This document shows, piece by piece, positions 1 to 56,260 of a stretch of 56,260 nt of DNA. Source of the DNA: a virus. Taxonomy: Duplodnaviria; Caudoviricetes. Below the pieces are notes generated by a model. That model did not search any database and was not told where the DNA came from. It saw only the letters and a list, made by a program, of their open reading frames with translations. Made by a program: the position numbers and the translations under genes. The first letter of the stretch is position 1. The number at the start of each line of letters is the position of its first letter. The stretch is taken from IMG/VR virus record IMGVR_UViG_3300042564_007410, positions 1 through 56,260 of that record. One strand, written 5' to 3'.

Positions 1-86
1 CCCTTCCACATAGAATCAATTGCATCGTATTGTAGATTTAAGTTTTTTCCAAACTTATCAAAAAAGTGTAAATTTTGAATATTCAT
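1..86 (-). CDS. 5' end of a probable late/structural protein, running off the left edge
   Basis: ATG at 86 reads MNIQNLHFFDKFGKNLNLQYDAIDSMWK with no stop to the edge; ATAAATA late-type motif about 25 nt upstream. Confidence 0.5.
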   Translation of the reverse strand, partial: MNIQNLHFFDKFGKNLNLQYDAIDSMWK

Positions 87-128
87 TAGTGGTCTCTAGC
101 TTTATGTTATTTATTAAATTCTATAACT

Positions 129-527
129 TTATATGCTATATACTGAATTTTCTCCGCTTGAACTAATTGAAATAAATTCTAGGGTTTCATCTGCGTCTAA
201 ACCAGTCTTCTTATGGATCTTTTTCCACTCTTTAGCATAGCCATTTTTACAAATTTGGGTAAAATATGCAAATGCATTTGGAATAGCCATCTTGGTTTCA
301 TCAAAACTTTTCCAATATTTTAAACAATCTAGGATTGCTGATTGTATGCAGTCTTCTCTATCACGATAATCTTTAAAATAGAGTCGATCAACTGCTCTGT
401 TTGCAAGTGAGATAAAGCAATTTACAGTGTATTCTGATAATTCTCCTTTTTTCTTACACTCGATAATATCAGCTGTAAATTCCTTGTTGTTAATGTAGTG
501 GGTGTCCCCTTTCTTTTTTCTTGCCAT
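129..527 (-). CDS. gp55: T4 gp55-like late transcription sigma factor
   Basis: HYINNKEF N-terminus, DCIQSAILDCLKYWKSFD and NAFAYFTQI match the gp55 family. Confidence 0.8.
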   Translation of the reverse strand: MARKKKGDTHYINNKEFTADIIECKKKGELSEYTVNCFISLANRAVDRLYFKDYRDREDCIQSAILDCLKYWKSFDETKMAIPNAFAYFTQICKNGYAKEWKKIHKKTGLDADETLEFISISSSGENSVYSI

Positions 528-537
528 TCATAGTCAA

Positions 538-1197
538 TTATTTTAAAAGTTGGTAAATCTTAACGACTCCTAAAAAAGAGTCTACCATATCAATTATTGG
601 AGAAACTATTTTTTCTCCTTGAACTATCCATTTTTCTTGAGAAACCGCTTTATATAGATCAGAGTCCTTTACTGATTCTATAATTGGGTCCTCTATAAAT
701 TTATTGAAAATATCCATTTTATTAGCATTTCCTTTACACTCAATTGCATTTTTAAGTTCACTTGGACTAAATACAAATAATCTATCTGCATCTCCATGTA
801 ATACTTGAGTAAGTAAGGCGCTTTTAAGTATTCCAGTAGACTGTGAAATATCTACTAGTGAATTTCCTTTTGATCCAAAAGAGATTCCTTCAATAGCTAC
901 GATTACTTGATCGTCTCCTACCTCTTTTAAAATGTTAGTGATAATTCGATTAATTAGATCTTGATAATTAACTAGCTTAGTTCTCTCTGTAATATGATAC
1001 TCAGGATGAGTTTTTCTTACAGTACTAGTTTGATCTAATTGAATATTTGGATATTTTATGACAAGATGCTCTAGATTTTCTTTGTCGACTTTACGCAGCT
1101 TAGTATTTACTACTGAAAACCACTTAAATTCTTTAAAGTCTTTACAAATACATATGCCAGGATAAAGTATTGAAAAATCTATGCTTACTATTGTCAT
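538..1197 (-). CDS. RuvC-like (RNase H fold) nuclease, probable Holliday junction resolvase
   Basis: IVSIDFS, VAIEGISFGS, PSELK..GKGNANK-like motif and C-terminal DMVDS fit the RuvC catalytic pattern. Confidence 0.7.
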   Translation of the reverse strand: MTIVSIDFSILYPGICICKDFKEFKWFSVVNTKLRKVDKENLEHLVIKYPNIQLDQTSTVRKTHPEYHITERTKLVNYQDLINRIITNILKEVGDDQVIVAIEGISFGSKGNSLVDISQSTGILKSALLTQVLHGDADRLFVFSPSELKNAIECKGNANKMDIFNKFIEDPIIESVKDSDLYKAVSQEKWIVQGEKIVSPIIDMVDSFLGVVKIYQLLK

Positions 1198-1229
1198 TCA
1201 TGTTGATAATTTTTAAAATCCTGATACTG

Positions 1230-1256
1230 TTATACACTAGTTTAACAGAAAAGTTC
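1230..1256 (-). promoter_or_regulatory. Putative phage promoter RAAC-N16/17-GTWWAA
   Basis: GAAC-N17-GTATAA on - strand upstream of the RuvC-like gene; same motif recurs in many intergenic regions. Confidence 0.5.
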
Positions 1257-1327
1257 TTTTTAGAAAAAATTATTTATTTTTTTAAAACCTTTAAAACTCT
1301 CATTAGTAGAAGAGGGTCAGTGGGTGG

Positions 1328-1410
1328 GAGTACTTCTATAGTACTTCTATAGTAAATATTACTTCTATCTTACTTTTTATTATTACTACTTAGATACTTT
1401 AGTAGTACTC
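1328..1410. repeat. Intergenic TACTTCTAT direct repeats inside an imperfect 16-bp inverted repeat
   Basis: AGTACTTCTAT twice plus degenerate copies; 1328-1343 and 1395-1410 are 14/16 complementary. Confidence 0.6.
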
Positions 1411-1464
1411 GCGCCTGCGGAGATGGGATTTTTAAAGTCCTAAAAAAAGAAGTATCATAATCCT

Positions 1465-2397
1465 ATGAGACTAGGATATTGTTGTATAAATTTAAGCCTA
1501 AAGGAGCAGGGCGTCACTACTAATAGAGGCATGGTTCGCAAAACATTTGATGAAAAAGGATTGGCCCACGTAAGTAAGCTAGTCATTGAAAATCTAACAG
1601 ATCTTTTAACTATTATGAGTTGGAATGCTCTAAATGGAGTCCATGTCTATCGAATGTCAAGTGATCTCTTTCCATGGATGAGTGAATATCAATTTGAAGA
1701 CCTGCCTAATTTTGAAACCATTTCTGATCTTGCAAAAAAAGTAGGCAAATTTTCACATATTTACGATCAACGTCTCTCTTTTCACCCTGGACAATTTGAT
1801 GTACTTGCCTCCCCCAATCCAGAAGTAGTCCGCAAAACTATTTATGACTTGGACCAGCATGCTCGTATTATGGATCTAATGGAGCTTCCTCAAAATCACT
1901 ATTCGGCTATTAATATTCATATTGGTGGTTCCTATGGAGACAAGCAATCTGCACTAGAGAGATTTTGTACTAATTTCAAGCAATTAGCCCCCTCAACAAG
2001 AGCTCGACTAGTAGTTGAAAATGATGACAAAGCAAGCCAATTTGGAGTACTTGATCTTTTTGAGGGAGTCTACAATAAAGTATGCTGCCCTATTACATTT
2101 GACCATTTTCATCATCGTTTTTGTACAAATGGAATTACCTCTACTCAAGCTGCTCAATTAGCTGCTTCTACTTGGGGAGAAATTATACCTTTACAACACT
2201 TTTCTAGCTCTAAAGCTCTATATGAAGATTCATCAGTAATTAATCGTTCCCATGCAGACTATGTTTACGATACTATTCCAAATTATGGATTTGAGGCAGA
2301 TGTTGAAATAGAAGCTAAAGCCAAAGACTTAGCCCTACTTAGATATAGATTAGGTGAAGGTATTTTTACCCAAGAGTTAAAATTTGAATTTGAATAA
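1465..2397 (+). CDS. uvsE: UV DNA damage endonuclease
   Basis: MRLGYCCIN, YRMSSDLFP, RLSFHPGQF, VENDDK, FDHFHH, HADY, EAKAKD. Confidence 0.92.
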   Translation: MRLGYCCINLSLKEQGVTTNRGMVRKTFDEKGLAHVSKLVIENLTDLLTIMSWNALNGVHVYRMSSDLFPWMSEYQFEDLPNFETISDLAKKVGKFSHIYDQRLSFHPGQFDVLASPNPEVVRKTIYDLDQHARIMDLMELPQNHYSAINIHIGGSYGDKQSALERFCTNFKQLAPSTRARLVVENDDKASQFGVLDLFEGVYNKVCCPITFDHFHHRFCTNGITSTQAAQLAASTWGEIIPLQHFSSSKALYEDSSVINRSHADYVYDTIPNYGFEADVEIEAKAKDLALLRYRLGEGIFTQELKFEFE

Positions 2398-2398
2398 T

Positions 2399-2899
2399 AT
2401 GAAAGCAAAACTAGTTAAAAGAAGTAATGGTAGATTTGATTTATATGAAATTAAAGACGTAGATCAATTAAATACAATTGCATCATCATTTGATAATCCA
2501 ATGGGAAAGCTATCACTTAAAAACTGCCAAGAAATTGAACGTGGTTATGATTTGGATGAGTTGGTTAAAGTATTTCATGAACAACATAAATTTGCTTCAT
2601 CACATATTGCGGATATAACAAGTTTTAAATTGGGTTTCCAAAAAGCACTTGAGTTGATGGGTGATAAAAAGTTTAGTGAAGAAGATATTGATGAAGCATT
2701 TGACGTTGGTCATGAAATGCTAGATTCACCAAAAAATTATAACGATGTTTTAAATTCTTTTAAAGAATCATTACAACAAACTGAATGGGATGTTGAGATT
2801 GAAATGGAATATCAAAGTTTTGAAGAAGATGGTAAACTAAGAGAAGCATATTTACCGAAACTTAATGCAGATAGTTGCTTAATACTAAGAAAATTATGA
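2399..2899 (+). CDS. Hypothetical phage protein
   Basis: ORF tightly packed in the operon; ATG at 2399 preferred. Confidence 0.6.
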   Translation: MKAKLVKRSNGRFDLYEIKDVDQLNTIASSFDNPMGKLSLKNCQEIERGYDLDELVKVFHEQHKFASSHIADITSFKLGFQKALELMGDKKFSEEDIDEAFDVGHEMLDSPKNYNDVLNSFKESLQQTEWDVEIEMEYQSFEEDGKLREAYLPKLNADSCLILRKL

Positions 2900-3360
2900 G
2901 AAGTGATATAGTATATGATGAATGGATTCCATATGTTGACTATGAGAAAGCTGAATGTGATGTTAAATTAAAAGATGGTACTATCGTCTATCACTGTTGG
3001 CCAAATGCTGGTAAGTTTAATCCACTATGTTCTTCAACAATAGATTTTATTGAAGAAAAAGTTGTAGTAGAAATCCGTTACAGAAGATATTATCCTGATA
3101 ATTTATGTAAAAGTAATTGCAATGGAGATAATCCAAAAGGTGACAGAGACCTAAGACTAGTAGATTTAATAGAACCTAATAGAGAACTTGATTTAGATGA
3201 ACTCACAGATTGGAATAGTTATAGTGATACTACTTGGAGTAATATTCCTATGTATAACCCACCATTTGTTAGAGAAGAGCCCAAGACCCAAAGAAATGAA
3301 CTATGTCCCTGTACTTCAGGTAAAAAATATAAAAAATGTTGTATTAATAAAAAATTATGA
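2896..3360 (+). CDS. SEC-C motif (zinc-binding) protein
   Basis: C-terminal RNELCPCTSGKKYKKCC; ATGA overlap with the upstream ORF. Confidence 0.75.
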   Translation: MRSDIVYDEWIPYVDYEKAECDVKLKDGTIVYHCWPNAGKFNPLCSSTIDFIEEKVVVEIRYRRYYPDNLCKSNCNGDNPKGDRDLRLVDLIEPNRELDLDELTDWNSYSDTTWSNIPMYNPPFVREEPKTQRNELCPCTSGKKYKKCCINKKL

Positions 3361-3605
3361 AAACAGTTGTTTGCATAAATGATAAAAATTTACCTGAAGG
3401 TGCTTGCGTAGTTGAGGGTAAAGAATATCAAGTAGAGACAGAATACCTTAATTCATTTGATCAAAGAGTCTATATTATTTCAGGTATTGTAAATAAAGGC
3501 ACTACTAAAATGGGTATGCGATGGATCGGATATGATGCACTTAGATTTAAAGAAACCAATAGTTCAAGTGTAAGTAAAAAAGAATACGCATTTGCACTAA
3601 ATTAA
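3357..3605 (+). CDS. Hypothetical protein
   Basis: ATGA-coupled 82-aa ORF. Confidence 0.6.
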   Translation: MKTVVCINDKNLPEGACVVEGKEYQVETEYLNSFDQRVYIISGIVNKGTTKMGMRWIGYDALRFKETNSSSVSKKEYAFALN

Positions 3606-3606
3606 T

Positions 3607-4116
3607 ATGGGAACAAACTATTATAGAATACCAACTGAAGCTGAAATGCTTGAGAAAAAAAGGAAACTTCAAGAGAGGATAGAGAACTTAGATGTGTCTC
3701 TTGGAACAATTGAGAGAGGTTTTAGTACACTAGAAAATGGTGAATCTAATTGGGATTACCACTCACCTTGGAGCGAATTTATTGAGGGAACTTCGATTCA
3801 TCTTGGAAAACGCAGCGGCGGATGGAAGTTTTGCTGGAATTTCCATGAGAATAAGTATTACACCAACAAGGAAGAACTTTTAGCTTTTATTCGTAGTGGT
3901 CGAATCGTCAATGAATACGGAGAAGAGCAAGAAGTTGAAGAGTTTATTGAAATGGCCCTTACTTGGGGAGAGCCTGATGGCTTCATATATGACCAAGCTT
4001 ATCTTGATTACATGAAAAAAGAGGGCTATCATCGAGATTATAGTTTAGACCCGTCTAAATATTTTGATCGTATTGTAGATGGACTTAGAGTATCAACATC
4101 AACTGAATTTAGTTAA
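3607..4116 (+). CDS. Hypothetical phage protein
   Basis: MGTNYY start and HLGKRSGGWKF motif typical of phage hypotheticals. Confidence 0.7.
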   Translation: MGTNYYRIPTEAEMLEKKRKLQERIENLDVSLGTIERGFSTLENGESNWDYHSPWSEFIEGTSIHLGKRSGGWKFCWNFHENKYYTNKEELLAFIRSGRIVNEYGEEQEVEEFIEMALTWGEPDGFIYDQAYLDYMKKEGYHRDYSLDPSKYFDRIVDGLRVSTSTEFS

Positions 4117-4117
4117 A

Positions 4118-4468
4118 ATGAAACATATTAGTTTTTTAGCATATCGATTATCAACTGTCACTGATGACCAATTAACAATTGGTTTATTATACTCAGATGA
4201 TAACAATGAAATTACTTCACTTATTTCAGATGAGAGACTAAAAATTCTTAAAAAACTAGTTGCTCCTCATATGTATAAACATTTTTGCCTTTACATAAAA
4301 GCACTACGTAATAATAATATTAAATTAGCTGATCTTGAATACTTAAGCGTTTATCAAAACGGTTTTATTAAGATAGCTAAACCTGGACCATTTGGTGGTG
4401 ATCTTACTCAAGCCCAACAAGTATTTGAAAAATTTGTAAATAAAAACTATAAAGAAAATGGAAATTAA
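4118..4468 (+). CDS. Hypothetical protein, weak DUF3037-like resemblance
   Basis: ATG at 4118 directly after the previous stop. Confidence 0.5.
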   Translation: MKHISFLAYRLSTVTDDQLTIGLLYSDDNNEITSLISDERLKILKKLVAPHMYKHFCLYIKALRNNNIKLADLEYLSVYQNGFIKIAKPGPFGGDLTQAQQVFEKFVNKNYKENGN

Positions 4469-5072
4469 ATTTGCTGACTCATTTTTTGACTCAATCAAAA
4501 AGATGAATAACCATCAACGCTGGTATTGGAAAACATGGGACTTTTTCCGATATGACTTACCAAAGGGAATCAAAAATATCTTCTTCTTTTGGAGAGTAAT
4601 TTGGAGATATCGTTCATGGGATTCAAGTTTTCAAATGACAATATTAGCTCGATCTCTTGAACCACTGGCTCATACTCTAGAATATCATGGTAACGAAGTA
4701 GATGGCCCAAGATTAAAAAAAGTAGCTAAAATTAAAAGAGCTATTGAGATTCTAAACCGACAAGTCAATGATGACTATATTAATCTTGCTGAAGAGCGAT
4801 TAGGATCTACTGTAAATACCTCATATGGAATTTTCGGTGATAATCCTGAGGAGAACGAACCACTTGAAATAAAAGAGATGAATCGTAAAATATTTGCTCT
4901 ATCTGATGAACTTGAAGAGCAAGAGTGGGAAGAATTATTTACTATACTCAAAGGCCAAAACCATAATGCCTATGTAATGCTTTGCGATAAAGCAAAAGAA
5001 GAAGGTGACATTAATCGAGATATTTGGGATCAATGGTTTGATGGCACAGGTATGAGAGGCTGGTGGGATTAA
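4458..5072 (+). CDS. Hypothetical phage protein
   Basis: 204 aa, Trp-rich, ending GMRGWWD. Confidence 0.7.
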   Translation: MEIKFADSFFDSIKKMNNHQRWYWKTWDFFRYDLPKGIKNIFFFWRVIWRYRSWDSSFQMTILARSLEPLAHTLEYHGNEVDGPRLKKVAKIKRAIEILNRQVNDDYINLAEERLGSTVNTSYGIFGDNPEENEPLEIKEMNRKIFALSDELEEQEWEELFTILKGQNHNAYVMLCDKAKEEGDINRDIWDQWFDGTGMRGWWD

Positions 5073-5083
5073 AAAATAAAAAT

Positions 5084-5323
5084 ATGAAAAATTTAAAATT
5101 AGTATTAGTAGTAATTGGAATTTTAACTATTTGGTTTATAATTGTATTTCTTATTCGTAGAGAATCAAAAGTTTGTGATACTCTAGTCTATGTTAAAGGA
5201 GAATTACCAATTGAAGCAACCATTGTTCACAGTTATAGTAATGGCTTTACTTCTATCAAGTTATGCAACGGCGGCTATGTCATTTATCATAGTAACCAAA
5301 TACTTAAAGTTATTGAAAAGTAA
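5084..5323 (+). CDS. Small membrane-anchored hypothetical protein
   Basis: N-terminal hydrophobic helix LVLVVIGILTIWFIIVFLI. Confidence 0.55.
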   Translation: MKNLKLVLVVIGILTIWFIIVFLIRRESKVCDTLVYVKGELPIEATIVHSYSNGFTSIKLCNGGYVIYHSNQILKVIEK

Positions 5324-5364
5324 AACCTTCTACTTATTAAGTAGTTAATATTAAAAACATTAAA

Positions 5365-6099
5365 ATGTATACACCAGTAGAATTAGCAAAAGTCGTATTC
5401 TTTGATTTGGAAACAGCATCAGAATACAAATCGCTTGATCAGCTTGCGATTGAAAAACCAAAAATGGCAGAATTATGGGCAAACCGTTGTGAATATCTTC
5501 GTTCCAGATTTGAAGAGAATCGTGATTTAACCGATGAACAATTATATGAAACAAAAGCAGCACTATCTCCTGAATTTGCTCGAATTGTTTGTGCAACATT
5601 TGGAAGATTATCTTTTATTGGAGATGACCCAAGTGTGATCCTAAAAAGTTACTGTTCGGAACACGAAGATGAAGTCCTAGATGGAATTCAAAAAGTATTT
5701 GACAAATTTGCAGCTTTAAAATTCTCTGGACACAATATCAAAAGATTCGATATTCCAATGATGTGTAAACGTCTCCTAATCCACGGAAGAACATTACCAA
5801 AAGGTTTGCAAGTAGCTAATCTAAAACCTTGGGAAATGCCATTTATTGATACTTCAGAATTATGGAGCTTTGGTGCATGGCAAGAAGGATTTGTTTCTCT
5901 TGAATTATTAGTTACTTCACTTGGTCTTGAAACTCCAAAGGGTGATATTAAAGGTGAAGAGGTAAGCCGAGTATTTTGGCAAGAAGGGGACACTCAAAGA
6001 ATTTCTGAATATTGCCAACGTGATGTTTTTGCTGGAATTCAAACTCTTTTAAAACTTTCAGGACTTACTGTAGTAGAAGAGTTTGAGACACAACCTTAA
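5365..6099 (+). CDS. Stand-alone PolB-type DEDD 3'-5' exonuclease
   Basis: FFDLET (ExoI), GHNIKRFDIP (ExoII), YCQRDV (ExoIII). Confidence 0.85.
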   Translation: MYTPVELAKVVFFDLETASEYKSLDQLAIEKPKMAELWANRCEYLRSRFEENRDLTDEQLYETKAALSPEFARIVCATFGRLSFIGDDPSVILKSYCSEHEDEVLDGIQKVFDKFAALKFSGHNIKRFDIPMMCKRLLIHGRTLPKGLQVANLKPWEMPFIDTSELWSFGAWQEGFVSLELLVTSLGLETPKGDIKGEEVSRVFWQEGDTQRISEYCQRDVFAGIQTLLKLSGLTVVEEFETQP

Positions 6100-6101
6100 T
6101 A

Positions 6102-8494
<2,393 letters not shown>

Positions 8495-8515
8495 GACCAA
8501 CCAATATTAAAAAGT

Positions 8516-8545
8516 AAAAGAGATAGGAAACTATCTCTTTTTTTT
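8516..8545 (+). terminator. Intrinsic terminator
   Basis: AAAAGAGATAG-GAAA-CTATCTCTTTT followed by a T run. Confidence 0.85.
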
Positions 8546-8600
8546 ATTTTACAAGAAACTTTATACTAATTTAGTTGTATAAATTATAAATTAATTCGGA

Positions 8601-9758
8601 ATGACAACAATTGACCAATTCAAAAACGTAGGTAAATATAATACAAGTATTAAACTTACACCAGAGGACACTAAAGCAAAAGTAAAGATCTTTTGTCATG
8701 AGCCTTATGCGCAAGAGTTATATGATGCTATGGCAAAATATGAAAATAGCTCAAGTGTAACAACTAAAGATTTAAAAGAAAACGAAGTCTATAGAGTTAG
8801 AGCAAACACTATTTCATTTGATGATAAAATGATCTATGCTGAAGAGGTAGGCTCGCATACACCAATTATTGTTCCATTTAGAGAATACTCAAAGGATCTT
8901 AATTCACTATCTAGTGGAGAAAATAGAGATTTCCTTGTAATGGTTTACAAATCAACAAAGCACGGTGAAAATTTTGGATCCGAAAAGAAAGCACTATCTG
9001 TTTCATATAAACAAGAATTATTTAATAATCTTAATGAGAACACATGGTTTGATGTAACTATCACTAAATTAATTAAAGGTGGATACTTAGCTCTTTACAA
9101 GAAAGAAATTGAGTGTTTTATTCCAGGATCCCATGCAGCTGCAAACGTTGTGCATAACTTTAATGATATGCTTAATAAAACTCTTACTGTGATGGTAGAC
9201 AACTATGATCAATCAAATGACCTGTTCATCCTATCATACAAAAAATATGTTGCTGAATCAATGTCAACTATGATTGGCAATTTATCATTTAATAAAGAGT
9301 ACACTGGTGTTCTTACAAATAAACCATATGACTTTGGAGCATTTGTTGAAATCGACGGTTACTTTACTGGACTAGTTCATCAAACTGAATTTAAAGATTA
9401 TGATGCTATTAGAAAAACATTAAAAACTGGCGATACTCTAAAAGTATACGTTAAGGATATTACTTCAAAGGGTAATCAATTTAGAATTGTACTTACTCTT
9501 AATCCTGAGAGCGTAAATTCTGAAAAACTTGCATGGCAACTACTTAAAGAGAAAACTGAAGGTAAAAGCTTTACCTATGATATTGATGCTAAGAAAAATT
9601 CAATTTCAATTAATATTGATGGTGAAAGCTATGAAGTATCTTTAAAGAGAAAAGAATTAGAAAAAAATCTAAGCGCTTTTCCGTATGTTAAAGTTTCTAA
9701 AGTAGATATCCTAAACAAGAGTCTAAAATTTGAATTTGTGGAAGATCTTGAAAATTAA
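8601..9758 (+). CDS. S1 RNA-binding domain protein, ribosomal protein S1-like
   Basis: Two clear S1/OB repeats: ITKLIKGGYL..CFIPGSH and DFGAFVEIDGYFTGLVHQTE. Confidence 0.75.
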   Translation: MTTIDQFKNVGKYNTSIKLTPEDTKAKVKIFCHEPYAQELYDAMAKYENSSSVTTKDLKENEVYRVRANTISFDDKMIYAEEVGSHTPIIVPFREYSKDLNSLSSGENRDFLVMVYKSTKHGENFGSEKKALSVSYKQELFNNLNENTWFDVTITKLIKGGYLALYKKEIECFIPGSHAAANVVHNFNDMLNKTLTVMVDNYDQSNDLFILSYKKYVAESMSTMIGNLSFNKEYTGVLTNKPYDFGAFVEIDGYFTGLVHQTEFKDYDAIRKTLKTGDTLKVYVKDITSKGNQFRIVLTLNPESVNSEKLAWQLLKEKTEGKSFTYDIDAKKNSISINIDGESYEVSLKRKELEKNLSAFPYVKVSKVDILNKSLKFEFVEDLEN

Positions 9759-9899
9759 TTTCATAAAGACCACTCACACAAATAAAAATCAGATAAATAA
9801 TCAAGAACTAGTTCAGTTCAATCTAGATTTAACAAGTAAATTAAAAAATTAACAATTAGCGATGCTAGTAGTATAGCATCGTTGTCTAAAAAAATAAGT

Positions 9900-10910
9900 A
9901 TGAGTATGGCAAGTTCCCTTTTTACTGAGAGAATAGAATATAAACCATTTGAATATCCAGTCTATTATACTGAAGGTTGGCTTTTACAAGCACAGGCCTT
10001 TTGGTTACATACTGAGATTTCAATGCAAGGAGATATTAAAGATTGGAACGAAAATCTAACACCAGCTGAAAAAAATCTAGTTGGTAATATTCTTCTAGGT
10101 TTTGCACAAACTGAGTGTGCAGTCAGTGACTATTGGACTGGTATGGTTACTAAGTGGTTTCCTAAATATGAAATCAAACAAATGGCAATGATATTTGGTT
10201 CACAGGAGACAATACATGCCGTTGCTTATTCTTATCTCAACGAAACTCTAGGCTTAGATGATTTTAAAGCATTTATGCATGAACCTACAATTGCTGCTAA
10301 ATTTGAATTTTTATTATCAACCACTAGCGATTATACCCATATTGATCTAGCTGATTCATCAGATGCCCGTAGAGATGTTGCAAAGTCACTTGCTATATTT
10401 TCCGCATTTGCTGAAGGAGTATCCCTCTACTCGTCCTTTGCTGTCCTATATTCTTTTCAAATGAGAAATTTCTTAAAAGGTATTGGTCAGCAAATGAAAT
10501 GGTCAGTTAGAGATGAATCGCTTCACTCTAAGATGGGTTGTCAATTATTTAGACATATGTGTGATGAATATCCAGGACTTAGAGAATCTGTTCAACCTCA
10601 AGTAGAAGAAGCTGCCGCTTTAATGGTAGAGATGGAGCTTACTTTTATTGATAAAATGTTTGAAATGGGAGACCTTGAAAATCTTAAATCAGAAAACCTT
10701 AAAGATTTTATTAGAAAAAGAGCAAACGAAAAGCTAAACGAATTAGGATACGAGTCAATTTTTAAGTATAATGAAGAATCAGCCTCTGAACTTGATTGGT
10801 TTTATCACCTTACTGGCGGAGTAACGTGGACCGATTTCTTTGCAATTAGGCCAACTGATTATTCAAAATCTGGAGAATCAGAAAACTGGTCGGAAGAAGA
10901 ACTCTGGTAA
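9900..10910 (+). CDS. nrdB: Ribonucleotide reductase class I beta subunit
   Basis: ETIHAVAYS, AEGVSLYSSF, RDESLH iron ligands; start taken at first ATG. Confidence 0.95.
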   Translation: MSMASSLFTERIEYKPFEYPVYYTEGWLLQAQAFWLHTEISMQGDIKDWNENLTPAEKNLVGNILLGFAQTECAVSDYWTGMVTKWFPKYEIKQMAMIFGSQETIHAVAYSYLNETLGLDDFKAFMHEPTIAAKFEFLLSTTSDYTHIDLADSSDARRDVAKSLAIFSAFAEGVSLYSSFAVLYSFQMRNFLKGIGQQMKWSVRDESLHSKMGCQLFRHMCDEYPGLRESVQPQVEEAAALMVEMELTFIDKMFEMGDLENLKSENLKDFIRKRANEKLNELGYESIFKYNEESASELDWFYHLTGGVTWTDFFAIRPTDYSKSGESENWSEEELW

Positions 10911-10942
10911 ATTAAACAAATATTAAAGAATAATTAAAGAAA

Positions 10943-12757
10943 ATGGAAGAAACATTAACACAAGCTGATATTATTGCTGCTGAATTAGGTTGGAAAAAAG
11001 ATATAGATTATCCTAGCTGGGGTCATAACGAAGTATACTTAAAAACTGTATCTAAAGGTTATGTTCTTGATGGAGAGACCCCTAAGGATGCCTATTGGAG
11101 AGTCTCAACATCAGTCGCTAAAAGACTTAAAAAACCGGAGCTTGCGTCTAAGTTTTTTGACTATATGTGGCGTGGATGGTTAAATTTAGCAACACCAGTA
11201 TTTTCTAATACTGGGACAGAAAGAGGTCTTCCTATCTCTTGTTTTGGAATTGATGTTGCAGATTCAATTGCGGATATTGGCGGTAAAAACTTAGAGCTTA
11301 TGCTCTTAGCAAAACACGGTGGAGGTGTAGGAGTTGGTGTAAATCAAATTCGACCAGCAGGATCCACTATTTCTCAAAACGGTACTTCAGATGGACTTGT
11401 TCCTTTTTGTAAAATATACGATTCTTCTGTTCTTGCAACTAATCAAGGAAACGTTCGTAGGGGTGCTGCGTCTGTGAATATGGATATTGAACATGGAGAT
11501 TTTTGGGATTGGCTAGAAATTAGAGAACCTAAAGGAGATATTAATCGTCAGTGTTTAAATCTTCACCAATGCGTTGTAGTTTCTGATGATTTTATGCAAA
11601 AACTAGAACATGGTGATAAAGAAGCACGTCGTAGATGGACAGCAGTTTTAAGAAAACGTAGATCTTCTGGTGAACCTTATATTATGTATAAAGGAAATGT
11701 TAATCGTCAAAATCCTGAAGCATACAAGAAGAATGGACTTAAGGTTTACATGACAAATATATGTAGTGAGATTACTCTACATACTGACGAAAATCATTCA
11801 TTTGTATGTTGTCTATCCTCGTTAAATCTTGCAAAATATGAAGAGTGGAAAGATACTGACTTAATCTACACAGCCACTTGGTTCCTGGACGGAGTTCTTG
11901 AAGAGTTTATCCAAAGAGCAAAATACATGAGAGGCTTTGAAAATTCAGTTAGATCTGCTGAAAAGGGTAGAGCTCTTGGTTTAGGGGTATTGGGATGGCA
12001 TACTTATTTACAAAATAAAAATATTCCATTTGATTCACTGCCTGCTCAATTTGAGACCAGAAAAATATTCTCACAACTTAAAATTGAAAGCGAACGTGCA
12101 AGTAGAGATATGGCAAGGGAATACGGTGAGCCTCTATGGTGTGTTGGTACAGGAATGAGAAATACTCATCAACGTGCAATTGCGCCTACTGTGTCTAACT
12201 CAAAGCTTTCTGGTAACGTTTCTGCTGGTATTGAGCCATGGGCAGCTAATGTATTTACTGAACAGACAGCAAAGGGGACATTTATCAGAAAAAATCCATC
12301 ATTGGAAAAGGTCCTTGACCGATTAGGATTCAATACTAAAGAAACTTGGGATCAAATATTACTAGATGGAGGATCTGTTCAAAATCTAGAATTTATGGAT
12401 AATTATAGAGTAAAATTAGGAGAACCTGGAAACCCAATTACTCTAAATAAGTTGTCTAAACTTCCAGAAATAGATCAAAGTAATTATATTCCTCTAAAGG
12501 ACGTTTATTTAACATTTAAAGAAATAAATCAACTTGAATTAGTTCGACAGGCTGGACTAAGACAACAATACATAGATCAATCAGTTTCATTAAATTTAGC
12601 TTTTCCTACTGAGGCCGAGCCTAAATTTATTAATCAAGTTCACCTAGAAGCATATAATGCGGGTATCAAAACTTTATATTACATGAGAACTGAATCAGTG
12701 TTACGTGGCGATATTTCAGCTAGGGCTATGGTTGATTGCCTTATGTGTGATGGATAA
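10943..12757 (+). CDS. nrdA: Ribonucleotide reductase class I alpha subunit, no ATP cone
   Basis: PISCF, TNICSEI, IAPT, TLYY, C-terminal CLMCDG. Confidence 0.95.
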   Translation: MEETLTQADIIAAELGWKKDIDYPSWGHNEVYLKTVSKGYVLDGETPKDAYWRVSTSVAKRLKKPELASKFFDYMWRGWLNLATPVFSNTGTERGLPISCFGIDVADSIADIGGKNLELMLLAKHGGGVGVGVNQIRPAGSTISQNGTSDGLVPFCKIYDSSVLATNQGNVRRGAASVNMDIEHGDFWDWLEIREPKGDINRQCLNLHQCVVVSDDFMQKLEHGDKEARRRWTAVLRKRRSSGEPYIMYKGNVNRQNPEAYKKNGLKVYMTNICSEITLHTDENHSFVCCLSSLNLAKYEEWKDTDLIYTATWFLDGVLEEFIQRAKYMRGFENSVRSAEKGRALGLGVLGWHTYLQNKNIPFDSLPAQFETRKIFSQLKIESERASRDMAREYGEPLWCVGTGMRNTHQRAIAPTVSNSKLSGNVSAGIEPWAANVFTEQTAKGTFIRKNPSLEKVLDRLGFNTKETWDQILLDGGSVQNLEFMDNYRVKLGEPGNPITLNKLSKLPEIDQSNYIPLKDVYLTFKEINQLELVRQAGLRQQYIDQSVSLNLAFPTEAEPKFINQVHLEAYNAGIKTLYYMRTESVLRGDISARAMVDCLMCDG

Positions 12758-12780
12758 ACCATTAATAAAATTAATTAATG

Positions 12781-12809
12781 AAGCAGCAAATTACTTTTGC
12801 TGCTTTTTT
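12781..12809 (+). terminator. Intrinsic terminator
   Basis: AAGCAGCAAA / TTTGCTGCTT hairpin plus T run. Confidence 0.8.
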
Positions 12810-12813
12810 GTTT

Positions 12814-12823
12814 AGATAAATAA
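12814..12823 (+). promoter_or_regulatory. Putative late promoter AGATAAATAA
   Basis: Variant of T4 late TATAAATA, 16 nt upstream of ATG 12840. Confidence 0.6.
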
Positions 12824-12839
12824 TAAAAAATCTATTTTC

Positions 12840-13064
12840 ATGCTTAATTTCAATCAATTTGTAAATGAAAGTAAAGATAATGACTTTGATTCTATTAAAA
12901 AAGGAGATACTATTCGATGGGTAGGATCAAAACATACTGTTAAAAAAGCAGGAGATGGAATAATACTTATACAAATAGGTAGTAAAAGCATTAGAATAAA
13001 TAAAGGAATGTGGAAAGAAAGAGGCGGAGTACTTGAAAAAAAAGAAAAAGATGAAGAAAAATAA
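12840..13064 (+). CDS. Small hypothetical protein with capsid-targeting-like leader
   Basis: Starts MLNFNQFVNES; late motif upstream. Confidence 0.6.
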   Translation: MLNFNQFVNESKDNDFDSIKKGDTIRWVGSKHTVKKAGDGIILIQIGSKSIRINKGMWKERGGVLEKKEKDEEK

Positions 13065-13548
13065 ATATATTTATAAATATTCAGATTTCCTAGTTGAACA
13101 AGACATGATGGGTGCACCTCCAATGCCAGGTCAACCTGCTCCTGCTGCTAAAAAATCATTAATCTATAATTTTTTATTTATGACTGGGTCAGATGACGCT
13201 GGAAACTCTCGACGTAAATATCCGGATGGAAGTACTATTATTGAGTATCCTGCTTATTCAATTGATGCACCTACATTAACTTCATGGATAAAAGATAACA
13301 TTTTATCTTCTGAGTCAAATAAATTAAATTCTCCTGAATTAGAGATTCGTCAAAAAAATTTAGAAGATATTGTTAAAGGTGATCGTACTAATATTTCAAA
13401 TGATGATCTTCCATTTATTGAAAAATTAAAAAATGCAGTTTCTGCTAATTTAGTAGGCACAAAAGCTCCAGACGTAACTGTAGTATTTAGTGATGGTGTT
13501 CCAACAACCGAAGAAATAGATGTAACTTTCATAAAACATAAAAAGTAA
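13051..13548 (+). CDS. Hypothetical protein, possible virion internal protein
   Basis: YKYSDFLVEQ leader; packed in operon. Confidence 0.6.
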   Translation: MKKNKYIYKYSDFLVEQDMMGAPPMPGQPAPAAKKSLIYNFLFMTGSDDAGNSRRKYPDGSTIIEYPAYSIDAPTLTSWIKDNILSSESNKLNSPELEIRQKNLEDIVKGDRTNISNDDLPFIEKLKNAVSANLVGTKAPDVTVVFSDGVPTTEEIDVTFIKHKK

Positions 13549-14297
13549 TGGTTAAATCATTTATTGAATTTATAAACGAAAACATGGATCATCAATCAGA
13601 TTTTATTAAAGAATTGTCTCAAAATCTAGTTGAGAAATTACGTACTTCAAATATTCAGTCAAGTACTGAGTATTCAGTTTTTTCTGGTATGGAGTTTATA
13701 CAACCATTTACCTTTGATTTAATATTAAAAGTAAGACGTGATGCTAATTTAGATATAGATTCAGATAGCCACTTTAATAGTTTATCTTGGGAAAAAATAA
13801 ATTTTGATAATCTAGGATACTGCATAGATGCTACCGCTAGAATGCATAAATCAAAAGTTGAGATTCCTACGATTACAATACATATTATTTTAAATCCTAG
13901 AGAGGAGCCTATCCTATATAGTCAATTATATTATAGGTTAATTGATATTCTTACCCATGAAACAAATCATTTAAACCAATTAGGATTAAATCGAAATCCT
14001 TTCAATACTCAAGTAAGTGGTAAAGAAACTAGATCAAGTGCAAAGAAAAATTATAAATATTTTCTATTAAATGATGAAGTTGAATCAATGGTAGAGGGCA
14101 TGTATGCTAGATCAAAAGCTCAAAATACTCCACTAGATCAAATATTTGATTCGTATTTACTTCCATTTATTAAATCTAAATACATAAGTGAGCCTGAATA
14201 TCAGGAAGTATTAAAAGTTTGGGTAACAAAAGCACTTGAACTTTACCCAGATGCAAAATTTTCTACCCGAGTTAATCATATAGTTAACTCAATCTAA
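13548..14297 (+). CDS. Hypothetical protein with HExxH motif and capsid-targeting-like leader
   Basis: MVKSFIEFINE start; ILTHETNH; downstream DEVES. Confidence 0.6.
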   Translation: MVKSFIEFINENMDHQSDFIKELSQNLVEKLRTSNIQSSTEYSVFSGMEFIQPFTFDLILKVRRDANLDIDSDSHFNSLSWEKINFDNLGYCIDATARMHKSKVEIPTITIHIILNPREEPILYSQLYYRLIDILTHETNHLNQLGLNRNPFNTQVSGKETRSSAKKNYKYFLLNDEVESMVEGMYARSKAQNTPLDQIFDSYLLPFIKSKYISEPEYQEVLKVWVTKALELYPDAKFSTRVNHIVNSI

Positions 14298-14344
14298 GAA
14301 CCAATACTTTTCCTAGAGTTTAATATACTTAAAAGATATTAATT

Positions 14345-14614
14345 ATGAACGATTTTGAAAAACTAGTATTAGAAGTTGATGCAGTAAAGACTGCAATCTT
14401 TGATCCAATCCAAACCCTTTTAGTTGATGCTGCAGATGACGCAGATAAATATTATGGAAAAGGTGTAAAAAGCGCTGGTAACAGACTTAAGAAAAAAATG
14501 CAAGAAATTCGCAAAGCAATTAAGCATCCAGCAATTAAAGCTGAGATGACTAAAATTCAAGAAGGAGCAAAAAATTTACGTCAAACTTTGACTGACGAGA
14601 TCGCAGCAAAATAA
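14345..14614 (+). CDS. Histone H1-like (Hc1 family) protein
   Basis: DADKYYGKGVKSAGNRLKKKMQEIRK resembles the Hc1 core (KGNKAAGTR.RK). Confidence 0.6.
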   Translation: MNDFEKLVLEVDAVKTAIFDPIQTLLVDAADDADKYYGKGVKSAGNRLKKKMQEIRKAIKHPAIKAEMTKIQEGAKNLRQTLTDEIAAK

Positions 14615-14640
14615 GAAATAGAATTTCTATAAAATTATTA

Positions 14641-14668
14641 AAATGCCTCTTTTTGAGGCATTTTTTTT
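14641..14668 (+). terminator. Intrinsic terminator
   Basis: AAATGCCTC / GAGGCATTT hairpin plus T run. Confidence 0.85.
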
Positions 14669-14677
14669 GTTTTATTA

Positions 14678-14704
14678 AAACTTTTTGCCAAATCACTAGT
14701 ATAA
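14678..14704 (+). promoter_or_regulatory. Putative phage promoter RAAC-N17-GTATAA
   Basis: Recurring motif, directly upstream of the SSB gene. Confidence 0.5.
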
Positions 14705-14728
14705 GATATAAAAATAACAATAAAAATT

Positions 14729-15745
14729 ATGACAGATTTTTTTGATTTACCAGAAGACGGCTTTACGAATAAGCCTAAGAATGGTGGCGGTAAAAAAGTA
14801 GATCCGAACGTTTATGATCCGGATCCAAATGCACACAACGGTTCGTATAAATCAGTATTTAGATTTATCCCTTATGTGTTTGACAAAACAAAAAGCAAGT
14901 ACACAAAGTACACTGCTAAATTTTGGAATCCTTTAACTAAGGAATCCTTAATTATCGATTGTCCATCGAATGTTGAAAAACCTTCAATCCTATGGACAAT
15001 GGAATCAGTTCTTCGCTCTTTGAAAAAAGAGGAACCTGAAATTCATGAAGAGATTAGTAAAAGCTTCTCACGATGGAGTACTAATCACTCAGCAGTTTAC
15101 ATCAAGAAGGATCCACAGAGACCTGATCTTGAAGGGACTATTAAAATCTTCAAGTTTAGAAATCAAATTGGTATGTTAATTGACCAATTAGTAAATCCTG
15201 AAGAACTTGATGGATTCTCAACAAACAAAAAAGTAAATCCTTATCACTTACTTGAAGGAAAAGATCTACTTTGTGTTGTTGGTAAGAAAACCAAAGAATT
15301 TAGAGATTGGTCTAAATGTAAATTCATGGATGAGGTAACTCCATTAGTATTTAAAATCGGCGATACTCAAGTTCAAGTTAAAAATGATGAAAAATCAATT
15401 AAGCTTGTGACTGAGTTCATGACTAAAAATACTCCAACAATGGATGAGTATTTCCACCAAGACTGGACAGAAGAAACTTTCTCTAAAGTAGCTGAAGCAA
15501 TTATTGCAGCGGTTCCTCAAAGAGAAGTTCTTGAGATGATTCTTGAAAAAAGCAAAGATTCTAAAATGAATGAGTTAATTCGTTCTAAAATGAAACCTGG
15601 AAAATCAAACGCTCCTAAAGCAAGCGTTAATGACGATCTTGAATTTGCAAGTACTCCTGCATCAACTGAATCAGCTGTTACTGAATCTCCGGCAGCTGCT
15701 GGCTCTGAAGACGATGAGTACGATTCACTATTTTCAAATCTATAA
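14729..15745 (+). CDS. gp32: Single-stranded DNA-binding protein, T4 gp32-like
   Basis: SVFRFIP, YIKKDPQRPDLEGTIKIFKF, NPYHLLEG, acidic tail EDDEYDSLFSNL. Confidence 0.8.
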   Translation: MTDFFDLPEDGFTNKPKNGGGKKVDPNVYDPDPNAHNGSYKSVFRFIPYVFDKTKSKYTKYTAKFWNPLTKESLIIDCPSNVEKPSILWTMESVLRSLKKEEPEIHEEISKSFSRWSTNHSAVYIKKDPQRPDLEGTIKIFKFRNQIGMLIDQLVNPEELDGFSTNKKVNPYHLLEGKDLLCVVGKKTKEFRDWSKCKFMDEVTPLVFKIGDTQVQVKNDEKSIKLVTEFMTKNTPTMDEYFHQDWTEETFSKVAEAIIAAVPQREVLEMILEKSKDSKMNELIRSKMKPGKSNAPKASVNDDLEFASTPASTESAVTESPAAAGSEDDEYDSLFSNL

Positions 15746-15760
15746 AATAATTTAGTAATC

Positions 15761-16054
15761 ATGAATGAAACTACCGAATCTCAAGTAACTCTTGAAAAAG
15801 AACAATCTTCTACTGAACAAGTACAAGCTCCTCAAAATATTCTATTTGGATCTATCTCATACGCTGATGATGACGCATATGAAAAATTTATCACAGAGAT
15901 GAATATTAGTCAAGCAATATTTGTTTTAATTGCCTCTGCCAATTTTGCACAAGCTAAGGGATCTTTCAACCTATTGGAATCTGAATCACTTGCTACTGCA
16001 ATTAGAGCTATTCGCAAGACTAGCGAAAAAAATGAGCAATCACCAACTAACTAA
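15761..16054 (+). CDS. Hypothetical protein
   Basis: 97-aa ORF in the replication operon. Confidence 0.65.
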   Translation: MNETTESQVTLEKEQSSTEQVQAPQNILFGSISYADDDAYEKFITEMNISQAIFVLIASANFAQAKGSFNLLESESLATAIRAIRKTSEKNEQSPTN

Positions 16055-16062
16055 AAATTAAC

Positions 16063-17202
16063 ATGGACTTAATCATAGACGGAAACGCTTTTATTAATGT
16101 CGCAATAAGCGTCACTAAGTCTCTATCTTTTAAAGATAAAAGAACTGGTGATGCTTATTATGTTAATGATTTGTTTAATGATGGTGGATTTGTCCTAAAG
16201 GAACACGTAAGAATAACATTTAGAAATTTTTGTTTTACCTATTTGAATTCCTTAATTACACCAATTGCGTCTCATCCAGAAAAAGTCCATATTGTTTTTG
16301 ATTCAGCAAGTTGGAGAAAAGAGTACACTAATGATTTCTTTACGAATTCAGATTTTAAGACTACTTCTGCTCCTACTGAGTTTAAATATAAAGGACAACG
16401 TAAATACGATGACCATCAATATCTCTTCTTTGATTATTTCCAGCAAGTACTTATGCCTGTAATACAGGCTAGATCTGGTGTAAATCAATATAAATTTAAA
16501 GGTACTGAAGGTGACGACATTATTGCATATCTTTGCGATATTTTAAAATGTGATATCCTAATCTACACAGTAGACCAGGATATTAAACAAACTACTGGGA
16601 TTACTGATAAAAATGTTCTTGTAATTACGCCTAAGCAAATGGCTAAAACCAAGAGGCTCTTTGTCCCAGCCCAATTAATTCCAACTGCAGCTAATGAAGA
16701 AATCGATAATTTCTTTTCGCTAAGTGATGACCACATTACTGGAGCAACCATTGAAAAAACTATTTCGAATCTACTTAATAAAGATTATGTAGAATACAAA
16801 GTAGATTTTGTTGATGATGTATTAAGTAAAATATTATTAGGCGACAAGTCAGATAATATTCCAAAAATTACTAGTGTTTCTCCAGCAAAAGCAAAAAAGA
16901 TAATTCTAGCAGTTCATGAAAAAATTGGAGACTCGATTATCTCTCAAATTGATGATATGAATGAAGATGCAATTTCAGCAATTGTTTCAGAAATTCAAAT
17001 CGTTAATAAAATCAAAGATCAGGATAAACTAGATGAGATCAGGGAACACTTACTATTTAATATTAAGTTAACTCGTCTCTCTATTAAAGTATTTCCAGAT
17101 GAAATCAGAGAAGCCTTGATAGAATTCTTTGATTCATATAAGATGACAAACTTTAATTCTAGGGAATTTACTAATTTAAAAAATAATTTATCAGTACTAT
17201 GA
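16063..17202 (+). CDS. rnh: 5'-3' exonuclease / T4 RNase H-like flap nuclease
   Basis: IIDGN, VFD..SWRK, YKGQR, EGDDII, DQD, GDKSDNIP. Confidence 0.88.
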   Translation: MDLIIDGNAFINVAISVTKSLSFKDKRTGDAYYVNDLFNDGGFVLKEHVRITFRNFCFTYLNSLITPIASHPEKVHIVFDSASWRKEYTNDFFTNSDFKTTSAPTEFKYKGQRKYDDHQYLFFDYFQQVLMPVIQARSGVNQYKFKGTEGDDIIAYLCDILKCDILIYTVDQDIKQTTGITDKNVLVITPKQMAKTKRLFVPAQLIPTAANEEIDNFFSLSDDHITGATIEKTISNLLNKDYVEYKVDFVDDVLSKILLGDKSDNIPKITSVSPAKAKKIILAVHEKIGDSIISQIDDMNEDAISAIVSEIQIVNKIKDQDKLDEIREHLLFNIKLTRLSIKVFPDEIREALIEFFDSYKMTNFNSREFTNLKNNLSVL

Positions 17203-17498
17203 AGCCTCTATATGAAAGAGTATTAGTTAAACCTAAGGACAAGGAGACTAGAACAAAACAAGGAATTATGCTTCCTGAAAAAGCAGTTAAAAAACCAAAT
17301 ATTGGAGTTGTTATTAACTGTGGAGATGGAACAAAAAATAATGAAATGGTAGTTAAGCCAGGTGACCAAATTCTATTTAATAGATATGCTGGTTTAGAAT
17401 TATACTACAAAGGAGAAAAACATTATGTTATTATGGCAAATGAAATTATTGGGGTCTTAGATGATCCTAATGATATTTCTTTGGAAGAATTTGAATAA
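17199..17498 (+). CDS. groES: Co-chaperonin GroES
   Basis: KPLYERVLV, GIMLPE, VKPGDQILFNRYAG. Confidence 0.93.
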   Translation: MKPLYERVLVKPKDKETRTKQGIMLPEKAVKKPNIGVVINCGDGTKNNEMVVKPGDQILFNRYAGLELYYKGEKHYVIMANEIIGVLDDPNDISLEEFE

Positions 17499-17500
17499 AA

Positions 17501-17528
17501 AAAAGAGGAGCTAACACTCCTCTTTTTT
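17501..17528. terminator. Bidirectional intrinsic terminator
   Basis: AAAAGAGGAG / CTCCTCTTTT between convergent genes. Confidence 0.85.
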
Positions 17529-17546
17529 ATTTAATAAGATTTTTAA

Positions 17547-18014
17547 TTACTTGTAAGTTACATAGCTAGTTTTTCCACCAGATTTAACAGCCTTTAGCAT
17601 TTGCTTACGTTGTTTTCCAGTTGACTCATAAGATACGTGAACCCAGTCTGGATTAGAAGAAGTCCCGAATTCCCAAATTAATTGGTCAAATTCTAAATTA
17701 TCTTTAATGTAATCAAATACCATTTTATTGGTAACTCCATTAGCACTTCCATCCATATCAATATCGATTGCCTCACCAGTACAATGTTGCGAAGAACTTG
17801 ATCCGCCTACTGCTTTATTTAAAGCTTCTGATCTGTAGCCTGACGAAATATTAATTGGACTTCCAAAATGATTTCTAATTGGTTCAAATACTTTTTCTGC
17901 CAATAATTTAAAGTTTGCAAGGTGTGCTTCAGTTGGCATATTTGAAACTCCTTTTCTTTTTGCTGTTTCACTACGTGTTACTTCAGCTAGAGATAAATGT
18001 TCACTTATTTTCAT
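17547..18014 (-). CDS. Peptidase M15A-family endolysin
   Basis: ISSGYRS, SQHCTGEAID, WVHVSY. Confidence 0.88.
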   Translation of the reverse strand: MKISEHLSLAEVTRSETAKRKGVSNMPTEAHLANFKLLAEKVFEPIRNHFGSPINISSGYRSEALNKAVGGSSSSQHCTGEAIDIDMDGSANGVTNKMVFDYIKDNLEFDQLIWEFGTSSNPDWVHVSYESTGKQRKQMLKAVKSGGKTSYVTYK

Positions 18015-18043
18015 ATTATATTTTATTTTTATTTATCAAAAAA

Positions 18044-18066
18044 AAAGAGATCCGAAGATCTCTTTT
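18044..18066 (-). terminator. Intrinsic terminator after tail sheath
   Basis: AAGAGATC-CGAA-GATCTCTT (UUCG loop on -) with a long A run on +. Confidence 0.8.
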
Positions 18067-18085
18067 GTATTTAAGTATAAGTTGA

Positions 18086-21000
18086 TTAGAAACTTGGGAT
18101 AAATCCAGTTGCATCTGAACTTAATGTTCCTCCTACTCTTGTAATAGTGATTCGATTGATGAATTTTTGGATTCCTCTTGGGAAATCAATTCGAATATCT
18201 ATAATTGCTGCATTTGCTGAAATTACTTCATTTGTATTATTTGATGAATCAAATATTACTTCGTATGTAGAAATTCCTTTTGCACTAATTACTGCATTCA
18301 AATAATTTTCAACAATTGTTCTTACCCTTAATCTTGTAATCTCATCATTAAAGTCAAACAAGAAGTTAAATAAGATTTTTTCAATATCTCTTTCAATTGT
18401 AGATAAGTTATCTCTAACGTGTGCATTATTAAGAGCTGAATTAATTCTTTGGTATGCAGTATTATTAGAGAACAAGATAATTCCAAATCCTCTACGTTTA
18501 ACTGTCAAGTTAAATCCAACTGGCTCTAAATAATCTCTATCTTCATCAGTAAGATCATATTCTAATCCTACAATTTCTGGATCATTAAGAGCTCCACGTT
18601 TTCCACCAGCTACAATTAAGAATGGCGTACCATTTTTAAATTTTCTAACATATAGGTTAGAAATATATCCTGCTTGTGGAACTGAAATATTCTTACTTCC
18701 ACTTCTAACAATTAGGTTAGGAAAATGGTAAGATGCATAAGATGATAATGGAACTCCTTTAACATCCTCTTCAGCAAACTTATAAAGGAAACTAGGGTTT
18801 AGAGAAGTATTACCTCCTGCTGCAATTAACTCAGGTGATACCAATTTATTAGCAGTATCAATAAAGCTAGGATCAACTGATCTTTCAAATTGCTGCATAG
18901 ATGGAGCATTTAAAAGTGCCATAGCTTGGCCATTTACTGCTGCTAACTTAGCTAATTGATATTTAGATGAACTTGAAATAGTTCCAGCATAAGAATCGAC
19001 AACATATCTAAAATCAATTAATTCTCCATTTGAAAGAGCTTGTGGAATTAAAGTATCTGTGAAAAGATAATCTAAGATTCCGCCAGTTCCTTCTAAACGA
19101 TCAGCTGTTCCATTTGGTAAAAGGTCAGTTCTTATTTTAAACGCTGCTAATTTTTGACCTTTTAAGTTAGTCACGAAATTAGGAATTCCAAGATATACTT
19201 GAATTTCATTTCCAGTAACGTCTAATCCTAGAACTTCTTCTACTGAAGGAGCCATTGTAGTAATTTTGTATGTATTTGGAGAAGTAAGAGGTTCTTTTAT
19301 TTCAACTGAAACAATTTTTAATAATCTATTTCTTCCATCAGTTACATTTGCTTTAATATAACTATTTACTTTAAGGTACTTATTAACTAGTGCTTTATTA
19401 TTTACTGTAATTGCTCCATCTAATTCTAGTGTTAATACATTAGGCTGTGAAATTGAATAACTTGTAAAAAAGTCAGTATCAGTTAAATCAAATGTGCGTT
19501 TAAAATCATCACCGCTTGCTAAATTAACTTTAATGTAATCTCCTCCTGATGAATAATAATTAGGAGCTACTTGAGTAGTTAATGCAACATCTGAGTAGGT
19601 TGCAATTTTAATATACTTTAATACATTTGGACCAACAGTAACTGTTAAGTTATCGGTAATCTTTAAATATCTAGAATTGATTCCATTTGAACTAGTATCT
19701 CCAGTTTTTAAGAAACCTCCAATATATGCATCATATAATTTACTTCCTTCCATTGCAACCAAATAATCAGTTGCTGCATCAATAATATATTGATCACCAG
19801 TAGATACTCCAGTACCTGCTAAAAAGTCAACTTCTAATTCAGTGCTATCTAATTCAAAAATAAGTTGTTTATTTGCTGGTCTAGTATAACTTAGCGTATC
19901 AATTAATGGAGTAGGATCAACTGATGGATTAGCGAACGTAACTCCAGTAATTGTTAACTCCTCAAGAGTTATACCTCCATTTATAGTAACAGTATCGCCA
20001 AGTTCGTATCCTGTTCCAGCATTATTTACAGTAATTGACGTAATTACACCAAGTGCTGCAACAATATTAACTGTCAAACCAGTACCTCCACCTGCACTTG
20101 TTGTTGCAACTGCAGTTGCCGTAGTATAACCTGTACCTGCTCCGTCTGCTGTCCATGAACCAACTCCTCCAACATAAATATTATCAACTCCTCCATTATC
20201 TGCATAATAAGCTAATTCATCAATTCCTTGACCAATAATATCAACTCTGTGAGAAGTAACCTCTTGATCATCAAAATTATCTATCGTTAAATCAATTAAA
20301 TCAAGTTTTTCAGTATCTAGTGCACAAAGTAATCCAGTTGTTGGAAATGCTCTATTTACTAGTCTATCAATTGAAACAGTAACTCCACTTTGATCTTTAA
20401 AATCAGGAATTAAGCATCCAATTGTACGATTAATTACTTTAATTTCTCTTAGTGCAAAGAAATCAGCTGATTTTGATGATTTTAAACCATCTGCATCAAA
20501 AAATTGTTTATAGATAGGATCGTTTGATAATTTTAAGTAATTATTCCAATCACCATTTACAACAATAACTTCTACAAAATAATCTGAGATAAAATCATCT
20601 GGGTGAACATATTCAGGAAATTCAACAGAACCTCCACCAATACTTGCATACCACTCTTTAGCAGTAACATCAAAACCATTAACACTTGCTTTTCTAACCC
20701 ATACTGTCATTGTTGATTGACCTAGGTTAGCAAATGAAAGAATCTTATTTGATTTTTCATCAGTTATTCCAAATCCTCCAGGATTAGTAATATAGTCATC
20801 TCCTAGTGCAAGATTTTTTGATCTATTCAATTTAGAAGAATCTGCAAACCATAATCTTTGACGATTAAAGAATTCAACAATTGGATATTCATGTAGAGTG
20901 TCAGCTGCATTGTTTTGAGCAGCAGATTCAGTATTAAATGTTGTAAATGCAGCCTTATCTAAATTAGCTTCAACATCCGTTTCAGTATCTAGTGGTAATA

Positions 21001-21280
21001 CATTCATTGCAAATACTGGTCCTTCGCGAAGTGCAACTTCAATTGTTCTATGGAAGTAACTTCCTGCTTTTTCAAGTTTAGGGTCGATTTCGCCAAATAC
21101 TGCTCTTAGAGTTCTAAGATCATTAACCAATACTACTGTATTGAATGGTCCAACTCTACTTGATCCTACGATCAAACGACCAGTAGTAAGAGGTAACACT
21201 ACATTCTCACTTGCATCGATTTCAACTGTGTAAACACCGCTAGACTTGTAATTATTTAAGTTTATCCTTGGTTCAGCCAT
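18086..21280 (-). CDS. gp18: Contractile tail sheath protein, gp18-like
   Basis: SSGVYTVEID N-terminus; SALNNAHVR, FLFDFNDEITR, DSSNNT C-terminal sheath motifs. Confidence 0.9.
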   Translation of the reverse strand: MAEPRINLNNYKSSGVYTVEIDASENVVLPLTTGRLIVGSSRVGPFNTVVLVNDLRTLRAVFGEIDPKLEKAGSYFHRTIEVALREGPVFAMNVLPLDTETDVEANLDKAAFTTFNTESAAQNNAADTLHEYPIVEFFNRQRLWFADSSKLNRSKNLALGDDYITNPGGFGITDEKSNKILSFANLGQSTMTVWVRKASVNGFDVTAKEWYASIGGGSVEFPEYVHPDDFISDYFVEVIVVNGDWNNYLKLSNDPIYKQFFDADGLKSSKSADFFALREIKVINRTIGCLIPDFKDQSGVTVSIDRLVNRAFPTTGLLCALDTEKLDLIDLTIDNFDDQEVTSHRVDIIGQGIDELAYYADNGGVDNIYVGGVGSWTADGAGTGYTTATAVATTSAGGGTGLTVNIVAALGVITSITVNNAGTGYELGDTVTINGGITLEELTITGVTFANPSVDPTPLIDTLSYTRPANKQLIFELDSTELEVDFLAGTGVSTGDQYIIDAATDYLVAMEGSKLYDAYIGGFLKTGDTSSNGINSRYLKITDNLTVTVGPNVLKYIKIATYSDVALTTQVAPNYYSSGGDYIKVNLASGDDFKRTFDLTDTDFFTSYSISQPNVLTLELDGAITVNNKALVNKYLKVNSYIKANVTDGRNRLLKIVSVEIKEPLTSPNTYKITTMAPSVEEVLGLDVTGNEIQVYLGIPNFVTNLKGQKLAAFKIRTDLLPNGTADRLEGTGGILDYLFTDTLIPQALSNGELIDFRYVVDSYAGTISSSSKYQLAKLAAVNGQAMALLNAPSMQQFERSVDPSFIDTANKLVSPELIAAGGNTSLNPSFLYKFAEEDVKGVPLSSYASYHFPNLIVRSGSKNISVPQAGYISNLYVRKFKNGTPFLIVAGGKRGALNDPEIVGLEYDLTDEDRDYLEPVGFNLTVKRRGFGIILFSNNTAYQRINSALNNAHVRDNLSTIERDIEKILFNFLFDFNDEITRLRVRTIVENYLNAVISAKGISTYEVIFDSSNNTNEVISANAAIIDIRIDFPRGIQKFINRITITRVGGTLSSDATGFIPSF

Positions 21281-21300
21281 CTCTGTGTAGATATTTTTAA

Positions 21301-21310
21301 TTATTTATCT
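21301..21310 (-). promoter_or_regulatory. Putative late promoter AGATAAATAA
   Basis: 20 nt upstream of the tail sheath ATG. Confidence 0.65.
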
Positions 21311-21395
21311 TAAATCATATTAATAAATCTAAAAAAAATAAAAAATTAAGATCCTCGATAAGATTTACAGTATAAGATAGCAAAATATAATAAGA

Positions 21396-21863
21396 ATGGC
21401 AAATACTGATAATACCTGTGCCGATCTTAAGATCGAAGATCTATATACACAAAGTACTGATACTCTAGGCGACATTATGGCTCTCCAAAAGGACACTCAA
21501 AGCAATGTATATGGATGGAATTTTGACAACATGACTCTTCGCGAGATTATGTCATTTTGGCATGCCAACACACATGCTCTTGTTGATGAAATTCACGAAG
21601 CCACCGATGCATTGGGTGGAATTAAAGACGGTAGCGGAAATGCTATCTGGAAATATTGGAAGAAAGACTTTGAAAAGTATGGATTCATGAAGTTTTCAGA
21701 TCTTTCTGAAAGCGATCAACTTGAATGTAAGTTTGAAATCATTGATATGTTACACTTCTTTATGAATTATGCTATCTCAATTGGCATGACTCCACAGGAA
21801 ATGTATAATATGTACATGTCAAAAAATGCAGAGAATCGAGACAGACAAGCTCGAGGATATTAA
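21396..21863 (+). CDS. All-alpha dUTPase/dCTPase, T4 gp56-like
   Basis: DEIHE, WKYWK, FEIIDMLHF, KNAENRDRQARGY. Confidence 0.8.
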   Translation: MANTDNTCADLKIEDLYTQSTDTLGDIMALQKDTQSNVYGWNFDNMTLREIMSFWHANTHALVDEIHEATDALGGIKDGSGNAIWKYWKKDFEKYGFMKFSDLSESDQLECKFEIIDMLHFFMNYAISIGMTPQEMYNMYMSKNAENRDRQARGY

Positions 21864-21878
21864 AATAATCCTAATCAA

Positions 21879-22106
21879 ATGGATCCAATTAAAGGCGAGG
21901 GAAAACCTCAATTAAATATTAACCTATCTGATGCACCATATCTAGAATGCGAAGAGTGTCAAGGCAAAGTATTTGATGAAAAAATGATGATTAAAAAAGT
22001 TTCCAAATTTATGACAGGCTCTGAACAGGATTCAATTGTTCCTGTTCCTGTACTTGCTTGCTCTAAATGTGGTCATGTTAACGAAATGTTTAAACCAAAA
22101 ATATGA
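21879..22106 (+). CDS. Small zinc-ribbon protein
   Basis: CEEC and CSKC pairs. Confidence 0.7.
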   Translation: MDPIKGEGKPQLNINLSDAPYLECEECQGKVFDEKMMIKKVSKFMTGSEQDSIVPVPVLACSKCGHVNEMFKPKI

Positions 22107-23524
22107 TAATAGGCGCTGAAGTATTAAATGATAATATTTTAACTATCTCTTACTACAACGATAAGGGAAAAATTGAATTCATTAAAAAAAGATTAATGGA
22201 TCATGAAATGTATAATTGGGTAGAATCTAAAACTCCAACCGCCACTAAAAATTGGAATGGAGCACACGTGAAAAAAGGTCAATCTGCTGGACAATACATA
22301 AATCAATTTAGAATACAAGAATTAATTCAAGAAAAATTAACAGCAGAGGAACTTGAGCTAGTTTACAATTTTGATAATTTTCCTAAAAAGACTTATCTTG
22401 ATATTGAGATTAAATTAATTGATGATTCCTTTCCAGAACCAGAAAAAGCTAGAATGCCAGTTGGACTTATTTCATTTTGTAATGAAGATAATGTTACCTA
22501 TATTCTCTCTATCTTAAATACAGACGATCAGCCAGATGGTCTTACTCCAGAACAAATAGTTCAAATGGAAAAAGACGTTAATTCATATTTTAGAAAAACT
22601 GTTCCTAAGAAACCAGAAGATGCTCGTTTATTCAATCAAGACTTTAAAATTAAATATAAATTCTTTAAAAGTGAAGATGAGTTAATGGCTTTCTATTTTC
22701 ATAAAATTATGCCTCATTTTAATTTTGTGACTGGATGGAACGTAACTGAATTTGACTGGAAGTATTTAATGAATCGTGGTAAAAATCTTAAAATCGATAT
22801 GATGGAGAATATGCCAACTCGTTCAACTGTTTCTAAAGTTAAGATTCCAACTCATCTAGGTGTACTTGATTACATGCAAGTATTTGAAAAGATGAAACCA
22901 TATAAAGTTGTAGAAAACTATAAACTTGATTATATTGCTGATCTTGTTCTAGGCACAGCCAAATTACATCATGATTATTCTTCATTCATGGAATTTCAAA
23001 AAGATACCTATCTTTTTACTATGTATAACGTAATTGACGTTATTCTTGTAAAATTAATTGAGGATAAGCTTGCACTAATGGACGTAGCCTTTGCTATGGC
23101 AAATGTCGCTCAAGTAGAAGTAAACAAAGTATTTAGTCCAGTATATATTGCTGAGATCTTAATGTGTCGTGAATTCCTAAATAAGAATCAAAAAATGATG
23201 AAACTTCCTTGGGGAGAAGAGGTACTTGATGGAACCTATGCTGGAGCTTATGTAAAAGATCCAATTCCAGGTTATTATAATGCTATTGCATGTTATGACT
23301 TTTCATCAATGTATCCAAATATTCAAATTCAATTTAATATTTCGCCAGATACTTTCCTTGGAAAAACTGATCAAGTTAAGCGAGATGGAACTGAAATCCA
23401 TACTAAAAATGATACACTATTTTCAAATAAAAGTGATTCAGTTGCTCGAAAAATTCTTACTCGACTCTATGATGAGCGTATAAAAACCCAAGGCGAAATT
23501 AAACAATTAAAAAATTCAAAATAA
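22103..23524 (+). CDS. Family B DNA polymerase, N-terminal subunit (exonuclease plus motif A only)
   Basis: LDIE, GWNVTEFD, YNVIDV, YAGAYVKDP, DFSSMYP; stops in the fingers with no motif B or C. Confidence 0.85.
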   Translation: MIIGAEVLNDNILTISYYNDKGKIEFIKKRLMDHEMYNWVESKTPTATKNWNGAHVKKGQSAGQYINQFRIQELIQEKLTAEELELVYNFDNFPKKTYLDIEIKLIDDSFPEPEKARMPVGLISFCNEDNVTYILSILNTDDQPDGLTPEQIVQMEKDVNSYFRKTVPKKPEDARLFNQDFKIKYKFFKSEDELMAFYFHKIMPHFNFVTGWNVTEFDWKYLMNRGKNLKIDMMENMPTRSTVSKVKIPTHLGVLDYMQVFEKMKPYKVVENYKLDYIADLVLGTAKLHHDYSSFMEFQKDTYLFTMYNVIDVILVKLIEDKLALMDVAFAMANVAQVEVNKVFSPVYIAEILMCREFLNKNQKMMKLPWGEEVLDGTYAGAYVKDPIPGYYNAIACYDFSSMYPNIQIQFNISPDTFLGKTDQVKRDGTEIHTKNDTLFSNKSDSVARKILTRLYDERIKTQGEIKQLKNSK

Positions 23525-23763
23525 TGGCAAAACCAATATTTATAGTTGCATATCCAATGGATTCAAATCTTTCCAGTGAAAGACTAAATGAAATCACAAA
23601 GGGACTTGAAATAAAATTACACGATTATCATGTAATTGGATATATTGCTTCAAATATTGAGGAGGTACAGATGACGACTCTAAATGCAGATTTATCAGAG
23701 GACCTAGACATTATAGAATTAAAAAAAGAAATAGACTCTAAACTTTTTAAAATAACCAAATAA
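23524..23763 (+). CDS. Hypothetical protein
   Basis: Coupled ORF (TAATG). Confidence 0.6.
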   Translation: MAKPIFIVAYPMDSNLSSERLNEITKGLEIKLHDYHVIGYIASNIEEVQMTTLNADLSEDLDIIELKKEIDSKLFKITK

Positions 23764-23764
23764 T

Positions 23765-24106
23765 ATGAATAACGCACAAGATTTTGTAAATTGGCTTGAA
23801 GGTTTCTTAGACGCATGTAAGAACTCGCCATCTCCTCAACAAATTAAAGAGGTAAGAAAAAAAATGTCAGCTTTGCCTGTAAGTAAAGATAACTTTGCAG
23901 TTAATAGAGCAACTGGAGAAGTCTATACTCCCCTATGGAGTCCAAGTGCTCAATCTAAACCAGCAGAATTCTTTTCAACAATTTCATTAGTTCCACCAGG
24001 ATCAACACTTCCAAATAATGGTCCACTAGATCAAATAGATGAAGAATTTCTTAAAGCTGTTGAGGAAAGTAAAAATGCTTCCACTATGGAAGAACTTATC
24101 TCCTAA
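23765..24106 (+). CDS. Hypothetical protein
   Basis: FVNWLEGFLD N-terminus common in phage hypotheticals. Confidence 0.65.
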   Translation: MNNAQDFVNWLEGFLDACKNSPSPQQIKEVRKKMSALPVSKDNFAVNRATGEVYTPLWSPSAQSKPAEFFSTISLVPPGSTLPNNGPLDQIDEEFLKAVEESKNASTMEELIS

Positions 24107-24122
24107 AAAAAATAAAAATCAA

Positions 24123-24740
24123 ATGTCATTTGACGAAAATAAACTAATCTCCTTAATGGAGAATTTTTCTGGAGCGAAATTCCAGTGGATCAAGACAAAT
24201 CGTCCTGAAATATTAGGTAAAGTTGTTACTTGTAGAAATATTGAACCTAGAGGAGATCGATTCTTTGTAATGTTTGATGATGGGTCAACCGTTGACTCTA
24301 CTCAACTTAATACAAGTCTATTAATGTTGCACGGAGATATGCAACCACTAAGCAGAGCTGAGGTTGAATCAATTAATGGTCCAAAAAAACCTCAAGTTAA
24401 TCTTGGACAAGCAAATTCAAGTAGACCACAAAATCAGACAATGAATCAGCCAGCTCAATCTCAACCTTCTGCATCAAATATGTTTGACATGTTTAATTCT
24501 GAAGAGAGAAAAATTGATTTACAAGTTTCAATAAGTTTACCTGATCAAGATCTTCTTAGAATGATGTATTCTAATGCAAAAGACAAAGATAAGTTTCTTA
24601 GTGAGTTATCTGATTATGTATTTCGTGTGATAAATAAAACAGTAGTTCAGACTTCCATTTCAACAATGGTTATGCCTCATCCACCAAAGATGAATCGTAC
24701 TGGAACTAGTGTAAATATTACTGAAATACATGAAGATTGA
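24123..24740 (+). CDS. Hypothetical protein
   Basis: Likely ATG at 24123 (MSFDENK). Confidence 0.65.
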   Translation: MSFDENKLISLMENFSGAKFQWIKTNRPEILGKVVTCRNIEPRGDRFFVMFDDGSTVDSTQLNTSLLMLHGDMQPLSRAEVESINGPKKPQVNLGQANSSRPQNQTMNQPAQSQPSASNMFDMFNSEERKIDLQVSISLPDQDLLRMMYSNAKDKDKFLSELSDYVFRVINKTVVQTSISTMVMPHPPKMNRTGTSVNITEIHED

Positions 24741-25287
24741 TCAATTTAATTCAACTGAGGAATACTCCAATAATAAATTTAAAATTCTAAATTTTACTGG
24801 AGATAAAGGTAACTTTAAAAGAATAAAGTCAACTCGGGAAGCAATTTGTTTGCTTCCCTTTGACGTTAATGAAAATAGCCAAATAAAAAATGTATATTTA
24901 GCTAAATACCATGACTATGTATTAGATGGACAAAATCATCGATGTATTACCTCTACTCTTGAGCCAGATGAATTTAATACTTATCATGAATCATTATCAA
25001 AATGCATTGATGTTGAATTAGGATTAGACGAAATAGAATTAAATGATATTTTTTATCTAGGTCAAATTCAACACACCATGCCTTTTACTAAAACGTATAA
25101 GTGTTATGCTATCAACTTAACTAAGTATAGCGAGGATCCTTCTGGATTTACCCCAAAGGTACTTGATCCTGATTCAAAGTTACACAGTATTGAAAAGGTG
25201 AGATTTAATAGAGTTATGAAAGGCGAAATACAGGACACATTAACTCTATCCTGCTCTATTTTATTACTTTCATATATTTCTGAATAG
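24730..25287 (+). CDS. Hypothetical protein, possible degenerate NUDIX fold
   Basis: AICLLPF, CIDVELGL, FYLGQI resemble NUDIX topology but no intact Nudix box. Confidence 0.45.
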   Translation: MKIDQFNSTEEYSNNKFKILNFTGDKGNFKRIKSTREAICLLPFDVNENSQIKNVYLAKYHDYVLDGQNHRCITSTLEPDEFNTYHESLSKCIDVELGLDEIELNDIFYLGQIQHTMPFTKTYKCYAINLTKYSEDPSGFTPKVLDPDSKLHSIEKVRFNRVMKGEIQDTLTLSCSILLLSYISE

Positions 25288-25313
25288 AACTTTTTAGTCA
25301 TTTTCTAGTAAAA
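25287..25313 (+). promoter_or_regulatory. Putative phage promoter GAAC-N17-GTAAAA
   Basis: Recurring motif upstream of uvsX. Confidence 0.5.
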
Positions 25314-25333
25314 GATAATAAAACTAGATAACT

Positions 25334-26536
25334 ATGGCTAAGTCAACAAATGACGCAATTAATGCTTTTAATAAGTTTAATGACATTTTAGAAAAAAAGG
25401 TCAAGTCTAAAATTACCTTAATGGGATTTTCAGATATTGACGATTATATCCCAACTGGAAACTATCTCTTAAACGCTCAAATTTCAGGATCAGTGTTTGG
25501 AGGATATCCAAATACTAGGAGTATTGGAATTGCTGGTGACTCTGGCGCAGGTAAAACATTTCTCTGTTTAAATGCAGTTAGAGAACTACAAAAGAAAGAT
25601 TACTTTGTTTTCTATATTGATACTGAAGGTGCAATCGATAGATCAGATTATACTAAATTTGGCGTTGATCTTGAAAAATTAAAATACCTACGTATGGGTT
25701 TAATCAGTGACGTTAAATTCTTTGTCAATGATTTTATTGAAACAATGAGAGATAATCCAGGACTAAAGGCAGCTATCTTTGTAGATTCAGTTGGAATGCT
25801 TGATACTGATAAGAGTAAAAGAGATATGGATGCTGGTAAAAATGCATCAGATATGGGACTTCGTTCAAAAGAGATGAGATCACTATTCAAATCATTTACT
25901 CTTGAACTTTCTAATCTTAAAGTTCCATTTATCTTTACTAACCATACTTACGCTTCGATGGACCAGTACACTCCAAAGGGAATGTCTGGTGGAGGTGGTC
26001 CTGAATTCTCAGCATCAATTATCTTAATGTTAAGTAAAGGTACTCTTCGAGACGAAGCTAAGACAACTACTGGAATTATTGTTCGTTCTAAAACTAGAAA
26101 GAATAGACTTGCTCGCCCAATTGATATTGAGTTCCATATCTCTTTCCATAAAGGTATGAATCAATATGTTGGTCTTGAACAATTTGTTAGTTGGGAAAAT
26201 TGTGGAGTCGGCCGAGGAAATAAGTTAACTGAAAAGGAATTTTCAAAGTTAAAAACAGATGAGCAATCAATTTGTTCTGAATTTAAAGTAGGTGATGAAA
26301 CCTTCTATTATCTACCTAAAAAACTTGGAAAAAGCTATGTTATTCGACATAGTGGAGATCTTGTTCCAGTTAAAGAATTTTTTACCTCTAAACTATTTAC
26401 TCACGAGGTATTATTAGAGCTTGATGAGAAAGTTATTAAACCAACTTTTAAATTTCCTGAAACTCAAGATGAAATTGATTTACTTGAGACAGAAGAATTA
26501 ATTGATTTTAGTGATGACGATGACTCTGCGCTCTGA
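25334..26536 (+). CDS. uvsX: RecA-like recombinase
   Basis: IPTG, GDSGAGKT, YIDTE, FVDSVG, TNHTY, SGGGG. Confidence 0.92.
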   Translation: MAKSTNDAINAFNKFNDILEKKVKSKITLMGFSDIDDYIPTGNYLLNAQISGSVFGGYPNTRSIGIAGDSGAGKTFLCLNAVRELQKKDYFVFYIDTEGAIDRSDYTKFGVDLEKLKYLRMGLISDVKFFVNDFIETMRDNPGLKAAIFVDSVGMLDTDKSKRDMDAGKNASDMGLRSKEMRSLFKSFTLELSNLKVPFIFTNHTYASMDQYTPKGMSGGGGPEFSASIILMLSKGTLRDEAKTTTGIIVRSKTRKNRLARPIDIEFHISFHKGMNQYVGLEQFVSWENCGVGRGNKLTEKEFSKLKTDEQSICSEFKVGDETFYYLPKKLGKSYVIRHSGDLVPVKEFFTSKLFTHEVLLELDEKVIKPTFKFPETQDEIDLLETEELIDFSDDDDSAL

Positions 26537-26852
26537 TCTACCAATCAAGTACTATCTAAATATTCATACTGAGAGTAAATTATGTGATCAATTTACTCTC
26601 CTTTTTGAAATATTACAGTACACAATTAAAGTTGCAACCTCAAAAGATAAAAGTTTAGATCCCAATAATATCAAATTTTCTTCTAAATCATTAAAATATG
26701 TTTTTGGAGAAAGGTTAAAAGATGAAACTTTTAAAACAGATATAGTTAAATCATTAAAGAAGATGATTCACGATGAATATCTTACTACTGAAGGCGACTT
26801 CATTTACTTTACAAAAAAAACAATAACTTATTTTTATCTAACCCATGATTGA
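26520..26852 (+). CDS. Hypothetical protein
   Basis: ORF between uvsX and the helicase; start uncertain. Confidence 0.55.
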   Translation: MTLRSDLPIKYYLNIHTESKLCDQFTLLFEILQYTIKVATSKDKSLDPNNIKFSSKSLKYVFGERLKDETFKTDIVKSLKKMIHDEYLTTEGDFIYFTKKTITYFYLTHD

Positions 26853-28326
26853 TTTTACAGAAAATATTGACTCTCTTGAAAAAATGGTATGGAACTTTAT
26901 CTTGAATTCAGATAATGATCTTAACGATATGCGACCATCTAATCATGATTCACTAAGAAGAGAGGAATTAATCACAATGATGAAACCTAGTTATTTTAAT
27001 GATGATGATAGACAGGAATCATTTAAAACAGCGTTAAAGTTTTTTAAAGAGTATGAAAAAATTCCAAATCGAAAAGAATTAAGAAGTTATCTTGATTTAA
27101 CTAATATTGGATTAGATAGTGAAGAGTTTGAAGATCTATATGCGTTTAATCTACTTGAATATAATTATGATTATCTTTATAAATACGTTAAAGCTTTTAT
27201 ACTATTACGTAACCTAAACTTAACAGTATTTGACCTATTAACCTATTTAAAAACCACAGCAATTGATCCAAAGAATATTGATAAGATTGCTGAAAAAATA
27301 AGGAATGATATTAGTACTAAGCTAGCACTAAATTTCTCAAGTACTGACTCTGGCTTAAATTTCTTTAATCCTGAATCTCATATTCAAATTTCAAAATCAG
27401 GAAGTCCAACAGGCTTTCCTTTTCTAGATAAAGTTCAAGGTGGAGGTTGGAATTCAAAATCACTAGTTGTTTTCCAAGGTCGACCTAAAGTTGGTAAATC
27501 AATGGTTCTTGGAAATATTGCAGCTCGATCATTTTTAACTGGTAATGTTACTGGTCTAGTAACTGTTGAGTTAGCAGATAGAGCCTATCTAAAACGTATT
27601 GGCTCAAATATTTTAAATATTAAATCTGAAGACTATGCAAGTATTATTGATGAGAATGCAGCAAAATTAATTGCTAAAAAAATAGATGAGCTTAAGGAAT
27701 CTGGTCAAACCATTGGAGAACTCGTAATTAAGGAATTTCCAACTGGCGGGGCTACTGCAATTGATATTGAAAATTATTTTGTTCGACTTGAACAAAAAAT
27801 GAATAAGAAATTCAAAGTTATTGTAGTTGACTACTTAAACTTATTACGACCAATCAACAATCAAAACGGACTCTATGAAAAAATAAAGGCAATCTCTGAG
27901 GAACTTAGAGGAGTTGCAATGAGAAATGAATGGTGTATAATAAGTGCCACTCAAATTCGTCGAGAAGATATTGATAATTTTGATTTAGGTATGGACTCAG
28001 TTGCTGAGTCCTTTGGTTTAATACATACAGTTGATGCTCTATTTGGTCTAATGAGAAGTCCATTGGAGAGTAGAATGAAGATCAAAGTAATTGCTAACCG
28101 TGATAATGGTTACGAAGAAAGTTATAAGTTCTACACAATGCATAAAGACTATTTTAGACTTAGTGAAGAGAATGGACAAAATAGTGAATTTTATAGTGAT
28201 GATGAGGAGGTAAGTCGAATGGCTGATGAACTTAGATCTGAATATTCTGAAATGAATAATCCATCACCTGTGATTGAACCTAATATAATTGAAGATGACT
28301 ATGATGCTCTCTTCAATGCAATATAA
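26845..28326 (+). CDS. gp41: Replicative DnaB-like helicase, gp41-like
   Basis: PTGF, GRPKVGKS, IKEFPTG, VVDYLNL, SATQ, AESFG. Confidence 0.9.
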   Translation: MIDFTENIDSLEKMVWNFILNSDNDLNDMRPSNHDSLRREELITMMKPSYFNDDDRQESFKTALKFFKEYEKIPNRKELRSYLDLTNIGLDSEEFEDLYAFNLLEYNYDYLYKYVKAFILLRNLNLTVFDLLTYLKTTAIDPKNIDKIAEKIRNDISTKLALNFSSTDSGLNFFNPESHIQISKSGSPTGFPFLDKVQGGGWNSKSLVVFQGRPKVGKSMVLGNIAARSFLTGNVTGLVTVELADRAYLKRIGSNILNIKSEDYASIIDENAAKLIAKKIDELKESGQTIGELVIKEFPTGGATAIDIENYFVRLEQKMNKKFKVIVVDYLNLLRPINNQNGLYEKIKAISEELRGVAMRNEWCIISATQIRREDIDNFDLGMDSVAESFGLIHTVDALFGLMRSPLESRMKIKVIANRDNGYEESYKFYTMHKDYFRLSEENGQNSEFYSDDEEVSRMADELRSEYSEMNNPSPVIEPNIIEDDYDALFNAI

Positions 28327-28340
28327 AATAATATTTATGA

Positions 28341-28883
28341 ATGACCGATACCGATTTCACAGAAGATCATCTACCTGATGAACCTAGGGAAGACAAGATC
28401 TTCAACAACAGTTACTATAATGGTGACAAATTAAGGGACTCTGAACAATATGAGTTTCAAAAAAAAATATCTGTTTCATCAGATTATTCAGATAATTATC
28501 TAAAGGATCTATATGATTATGAAGAGCAACTCGAATCAAAATTTATACTTGATATTATCTTTGATTTTTTACAAAAGGACGAAGTCCTAAGTAAATATAA
28601 ACTTGACTTAACTGAGGAATCTCCAGTAGCAAAAATAAAATTTTCAAAAGAGGATATTAATCTTGTTTTTAATAGAGTCCATGAAAATCTAGATATTGCA
28701 AATCATGGAATATCTTTCTATAGTCCAATTTATATTATTGAAGCTATTTCATCAATTTCATCAATGGAGTACAGAAAAATATTTGACTCTCTTGAAACAG
28801 ATACTCAAGAAATACTAATTCTTGAATTAAATAAGAAATACCAATTTTTAGAAGGTAAAATGCATAAAAAAAGAATACACTAA
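28341..28883 (+). CDS. Hypothetical protein
   Basis: 180-aa acidic ORF in operon. Confidence 0.65.
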   Translation: MTDTDFTEDHLPDEPREDKIFNNSYYNGDKLRDSEQYEFQKKISVSSDYSDNYLKDLYDYEEQLESKFILDIIFDFLQKDEVLSKYKLDLTEESPVAKIKFSKEDINLVFNRVHENLDIANHGISFYSPIYIIEAISSISSMEYRKIFDSLETDTQEILILELNKKYQFLEGKMHKKRIH

Positions 28884-29110
28884 TGCGCTGGATTAAATTA
28901 ACACATACTACAGGGTCAGTCAACCTTAACCTTGAACAAGTATATCGATATGAATCAACTTCATCTACTGAGATTACATTTTATGATGCAAACTCAATAT
29001 TACCCACCTCATATAGTTTTGCAACAGCTGCTGAACTTACTGCAGTTATGGCAAAACTTTCAAATATTTTAAGTGTAATAGATATTGATCAGTTAGCCAC
29101 ACAAGGATGA
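28883..29110 (+). CDS. Hypothetical protein
   Basis: Coupled to neighbours at both ends. Confidence 0.6.
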   Translation: MRWIKLTHTTGSVNLNLEQVYRYESTSSTEITFYDANSILPTSYSFATAAELTAVMAKLSNILSVIDIDQLATQG

Positions 29111-30219
29111 AATTAGAAAACATTAAAAAAATATTTGTACTAGGTGACCTTCACTTAGGCGTGAGAAATAACTCAGTTGAGTGGTCTGATATTCAGACCA
29201 CTTTTCTTATAGACTACTTTCTTAATAAAATAGATGAGGAAGGATTTGATCCTAGCACTGATATTTTGGTACAAGCGGGTGATTGGAATCATGTTAGAGA
29301 ATCAACAAATGTTCGAATTTATAAATTATCACTTCAAATAGCTGAGGCACTTACTCAAAAATTTAAAAGAGGAGTTTATGTAATTCTTGGTAACCATGAC
29401 GTTTATTATAAAGATCGAACTGACACTCATTCACTGGAAGGATTTGACAAAATCTACAATAATTTTCATATATTTACTAAGCCTGATACTCTTTTAATAA
29501 ATTCACATAACTTTTTAATGTTGCCGTGGATTGAAAATTTAACTGAATTAAAGAGTCAAATTAAAAAGTATCCATCTGCAAAATATTCTTTTTGTCATAC
29601 TGACTTTAAAGGATTCAATTTTAATAAAGTTCAAAAACTCGAACATGGTTTAGAGACAGAAGATATTTCTTCATTTACTCGAATCTATTCTGGTCATATC
29701 CATATTCGACAAGAAAAAGGAAACGTTCTCTATCTTGGAACACCATATGAAATGGATAGAGGTGATCGTGGAAATACTAAAGGCTTCTACGTATTGGACG
29801 TTAGCGGAAAAGAGATAACTGAAAAGTTTGTGCCCAATGAAATTTCACCAAAGTATTTAAAGTTTGATATTTTAGAGCTATTGAATTTGACCCCAATTGA
29901 ATTAAAGAGCAAATTTAAAAATAATTTCATTGATATTATTATTGAATCTGAATTTTCAAAAAGATTTCCACTTTCTCAATTTACAGAATTTGTAAAAGAT
30001 TATGGACATCGTCGCCTTGAATTTGCATCCTATTCAAAAGATCAAATAAAAAATAAGAGTGAAGTTGAAATACAATCAGATTACGAATATAATATCTTTA
30101 CTCTACTTGACGAAAGAATAAAAATAATGAATCTTCCATTTGATCAGTCAACTAAAATTATTGATCGATTTAAAGAGATCTATGATTCACTAAACAATAA
30201 TAAACATTATAATCAATGA
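29107..30219 (+). CDS. gp47: Mre11/SbcD-like nuclease, gp47
   Basis: GDLHLG, AGD, GNHD, SGHIH metallophosphoesterase motifs. Confidence 0.9.
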   Translation: MKLENIKKIFVLGDLHLGVRNNSVEWSDIQTTFLIDYFLNKIDEEGFDPSTDILVQAGDWNHVRESTNVRIYKLSLQIAEALTQKFKRGVYVILGNHDVYYKDRTDTHSLEGFDKIYNNFHIFTKPDTLLINSHNFLMLPWIENLTELKSQIKKYPSAKYSFCHTDFKGFNFNKVQKLEHGLETEDISSFTRIYSGHIHIRQEKGNVLYLGTPYEMDRGDRGNTKGFYVLDVSGKEITEKFVPNEISPKYLKFDILELLNLTPIELKSKFKNNFIDIIIESEFSKRFPLSQFTEFVKDYGHRRLEFASYSKDQIKNKSEVEIQSDYEYNIFTLLDERIKIMNLPFDQSTKIIDRFKEIYDSLNNNKHYNQ

Positions 30220-31883
30220 GATTAACTGAATTTTCATATCGAAATATCTTATCATACGGCAATAAGCTTCAAACATTTAAGTTTGAAGATACTACTGGTT
30301 TAATTTTAGTAGAGGGAGAAAATGGTGCTGGTAAATCATCCATTAAAGAGGCACTAACTGTTGCAATCTATGGTCGCTCAGCTATTCGTAAAATGAAAGA
30401 CGTTCCAAATTGGATCAATCGAAATGCATATACTAATGTTAAATTTGTAACTAATTCTGGAGAAACCGTTGAACTCAATCGAGGGATCGATCCAAATTTT
30501 AGCGATATTAAAATTAATGGTACCGCTTTTAATCTTCCAGATAAAAGAAAGGTTGATGAATTTATTGAAGATGAACTTGCAAAAATTCCATTTTCAGTTT
30601 TTTGTAATACTATTAGTCTTTCCTTTGATGATTTTAAATCATTTGTTAATTTAAGTAAAGACGATAAACGAAAAATAATAGATCGTATTTTTGGAATAGA
30701 TATACTTTCTGATATGCGAGCTAAAGTAAAAGAGGAGCTTAAAGAAAATAAATCTGAACTTGATATTATCACAGCAACCCTAAAATCAAGTCAAACCAAT
30801 CTTACTAATTATCAAGATCAGCTTGAACAATTAAAACAAAAAATTAATCAAAAGAGGGAAGAATTAACAACTAAACTAACTACTGATATTGAAAATAAAA
30901 AGGTAGAAGTTGATGCTGCTCTCTTAGCAAAAAATAAATTAAAAGAGACAATTGATTCACAAACACTAATTAATCGTCAGGCCCAAGAAGAGGTAACCAA
31001 AATTAAGTCAGATATTCGTGATTTAACTACTAAACTTGCAATCTACGCTAAGAATCGCTGCCCGCATTGTCTAAATGATCTACATTCAGATTCTTCAATT
31101 GAAATAAAGGAAAGGATTGAAGATAGAATTAAACTACTCACATCTTCACAATCAGAAAAACAAAAAGCTGCAGATGAAATAAATGATAGTCTTACTTCAC
31201 TATTATTAAATAAGGGAGATATTGATTCTGATTATTTTAATAAAAAGGCTGAATTACAATCCCTAGTGACCTCACTGGAGGCTGCTAATGAGAGCAATGG
31301 GTCTGACGAAATATCTTCTATCTCTAAAATAATCAAGAGTCTAGAGGAGCAGATAGATGAGAGCCAATCCCAAATTAATACTTTAACTTCATCTCGAGCT
31401 ATTTCACTAAGTCTAGATGATCTCTTATCGGAGAGTGGAATTAAGAGAGATATGATTGAGCGAGTAATTCCAACACTAAATGCAAGAATTCTTGAGATCT
31501 CTGAAAAATTAGAATTTAAGTTTTCATTTGAATTTGACAATGAATTTGATCCTCATATAACTTATTTAGGATTACAAATTTCTCCAGAAAGTCTATCTAG
31601 CGGTCAGCGTAAAAAGATGAACCTAATTGTTTTGCTTGCTTTTATTGAAATAATTAAGATGAAACACAGCCAAATGAATGTAATGTTTCTTGATGAAATC
31701 TTTAGTTCACTTGATAAATCAAATGTATATCGAGCAATTTCAATTCTTAAAGAGTATTCAGAAAAATATGGAATGTCAATATTTGTAGTTTCTCACGAAT
31801 CCCTACCTGAAGAGCTATTTAACTATCGAATCTTTGTGACCCAACAAGATCATTTTTCAGAAATGGAGATTACTAAAATTTAA
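30216..31883 (+). CDS. gp46: Rad50/SbcC-like ATPase, gp46
   Basis: GENGAGKS, CPHC zinc hook, LSSGQ, FLDE, VSH. Confidence 0.92.
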   Translation: MRLTEFSYRNILSYGNKLQTFKFEDTTGLILVEGENGAGKSSIKEALTVAIYGRSAIRKMKDVPNWINRNAYTNVKFVTNSGETVELNRGIDPNFSDIKINGTAFNLPDKRKVDEFIEDELAKIPFSVFCNTISLSFDDFKSFVNLSKDDKRKIIDRIFGIDILSDMRAKVKEELKENKSELDIITATLKSSQTNLTNYQDQLEQLKQKINQKREELTTKLTTDIENKKVEVDAALLAKNKLKETIDSQTLINRQAQEEVTKIKSDIRDLTTKLAIYAKNRCPHCLNDLHSDSSIEIKERIEDRIKLLTSSQSEKQKAADEINDSLTSLLLNKGDIDSDYFNKKAELQSLVTSLEAANESNGSDEISSISKIIKSLEEQIDESQSQINTLTSSRAISLSLDDLLSESGIKRDMIERVIPTLNARILEISEKLEFKFSFEFDNEFDPHITYLGLQISPESLSSGQRKKMNLIVLLAFIEIIKMKHSQMNVMFLDEIFSSLDKSNVYRAISILKEYSEKYGMSIFVVSHESLPEELFNYRIFVTQQDHFSEMEITKI

Positions 31884-32053
31884 TTCAAATCTTTAGGTCG
31901 TTCGTCATACCACGTACAACCTTCAATAGGATATTCGTAAGTATCTTTCAACTCTCTTTTTAAAGTAAATGTTGGTCCATAAACAGCATTAGGTGCAAAT
32001 AACCATTCCCTATTTATATCATCCCATTTGTAAAATCCACTTGTATCTTCCAT
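31880..32053 (-). CDS. 57-aa hypothetical protein missing from the ORF track, possible fibre accessory
   Basis: MEDTSGFYKWDDINREWLFAPNAVYGPTFTLKRELKDTYEYPIEGCTWYDERPKDLN follows the fibre-like genes. Confidence 0.65.
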   Translation of the reverse strand: MEDTSGFYKWDDINREWLFAPNAVYGPTFTLKRELKDTYEYPIEGCTWYDERPKDLN

Positions 32054-32066
32054 ATCTATTTTTATT

Positions 32067-34657
<2,591 letters not shown>

Positions 34658-34736
34658 TTACTTACTCTTCTTTATTATATTTATTCAAATATTGAAACTT
34701 TTTAAAAGTAGCATGTATAAAAGTAAAAACAAAAAT

Positions 34737-35597
34737 ATGGTAACGTATCAAGCCAAGAATTTTGCAAAAGTATATAAAGACTCATTATTTGATCTTATCA
34801 GGAATCCTGAGTATACTACTCAACCTAGAGATATGAAAATTAATGAAATGACTAATATTTCTCTAGTTATTGAAAATCCTCTTTCGTGTCTATATGAAAA
34901 TACTTTTAGATCATCTCAATTAAAATATATTGCTGCTGAGTTTTTATGGTACTTTATGGGTCGAAATGATGTTGAATGGATTTCAAAATATGCTAAATTT
35001 TGGGAATCTATCCAAAATGAAGATGGTACAGTAAACTCATCATATGGAAACCTTCTCTTTAATACTAAGAATGAGCATGGGTTAACTCAATATGAATGGG
35101 CATTAGAATCATTACTTATAGATAAAGATTCACGACAGGCTGTCCTGCACTTTAATTTACCTATTCATCAAAATCATGGAAACAAGGATTTTGTATGTAC
35201 AATGTATGGAATTTTTCAAATTAGAGATAATAAGTTAAACTTCACAGTAAATATGAGAAGTAATGATGTTATTCTTGGTCTACCGACTGATGTTGCATTT
35301 TTTGCTACTCTACAATCTCAAATGTTAAATCATTTAAAATCTGCAAAATATCCTGACCTAGAGCTAGGGACATATACACATATTGTAAATTCTTTTCATA
35401 TTTATGAGAGACATTTTGATATTGCAAAACGTATGTTGAGTACTAGATTTAAACCAGTAGCTATACCAAAGGTTAAAAAAGACTTAGTTAATACTATTGG
35501 CGAACCTACTCAATCCCTTTTTGAATTATTTAGTAATACGAGTATTCAACAAGAGGATCCCCTATTTAATTGGATTCAAACAAATATAAACCTATGA
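34737..35597 (+). CDS. Thymidylate synthase-fold enzyme, dCMP hydroxymethylase (gp42)-like
   Basis: EFLWY, VNSSYG, DSRQA, DFVCT, MRSNDVILGLPTD, SFHIYERHF. Confidence 0.75.
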   Translation: MVTYQAKNFAKVYKDSLFDLIRNPEYTTQPRDMKINEMTNISLVIENPLSCLYENTFRSSQLKYIAAEFLWYFMGRNDVEWISKYAKFWESIQNEDGTVNSSYGNLLFNTKNEHGLTQYEWALESLLIDKDSRQAVLHFNLPIHQNHGNKDFVCTMYGIFQIRDNKLNFTVNMRSNDVILGLPTDVAFFATLQSQMLNHLKSAKYPDLELGTYTHIVNSFHIYERHFDIAKRMLSTRFKPVAIPKVKKDLVNTIGEPTQSLFELFSNTSIQQEDPLFNWIQTNINL

Positions 35598-35809
35598 AAA
35601 AGATAATAATTTCAACTATATCAACAGTTATTAAACTGTTAATTCTTTCCCTACTTTGTAATTTCGTATACGACATAAATGAATTAAATAAAGTATTTGG
35701 CCCAGCTATTTCTTATTCTCAGTGGGTTGCAATTATAGTCATAATTAATTCAATAGTTCCAAATGGTATTACTAATCCAAGCCTAAAGAATGACGACGAA
35801 AGATCTTAA
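35594..35809 (+). CDS. Small membrane protein
   Basis: Two hydrophobic segments; ATGA overlap. Confidence 0.55.
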   Translation: MKKIIISTISTVIKLLILSLLCNFVYDINELNKVFGPAISYSQWVAIIVIINSIVPNGITNPSLKNDDERS

Positions 35810-36209
35810 ATATCATATTACCTATTTAAAGATGGCTACTGAGTGGTCAAATCTTTCCTGTTGTAAACGCAAAAAAGTGGGTGCCCTAATTGTTAAGGAC
35901 GGGACTATTATTTCTGATGGATTTAATGGAACACCTAAAGGTTTTGCAAATGATTGCGAAGACGCCAATAATAATACTCATTGGTATGTTCTACATGCTG
36001 AAGCAAATGCAATGCTTAAAGTTGCAAAATCAACCCAAAGTACAGATGGAGCTTCCCTCTATGTTACCTATTCTCCTTGTAAAGAGTGCTCTAAGCTAAT
36101 TATTCAAGCTGGAATAAAATTAGTTGTCTATCGAGAAGAATATAGAGATACTTCAGGTATTAAAATTCTACGTGAAGCTGGCGTTGATATCGTAAAATTA
36201 GATGTGTAA
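35790..36209 (+). CDS. dCMP deaminase
   Basis: KVGA, GFNGTP, HAEANA, PCKEC. Confidence 0.92.
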   Translation: MTTKDLKYHITYLKMATEWSNLSCCKRKKVGALIVKDGTIISDGFNGTPKGFANDCEDANNNTHWYVLHAEANAMLKVAKSTQSTDGASLYVTYSPCKECSKLIIQAGIKLVVYREEYRDTSGIKILREAGVDIVKLDV

Positions 36210-36210
36210 T

Positions 36211-36612
36211 ATGGAAAAAAGAATAATAGATATTGTATTTGTTAGAGATTACAAAAGTTTTATCCTAGCCTTTGATAAAAAAGACAAGGGTGACTATCTC
36301 CTAAATGTAAGTAAATTAATAAAAGATAAGTTTAGTACAAAATTTATTATTCCAAATAAAGTTCAATCTTTTCTATTAAATTACGAAATTAAAAAATTAC
36401 TAGATAAGACAATTACTGTAAAAAATGAAAAGTATTCACGTATAATTTATCTTAACTCTAACCTATCAACAACAACTGTTTTAAATACTGCTGATTTTAT
36501 TAATAGTGAATATCCAGAATTTACTTTTAACTATCATCTAATTGAATCCAAAGAACTTGCTGAAATTGATATTCCAATTGATATGCCACCGCTTAACGTC
36601 CTATTTATTTAA
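36211..36612 (+). CDS. Hypothetical protein
   Basis: ORF ending just before a terminator. Confidence 0.6.
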   Translation: MEKRIIDIVFVRDYKSFILAFDKKDKGDYLLNVSKLIKDKFSTKFIIPNKVQSFLLNYEIKKLLDKTITVKNEKYSRIIYLNSNLSTTTVLNTADFINSEYPEFTFNYHLIESKELAEIDIPIDMPPLNVLFI

Positions 36613-36618
36613 CATAAA

Positions 36619-36649
36619 AAAACCTCATATTTCTATGAGGTTTCTTTTT
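36619..36649. terminator. Bidirectional intrinsic terminator
   Basis: AAACCTCATA-TTTC-TATGAGGTTT between convergent genes. Confidence 0.8.
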
Positions 36650-36663
36650 ATAATTTAACCAGT

Positions 36664-37320
36664 TTACATCATCCATTCACTATTTCCACATTCACTACAT
36701 CCACTTGGATTACCATCTGCTGAATATTCATCAGATTGATTATTTAATTTTTTTATCCATTCTGGAACTTCTCCAAATGGACTCTCCATTGGATTTGCTC
36801 CAAAGTCTTCCTCCTCTTCGTCAAAATTTCCACCCTTTTCAAAGCTTCTTAATTTATCTTCGATTTGTCTTAATCCAGACATTGTTCTATTTGAACTAGA
36901 TGCTTCTGCATATTCTTCTTCATCATCCATTCCCATTTCGTCTTCAACTTCATCATCAATTGCTTCATTAATAAATTTTTGAAAAGAAGTATATGTTTTA
37001 CCCTCTTTAAGTGGATCCATTTGAACTACTGGAATACCTGTTCTTTGATCATCATAGGTAAAAGCTTTTTTACCCTCTTGCTTGTAAACAAGATCTCCAG
37101 TCATTGCTTTATAAGTAGGATCATATACTGGATGAGAAAAAGCAGGATCGCGTTCAACCGTTCTTTGAAATCCAGCTAATCTTGGCTTAGTATTAACCAC
37201 TTTACCTTTTTCATCTTTTAATGCTAGTGCAGATTGTGGTCCACCAAATCCTGGTTTCTTAAGATCCATATAATTATCAAAATTTAGGATATCTCGACGG
37301 TGTGTATCAAACATTTCCAT
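36664..37320 (-). CDS. Hypothetical late protein with acidic C-terminus
   Basis: In the tail tube operon. Confidence 0.65.
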   Translation of the reverse strand: MEMFDTHRRDILNFDNYMDLKKPGFGGPQSALALKDEKGKVVNTKPRLAGFQRTVERDPAFSHPVYDPTYKAMTGDLVYKQEGKKAFTYDDQRTGIPVVQMDPLKEGKTYTSFQKFINEAIDDEVEDEMGMDDEEEYAEASSSNRTMSGLRQIEDKLRSFEKGGNFDEEEEDFGANPMESPFGEVPEWIKKLNNQSDEYSADGNPSGCSECGNSEWMM

Positions 37321-37340
37321 GCTCTAATTTAATTTTTTTA

Positions 37341-37916
37341 TTATACTCTAATTTCACCAATTCTAGTTTCAGTCCATTGATCTGATCTATAGGTAACTGT
37401 AACTTCATAAAGCTCCTTTGAAGTATAGTCTAATTCAATTGCTTTTAGTGCACTTGCTGGAATAATTGATGGAAACGACCATTCTCTAAAAATTTCGCTA
37501 GTTTTATTTGTTACGTGAACTGACATTGATCCAACATAGTCTCTTTTTAATCCTTGTGAACCAGTTAATGGATCGTATACAATATCATTCCATCCTCTAA
37601 GGACATTGTAGATATATGCATCGTTTTCGTTATTTAAGTTAACTGTAAATGTAAGTACAAGATCAGCAGTCGTCTTATCTGGTGTAGCTCCAGCATAAGA
37701 ACGAGTAGCAAACTTGTATTTTTGTTCAGCTAGTTCCCCTGGTGAACTGATTTCAGGTAGTCCAGATAGTTTAGTTACGTGTTCTACTAGAAGAGCTACT
37801 CCAGGTCCGCTAATTGCGGCTGGTGGTGTTAAGATAACCTCAAACTGATTTTGATATATCGGTTCGTAGAATTCTCTAGATGCTTCGGAGTTAGTCCAAT
37901 ACGGTAAACCTGCCAT
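37341..37916 (-). CDS. gp19: Tail tube protein, gp19-like
   Basis: NQFEV, RGWNDIVYDPLTG..GLKRDY, LDY, VTYRSDQW. Confidence 0.8.
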   Translation of the reverse strand: MAGLPYWTNSEASREFYEPIYQNQFEVILTPPAAISGPGVALLVEHVTKLSGLPEISSPGELAEQKYKFATRSYAGATPDKTTADLVLTFTVNLNNENDAYIYNVLRGWNDIVYDPLTGSQGLKRDYVGSMSVHVTNKTSEIFREWSFPSIIPASALKAIELDYTSKELYEVTVTYRSDQWTETRIGEIRV

Positions 37917-37936
37917 TGTATATTGATTATTTTAGT

Positions 37937-38902
37937 TTATTTATTTGTATTATTTGTTAATATTTCACCAGTACTTTCCAAATCAATATCTTCCCCTTCT
38001 TCAGGTTCAATAATTTCAGATTTAGGTGCCTCTTCAATATTAAATAGATTATCAAAATCAATATTTGATCTAATTGATACTTGTGAAGATCTGTTTGAAT
38101 AGGTATCAATTTGTACACGATCCCCACTGAAAGATAGTACAAGAGAAGGTAGGATTGTTCTAAAAATAAGCTCATTAATATTTTCAATTGGGTCGTATAC
38201 TAGGATCTCAGATATTTTATGACCTTCTGAATTATCGATCGTCAGTGATTGTGCTCCTCCAACTTTAACCTTAAAATTATCCCAACTATTAATTGCCCTA
38301 CCGTCTAGTGTATCTACCATTCCAGTTGAAAGTTTTAGGGTGACGCTAGGAGACCCTGTATCCAATCCACTAGTTGATACTTCACGTAATACTATTCGAT
38401 CTACTGTAAATCTTACTGAATAACTTGTATTTCTAAAGTACTTATCATTGATTGCTTTAATTTGAGCAGAGGTAAGTTTAGTTGTAAAGAGAACTTCATT
38501 AACTTGAGTCTCCTCTTGAGCTACATCAAGTTCTCCTTCCTGTTGTTTAGGAATATCCTGTGGCTCAGTTTCGCTAGAGGTTAATGAAATACCATCCATC
38601 TCCTTAGCATAATTAGGATTAATAATCCTTTTAATTGCTTCGCTTGCTAATTCAAATTTTCTCTTTAGTAAATTAACTTCACTTAATATAACATAAGTGA
38701 GGGTTGCATAACCCTCACTAAATTTCATATCCGGAAAAATATCTACTTGATTTAGCCAGCCTTGAATATTTTTTTGATCAAGAGCAGTTTCGCCATCAAT
38801 TATTGACCATTGAAGATCATAATTTAAGATAGCTTGAAAGATGAAACCGCCGTCTTTTGCACTAATTTCATCTGAGTATGCTCTTTCAAATAATTTATTC
38901 AT
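37937..38902 (-). CDS. Hypothetical late protein
   Basis: 321 aa in the late operon. Confidence 0.65.
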   Translation of the reverse strand: MNKLFERAYSDEISAKDGGFIFQAILNYDLQWSIIDGETALDQKNIQGWLNQVDIFPDMKFSEGYATLTYVILSEVNLLKRKFELASEAIKRIINPNYAKEMDGISLTSSETEPQDIPKQQEGELDVAQEETQVNEVLFTTKLTSAQIKAINDKYFRNTSYSVRFTVDRIVLREVSTSGLDTGSPSVTLKLSTGMVDTLDGRAINSWDNFKVKVGGAQSLTIDNSEGHKISEILVYDPIENINELIFRTILPSLVLSFSGDRVQIDTYSNRSSQVSIRSNIDFDNLFNIEEAPKSEIIEPEEGEDIDLESTGEILTNNTNK

Positions 38903-39159
38903 TAGTCGTTTTTACGGTCTCTGGTACGTTTGTAATTTTTCCAAAGCTCATTGTAAATATTACAAGATGCTCCTAGGAAGTTAATAATACCGACGAATTT
39001 TTTCTTCTCTTCACCTTCCATATTAGCAACTTTAACGCCAATTTTCTTAGCATCATTTACTGTAAGCTCTTCGTCTTCATCTTTTCCGACTAGCTTTTTA
39101 AGGTCACCCTTCTTTTCAAGTAGAGCATATTGCTCAAAGCTCGTAATTGCTCTATTCAT
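38902..39159 (-). CDS. Hypothetical late protein
   Basis: ITSFEQYALLE leader. Confidence 0.6.
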   Translation of the reverse strand: MNRAITSFEQYALLEKKGDLKKLVGKDEDEELTVNDAKKIGVKVANMEGEEKKKFVGIINFLGASCNIYNELWKNYKRTRDRKND

Positions 39160-39179
39160 TGGTTTCAGATTTTTATTAA

Positions 39180-39410
39180 TTACTTCTTACCTACAACGTT
39201 TTTATTCTTTGCAGTAGTCATGTATTGTTTAGTGTACTTGTCGATTTGAGGAGTACCTTTACCTTTAACTGGACCTTGAGCTAATTGTTGTTTAACTTTA
39301 ACAGTTCCTTTTTTATCAGTAGCTGCAACGTTAGCTTTTCCACTGTATCCTGCTGCCGCTCTATTGAATGCTGCCATAAACTGGCCGTAGTTCATAACTG
39401 GATTACTCAT
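39180..39410 (-). CDS. Small basic late protein
   Basis: AGATAAATAA at 39428-39437 upstream. Confidence 0.6.
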   Translation of the reverse strand: MSNPVMNYGQFMAAFNRAAAGYSGKANVAATDKKGTVKVKQQLAQGPVKGKGTPQIDKYTKQYMTTAKNKNVVGKK

Positions 39411-39452
39411 TAGTATTGATTTTTTTATTATTTATCTTTTTAAAGTAGGAGA

Positions 39453-39476
39453 TTTTATTGTATTATAACTATATAA
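39453..39476 (+). promoter_or_regulatory. 24-nt element identical to 41557-41580
   Basis: TTTTATTGTATTATAACTATATAA precedes both signal-peptide genes. Confidence 0.6.
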
Positions 39477-39495
39477 ACAAATTAAAAGTTTTATC

Positions 39496-40038
39496 ATGAA
39501 AACAATAGCAATAGCATTCTTTGCACTACTTTCATTCTCTTTGACTTCACAAATATATGTTGGAGTTCCTTCTAACTATTATGAAGATCTTACTCTTTCT
39601 AAATTTGCATTTAAAAAATTTAATGATTATCGTAAATCAATAAATGCAGGCTCATGGAAGTGGTCAGATAGCTCATATACTACTGCAAAAAGATGGAATT
39701 CAGCATTAGCTAAAGATGGTTTATGGGGACATTCTGACGCTAAATTATGTAGCTCTGAAATAATAGTTAGTGTAAATATAGATGCTACTCAGCCTCTTAA
39801 TTATGAGGTAATTGTTGATTCTTGTATGTTACAAATACTTAATTCAAAATATCATAGGGGAGGATTTACTGCTCCAGTTAGAACATCTTCTCAAAAATAT
39901 GCAGAAATTGAATGGGGACCAATTACCTTATCTAAAACATTATGTGATAGTGGTGCAGTTTCTGCATATATCTTAGATTATGGTCACTATAAACAAGTAA
40001 CGATTGTAATACACACAATCGTTACTCTATATAAATAA
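39496..40038 (+). CDS. Secreted protein, CAP/SCP-like domain
   Basis: Signal peptide; NDYRKS, GLWGHS, NSKYHR resemble CAP motifs. Confidence 0.55.
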   Translation: MKTIAIAFFALLSFSLTSQIYVGVPSNYYEDLTLSKFAFKKFNDYRKSINAGSWKWSDSSYTTAKRWNSALAKDGLWGHSDAKLCSSEIIVSVNIDATQPLNYEVIVDSCMLQILNSKYHRGGFTAPVRTSSQKYAEIEWGPITLSKTLCDSGAVSAYILDYGHYKQVTIVIHTIVTLYK

Positions 40039-40045
40039 GTATTAA

Positions 40046-41512
40046 TTAAAATAGATCAATATCTGCTACTCTACATTTAAAGATTGCTGCATAGTCTTTT
40101 GTGCCACCTACTGAACCAACTGTTTTTAATACTGTTATTGGATCTAGTGTAGTTGCTGAATCTGGTTTTTTAACTTTAAATGAAACTTTAATGAATCGAG
40201 CATCCTCTGCTCCTTGAGTTATTTGATAAACCTTTTTTGCTGGAGTGAATCTGTTAGCTGATAAAAAATTTGCAATTTCATCACATCTAAGTTTAGCTAA
40301 AAATGCATTACCTGAAGCCATTGGATCAGTTACAATTCCAGCTACTCCTGAACCATTAATAACCTTATCTGCTGGTAATTTAATTCCATTTAAACCGGCT
40401 GTTGCTGGCACAAATTTATCTGCTCCAGGTTGACCTTTTTCTTTCCAATAATTAATTAATGCTTGACCTTGATTAGCAGTTCCCATGTTTATTGCTTCAG
40501 TTGATGCACTCCCATATACGGTAAGTTCAACTATTTCACCAACTTTCTTAACTTTATTTAATGTTTCAAGTAACTTATTAAGAGCCTCAGCTGATGGTTT
40601 ATAATAAAGTGATTGGTATCCTGCATCAATTGGTAGAGGTTCAATAACATCTCCTACTTGTTTAATGATTTCAGGTGCAGTCGTACTTGATGTTGTTTTA
40701 CTAGTTGGTGGAGTATAGTCACCAAGTGACCAAAAATAAACATCTATCTCGTCTGCAGAACTACCGTTTTGATAAGACGCTAAATTTTTCATAACTGACG
40801 ATTTACCTGCTGAATTATCTATAAATGAGCCATTTTTAAAATCCAAATATCCATTTACCTTTGAAGTTTTATCTTTAATTATCTCTGGAGAACCATACTC
40901 ATATCCAGTTGAAGTGTCCCAACTTATTACTACGTTATTTACAAGATTATATGTATTTACATATCTACATATTTCTTCTAGATTACTATCTGATGGAGCT
41001 CCGCCGACTGTTGAATCAATACCAGAAGTAGTTATCTTACCGACTGTATTAATATTCTTAGGATTAGTTTGCGACTGATTAAATTGAAATTCCTTCCATT
41101 CAGGCTCAACGGTTGCACCAAGCTCTGTTCGGATTCGTTCGTCTATCTGATTTACGACGGTTCCCCATTTAGCTTTATCCTTTTTAACTTTTTCTATCCA
41201 ATTTCCATCTATCTTAGATTGTCTTATCCACCCTGCTCCAGCATAAAGTCTAATATAACCCAATAGAATCCAATTTGCTGCTTCATCGGCGCTTATATTA
41301 AAGAGTATTTTTTGATTAACTAAAAATGACCGAATTGTTCCAAATCCTTCAAATGAAGCAGCAGTATCTTGATTCTTAAGTAAATCAACTGCTTGTTTTT
41401 CTACCTCACTCATTTCTCTAACATATGCAGCACCTCCACTTTCATATAATTTTTTAAATTCTTGAGACTCATGTAAAGTTCTCCAACCTTTATAATTTAA
41501 TAAATACGACAT
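40046..41512 (-). CDS. Late hypothetical protein with possible OmpA-like C-terminal domain
   Basis: LTVYGSAS and GNAFLAKLRCDEIANFL. Confidence 0.55.
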   Translation of the reverse strand: MSYLLNYKGWRTLHESQEFKKLYESGGAAYVREMSEVEKQAVDLLKNQDTAASFEGFGTIRSFLVNQKILFNISADEAANWILLGYIRLYAGAGWIRQSKIDGNWIEKVKKDKAKWGTVVNQIDERIRTELGATVEPEWKEFQFNQSQTNPKNINTVGKITTSGIDSTVGGAPSDSNLEEICRYVNTYNLVNNVVISWDTSTGYEYGSPEIIKDKTSKVNGYLDFKNGSFIDNSAGKSSVMKNLASYQNGSSADEIDVYFWSLGDYTPPTSKTTSSTTAPEIIKQVGDVIEPLPIDAGYQSLYYKPSAEALNKLLETLNKVKKVGEIVELTVYGSASTEAINMGTANQGQALINYWKEKGQPGADKFVPATAGLNGIKLPADKVINGSGVAGIVTDPMASGNAFLAKLRCDEIANFLSANRFTPAKKVYQITQGAEDARFIKVSFKVKKPDSATTLDPITVLKTVGSVGGTKDYAAIFKCRVADIDLF

Positions 41513-41556
41513 AACGTAAAAATATTTTTATTTATTTATTTGTTAAAGTTCAACAT

Positions 41557-41580
41557 TTTTATTGTATTATAACTATATAA
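41557..41580 (+). promoter_or_regulatory. 24-nt element identical to 39453-39476
   Basis: Exact repeat upstream of ATG 41599. Confidence 0.6.
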
Positions 41581-41598
41581 CCACTTAATATTCTAGTC

Positions 41599-42033
41599 AT
41601 GAAAAAAGTAGCAATTCTCTTTTTAGCTTTGACAATCACAGCATTGTCTTTCTCACAAGTTGTAACTATTACTGGAAAAGATACTCGAGAGTCTTTTGGA
41701 ATATTTGATGATACTACAAATTTCATTGATATTGCAACAAATAAGTTCTATGAGTACCCATATCAAGCTCGTGAGACAAAGCAATTTAACTACCTTATTG
41801 ATTTTGAATCAAGTACTGTTAGTTTTCTTGATTTCGATTTCTCAACAATTTATGTATTGCCATTTACTGTAAGCTATAAAAATTCAGATTCTGATTTCTT
41901 AATCAAATTAGTATATGATTCAGAAGATTCTTTTGGAATATTTGTAAAAGAGAATATTGCAGCTTATTATCAAAGAAATGAAGTTGCTGCAACCTTGACT
42001 ATTTTTAATAATTGTAAAATGAGTGTCAGATGA
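41599..42033 (+). CDS. Secreted hypothetical protein
   Basis: MKKVAILFLALTITALSFSQ signal peptide. Confidence 0.65.
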   Translation: MKKVAILFLALTITALSFSQVVTITGKDTRESFGIFDDTTNFIDIATNKFYEYPYQARETKQFNYLIDFESSTVSFLDFDFSTIYVLPFTVSYKNSDSDFLIKLVYDSEDSFGIFVKENIAAYYQRNEVAATLTIFNNCKMSVR

Positions 42034-42043
42034 CACTCATTTT

Positions 42044-42640
42044 TTAATTTGAGGTATTAGTATTTTGTTGTACTGCAGGAGCTGCTTGTGTTTGAACTAA
42101 TCCGAAAAATTCTTTAAGCGGCTGACTTAAAAACTTAACATATTGCATTTCATTTTTTCCAGCAATAATCATATTTTTCTTAAATGATTCAACTGCAGTA
42201 TTGAATGCTGCTATTTCGGGATCAACTTGATATGCTGCTTTTAGTACAGCAACTGGAATTTTTGCAAAATCTGCATTTATTTGTTTAGCATAAGTTTCCA
42301 TTCTTTCTTCACCAAATACTGCTGGCATACAATATCCATTTTCTAATACTTTATCAAATTTGAATTGGCCGGTCGAGTCTGTAATTGGGGCAAGCGCAGG
42401 AAGTCCGAATCTTCCCATAACAAATGCAGTAACTGTACCTTGAATTAATGAACCTTGTGAAGTAGTTGGAACAAAAATATATTGTTTAATACTAATTGGA
42501 GTAGTTGAACCTTCTTGAATTTTAGATAGTGATTGCTCTACTAATTTTTTCCAAGTTGGATCTTTTACAAAATCCATCTCAACACCTACTTTAGATTCAA
42601 ATAATTGTTTCCATCCTTTATAGTCAAGTAATACACTCAT
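42044..42640 (-). CDS. Late hypothetical protein
   Basis: LLDYKGWKQLFES leader shared with the 41512 ORF; late motif at 42659-42668. Confidence 0.65.
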   Translation of the reverse strand: MSVLLDYKGWKQLFESKVGVEMDFVKDPTWKKLVEQSLSKIQEGSTTPISIKQYIFVPTTSQGSLIQGTVTAFVMGRFGLPALAPITDSTGQFKFDKVLENGYCMPAVFGEERMETYAKQINADFAKIPVAVLKAAYQVDPEIAAFNTAVESFKKNMIIAGKNEMQYVKFLSQPLKEFFGLVQTQAAPAVQQNTNTSN

Positions 42641-42688
42641 TGCGAATAATATTTTTTATTATTTATCTATTATTAGTATAATAATATT

Positions 42689-43483
42689 ATGCCAGAACTA
42701 GCCGAAATAAAAATAATGGCTGATTATATTAATCAGAGTATTGTTGAAGATCTTGATTTTACTACAATTGCTTATTCAGAAAGTGCAGGTAAGCGCGGTT
42801 TAGGGGTAATCCAACCTAGTGATCTTCAAATATTTAAAATCCAGGCTCAATCTAGAGGTAAGGAACTTATGCTTTCTCTAATTCAGGGAGGAGAGGAACT
42901 TATGAAAATTAGCTGTTCAATGGGCATGTCTGGTCACTGGCACCTAGCTAATCGATTTAATCCTCCCAAGCATACTCACCTAATGTTTAATGCAGTTGGT
43001 GATATTAGCCTATGCTTGGTTGATGTTCGTCGCTTTGCTCGATGGCGACTAGTTGATGATTGGTCCTCTACTCGCGGCCCATGTCCACTAATGGAACCTG
43101 CTCTATTTCGAGAAAATATCCTAGCTAATCTTCATAAGAAAGAATTCGATAAGCCGATTCATCTTGTGCTCATGAATCAATTATATTTTTCAGGAATAGG
43201 AAATTACCTCAGAGCTGAGATACTCTTCCATGCCTCACAGGATCCTTTCATAGACGCACGTACTGCCCTTACTATGAATCCATCAATTCTAGATCTTTGT
43301 GAGCAACTTCCAAAGGAAGCTTATATTCTTGGTGGAGGACAACTTAAGGATTGGGATAATCCATTTGAGGTACCTTCTGGCGGATTTAATGAATGGATTC
43401 AGTGCTATGGTAAGGCCAATCGAATAGTCGATAAGAACGGTCGAACTCTATGGTATCATACAAGTCAACTTGAAACTCTTTAA
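42689..43483 (+). CDS. Fpg/Nei family DNA glycosylase/AP lyase, NEIL1-like
   Basis: N-terminal PE, RGKEL, GMSG, DVRRF, H2TH GIGNYLRAEIL, zincless finger DKNGRTLWY. Confidence 0.88.
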   Translation: MPELAEIKIMADYINQSIVEDLDFTTIAYSESAGKRGLGVIQPSDLQIFKIQAQSRGKELMLSLIQGGEELMKISCSMGMSGHWHLANRFNPPKHTHLMFNAVGDISLCLVDVRRFARWRLVDDWSSTRGPCPLMEPALFRENILANLHKKEFDKPIHLVLMNQLYFSGIGNYLRAEILFHASQDPFIDARTALTMNPSILDLCEQLPKEAYILGGGQLKDWDNPFEVPSGGFNEWIQCYGKANRIVDKNGRTLWYHTSQLETL

Positions 43484-43509
43484 AATTTTTGAGTTTTAAT
43501 AGTGTAACC

Positions 43510-43517
43510 TATAAATA
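43510..43517 (+). promoter_or_regulatory. T4-type late promoter TATAAATA
   Basis: Exact T4 consensus just upstream of ATG 43525. Confidence 0.45.
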
Positions 43518-43524
43518 AAAAAGA

Positions 43525-43707
43525 ATGTTAAAAAAAATATTTCAATCGCGTCTTTCAAAAAGGGAACTTTTAATAATCGCTGAATGTTGTAGACAAGTTT
43601 CTGATTCAATGAGTAAGGAAAATAATAAAAGTCCCCTCTCTCCTGAAATTAGTCAAATACACCAAGATATTCAACAAATAGTTAAAAAACTGGAAAAATC
43701 TAAATGA
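43525..43707 (+). CDS. Hypothetical protein
   Basis: 60 aa; its TGA overlaps the ATG of the next ORF. Confidence 0.55.
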   Translation: MLKKIFQSRLSKRELLIIAECCRQVSDSMSKENNKSPLSPEISQIHQDIQQIVKKLEKSK

Positions 43708-43868
43708 CCGAAATCCCTCTTGAGTTTTCACCAAGACCCCAACAGGTAGAAATACTTGATTTTGTAAAATCTTCAATTAGTGAAGGTAAAAAATTTATCA
43801 TGGTTGATGCTCCGACCGGGTGTCTTACAAAAAATGAAAAAATTAGAATATATAAATTAAAAAAATGA
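43704..43868 (+). CDS. DinG/XPD-like helicase N-extein (39 aa) plus split-intein N fragment (15 aa)
   Basis: MTEIPLEFSPRPQQVEILDFVKSSISEGKKFIMVDAPTG|CLTKNEKIRIYKLKK*: Q motif, half Walker A, then intein block A. Confidence 0.88.
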   Translation: MTEIPLEFSPRPQQVEILDFVKSSISEGKKFIMVDAPTGCLTKNEKIRIYKLKK

Positions 43869-43871
43869 TTT

Positions 43872-45068
43872 ATGGATTCTAATAAGTATCTTGAAATTTG
43901 TAGAAGCGCTCGACTGCTTAAAAATAACATATCGTATTTTACAGTAAAGGAATTTTTGGAAAAATTTAAAATTGACTTAAATATAAATTATGATAAAATT
44001 GATCAGTTAATCGCTAATATTTTATCTCAAGATTTATCAAATGAGCATATTACGCTTCAAAAATTAAATTTAAAGTATAAAAAAACATCTAAGGATTATT
44101 GGATTATTCGAGGATGGGATGAAAAATATTCAATCAGAAAAGCAAAAGAAGCAAATCAGATATATTCTCATTCAAGAAGACTAGAGAAAAATGGATATTC
44201 TCAGGAAGATATTAAGAAGATCATGGCTGATTCTTTTAGTAAAGGAATCGCTACTCTCAAGAAAAGAAAAGATTATTCAGATATTATTAAAAAACGAAAT
44301 AGGGGATTAACTCGAAATCGATATATTAATACAATAAATCCATTAACCGGATTATTATATACGTCTGAAGAATCTGAGAAAAAATATAAAGAAGATCAAC
44401 GAAAGGCTTCGCAGTCTGCAAATCTAAGTAGGAAGCCTGAATCATTTAATACTAAAATCGAATATTATTTAGCTAAGGGCTTATCTTTAGAAGATGCCCA
44501 ATCTGCTCTATTTGAACGCCAAATAAAAAATGGTCTAGACTATTATATCAATAAATATGGAATAGAACAGGGAACCGTTAAATATAATAATCGTATTGCA
44601 AAATACAGTAAAAAAATAAAAGATGCAAGATCGTCTTTTCCAGAAAAATGGAAAACTTCCAGTAAACGATATAGTAATAGTTCTAAGCGATTTTTTGATA
44701 ACTTAATTAATGATATTGATTATCTAAAAAATTTAACTATTTTCTATGCAAATAACGAACATTTCATATATGATAAAATCAATAAAAAAATATATTTTTA
44801 TGATTTTTATATTGAAGAATTAAATATTATAATTGAATATCATGGAATAGTCTGGCATCCTAAGCATCGTGATCAACCTGGCTGGATCCACCCATATACT
44901 AAGGAGACTTCTGAAAAATACTATGATTTAGATATTCATAAAAAAATACTTGCAAATAGTTTTGGTATTGATGTTATCGCAATATTTGAAGATGAGATAA
45001 CAACTAATCGTAATAATATAATAAATGAACTACACAATCGAATTAACACGTACCGTAATCGTAAATGA
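43872..45068 (+). CDS. Free-standing putative homing endonuclease, Vsr/DUF559-like
   Basis: C-terminal FYDFYIEELNIIIEYHGIVWH; basic N-terminal repeats; lies between the intein halves. Confidence 0.75.
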   Translation: MDSNKYLEICRSARLLKNNISYFTVKEFLEKFKIDLNINYDKIDQLIANILSQDLSNEHITLQKLNLKYKKTSKDYWIIRGWDEKYSIRKAKEANQIYSHSRRLEKNGYSQEDIKKIMADSFSKGIATLKKRKDYSDIIKKRNRGLTRNRYINTINPLTGLLYTSEESEKKYKEDQRKASQSANLSRKPESFNTKIEYYLAKGLSLEDAQSALFERQIKNGLDYYINKYGIEQGTVKYNNRIAKYSKKIKDARSSFPEKWKTSSKRYSNSSKRFFDNLINDIDYLKNLTIFYANNEHFIYDKINKKIYFYDFYIEELNIIIEYHGIVWHPKHRDQPGWIHPYTKETSEKYYDLDIHKKILANSFGIDVIAIFEDEITTNRNNIINELHNRINTYRNRK

Positions 45069-46986
45069 TTTAAAACATTATTATAGTGACGAAATATTTA
45101 TTAATTTATCTGATTTTGACCTAAATGAATTTTTTACAAACCATGTCAATACTCATAGTGAGGAAATAACAATTAAAGATTTCTATGAGTTACCTGAAGA
45201 TTCACATTTATTAATTGAATCATTGGATGGATATGTTAGAGTTGGTGAACGAATAAAAAAGAATAACTTAGAGTGCTATACTTTAACTTTAAAAGATAAT
45301 CGTAAATTATCTGGTGCATTTAATCATTTAGTTGAAACTGAAAGAGGCTGGGTTAAATTAAAAGAACTATCATCCAGTGATTATGTTTTAACTACTTCTG
45401 GTTTTATTCAAGTAAAAAATATACGACAAATTAAAACGCAAGACGTTTATGATTTAGAATGTTTACATCCAAACCATCGATATTTATCAAATGGCATATC
45501 TAATCACAATACTGGAAAATCTTATGCTGCAATTATGATCGCTGAATGGTATCGCAGTGAACATTCAAAAAAAGCAAAAACTGATATTGTAACAAATACT
45601 AAAATTCTACAGGATCAATACGTAAAGGATTTTAAATTTGCCGCAAATCTTAAGGGTAAGAATAACTATTGGTGTCGTACTCAAAATATGGGATGCGGTG
45701 ATGCACAAGTTATCAATAAAGCAAATGGTGCTCGCTGTAATATTTGTCCACATAAAATTGCACAATCTAAATTCTTAAAGAGCCCAGTAAGTCTTGCTAA
45801 TTTCCACCTAGTAACTGCCTATTCAATGTATTCACCAGATATGATGATTGAGCGTAGTTCTAAACTTTTAATTATTGATGAGGCACACGCTTTTGAAGAG
45901 ACATTTTGTGATTTTATTCTCTCTACCTATTCTGAACGAAGTTTAAAAATACTTGATGTATGGCAAGAGTGGATGGGGCGGGATCTTGACAATATTTCAT
46001 CACTTAGTGAATTATCTGATTGGACAAAAGACGTATTAGTTCCACTACTTGGCCAAAAGGCAGAAGACCTATTAGATGAGGCTAAGGAAACTAGAGCTAA
46101 GAAGAAAAAGATTGAACTAATTAAAAAAGCAGATCATGTTGATAAATCAATGTGCAAATACAATCGTTTTGTAAATGATAGAGAAAACTATAAAACAAAT
46201 TGGACTTTCGAAAAGGATATTGACCAATACGGCAAAACTAAAATTCTAGTTGAACCTATTTGGGGAAACCTATATCTTAAAGAATTATTTTGGGACCAAT
46301 ATGACCATGTAATCTTAATGTCAGGTACACTATTAGATCGTGAACTATTTTCATTTATTATGGGAATTGAGGATCATGAATCTACTTATTTAGCACTGCC
46401 TTGTCCATTTAAAGCAGAGTCTCGTCCAGTAATCTATGCAAAATTTGGTAAAATGTCATACTACAATAAAAAGGAGACATTTGCTAGAGCTGTGCCAATT
46501 ATTGGAAAGATTCTTGAAAAGAATCATGAGCATAAAGGAATTATCCATACTTCAAATTATGAACTTAGTAAATGGATTCAATCTTCAATTAAAGACAAGC
46601 GACTCTTATTTCATGACTCACTTACTCGTGAAAAAACATTAGAGACTCATTTAACCTCTCAATTAGAGACTGTCCTAGTTTCACCATCCATGATAAATGG
46701 TGTCGACTTAAAGGATGAACTTTCTCGTTTTCAAGTAATCCTAAAAATACCTTTTCCTAATCTTGTTAGTACAAAGATTAAACGCCGACTTGATACTCGT
46801 CCAGAATGGTATAATTGGAAGACCCTGGTTGATCTTCTTCAAGCATATGGTAGATCAATCAGAAATGATGACGATTGGGCAGAGACATATATCTTAGACG
46901 AATGTTTTGATCAAATCCTTGAAAATAAAAATGTTCCTCAATATTTCCTAGATGCACTTAAAATTAAAAAATTACTTAAAAAATGA
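45025..46986 (+). CDS. Split-intein C fragment (about 162 aa) plus DinG/XPD-like helicase C-extein
   Basis: SGAFNH (block B), VYDLE..HRYLSNGISNHN|TGKS; LQDQY, LKGKNNY, four Cys for FeS, DEAH, MSGT, GVD, QAYGRSIR. Confidence 0.9.
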   Translation: MNYTIELTRTVIVNDLKHYYSDEIFINLSDFDLNEFFTNHVNTHSEEITIKDFYELPEDSHLLIESLDGYVRVGERIKKNNLECYTLTLKDNRKLSGAFNHLVETERGWVKLKELSSSDYVLTTSGFIQVKNIRQIKTQDVYDLECLHPNHRYLSNGISNHNTGKSYAAIMIAEWYRSEHSKKAKTDIVTNTKILQDQYVKDFKFAANLKGKNNYWCRTQNMGCGDAQVINKANGARCNICPHKIAQSKFLKSPVSLANFHLVTAYSMYSPDMMIERSSKLLIIDEAHAFEETFCDFILSTYSERSLKILDVWQEWMGRDLDNISSLSELSDWTKDVLVPLLGQKAEDLLDEAKETRAKKKKIELIKKADHVDKSMCKYNRFVNDRENYKTNWTFEKDIDQYGKTKILVEPIWGNLYLKELFWDQYDHVILMSGTLLDRELFSFIMGIEDHESTYLALPCPFKAESRPVIYAKFGKMSYYNKKETFARAVPIIGKILEKNHEHKGIIHTSNYELSKWIQSSIKDKRLLFHDSLTREKTLETHLTSQLETVLVSPSMINGVDLKDELSRFQVILKIPFPNLVSTKIKRRLDTRPEWYNWKTLVDLLQAYGRSIRNDDDWAETYILDECFDQILENKNVPQYFLDALKIKKLLKK

Positions 46987-48146
46987 AATTAAAAAATTTT
47001 AATCAGTATTTAACAGAATCTGTTAATTCAACAACTTATTTTCAACCTCATTATTTTAATTTGCCCTATTCTATACCAGAGGACAGATTCAAAGACGGCT
47101 TATTAAAATCAAATACTTATAGAAAAACAAGTAATAGTCGATCTTTTAGTGAAAGTAAGTCTACATATTCATCAATTGACGAATTTCTTGAAAAAAATCC
47201 AATTGCTAAAATTGAAAAGTCAATTATTGCTGAAGTCAATAAAGTTATTAAATTTATCAATAACAATAAATTAACTGGTAAAGAACTTGATGCATCATTT
47301 AGTCAAGAAATGGAATTTTCTGAGTATTTAGATGAAATTTTAGAAACGCCAGAAGAAGATATTCCATTTGGAATAATAGAAACAGGCTTGCCTTTTTCTA
47401 CTTTTTCAATTAGAGTAGACTATGACATTTATAAAAATATTCCAGTTTTTACCTTTTGGTATGATGGTGATCTTTTTTATTATTATGGAGTATTTACTTT
47501 AGAATCAAATGATGTGAGTGGTTCAGGTGAAAATCATACTTATATTACTTCAACTGAATTAATTGATTATCTTTTTTATGAAACTGTTTGGAGAGCAGCA
47601 GTTTCTGAATTAAATTACTTAAGTATTGAACCAGTTTCAGTCAATGTTAAAGATGAGGAGTTTGATAGACTTAGCGAAATTACAAATGATCCAAATTATT
47701 CAAATCAAATAGTAAAAAACTATTTTGATAAAAACTTTATACAACTTTTAAAAAGATGGATAAAAAATGATGATCCAACTTCTGAAGATACACAAGGGAT
47801 AAAATTTAATTATAAAATTCTTGAAGAATTTACTCATATGAGTTTTCCTGGAGATGCCGGTACAGTACTATCGGCTTCTAGCGGACCTTATGAATTTGCG
47901 TCTTCTGGAAAAAATAGTTTTATCATTCGGCTTCTTTCATTTTGGGATAAAGAAGATATGTATCTTGCAATTAGATTTATATTTAATTCTCAAGATGGTC
48001 TAATTAGTATTGAATCTGCTGATTATTCAACTTCTGATGATTGGAATAAAGTAGATTGGAAACAATTAACCCAAGCTGAAATAAATACTCTATATGTTTT
48101 TGATAAAAGAGGAAAGGCAGTATGGATACAAAATTTAATGAATTAA
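46983..48146 (+). CDS. Hypothetical protein with capsid-targeting-like leader
   Basis: Starts MKLKNFNQYLTES. Confidence 0.65.
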   Translation: MKLKNFNQYLTESVNSTTYFQPHYFNLPYSIPEDRFKDGLLKSNTYRKTSNSRSFSESKSTYSSIDEFLEKNPIAKIEKSIIAEVNKVIKFINNNKLTGKELDASFSQEMEFSEYLDEILETPEEDIPFGIIETGLPFSTFSIRVDYDIYKNIPVFTFWYDGDLFYYYGVFTLESNDVSGSGENHTYITSTELIDYLFYETVWRAAVSELNYLSIEPVSVNVKDEEFDRLSEITNDPNYSNQIVKNYFDKNFIQLLKRWIKNDDPTSEDTQGIKFNYKILEEFTHMSFPGDAGTVLSASSGPYEFASSGKNSFIIRLLSFWDKEDMYLAIRFIFNSQDGLISIESADYSTSDDWNKVDWKQLTQAEINTLYVFDKRGKAVWIQNLMN

Positions 48147-48187
48147 TATTTCATAAAAGAACTAAAGATAAAAATTACCAAAAAGTA

Positions 48188-50056
48188 ATGGCTAAAAAAG
48201 CAATAGAGAGTAAATACCAAAAATTAACAGATACTGAACACGTTTTACTTAGACCATCTATGTATATTGGATCAGTTGCGACCCATACTGGAGATCAGTA
48301 TCTTTATGATGGAGAAAAAGTAATAGTTAGCGAAGTTAACTATAATCCAGGTTTTATTAAATTATTTGATGAAATCGTCTCAAATTCAGTGGATGAACAT
48401 CGCCGTAATTCTAAATTAAATGAGATTAGAGTAACTATTAATTTAGATAGTACTGAAATTTCAATTTGGGATAATGGTGGAATTCCAGTAGAGAAGCACC
48501 CAGTCCATAAAGAGTGGATTCCTGAAATGATTTTTTCAAATCTAAAAGCTGGATCTAATTTTGATGACACTGAACAACGAACTGTTGCTGGTACAAATGG
48601 TGTAGGTTCAACCCTAACTAATATCTTTAGTAAAAAATTCTCAATATCTACCTGTGATGGTAAAAATAGGTTCGACCAAACCTTTACTGATAATATGGGT
48701 AAGCGAACCCCTGCTAAAATTACTCCAGCTAAGAGAGGATTTACTGAAATTTCATTTTTTCCAGACCTAGAGAGGTTTAAAATGCAAACGATTGATGAAA
48801 CCTCATTTCAAATACTATTTAAACGCTGTTTGGACCTAGTTGCATGTAATAATAAGTTGACATTAAAGTTAACTAAGATTAGTAATACAGAAAAGACTGA
48901 ATATACTCTTCGATTTAAGAGTTTTGAGGAGTATATTCAATTATATGCAGAAGAATATTTCTTTGAAGAGTCAAAGGATTGGAAAATTGGCTTTGCTAAA
49001 TCTGAAAATGGCTTTCAAAATGTGAGTTTTGTTAATTCAGTTCATACAAAAGATGGTGGAACTCATGTAGATTATATCACTAATCAATTGATTACACAAT
49101 TACGAGAAATGATTAAGAAAAAACACAGGGTTGATGTTAAGCCAAGCGATATCCGAAATCATCTCTATGTTTTTATTGATTCAACTGTTGTAAACTCATT
49201 CTTTAGCTCACAAACTAAGGAAAAATTAATTACAGAAGTTAAAGATTTTGGTACTCGACATGAAGTTACTGATAAATTAGCAAAACTTATATTCAAATCT
49301 GATATTATTCAATCTGTACTTGATTGGATTGAGAAAAAAGAGCTTGCTCAAGAGAGAGCTGAGCTTCGAAAGCTAAATAAGGACCTAGATAAGACTAAAA
49401 TTCCTAAATTAATCGATGCACAGAAAAAAGGTGATCGTGGAACCTGTATCCTAGGTATTTATGAAGGACTTTCCGCAGTTTCAGCAGTTCGTAAGTTTAG
49501 AGACACTCAAATAATCGGTGCATTTCCTCTAAAAGGTAAATTTATCAATATTAGTGAGATGAAACCCTCTGAAATTGCTAAAAATGATGAGGCTGTACAA
49601 TTAATGGCCTCACTAGGCTTAAAATTAGGCGAAGAACCTAAAGGATTACGATATGGTCGCATCTATATTTATACTGATGCTGATCCAGATGGAAGTCACA
49701 TTGCAGCAACCTTAATTAACTTCTTTAATCGCTTTTGGCCTGAATTATTTGATCAAGGTCGAGTATATAAAGTAATGACTCCATTAGTTGTTGCTAAAAA
49801 AGGCAAAGAGTCGCTTAATTTTTATACAAATGATGAATTTGATAAATGGTTAAAGAAGAATAAGACTAGTGCATGGAATATTGAATATAAAAAGGGACTT
49901 GGCGCGCTTGAAGATGCTGAATATGAAGAAATTATTAAAAATCCATATTTAGTTCAAATCAAGAACGATAAAGACTATAAAGAATCACTTGAATCATGGT
50001 TTGGTAAGGATTCTCAACCTCGAAAAGAGAGAATACTTGAAAATAATAAAGATTAA
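48188..50056 (+). CDS. Type IIA topoisomerase large subunit (ATPase plus TOPRIM; gp39+gp60 fused)
   Basis: EHVLLRPSMYIGS, EIVSNSVDE, DNGGIP, GTNGVG, EGLSA, PLKGK, DADPDGSHI, KGLG. Confidence 0.95.
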   Translation: MAKKAIESKYQKLTDTEHVLLRPSMYIGSVATHTGDQYLYDGEKVIVSEVNYNPGFIKLFDEIVSNSVDEHRRNSKLNEIRVTINLDSTEISIWDNGGIPVEKHPVHKEWIPEMIFSNLKAGSNFDDTEQRTVAGTNGVGSTLTNIFSKKFSISTCDGKNRFDQTFTDNMGKRTPAKITPAKRGFTEISFFPDLERFKMQTIDETSFQILFKRCLDLVACNNKLTLKLTKISNTEKTEYTLRFKSFEEYIQLYAEEYFFEESKDWKIGFAKSENGFQNVSFVNSVHTKDGGTHVDYITNQLITQLREMIKKKHRVDVKPSDIRNHLYVFIDSTVVNSFFSSQTKEKLITEVKDFGTRHEVTDKLAKLIFKSDIIQSVLDWIEKKELAQERAELRKLNKDLDKTKIPKLIDAQKKGDRGTCILGIYEGLSAVSAVRKFRDTQIIGAFPLKGKFINISEMKPSEIAKNDEAVQLMASLGLKLGEEPKGLRYGRIYIYTDADPDGSHIAATLINFFNRFWPELFDQGRVYKVMTPLVVAKKGKESLNFYTNDEFDKWLKKNKTSAWNIEYKKGLGALEDAEYEEIIKNPYLVQIKNDKDYKESLESWFGKDSQPRKERILENNKD

Positions 50057-50169
50057 TGAAATACGATAATGAATTTCAGCGCCGTCCTAAATTTGTATTA
50101 ATTTGGATGTTTGCAGTTGCTGGTCTCATATTTGGTCTAACTTTTATTTTTAAAACTTTATTTCAATAA
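50056..50169 (+). CDS. 37-aa membrane peptide missing from the ORF track
   Basis: MKYDNEFQRRPKFVLIWMFAVAGLIFGLTFIFKTLFQ; TAATG coupling. Confidence 0.45.
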   Translation: MKYDNEFQRRPKFVLIWMFAVAGLIFGLTFIFKTLFQ

Positions 50170-50197
50170 TAAAGTAAAAAATAGAAAAATCCACTAT

Positions 50198-50524
50198 ATG
50201 ACATTTGATAGTTTTAAACAGATAACTGACCTAATGGTCCAGTCGTCTATTGCTCTAGATAAATCAAAAGATCTAAATATTGATCTTCTTGATTTTGTCG
50301 AACCTTATCACATAACCATTAATTTTCTTTGGGGTCAACTATTAACCATTGAGGGTCTTGATTGGCTTGATTGGTTTATGTATGAAAAAGGATATCTTCA
50401 GGATGGAATTGGTAAATCTGATTTTGGTGCATACGATGGTGACACTGAAATTTGTAAAGATCTTGAAGGCTTATATGATTATCTTACTAAAAACAACTAT
50501 TTTAAATGCGCAAACCTGAAATAA
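50198..50524 (+). CDS. Hypothetical phage protein
   Basis: EGLDWLDWFMYE and DLEGLYDYL. Confidence 0.65.
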   Translation: MTFDSFKQITDLMVQSSIALDKSKDLNIDLLDFVEPYHITINFLWGQLLTIEGLDWLDWFMYEKGYLQDGIGKSDFGAYDGDTEICKDLEGLYDYLTKNNYFKCANLK

Positions 50525-51873
50525 AAACAGTTACTGACTATCTAGATACTGATTACAAAGAATATGCAATCTATGTTGTTGAAGAGAGGGCAATTCCATC
50601 GGTAATTGATGGATTTAAGCCAACTCAACGTAAAGTTATTTTTGTTGCAAATCGAGTATGGAAAAATGGTTCTGAAAAACCAATGAAGATTTTTCAATTA
50701 GCAGGTAGGGTTGCAGCAGATGCTTTTTATCACCATGGAGATGGATCACTAAATTCTGCAATTGTCGGCATGGCACAAAAATTTAAAAACTCAATGCCAG
50801 TATTAGAAGATATTGGTCAGTTTGGATCCTTACGTTCTCCTGAAGCAGCCGCTCCTCGATATATTGCAACTAAACTGCATAAGAACTTTAGACTACTATA
50901 TAAGGATTTTGAGTTATTAGAATCAAGATATGAAGAAGGCAATGAAATAGAGCCTAAATATTTCTTACCAATTATTCCAACTGTCCTCTTAAATGGTGGT
51001 AGTGGGATTGCGGTAGGCTTTGCAACAAATATCCTAAATCGTAATCCAATACACCTTATTGATGCTTGTTTAAAATCACTAGACGGCAAAAAATATACTG
51101 AACCTTCTCCATGGAATAGAGAATTTGCTGGAGATTGTGAACTAGTTGATGCTGAAAAGTTTTCATGGGTATTTAGCGGAAAGTATAATATTAAAAATAC
51201 TACAACTGTTTCAATTACAGAATTACCACCATCTATTACTTATGAAAAATTTGATCTACACCTAATTGATTTAGAAGAGTCTCGTAGAATTGCAAGTTAT
51301 GAAAATAATTGTAAATCAAATATTAACTATGTTCTTAAGTTTAGACGAGAAGATCTTAAGACCCTAAGTGATTCAATTCGATTAAAACGTCTTCTAAAAA
51401 TGGAAGAACGTCAAACTGAGAATTTTACAGTACTTGATGAGAGAGGAAAACTTAAAATATTTAATTCAGCTAGTGAAATTATTGAATATTTTGTAAAATT
51501 TAGACTCTCTTTCTATGATAAGAGAAAACAGTATATTATTGATACTTTATCTCAAGAGTTACTAGTTCTTTCAAATAGAGCAAAATTTGTTAAAGCTATT
51601 ATTGATGGTAAACTTAAAATCAATAATGTTCCACGAAAAGAAATTATTCTTTTCCTACAAACCTCTAATTTTGATGAAGTTAATGGATCATATCAATATT
51701 TATTAAGTATGCCAATTTACTCACTAACTAAAGAGACATATGAAGATCTTCTTGGCGCAGAATATCAAAAGGCACAAGAACTTGAAGAGTTTAAAAAGAG
51801 AGAACCTTTACAAATGTACAAGGAAGATTTACAAGAATTGAAAAAGGCACTTCAAAAAGAGTATAATAATTAA
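50506..51873 (+). CDS. gp52: Type IIA topoisomerase medium subunit, gp52-like
   Basis: RAIPSVIDGFKPTQRK, YHHGD, AAPRY catalytic Tyr, GIAVGFAT. Confidence 0.95.
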   Translation: MRKPEIKTVTDYLDTDYKEYAIYVVEERAIPSVIDGFKPTQRKVIFVANRVWKNGSEKPMKIFQLAGRVAADAFYHHGDGSLNSAIVGMAQKFKNSMPVLEDIGQFGSLRSPEAAAPRYIATKLHKNFRLLYKDFELLESRYEEGNEIEPKYFLPIIPTVLLNGGSGIAVGFATNILNRNPIHLIDACLKSLDGKKYTEPSPWNREFAGDCELVDAEKFSWVFSGKYNIKNTTTVSITELPPSITYEKFDLHLIDLEESRRIASYENNCKSNINYVLKFRREDLKTLSDSIRLKRLLKMEERQTENFTVLDERGKLKIFNSASEIIEYFVKFRLSFYDKRKQYIIDTLSQELLVLSNRAKFVKAIIDGKLKINNVPRKEIILFLQTSNFDEVNGSYQYLLSMPIYSLTKETYEDLLGAEYQKAQELEEFKKREPLQMYKEDLQELKKALQKEYNN

Positions 51874-51879
51874 AAGAAT

Positions 51880-52113
51880 ATGGCAGAATTTTCAAAACAA
51901 TATTGTGATCAAGATGATCGAGATTTCGCATGGGATTTTGATATCCTAGAAGTAGCTGAAATTTTACCTAATGGATCATGTATTCAACGTATTTGTGAAG
52001 GTTATGGATTTATTGCAATTGGAAAAAATGAACTAGGCGAAATAATCCTTGCATTTAGAGAAAATAAAAAACTTATTTGGAAACCGTATCCTGAAATAGT
52101 GTATAATAATTAA
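51880..52113 (+). CDS. Hypothetical protein
   Basis: 77-aa ORF. Confidence 0.6.
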   Translation: MAEFSKQYCDQDDRDFAWDFDILEVAEILPNGSCIQRICEGYGFIAIGKNELGEIILAFRENKKLIWKPYPEIVYNN

Positions 52114-52127
52114 AAAAACATAGCAAT

Positions 52128-52556
52128 ATGACAATCGCGCAAGCCTTAAAAGAAAAAAACAAAAAAGTAGCAAAGATCCAAAAAATTTGGGACAAAATCC
52201 AACGCTATAACTCTATTCAAGAGGGATCTGAAAGACCATATAGCACTACTGAGTTATTTGGACAAGTTCACGCTGAAGTAGCTGAGCTAATTGAATTAAA
52301 AACAAAGATCCATGAAGCATCTTCTCCAGTAAGATCAGATATCTTTACTCTTTCTGAAATGAAAAATTTCATACAGAGAGTACGTTCAGTTAGTACTGTT
52401 AAAGGTGTTCACCGAGATAGATATGAAAGCACATCATCTACGATGGTTGCTGAATTAGATATTATCTGGCAAGATACTGAGATTGAAGCACTTGAAGAAA
52501 AAATTGAAAAACTTCAAGAAAAATTAGATCAATTCAATCACACAACTAGCATCTAA
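52128..52556 (+). CDS. Coiled-coil protein, DIP1984/DUF6847-like
   Basis: MTIAQALKEKNK, LIELKTKIHEA and LQEKLDQFNHTTSI resemble that family. Confidence 0.55.
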   Translation: MTIAQALKEKNKKVAKIQKIWDKIQRYNSIQEGSERPYSTTELFGQVHAEVAELIELKTKIHEASSPVRSDIFTLSEMKNFIQRVRSVSTVKGVHRDRYESTSSTMVAELDIIWQDTEIEALEEKIEKLQEKLDQFNHTTSI

Positions 52557-52562
52557 AAAACA

Positions 52563-52747
52563 TGGGCGACCCTAGTTGTAGTAGAGTATTATAAGCTTTC
52601 TAGGCTATTCAGTCTATACATTCTTGAAACTAAGATGGTACGATCGTGATGCTGAACTCAAATTTCCAGATACAAGAGCTCAAAATGGTAAACCTTATTA
52701 ACTCAAAACTCTGTAGCTAATTTTACTTTCTCTTCTAGGAGAGCCCA
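52563..52747 (+). ncRNA. Candidate structured non-coding RNA
   Basis: Ends pair (TGGGC/GCCCA, CCTAG/CTAGG); internal hairpins; three CTCAAA repeats; followed by a terminator. Confidence 0.4.
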
Positions 52748-52754
52748 CCATACT

Positions 52755-52782
52755 AAAAAAGAGGACTACTATGTCCTCTTTT
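52755..52782. terminator. Bidirectional intrinsic terminator
   Basis: AAAAGAGGAC-TACTAT-GTCCTCTTTT. Confidence 0.85.
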
Positions 52783-52836
52783 GTTGTTATTAATAATATT
52801 ACCTATTTAGAAACTTTTTAAATGTTTGTAGATTTT

Positions 52837-53271
52837 TTATAGTCTAACTAAGTTTACTTTTATTTTTCTCTCTCCTAAAGCCCAATGAGCTATTAGTCTA
52901 TGATGGCCATCATATATTGCTTTTTCTCCATCACTGAATTGAACAACATTTATACGAGGCAATTTATCAATATTAGCAAGCATTTTATCTACTTTATTTG
53001 CTTGAATATTTGGTTGTGTTATATGAATATCCTTTATATCAATAACAACAATATGATGTTGTTCTTCGTGTTGTTCATACGCAACTATAACTTCATTCCA
53101 AGTATATTTGCTCATCTTGAAAACTCCTTCAATATTCTTTGCACTATCAAATAACTTACCTTGAGGCAAATTGTCTATTCTTTGAATAGAAGATTCTAGA
53201 TTTTGCTTAATTCTATTTAAGTAAGCAAAAGATTCAGTTAAGAAAAATTTGTATGTATACAGATGTTTCAT
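52837..53271 (-). CDS. ParB/sulfiredoxin-like domain protein
   Basis: IHITQP, IYDGHHRLIA; leader YTYKFFLTES. Confidence 0.7.
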   Translation of the reverse strand: MKHLYTYKFFLTESFAYLNRIKQNLESSIQRIDNLPQGKLFDSAKNIEGVFKMSKYTWNEVIVAYEQHEEQHHIVVIDIKDIHITQPNIQANKVDKMLANIDKLPRINVVQFSDGEKAIYDGHHRLIAHWALGERKIKVNLVRL

Positions 53272-53281
53272 TCTTTACTGT

Positions 53282-53650
53282 TTACTTTAGGGTAAGTAAA
53301 TATTTAAGTTTATTAATTGCTGCAAGCATTTCATCTCTAAGATTTAATAAATCACTGTCTCGATTATTATCTAATTTATTATTAAAAGACAATAAGAATT
53401 CCGTGATAGTTTCTAAGAATTCCTCTATGTTAACTTCTCCAATATTTCCTAATAGTATTGCATCACTCTCTCCTTCTAGTGCAACTCTACCATATTTGCC
53501 CATATATATTTCCATGAAATTATCAGATAGGTCACTAATTGTATCATAAATATCTCCATATGCAATATGTTTAGAATAAGATTGAGTTTGCCAGTGAAAC
53601 ACTTTAAATTGTGCTTGGATCCCTAAGAAAGTAGACATTAAACTTGTCAT
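53282..53650 (-). CDS. Ferritin/Dps-like four-helix protein, DUF5856-like
   Basis: FHWQT.SY..H.A, DNFMEIYMG, KLKYLLTLK; late motif at 53667-53676 supports ATG 53650. Confidence 0.7.
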   Translation of the reverse strand: MTSLMSTFLGIQAQFKVFHWQTQSYSKHIAYGDIYDTISDLSDNFMEIYMGKYGRVALEGESDAILLGNIGEVNIEEFLETITEFLLSFNNKLDNNRDSDLLNLRDEMLAAINKLKYLLTLK

Positions 53651-53685
53651 AGCTTTAAACTTTTTATTATTTATCTCCATAAACA

Positions 53686-53714
53686 AAAAAAGAGGACTCT
53701 TTCGAATCCTCTTT
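53686..53714 (-). terminator. Intrinsic terminator after the capsid gene
   Basis: AAAGAGGA / TCCTCTTT hairpin with A run on +. Confidence 0.7.
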
Positions 53715-53735
53715 AATTTATCTAAGCTTTATAGA

Positions 53736-55412
53736 TTAACCGACTGGGTTTAATGCAATAGAACCTGTAAGAACTCCAATAGCTTCTGCCTCGATATCCA
53801 TACTAATGTATTGTGTTTCAGGATGCCATCCAGCTTCAGTAATCGCGTATCTTGATTTCATACCGATTTTTGGAGAGAATGTACCTTCAGAGATAGTCTG
53901 AAGAGATTCAGCCATGATGTATGGCATAAATTTAACACCTGGTTCTTCGTCAGCTCCTTTACGTCCAATAACAAGTCTTGGATCTCCCCAAGACATGTTA
54001 GGGTCAACATAAACTTGTACACCGTAAACTTTACCAGCTGGGTAAAGATTACCTGCAACTCCACCCATATCAGTTGGAACTTGTGCAATTGAGTAACCAG
54101 CAACGTCAGCTAATGCAGAAGCAATACGACCATTTGTTACCATGAAAGTACCAGCTCCAAAACGACCTCTATGGTAGATTAAGTTAGCAAGTTCAAGAAC
54201 TTTAGTAACTAATCTTCTTTGTAAAGTAGAAGTATTATCAAATCCACCAGCTTGTAAGTTAAGACTAGTGATACCTGTACCTTCAACTAGGTCAAGCTCA
54301 GCAGAGTGAACGTCAGATAATTGTAATACTCTGTCAACTAATCTTTTGTTGATTGATTGAGCTAAGTCATTAACTGCTACGTTTTCCAACATAGAGATAA
54401 CATCATAATTCCAAACTCTATTTAAGTCTTGGATTTGCTCAACTGTTGCAGAAATTGATACTTGATCAGTTTCAGCTTCAACAAATTTAGTGAACATTCT
54501 TAATCCCATTTGACGGAATCTAGAGTTTTCACCAGCTTCTCTCTTCATTGATCCTGGTACTTGTCCTGTAGAAGGAAGGTATGAACCAGACCAGTGTGGA
54601 TTATTGTTTGTGTTTGGAGCAGAATCATCATATTTGTCATCAGATACTGATGTAAAACCAGAAATATGGTTTTCTAATGCAGAAACTAGAGAAACTCCAG
54701 TACATGCTGCTGCACCTACAAGAGAGTTACCGTCAATTGTAATTGCAGAACCTACATATTCAGATGCAGGAGTAGTAGCACCATTAGTTGAAGCATCATT
54801 AATAATTTTAATGATAATTGTACCATCTACACGTGAATAACCAACAAATGTTGCTGTGAAATCACCAAGTGCAACTGCTACAGTATCGCCAGGAGTAAGA
54901 GTAGCACCATAACTATCTGCAGTCAATCCTTCTAATTTAACCATATATGGGTCAAAGTTAGAACCATCAGTTCTACCACCAGCATATAAGTAATCCAAGT
55001 ATGGAAGGAATCCGACTGGAGAATCCATAGGGATAACTGGAACTAGGTCAAAACCAATAGTTTTTGCTGCTACTTGAATAGCAACTGGTAAAAGTGATGG
55101 AAATTTATCACCAGAACCATTAGAATCAGCTCCGAAAGAATTCTTAGCACCATTTGTGAATGGAGTTTGTTGGTAAGTTGGAGCTTGTGGATTTCCCATA
55201 AAACCACCAAGAGAACCTGGAGTTTGGAAAAATACACCTGGAGCAGAGTTTTCGAAAATTGGTGTTGTGTTATCAAAGATCGCGTGGTTGTGAGCGTACT
55301 CAGCTAACCATGGAGTTTTAGCAACATCTGCACCGTAACCTTCTAAAATAGGCTGCCATGTAGTAGCCAATCGGCTATCGCTTGAGCGTTTAAAAATTTT
55401 AGTACGTGCCAT
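53736..55412 (-). CDS. gp23: Major capsid protein, gp23-like
   Basis: WQPILE, DLVPVIPMDSP, EQIQDL, RGRFGAGTF, VYVDP, FMPY, FSPKIGMKSRYA. Confidence 0.92.
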   Translation of the reverse strand: MARTKIFKRSSDSRLATTWQPILEGYGADVAKTPWLAEYAHNHAIFDNTTPIFENSAPGVFFQTPGSLGGFMGNPQAPTYQQTPFTNGAKNSFGADSNGSGDKFPSLLPVAIQVAAKTIGFDLVPVIPMDSPVGFLPYLDYLYAGGRTDGSNFDPYMVKLEGLTADSYGATLTPGDTVAVALGDFTATFVGYSRVDGTIIIKIINDASTNGATTPASEYVGSAITIDGNSLVGAAACTGVSLVSALENHISGFTSVSDDKYDDSAPNTNNNPHWSGSYLPSTGQVPGSMKREAGENSRFRQMGLRMFTKFVEAETDQVSISATVEQIQDLNRVWNYDVISMLENVAVNDLAQSINKRLVDRVLQLSDVHSAELDLVEGTGITSLNLQAGGFDNTSTLQRRLVTKVLELANLIYHRGRFGAGTFMVTNGRIASALADVAGYSIAQVPTDMGGVAGNLYPAGKVYGVQVYVDPNMSWGDPRLVIGRKGADEEPGVKFMPYIMAESLQTISEGTFSPKIGMKSRYAITEAGWHPETQYISMDIEAEAIGVLTGSIALNPVG

Positions 55413-55441
55413 TTGTTAAAATGATTTTTTTTTAATTTTTG

Positions 55442-56260
55442 TTACAATCTAGAGTTTGCGCTTCTTAGCATAGTCTCTAAGTAACCTTGAGAGTAACCTC
55501 TCTGCATCTCAACAACCTGATTTACAGGTACTAGGCCTTCTGTACTTTGGCTTTCGTTGAGTTGTTGCATTTTTTTAGTGTTATATTTTTGAAATTCAAT
55601 TCTTTCATTGATTCCTCTCATATCTAAATCATCCCAAAATGCTTTAACTTGATATGGAGTATTTACTGTATACAATTGTGATTTTGCATGAATTCTACTT
55701 TTTTCAGCTTCATTCATTTCATTCCAAGTTGGTTTGTATTCAGCTGGCATAAATCTGATATATGTAGGAATATCTTGTTCTTTATGGTTTACTACTGCTT
55801 CCATGATTCCAACAATATCGTTTTCGTTAAACCATACTGAACCGTTAAGAGCTTCAACAATTGCTTGTTTAGTATTTGACTCTAATCCAAAGAAAGATTT
55901 TTTGTTAGCTTCTCCCATAACTTTTAAGAAAGGGTATTTGCTTTCAAGAACTGCTTTAGATGATTTATCATTTACTTCAGTAATTACTTGATCAACTTTA
56001 GAAATTAGGGTGTTAATTGAATTAGATTCATCCAATTTACCAACTGATCCTAAGATATTTCTTTTACCTACAGTTGTTCCACCTTCTAGTGATTCAGCAA
56101 TATATTCAGCATAACCAATTGTTTTACCAACAGTTTCAGCTAAATATTGAGAATAATCGCGATTTAAGTTAATGTTTTCAGAAAGATATTCTCCAAATTC
56201 AATTGAACGATTTGTTCCTTCTGCAACGTATTCAACGTATTGTAATCCTTTATCAAGTTC
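55442..56260 (-). CDS. Probable prohead scaffold/core protein, 5' end beyond the window
   Basis: Frame open to the right edge; 14-aa Y.EY.AE repeats; directly upstream of the capsid gene. Confidence 0.65.
   Translation of the reverse strand, partial: ELDKGLQYVEYVAEGTNRSIEFGEYLSENINLNRDYSQYLAETVGKTIGYAEYIAESLEGGTTVGKRNILGSVGKLDESNSINTLISKVDQVITEVNDKSSKAVLESKYPFLKVMGEANKKSFFGLESNTKQAIVEALNGSVWFNENDIVGIMEAVVNHKEQDIPTYIRFMPAEYKPTWNEMNEAEKSRIHAKSQLYTVNTPYQVKAFWDDLDMRGINERIEFQKYNTKKMQQLNESQSTEGLVPVNQVVEMQRGYSQGYLETMLRSANSRL

Follow-up and report, generated by a model that had tools for sequence, protein, structure and literature searches.

A helicase gene of a large or jumbo phage from lake water is laid out as three open reading frames (ORFs), two of which each carry one piece of a split intein and flank an endonuclease gene (Table 1). 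The locus lies in a DNA stretch of 56,260 nucleotides, called the window here. In the reading that we hold to be very probable, this is a fractured gene: a helicase with a class-1 intein in its Walker A motif, the intein gene having been broken by a Vsr-like endonuclease gene. The locus is another example of an already described class of fractured genes and leaves the current understanding of inteins unchanged; it is the DinG-type host alone that was not found in print in the literature searched.

Table 1. Features of the split helicase locus, in positions of the window
Feature	Position	Strand	Content
N-extein	43704..43820	+	helicase aa 1-39, up to DAPTG, the first half of Walker A
Intein N-piece (IntN)	43821..43868	+	15 aa from Cys1 (43821-43865), TGA stop at 43866-43868
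Putative free-standing homing endonuclease gene	43872..45068	+	398 aa; helical N-terminal region, C-terminal Vsr-like nuclease domain (predicted)
Intein C-piece (IntC)	45025..45510	+	162 aa: conserved extension of about 44 aa, then blocks B, F and G; HN end
C-extein	45511..46986	+	491 aa of helicase from Thr+1 (TGKS), four conserved Cys, DEAH box, Helicase_C_2; stop included

The upstream frame (N-ORF, 43704-43868) encodes 54 aa, of which 39 are helicase and the rest run from C40 to K54. The downstream frame (C-ORF, 45025-46986) encodes 653 aa and begins at the first codon past an in-frame TAA; its residues 1-162 are intein and end in HN, and T163 (45511) opens TGKS and the 491 aa of helicase. 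The coordinates and residues given by an earlier sequence-only reading, DAPTG, HN and TGKS included, are all right. It had also expected an intact Walker A after joining, in a protein of about 530 aa; the N-extein and C-extein together do have 530 aa, and they keep the register of 43 uninterrupted homologues. The 3' end of the endonuclease gene overlaps IntC by 44 nt. This gene had been described as lying in another frame, which is correct with respect to the C-ORF only, as it shares the frame of the N-ORF (43872-43704 = 168).

Sequence comparisons support the assignment of the host to the Rad3/DinG-type helicases, in agreement with the DinG/XPD family proposed earlier. The C-extein matched Pfam Helicase_C_2 at 60.5 bits (cut-off 25.3) and PHROG 2488 'DNA helicase' with an E-value of 2.1e-85, and its only match among PDB sequences was E. 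coli DinG (6fwr, E 5.8e-7); Pfam DEAD_2 remained below its cut-off (15.1 vs 21 bits). An IIDEAH motif is present in the C-extein, and Walker A after joining. Four cysteines that are at least 90% conserved (C217, C224, C238 and C241) are candidates for the 4Fe-4S cluster ligands that iron-sulfur SF2 helicases of the Rad3/XPD/DinG type have between Walker A and Walker B. The N-ORF gave nothing significant against Pfam and PHROGs. The N-extein matches XPD residues 22-58 only marginally (E 1.6) and aligns without gaps to the N-termini of uninterrupted homologues. Among 46 loci (L002-L047), 43 are uninterrupted and three are split, and alignment with the former, which the sequence-only reading had suggested as a check, showed that removing the insert restores Walker A without a gap, as in these relatives. 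The +1 residue of the 43 uninterrupted loci is Val in 40, Thr in two and Ser in one.

The two intein pieces are probably halves of one class-1 intein, an assignment supported by their sequences. IntN contains block A only, so that the C-ORF holds every intein block but the first, and the split is therefore an atypical one, close to the intein N-terminus. The naturally split intein of the earlier reading thus stands as regards two VidaL-like halves with their catalytic residues kept, and has to be amended in that the split is not canonical. IntC matched the solved VidaL intein (6vgv) with an E-value of 9.6e-11 and 45 bits (query 45-161 against chain 23-141), Spl DnaX with 1.4e-5 and gp41-1 with 0.0036. 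C1 of the intein, which is C40 of the N-ORF and directly follows DAPTG, is kept in three of three N-ORFs as well as in the protein cluster P0041, where the intein is unbroken and its start aligns with IntN. The residues H101, D143, H161, N162 and T163 (T+1) are invariant in all 12 aligned sequences. Block B reads NH, whereas most relatives have DH or TxxH. IntN is the same at 15 of 15 positions in the related contig L017 and at 14 of 15 in L020, and the same intein blocks occur across six host families. From the length of IntN and the VidaL alignment, the break would lie directly after beta-strand 2.

Pfam Intein_splicing scored 25.5 bits on this intein, below the curated cut-off of 35.8; a search of the window with the Pfam intein model missed the real intein, and its one sub-threshold match, in the GroEL gene, is taken as chance. 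The protein atlas labels it only as 'intein-like viral proteins'. A structure model of the unbroken P0041 intein, built from a 7-row alignment, had a mean pLDDT of 42.6, too poor for the fold or the split position, and this low-confidence model suggests three helices for the 44-aa extension.

It could be argued that what is left here is a remnant, decaying or unable to splice, in which either the helicase is dead or the two polypeptides cooperate with no covalent bond between them, like the endonuclease-split NrdA of phage Aeh1. The block B Asn is unusual, splicing of the locus is deduced from sequence, and there is a published case of a ribonucleotide reductase in fragments that assembles with no intein involved (PMC3045599, in the part available). 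Nevertheless, all catalytic intein residues are conserved, and four or more diverged lineages keep the arrangement, as do eight more protein clusters. Since the break falls inside the P-loop, a two-piece enzyme would have no intact ATP site. IntC (dN/dS 0.08-0.17) and both exteins (0.08 for the C-extein) are also under purifying selection. We therefore consider a remnant unlikely, and retain the spliced, fractured helicase as our reading.

The middle gene probably encodes a free-standing Vsr-like (EDxHD) homing endonuclease with its nuclease domain at about residues 265-398, a reading supported by sequence conservation and by a structure model, and one that agrees with the free-standing endonuclease expected earlier. 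We found 34 homologues. Across 30 sequences D311, E322 and H329 never vary, and conservation of D354 is at least 90%; these four align to D51, F62, H69 and Asp97 (the Asp of ERD) of Vsr in a weak alignment (E about 0.9), which puts the Glu characteristic of the family, E322, at Vsr position 62. The AF2 model has a pLDDT of 85.7. With VIA-align, its residues 265-398 gave Z scores of 9.1 for ngo0050, 9.0 for Vsr (1cw0), 8.8 for AbaSI and 8.5 for I-Bth0305I, on a scale where a pair of mitoribosomal chains equal the score of Vsr (8.9 and 8.7). Foldseek returned no match at E <= 0.001 for the model (best 0.03-0.06, probability 0.99-1.00). The basis for the Vsr reading is VIA-align together with the conserved residues. 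Searches against PDB sequences, by single sequence and by profile, gave no significant match, their top-ranking designed helical repeats and Csm2 being chance matches, and the PHROG matches are families of unknown function. The endonuclease dN/dS is 0.18-0.22. A second copy was looked for in the window and not found.

The position of this gene raises the idea that read-through of the TGA fuses the endonuclease to the N-extein and IntN, as a form halfway from free-standing to nested. The N-ORF and the endonuclease of the window are indeed in frame, with only TGA and TTT between them. L017 and L020, however, have TAA as the stop, a 5-nt spacer and a different frame, and an ATG of the endonuclease's own is conserved in 30 of 30 aligned homologues. 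Moreover, TGA closes 13 of the 53 ORFs of the window and is thus an ordinary stop, for which reason recoding of TGA was also rejected. We judge read-through to be very unlikely.

If a group I or II intron carrying the endonuclease gene removed the insert from the RNA, the arrangement would be a familiar one, as group I introns often house phage homing endonuclease genes and I-Bth0305I, of the same nuclease family, sits in one (in recA, according to the part of PMC3239194 available); the present endonuclease lies inside a split intein instead. This alternative, which the sequence-only reading had raised, is extremely unlikely: a search of 43300-45800 revealed no intron, with no Rfam match at E <= 1 except a chance SIB_RNA, P0041 carries an unbroken intein at the protein level, and the flanks of the insert encode HINT blocks that are in frame and meet the exteins exactly, a feature for which an intron would have no need.

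The fractured helicase is not confined to the window. Three other viral contigs (L017, L018 and L020) have the same three-ORF layout, the 44-nt overlap included, and eight more protein clusters start with IntC fused to the same helicase. One of the eight, P0041, has a 21-aa linker at the position of the endonuclease gene, and L076 is a doubly fractured allele. None of the sequencing runs listed as containing this sequence is of RNA. From the low coverage of this metagenomic assembly and an A-run ahead of the first stop, it might be supposed that a single continuous intein-endonuclease frame was broken by errors of sequencing or assembly. This has next to no probability, because independent contigs from three other studies (runs X2, X3 and X4) show no differing letter and no gap across either ORF junction, free of the frameshifts that the sequence-only reading had wanted checked, because relatives retain the stops with different codons and spacing, and because all three other contigs have the 44-nt overlap of the endonuclease frame with that of IntC.

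Comparison of the relatives indicates that the intein and the endonuclease appear to move together as a cassette. Between L017 and L020, DNA identity is 93% in the endonuclease gene, 90% in IntC and 72-73% in the exteins, and the step in identity falls at the cassette borders. The nearest helicases of the window (92%) are intein-free. On the helicase tree, intein presence needs eight changes, at least six of them forced by well-supported branches, and a single intein origin was allowed in none of 200 bootstrap trees. Val, which offers no nucleophile, occupies +1 in most intein-free alleles, and homing would therefore have to co-convert that codon.

On these grounds we propose the following course of events. 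A class-1 intein would sit inside Walker A, between G39 and T+1, and its gene would have been broken just past the first block by the Vsr-like endonuclease gene. Three proteins would be made, namely the N-extein with the 15-aa IntN, the endonuclease, and the 162-aa IntC with the C-extein. IntN would dock on IntC and complete the HINT fold, Cys1 would form a thioester, Thr+1 would attack it, and Asn162 would cyclise, releasing a 530-aa helicase with an intact P-loop, APTGTGKS; we infer this trans-splicing of the two helicase halves from their sequences. In the same way, the endonuclease may cut the intein-free alleles of co-infecting relatives, after which repair would copy the whole 1.69-kb cassette (43821-45510).

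Among solved inteins, IntC is closest to the naturally atypically split VidaL (6vgv/6vgw), presumably the intein named VidaL T4Lh-1; the literature searched contained nothing relevant on that name or on a helicase host of VidaL. Its host gene is not named in PMC11185735. The crystallised chain of VidaL ends in H-A-S-G-K, which means that VidaL also sits just before the xGK of a P-loop. Both inteins use Cys1 as nucleophile, and the VidaL N-piece of 16 aa is split just past beta-strand 2, at the S1 position (PMC13014065, in the part available), against 15 aa for the present IntN. They differ in the +1 residue (Ser in VidaL, Thr here), in the roughly 44 extra N-terminal residues of the present IntC, and in that VidaL is biochemically characterised whereas the present intein is known from its sequence. 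N-pieces of 15-16 aa are already known, and the range for atypically split S1-type IntN is 15-37 aa (available parts of PMC13014065 and, for the former, PMC10189870). PolB16 OarG shares the naturally atypical split, the S1 position and an IntN of 15 aa, called the shortest characterised; unlike the present intein it is cysteine-less (Ser1/Ser+1) and comes from a PolB polymerase of a sheep gut metagenome (PMC10189870, in the same sections). It was absent from the sequence matches of IntC.

Fractured genes were described in 2009 by Dassa, London, Stoddard, Schueler-Furman and Pietrokovski (PMC2677866), and the available sections of that paper show how closely the present locus follows them. Their loci, also of phage origin and with hosts in DNA metabolism, have two host ORFs on the same strand, each with a split-intein half, and a free-standing GIY-YIG or Vsr-like endonuclease between them, as here. 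[quoted passage not shown] The canonical phage split inteins are instead broken at the canonical endonuclease-insertion site, so that their IntN has 88-105 aa and their IntC 33-54 aa (PMC2677866, same sections); gp41-1, with its weak but real sequence relation to IntC and the same fractured-gene context, is split in that manner, whereas the present intein breaks after block A. The endonuclease keeps the Asp/His/Asp positions of the EDxHD family and its Glu at Vsr position 62 (as given in those sections). Its C-terminal domain superposes on I-Bth0305I (3r3p) over 96/97 residues with an rmsd of 3.1 and 20% identity; the two share a non-catalytic N-terminal region followed by the nuclease, with no significant sequence match between them.

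The hosts named in those sections of PMC2677866 are gp41, IMPDH, DnaE, NrdA, NrdJ, DNA ligase and terminase, with no Rad3/DinG helicase. No DinG or Rad3 intein host was found in print in the literature searched: the main text of Novikova 2016 has no Rad3, DinG or XPD, the only match to 'DinG' in Kelley 2016 is an author name, and the supplementary tables of either may list such hosts. A DinG-type helicase would be a new intein host. The novelty that the sequence-only reading had suspected would be limited to the host, and the layout, the break near the N-terminus and N-pieces of 15-16 aa had already been published. What the present set has in addition to the loci of Dassa and colleagues is empty, unbroken and split alleles from close relatives, together with a mobility signature that was measured.

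RecA, PhoH, AAA+, DnaB and other ATPases have members of one large intein lineage in their P-loops, and the present intein is part of that lineage. The data suggest that this lineage targets the G|xGK(S/T) P-loop, that it is very large, mostly unnamed and mostly made of ORFs that begin with IntC, and that it has passed from one unrelated ATPase family to another, at least six in all (RecA/UvsX, PhoH, AAA+/clamp loader, DnaB, PIF1/UvrD and DinG). The unusual break beside block A would then be common in P-loop inteins and not rare. At one helicase site we observe empty alleles, an unbroken mini-intein with a short loop past the first block (P0041) and endonuclease-broken alleles, from which it follows that an endonuclease would create the atypical split by invading the loop. 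Together with the doubly fractured L076, these form a natural series, which documents a free-standing endonuclease gene and a split intein travelling as a single cassette. Taken jointly, that loop invasion by the endonuclease made the split, that the P-loop lineage crossed ATPase families, that it offers a trans-splicing library and that DinG is a new host is a reading on which we remain evenly divided.

There is demand for split inteins whose N-pieces are short enough to be made by peptide synthesis (PMC13014065 and PMC10189870, in the parts available). If its members are VidaL-like, the lineage would be a natural library of trans-splicing inteins for protein semisynthesis, with N-pieces of about 15 aa and Thr, Ser or Cys at +1. 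What the present locus would bring to engineering is a VidaL relative with Cys1, Thr+1 and an N-piece of 15 aa, whose own relatives number in the hundreds.

Annotation of this phage group should treat the helicase as a single spliced product of 530 aa; gene callers instead report a 54-aa ORF that stays unannotated, a gene labelled 'hypothetical' and a helicase preceded by a leader of 162 aa. A scan of 43400-47200 found 0 terminators and 21 promoter-like sites against 22.8 expected from shuffles, a result compatible with co-transcription but otherwise uninformative.

The three ORFs of the helicase locus were found with the coordinates and residues that the sequence-only reading had assigned to them. 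The N-ORF carries the start of the helicase and the intein N-piece (IntN), and the C-ORF carries the intein C-piece (IntC) and the rest of the helicase, with T163 opening TGKS and 491 further helicase residues. On comparison with solved inteins, IntC matched VidaL, an atypically split intein (PDB 6vgv), at E = 9.6e-11, Spl DnaX at 1.4e-5 and gp41-1 at 0.0036; against the Pfam intein model it scored 25.5 bits, under the cut-off of 35.8. Cys1 is present in all three N-ORFs. The 12 aligned sequences all share the block B His, block F Asp, penultimate His and terminal Asn, as well as the Thr at +1 (the first C-extein residue). These matches and conserved catalytic residues support the split intein that had been proposed, and since the break falls directly after the first intein block, the split is an atypical one.

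Features of the fractured helicase locus and of two related loci
Feature	Locus	Coordinates	Description
N-ORF	window	43704-43868	39 helicase residues to DAPTG, then 15 residues from Cys, then TGA
Middle ORF, putative endonuclease gene	window	43872-45068	398 aa
C-ORF	window	45025-46986	begins immediately after in-frame TAA; residues 1-162 end HN
N-ORF, first break	L076	1640-1861	break at P-loop, as in window
Putative Vsr-like endonuclease gene	L076	1833-3041	402 aa
First IntC ORF	L076	3001-4158	Ser at +1
Second break	L076		DEAH box; canonical long IntN closes middle ORF
ORF after long IntN	L076	4166-5011	281 aa
ORF starting with short IntC	L076	5008-6252	Cys at +1
Topoisomerase break	L017		long IntN after ...YEGL
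ORF in topoisomerase	L017	7789-8931	380 aa; no Pfam family; PHROG families of unknown function
Topoisomerase IntC	L017		42 aa, ends HN before Ser, fused to remaining topoisomerase

The two exteins, as the host helicase pieces are called, meet in register with uninterrupted homologues. Of the related loci L002 to L047, 46 in all, 43 carry a continuous ...APTG-x-GKS... and the other 3 are split. Alignment with the 43 intein-free homologues bears out that joining DAPTG to TGKS gives an intact Walker A, in a product that would be 530 aa long (about 61 kDa); L048, a C-terminal fragment, lies outside this count. In the more distant L049-L075 an uninterrupted P-loop was seen in at least five. The +1 residue of the 43 continuous alleles is Val in 40, Thr in 2 and Ser in 1, and all three intein-bearing alleles have the codon ACT (Thr). 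Because splicing requires a nucleophile at this position, homing would have to co-transfer the +1 codon.

Scanning viral contigs turned up 74 loci. L017, L018 and L020, with helicases 76-78% identical, have the window's arrangement: an N-ORF of 54 aa, then an ORF of 398 aa, then IntC fused to helicase. All three keep the 44-nt overlap, and the stop stands at an unchanged position with a different codon. The endonuclease gene had been described as lying in another frame, which holds with respect to the C-ORF, but in the window it is in frame with the N-ORF and parted from it by just TGA and TTT. A fusion of these two ORFs was considered and is not favoured, because in relatives the N-ORF stop is TAA and the endonuclease frame differs from that of the N-ORF, and because TGA is a common stop in the window (13 of 53 ORFs). 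RNA splicing as the alternative found no support, Rfam giving no intron in 43300-45800. Contigs of three sequencing runs from three other studies (X2, X3 and X4) cover the first junction (43845-44032, 43820-43984 and 43650-43912, respectively) and the second (44771-45600, 44636-45086 and 44467-45287) with 0 differing letters and 0 gaps relative to the window, so at contig level a frameshift error can be excluded as the cause of the separate ORFs. The locus is a real fractured gene and probably a working one.

The free-standing endonuclease of the earlier reading stands as a prediction, based on conserved Vsr-like residues and model superposition. The middle gene has 34 homologues among 5464 candidates, of which 30 were aligned (P0005, P0007, P0009 and P0010 were omitted as near-copies of kept rows). 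E296, Y310, D311, E322, G325, H329 and K357 are invariant in these 30, and D354 is at least 90% conserved. Profile alignment places D311, E322, H324, W328, H329 and D354 on Vsr D51, F62, H64, W68, H69 and the ERD Asp, at an E-value (about 0.9) that is weak on its own. It is by these positions, with a Glu of their own in place of Vsr residue 62, that the Vsr-like endonucleases found in fractured genes are recognised (PMC2677866; PMC3239194). In the AlphaFold model (pLDDT 85.7, pTM 0.45) the N-terminal part is helical and an alpha/beta domain spans about residues 265-398; this domain superposes on ngo0050 (Z 9.1), Vsr (9.0), AbaSI (8.8) and I-Bth0305I (8.5; 96 of 97 residues at an rmsd of 3.1). 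Counting against the Vsr-like reading, Foldseek E-values reach just 0.03-0.06, and Z-scores of 8.9 and 8.7 were also obtained with two mitoribosomal chains. We file the gene as a putative Vsr-like (EDxHD-type) homing endonuclease. The G+C minimum of the window falls within it (0.273 at 44001-45000, against 0.30-0.34 in the neighbours).

Outside the overlap the endonuclease gene has a dN/dS of 0.18-0.22; the ratio is 0.08-0.17 in IntC and, where computable, 0.08 in the C-extein. By these ratios all parts are maintained by selection. Between L017 and L020, DNA identity is 93% in the endonuclease gene and 90% in IntC, against 72% in the C-extein and 73% in the N-extein. In 90-nt windows it steps from 0.6-0.7 to 0.84-0.98 over L017 2808 to 4517, that is, from the start of IntN to slightly beyond the end of IntC, and afterwards is about 0.7 again. 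The contrast is small between our window and L017 (72-79% vs 63-73%). A maximum-likelihood tree was built from 54 C-extein rows, of which 40 distinct ones were left once identical rows had been merged. On it the 13 intein-bearing rows require 8 changes (gains or losses). Well-supported branches force at least 6 of these, and a single intein origin is permitted in none of 200 bootstrap trees. The closest relatives of the window helicase (92%) are intein-free. Based on the identity step and the tree pattern, the intein halves and the endonuclease gene are read as a single 1.69-kb cassette that moves as a unit. The 45 nt coding for IntN (window 43821-43865, L017:2795-2839) are 98% identical, and the adjoining N-extein 63%; since this stretch lies directly upstream of the endonuclease start codon, it may be constrained beyond its 15 residues.

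When IntC was searched for within whole ORFs, 10 proteins among 476 candidates matched at E <= 0.001. Eight of these are IntC-first helicases of the same family as that of the window, and a ninth (P0044), of RecA/UvsX type, is IntC-first as well. The tenth, P0041 (734 aa), has an unbroken intein at the same site, in which the N-piece residues are followed by a 21-aa linker and then by the residues that open IntC in the window; the position of this linker places the endonuclease gene at a short loop of the unbroken relative. In a more distant relative (L076:1640-6252) the same helicase is fractured twice, with Pfam support for both intein halves and Helicase_C_2. At L017:5957-9643 the adjoining type II topoisomerase gene is fractured too; its window counterpart (48122-50056) is uninterrupted.

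A full-library IntC search gave 475 cluster representatives at E <= 0.001 (85 at <= 1e-10). By pattern match, 147 of the best 150 have an HN junction followed by Cys, Ser or Thr, and 119 of these 147 retain a GK(S/T)-type P-loop remnant after it. The junction lies inside the first 200 ORF residues in 112 of the 150, and 109 of these 112 ORFs begin with Met, the starts being those of gene callers and the counts covering the IntC-bearing ORFs. Pfam assigned 60 of the best 150 to RecA (15), AAA (14), DnaB_C (9), PhoH (8), Helicase_C_2, UvrD and PIF1 (1 each), intein domains alone (6) or nothing (5), and host-domain matches start directly after the P-loop. Twelve members from six host families align with the same blocks, the first block being absent. 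The crystallised VidaL chain ends ...H-A-S-G-K, so VidaL likewise sits before xGK. The first 44 or so residues of the window's IntC (45025-45156) form a conserved extension that VidaL does not have, predicted as three helices in a low-confidence structure model; it is present in DinG-, PhoH-, RecA- and one DnaB-hosted lineage member and missing in AAA-, PIF1-, ClpB- and another DnaB-hosted one.

Fractured genes were described in 2009 for eight enzyme types, together with a terminase whose break lies 'at an unusual point' and leaves a C part of 122 residues that lacks motif N1 alone (PMC2677866). P-loop inteins are known in many ATPases (PMC4760082), and PMC13014065 and PMC10189870 give natural intein N-pieces of 15-37 aa and place VidaL (16 aa) and PolB16 (15 aa) at the S1 position after beta-strand 2. 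As the earlier reading had surmised for the host gene, our literature search found no Rad3/DinG/XPD intein host in the main texts covered. Taken on sequence, the locus combines an atypically split, VidaL-like P-loop intein in a DinG-type helicase with a free-standing gene for a putative Vsr-like endonuclease. It adds another member to an already known kind of fractured gene; its value lies in a clean allele series and in an unexplored pool of inteins whose N-pieces are very short.

The window is a linear virus record of 56,260 bases, 22% complete by CheckV. Genes for a tail sheath, major head protein, GroEL, ribonucleotide reductase, DnaB-like helicase, RecA/UvsX, SbcCD and type II topoisomerase lead us to take it as part of the genome of a large tailed phage. 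Among named phage records, the top matches of the helicase are uncultured huge phages (36-37% identity), and every run containing the stretch is labelled lake water, plankton or plain 'metagenome'. A family B DNA polymerase ORF (22103-23524, 473 aa) spans the exonuclease domain but matches the polymerase model, which is 453 positions long, only at 40-144. The rest was not found elsewhere in the window, and the polymerase is either encoded by separate genes or continues beyond the fragment. An ORF of 387 aa (46983-48146), for which neither Pfam nor PHROG gave a family, lies between the helicase and topoisomerase genes of the window; these two genes are immediate neighbours in L017 and L020, where the topoisomerase comes second.
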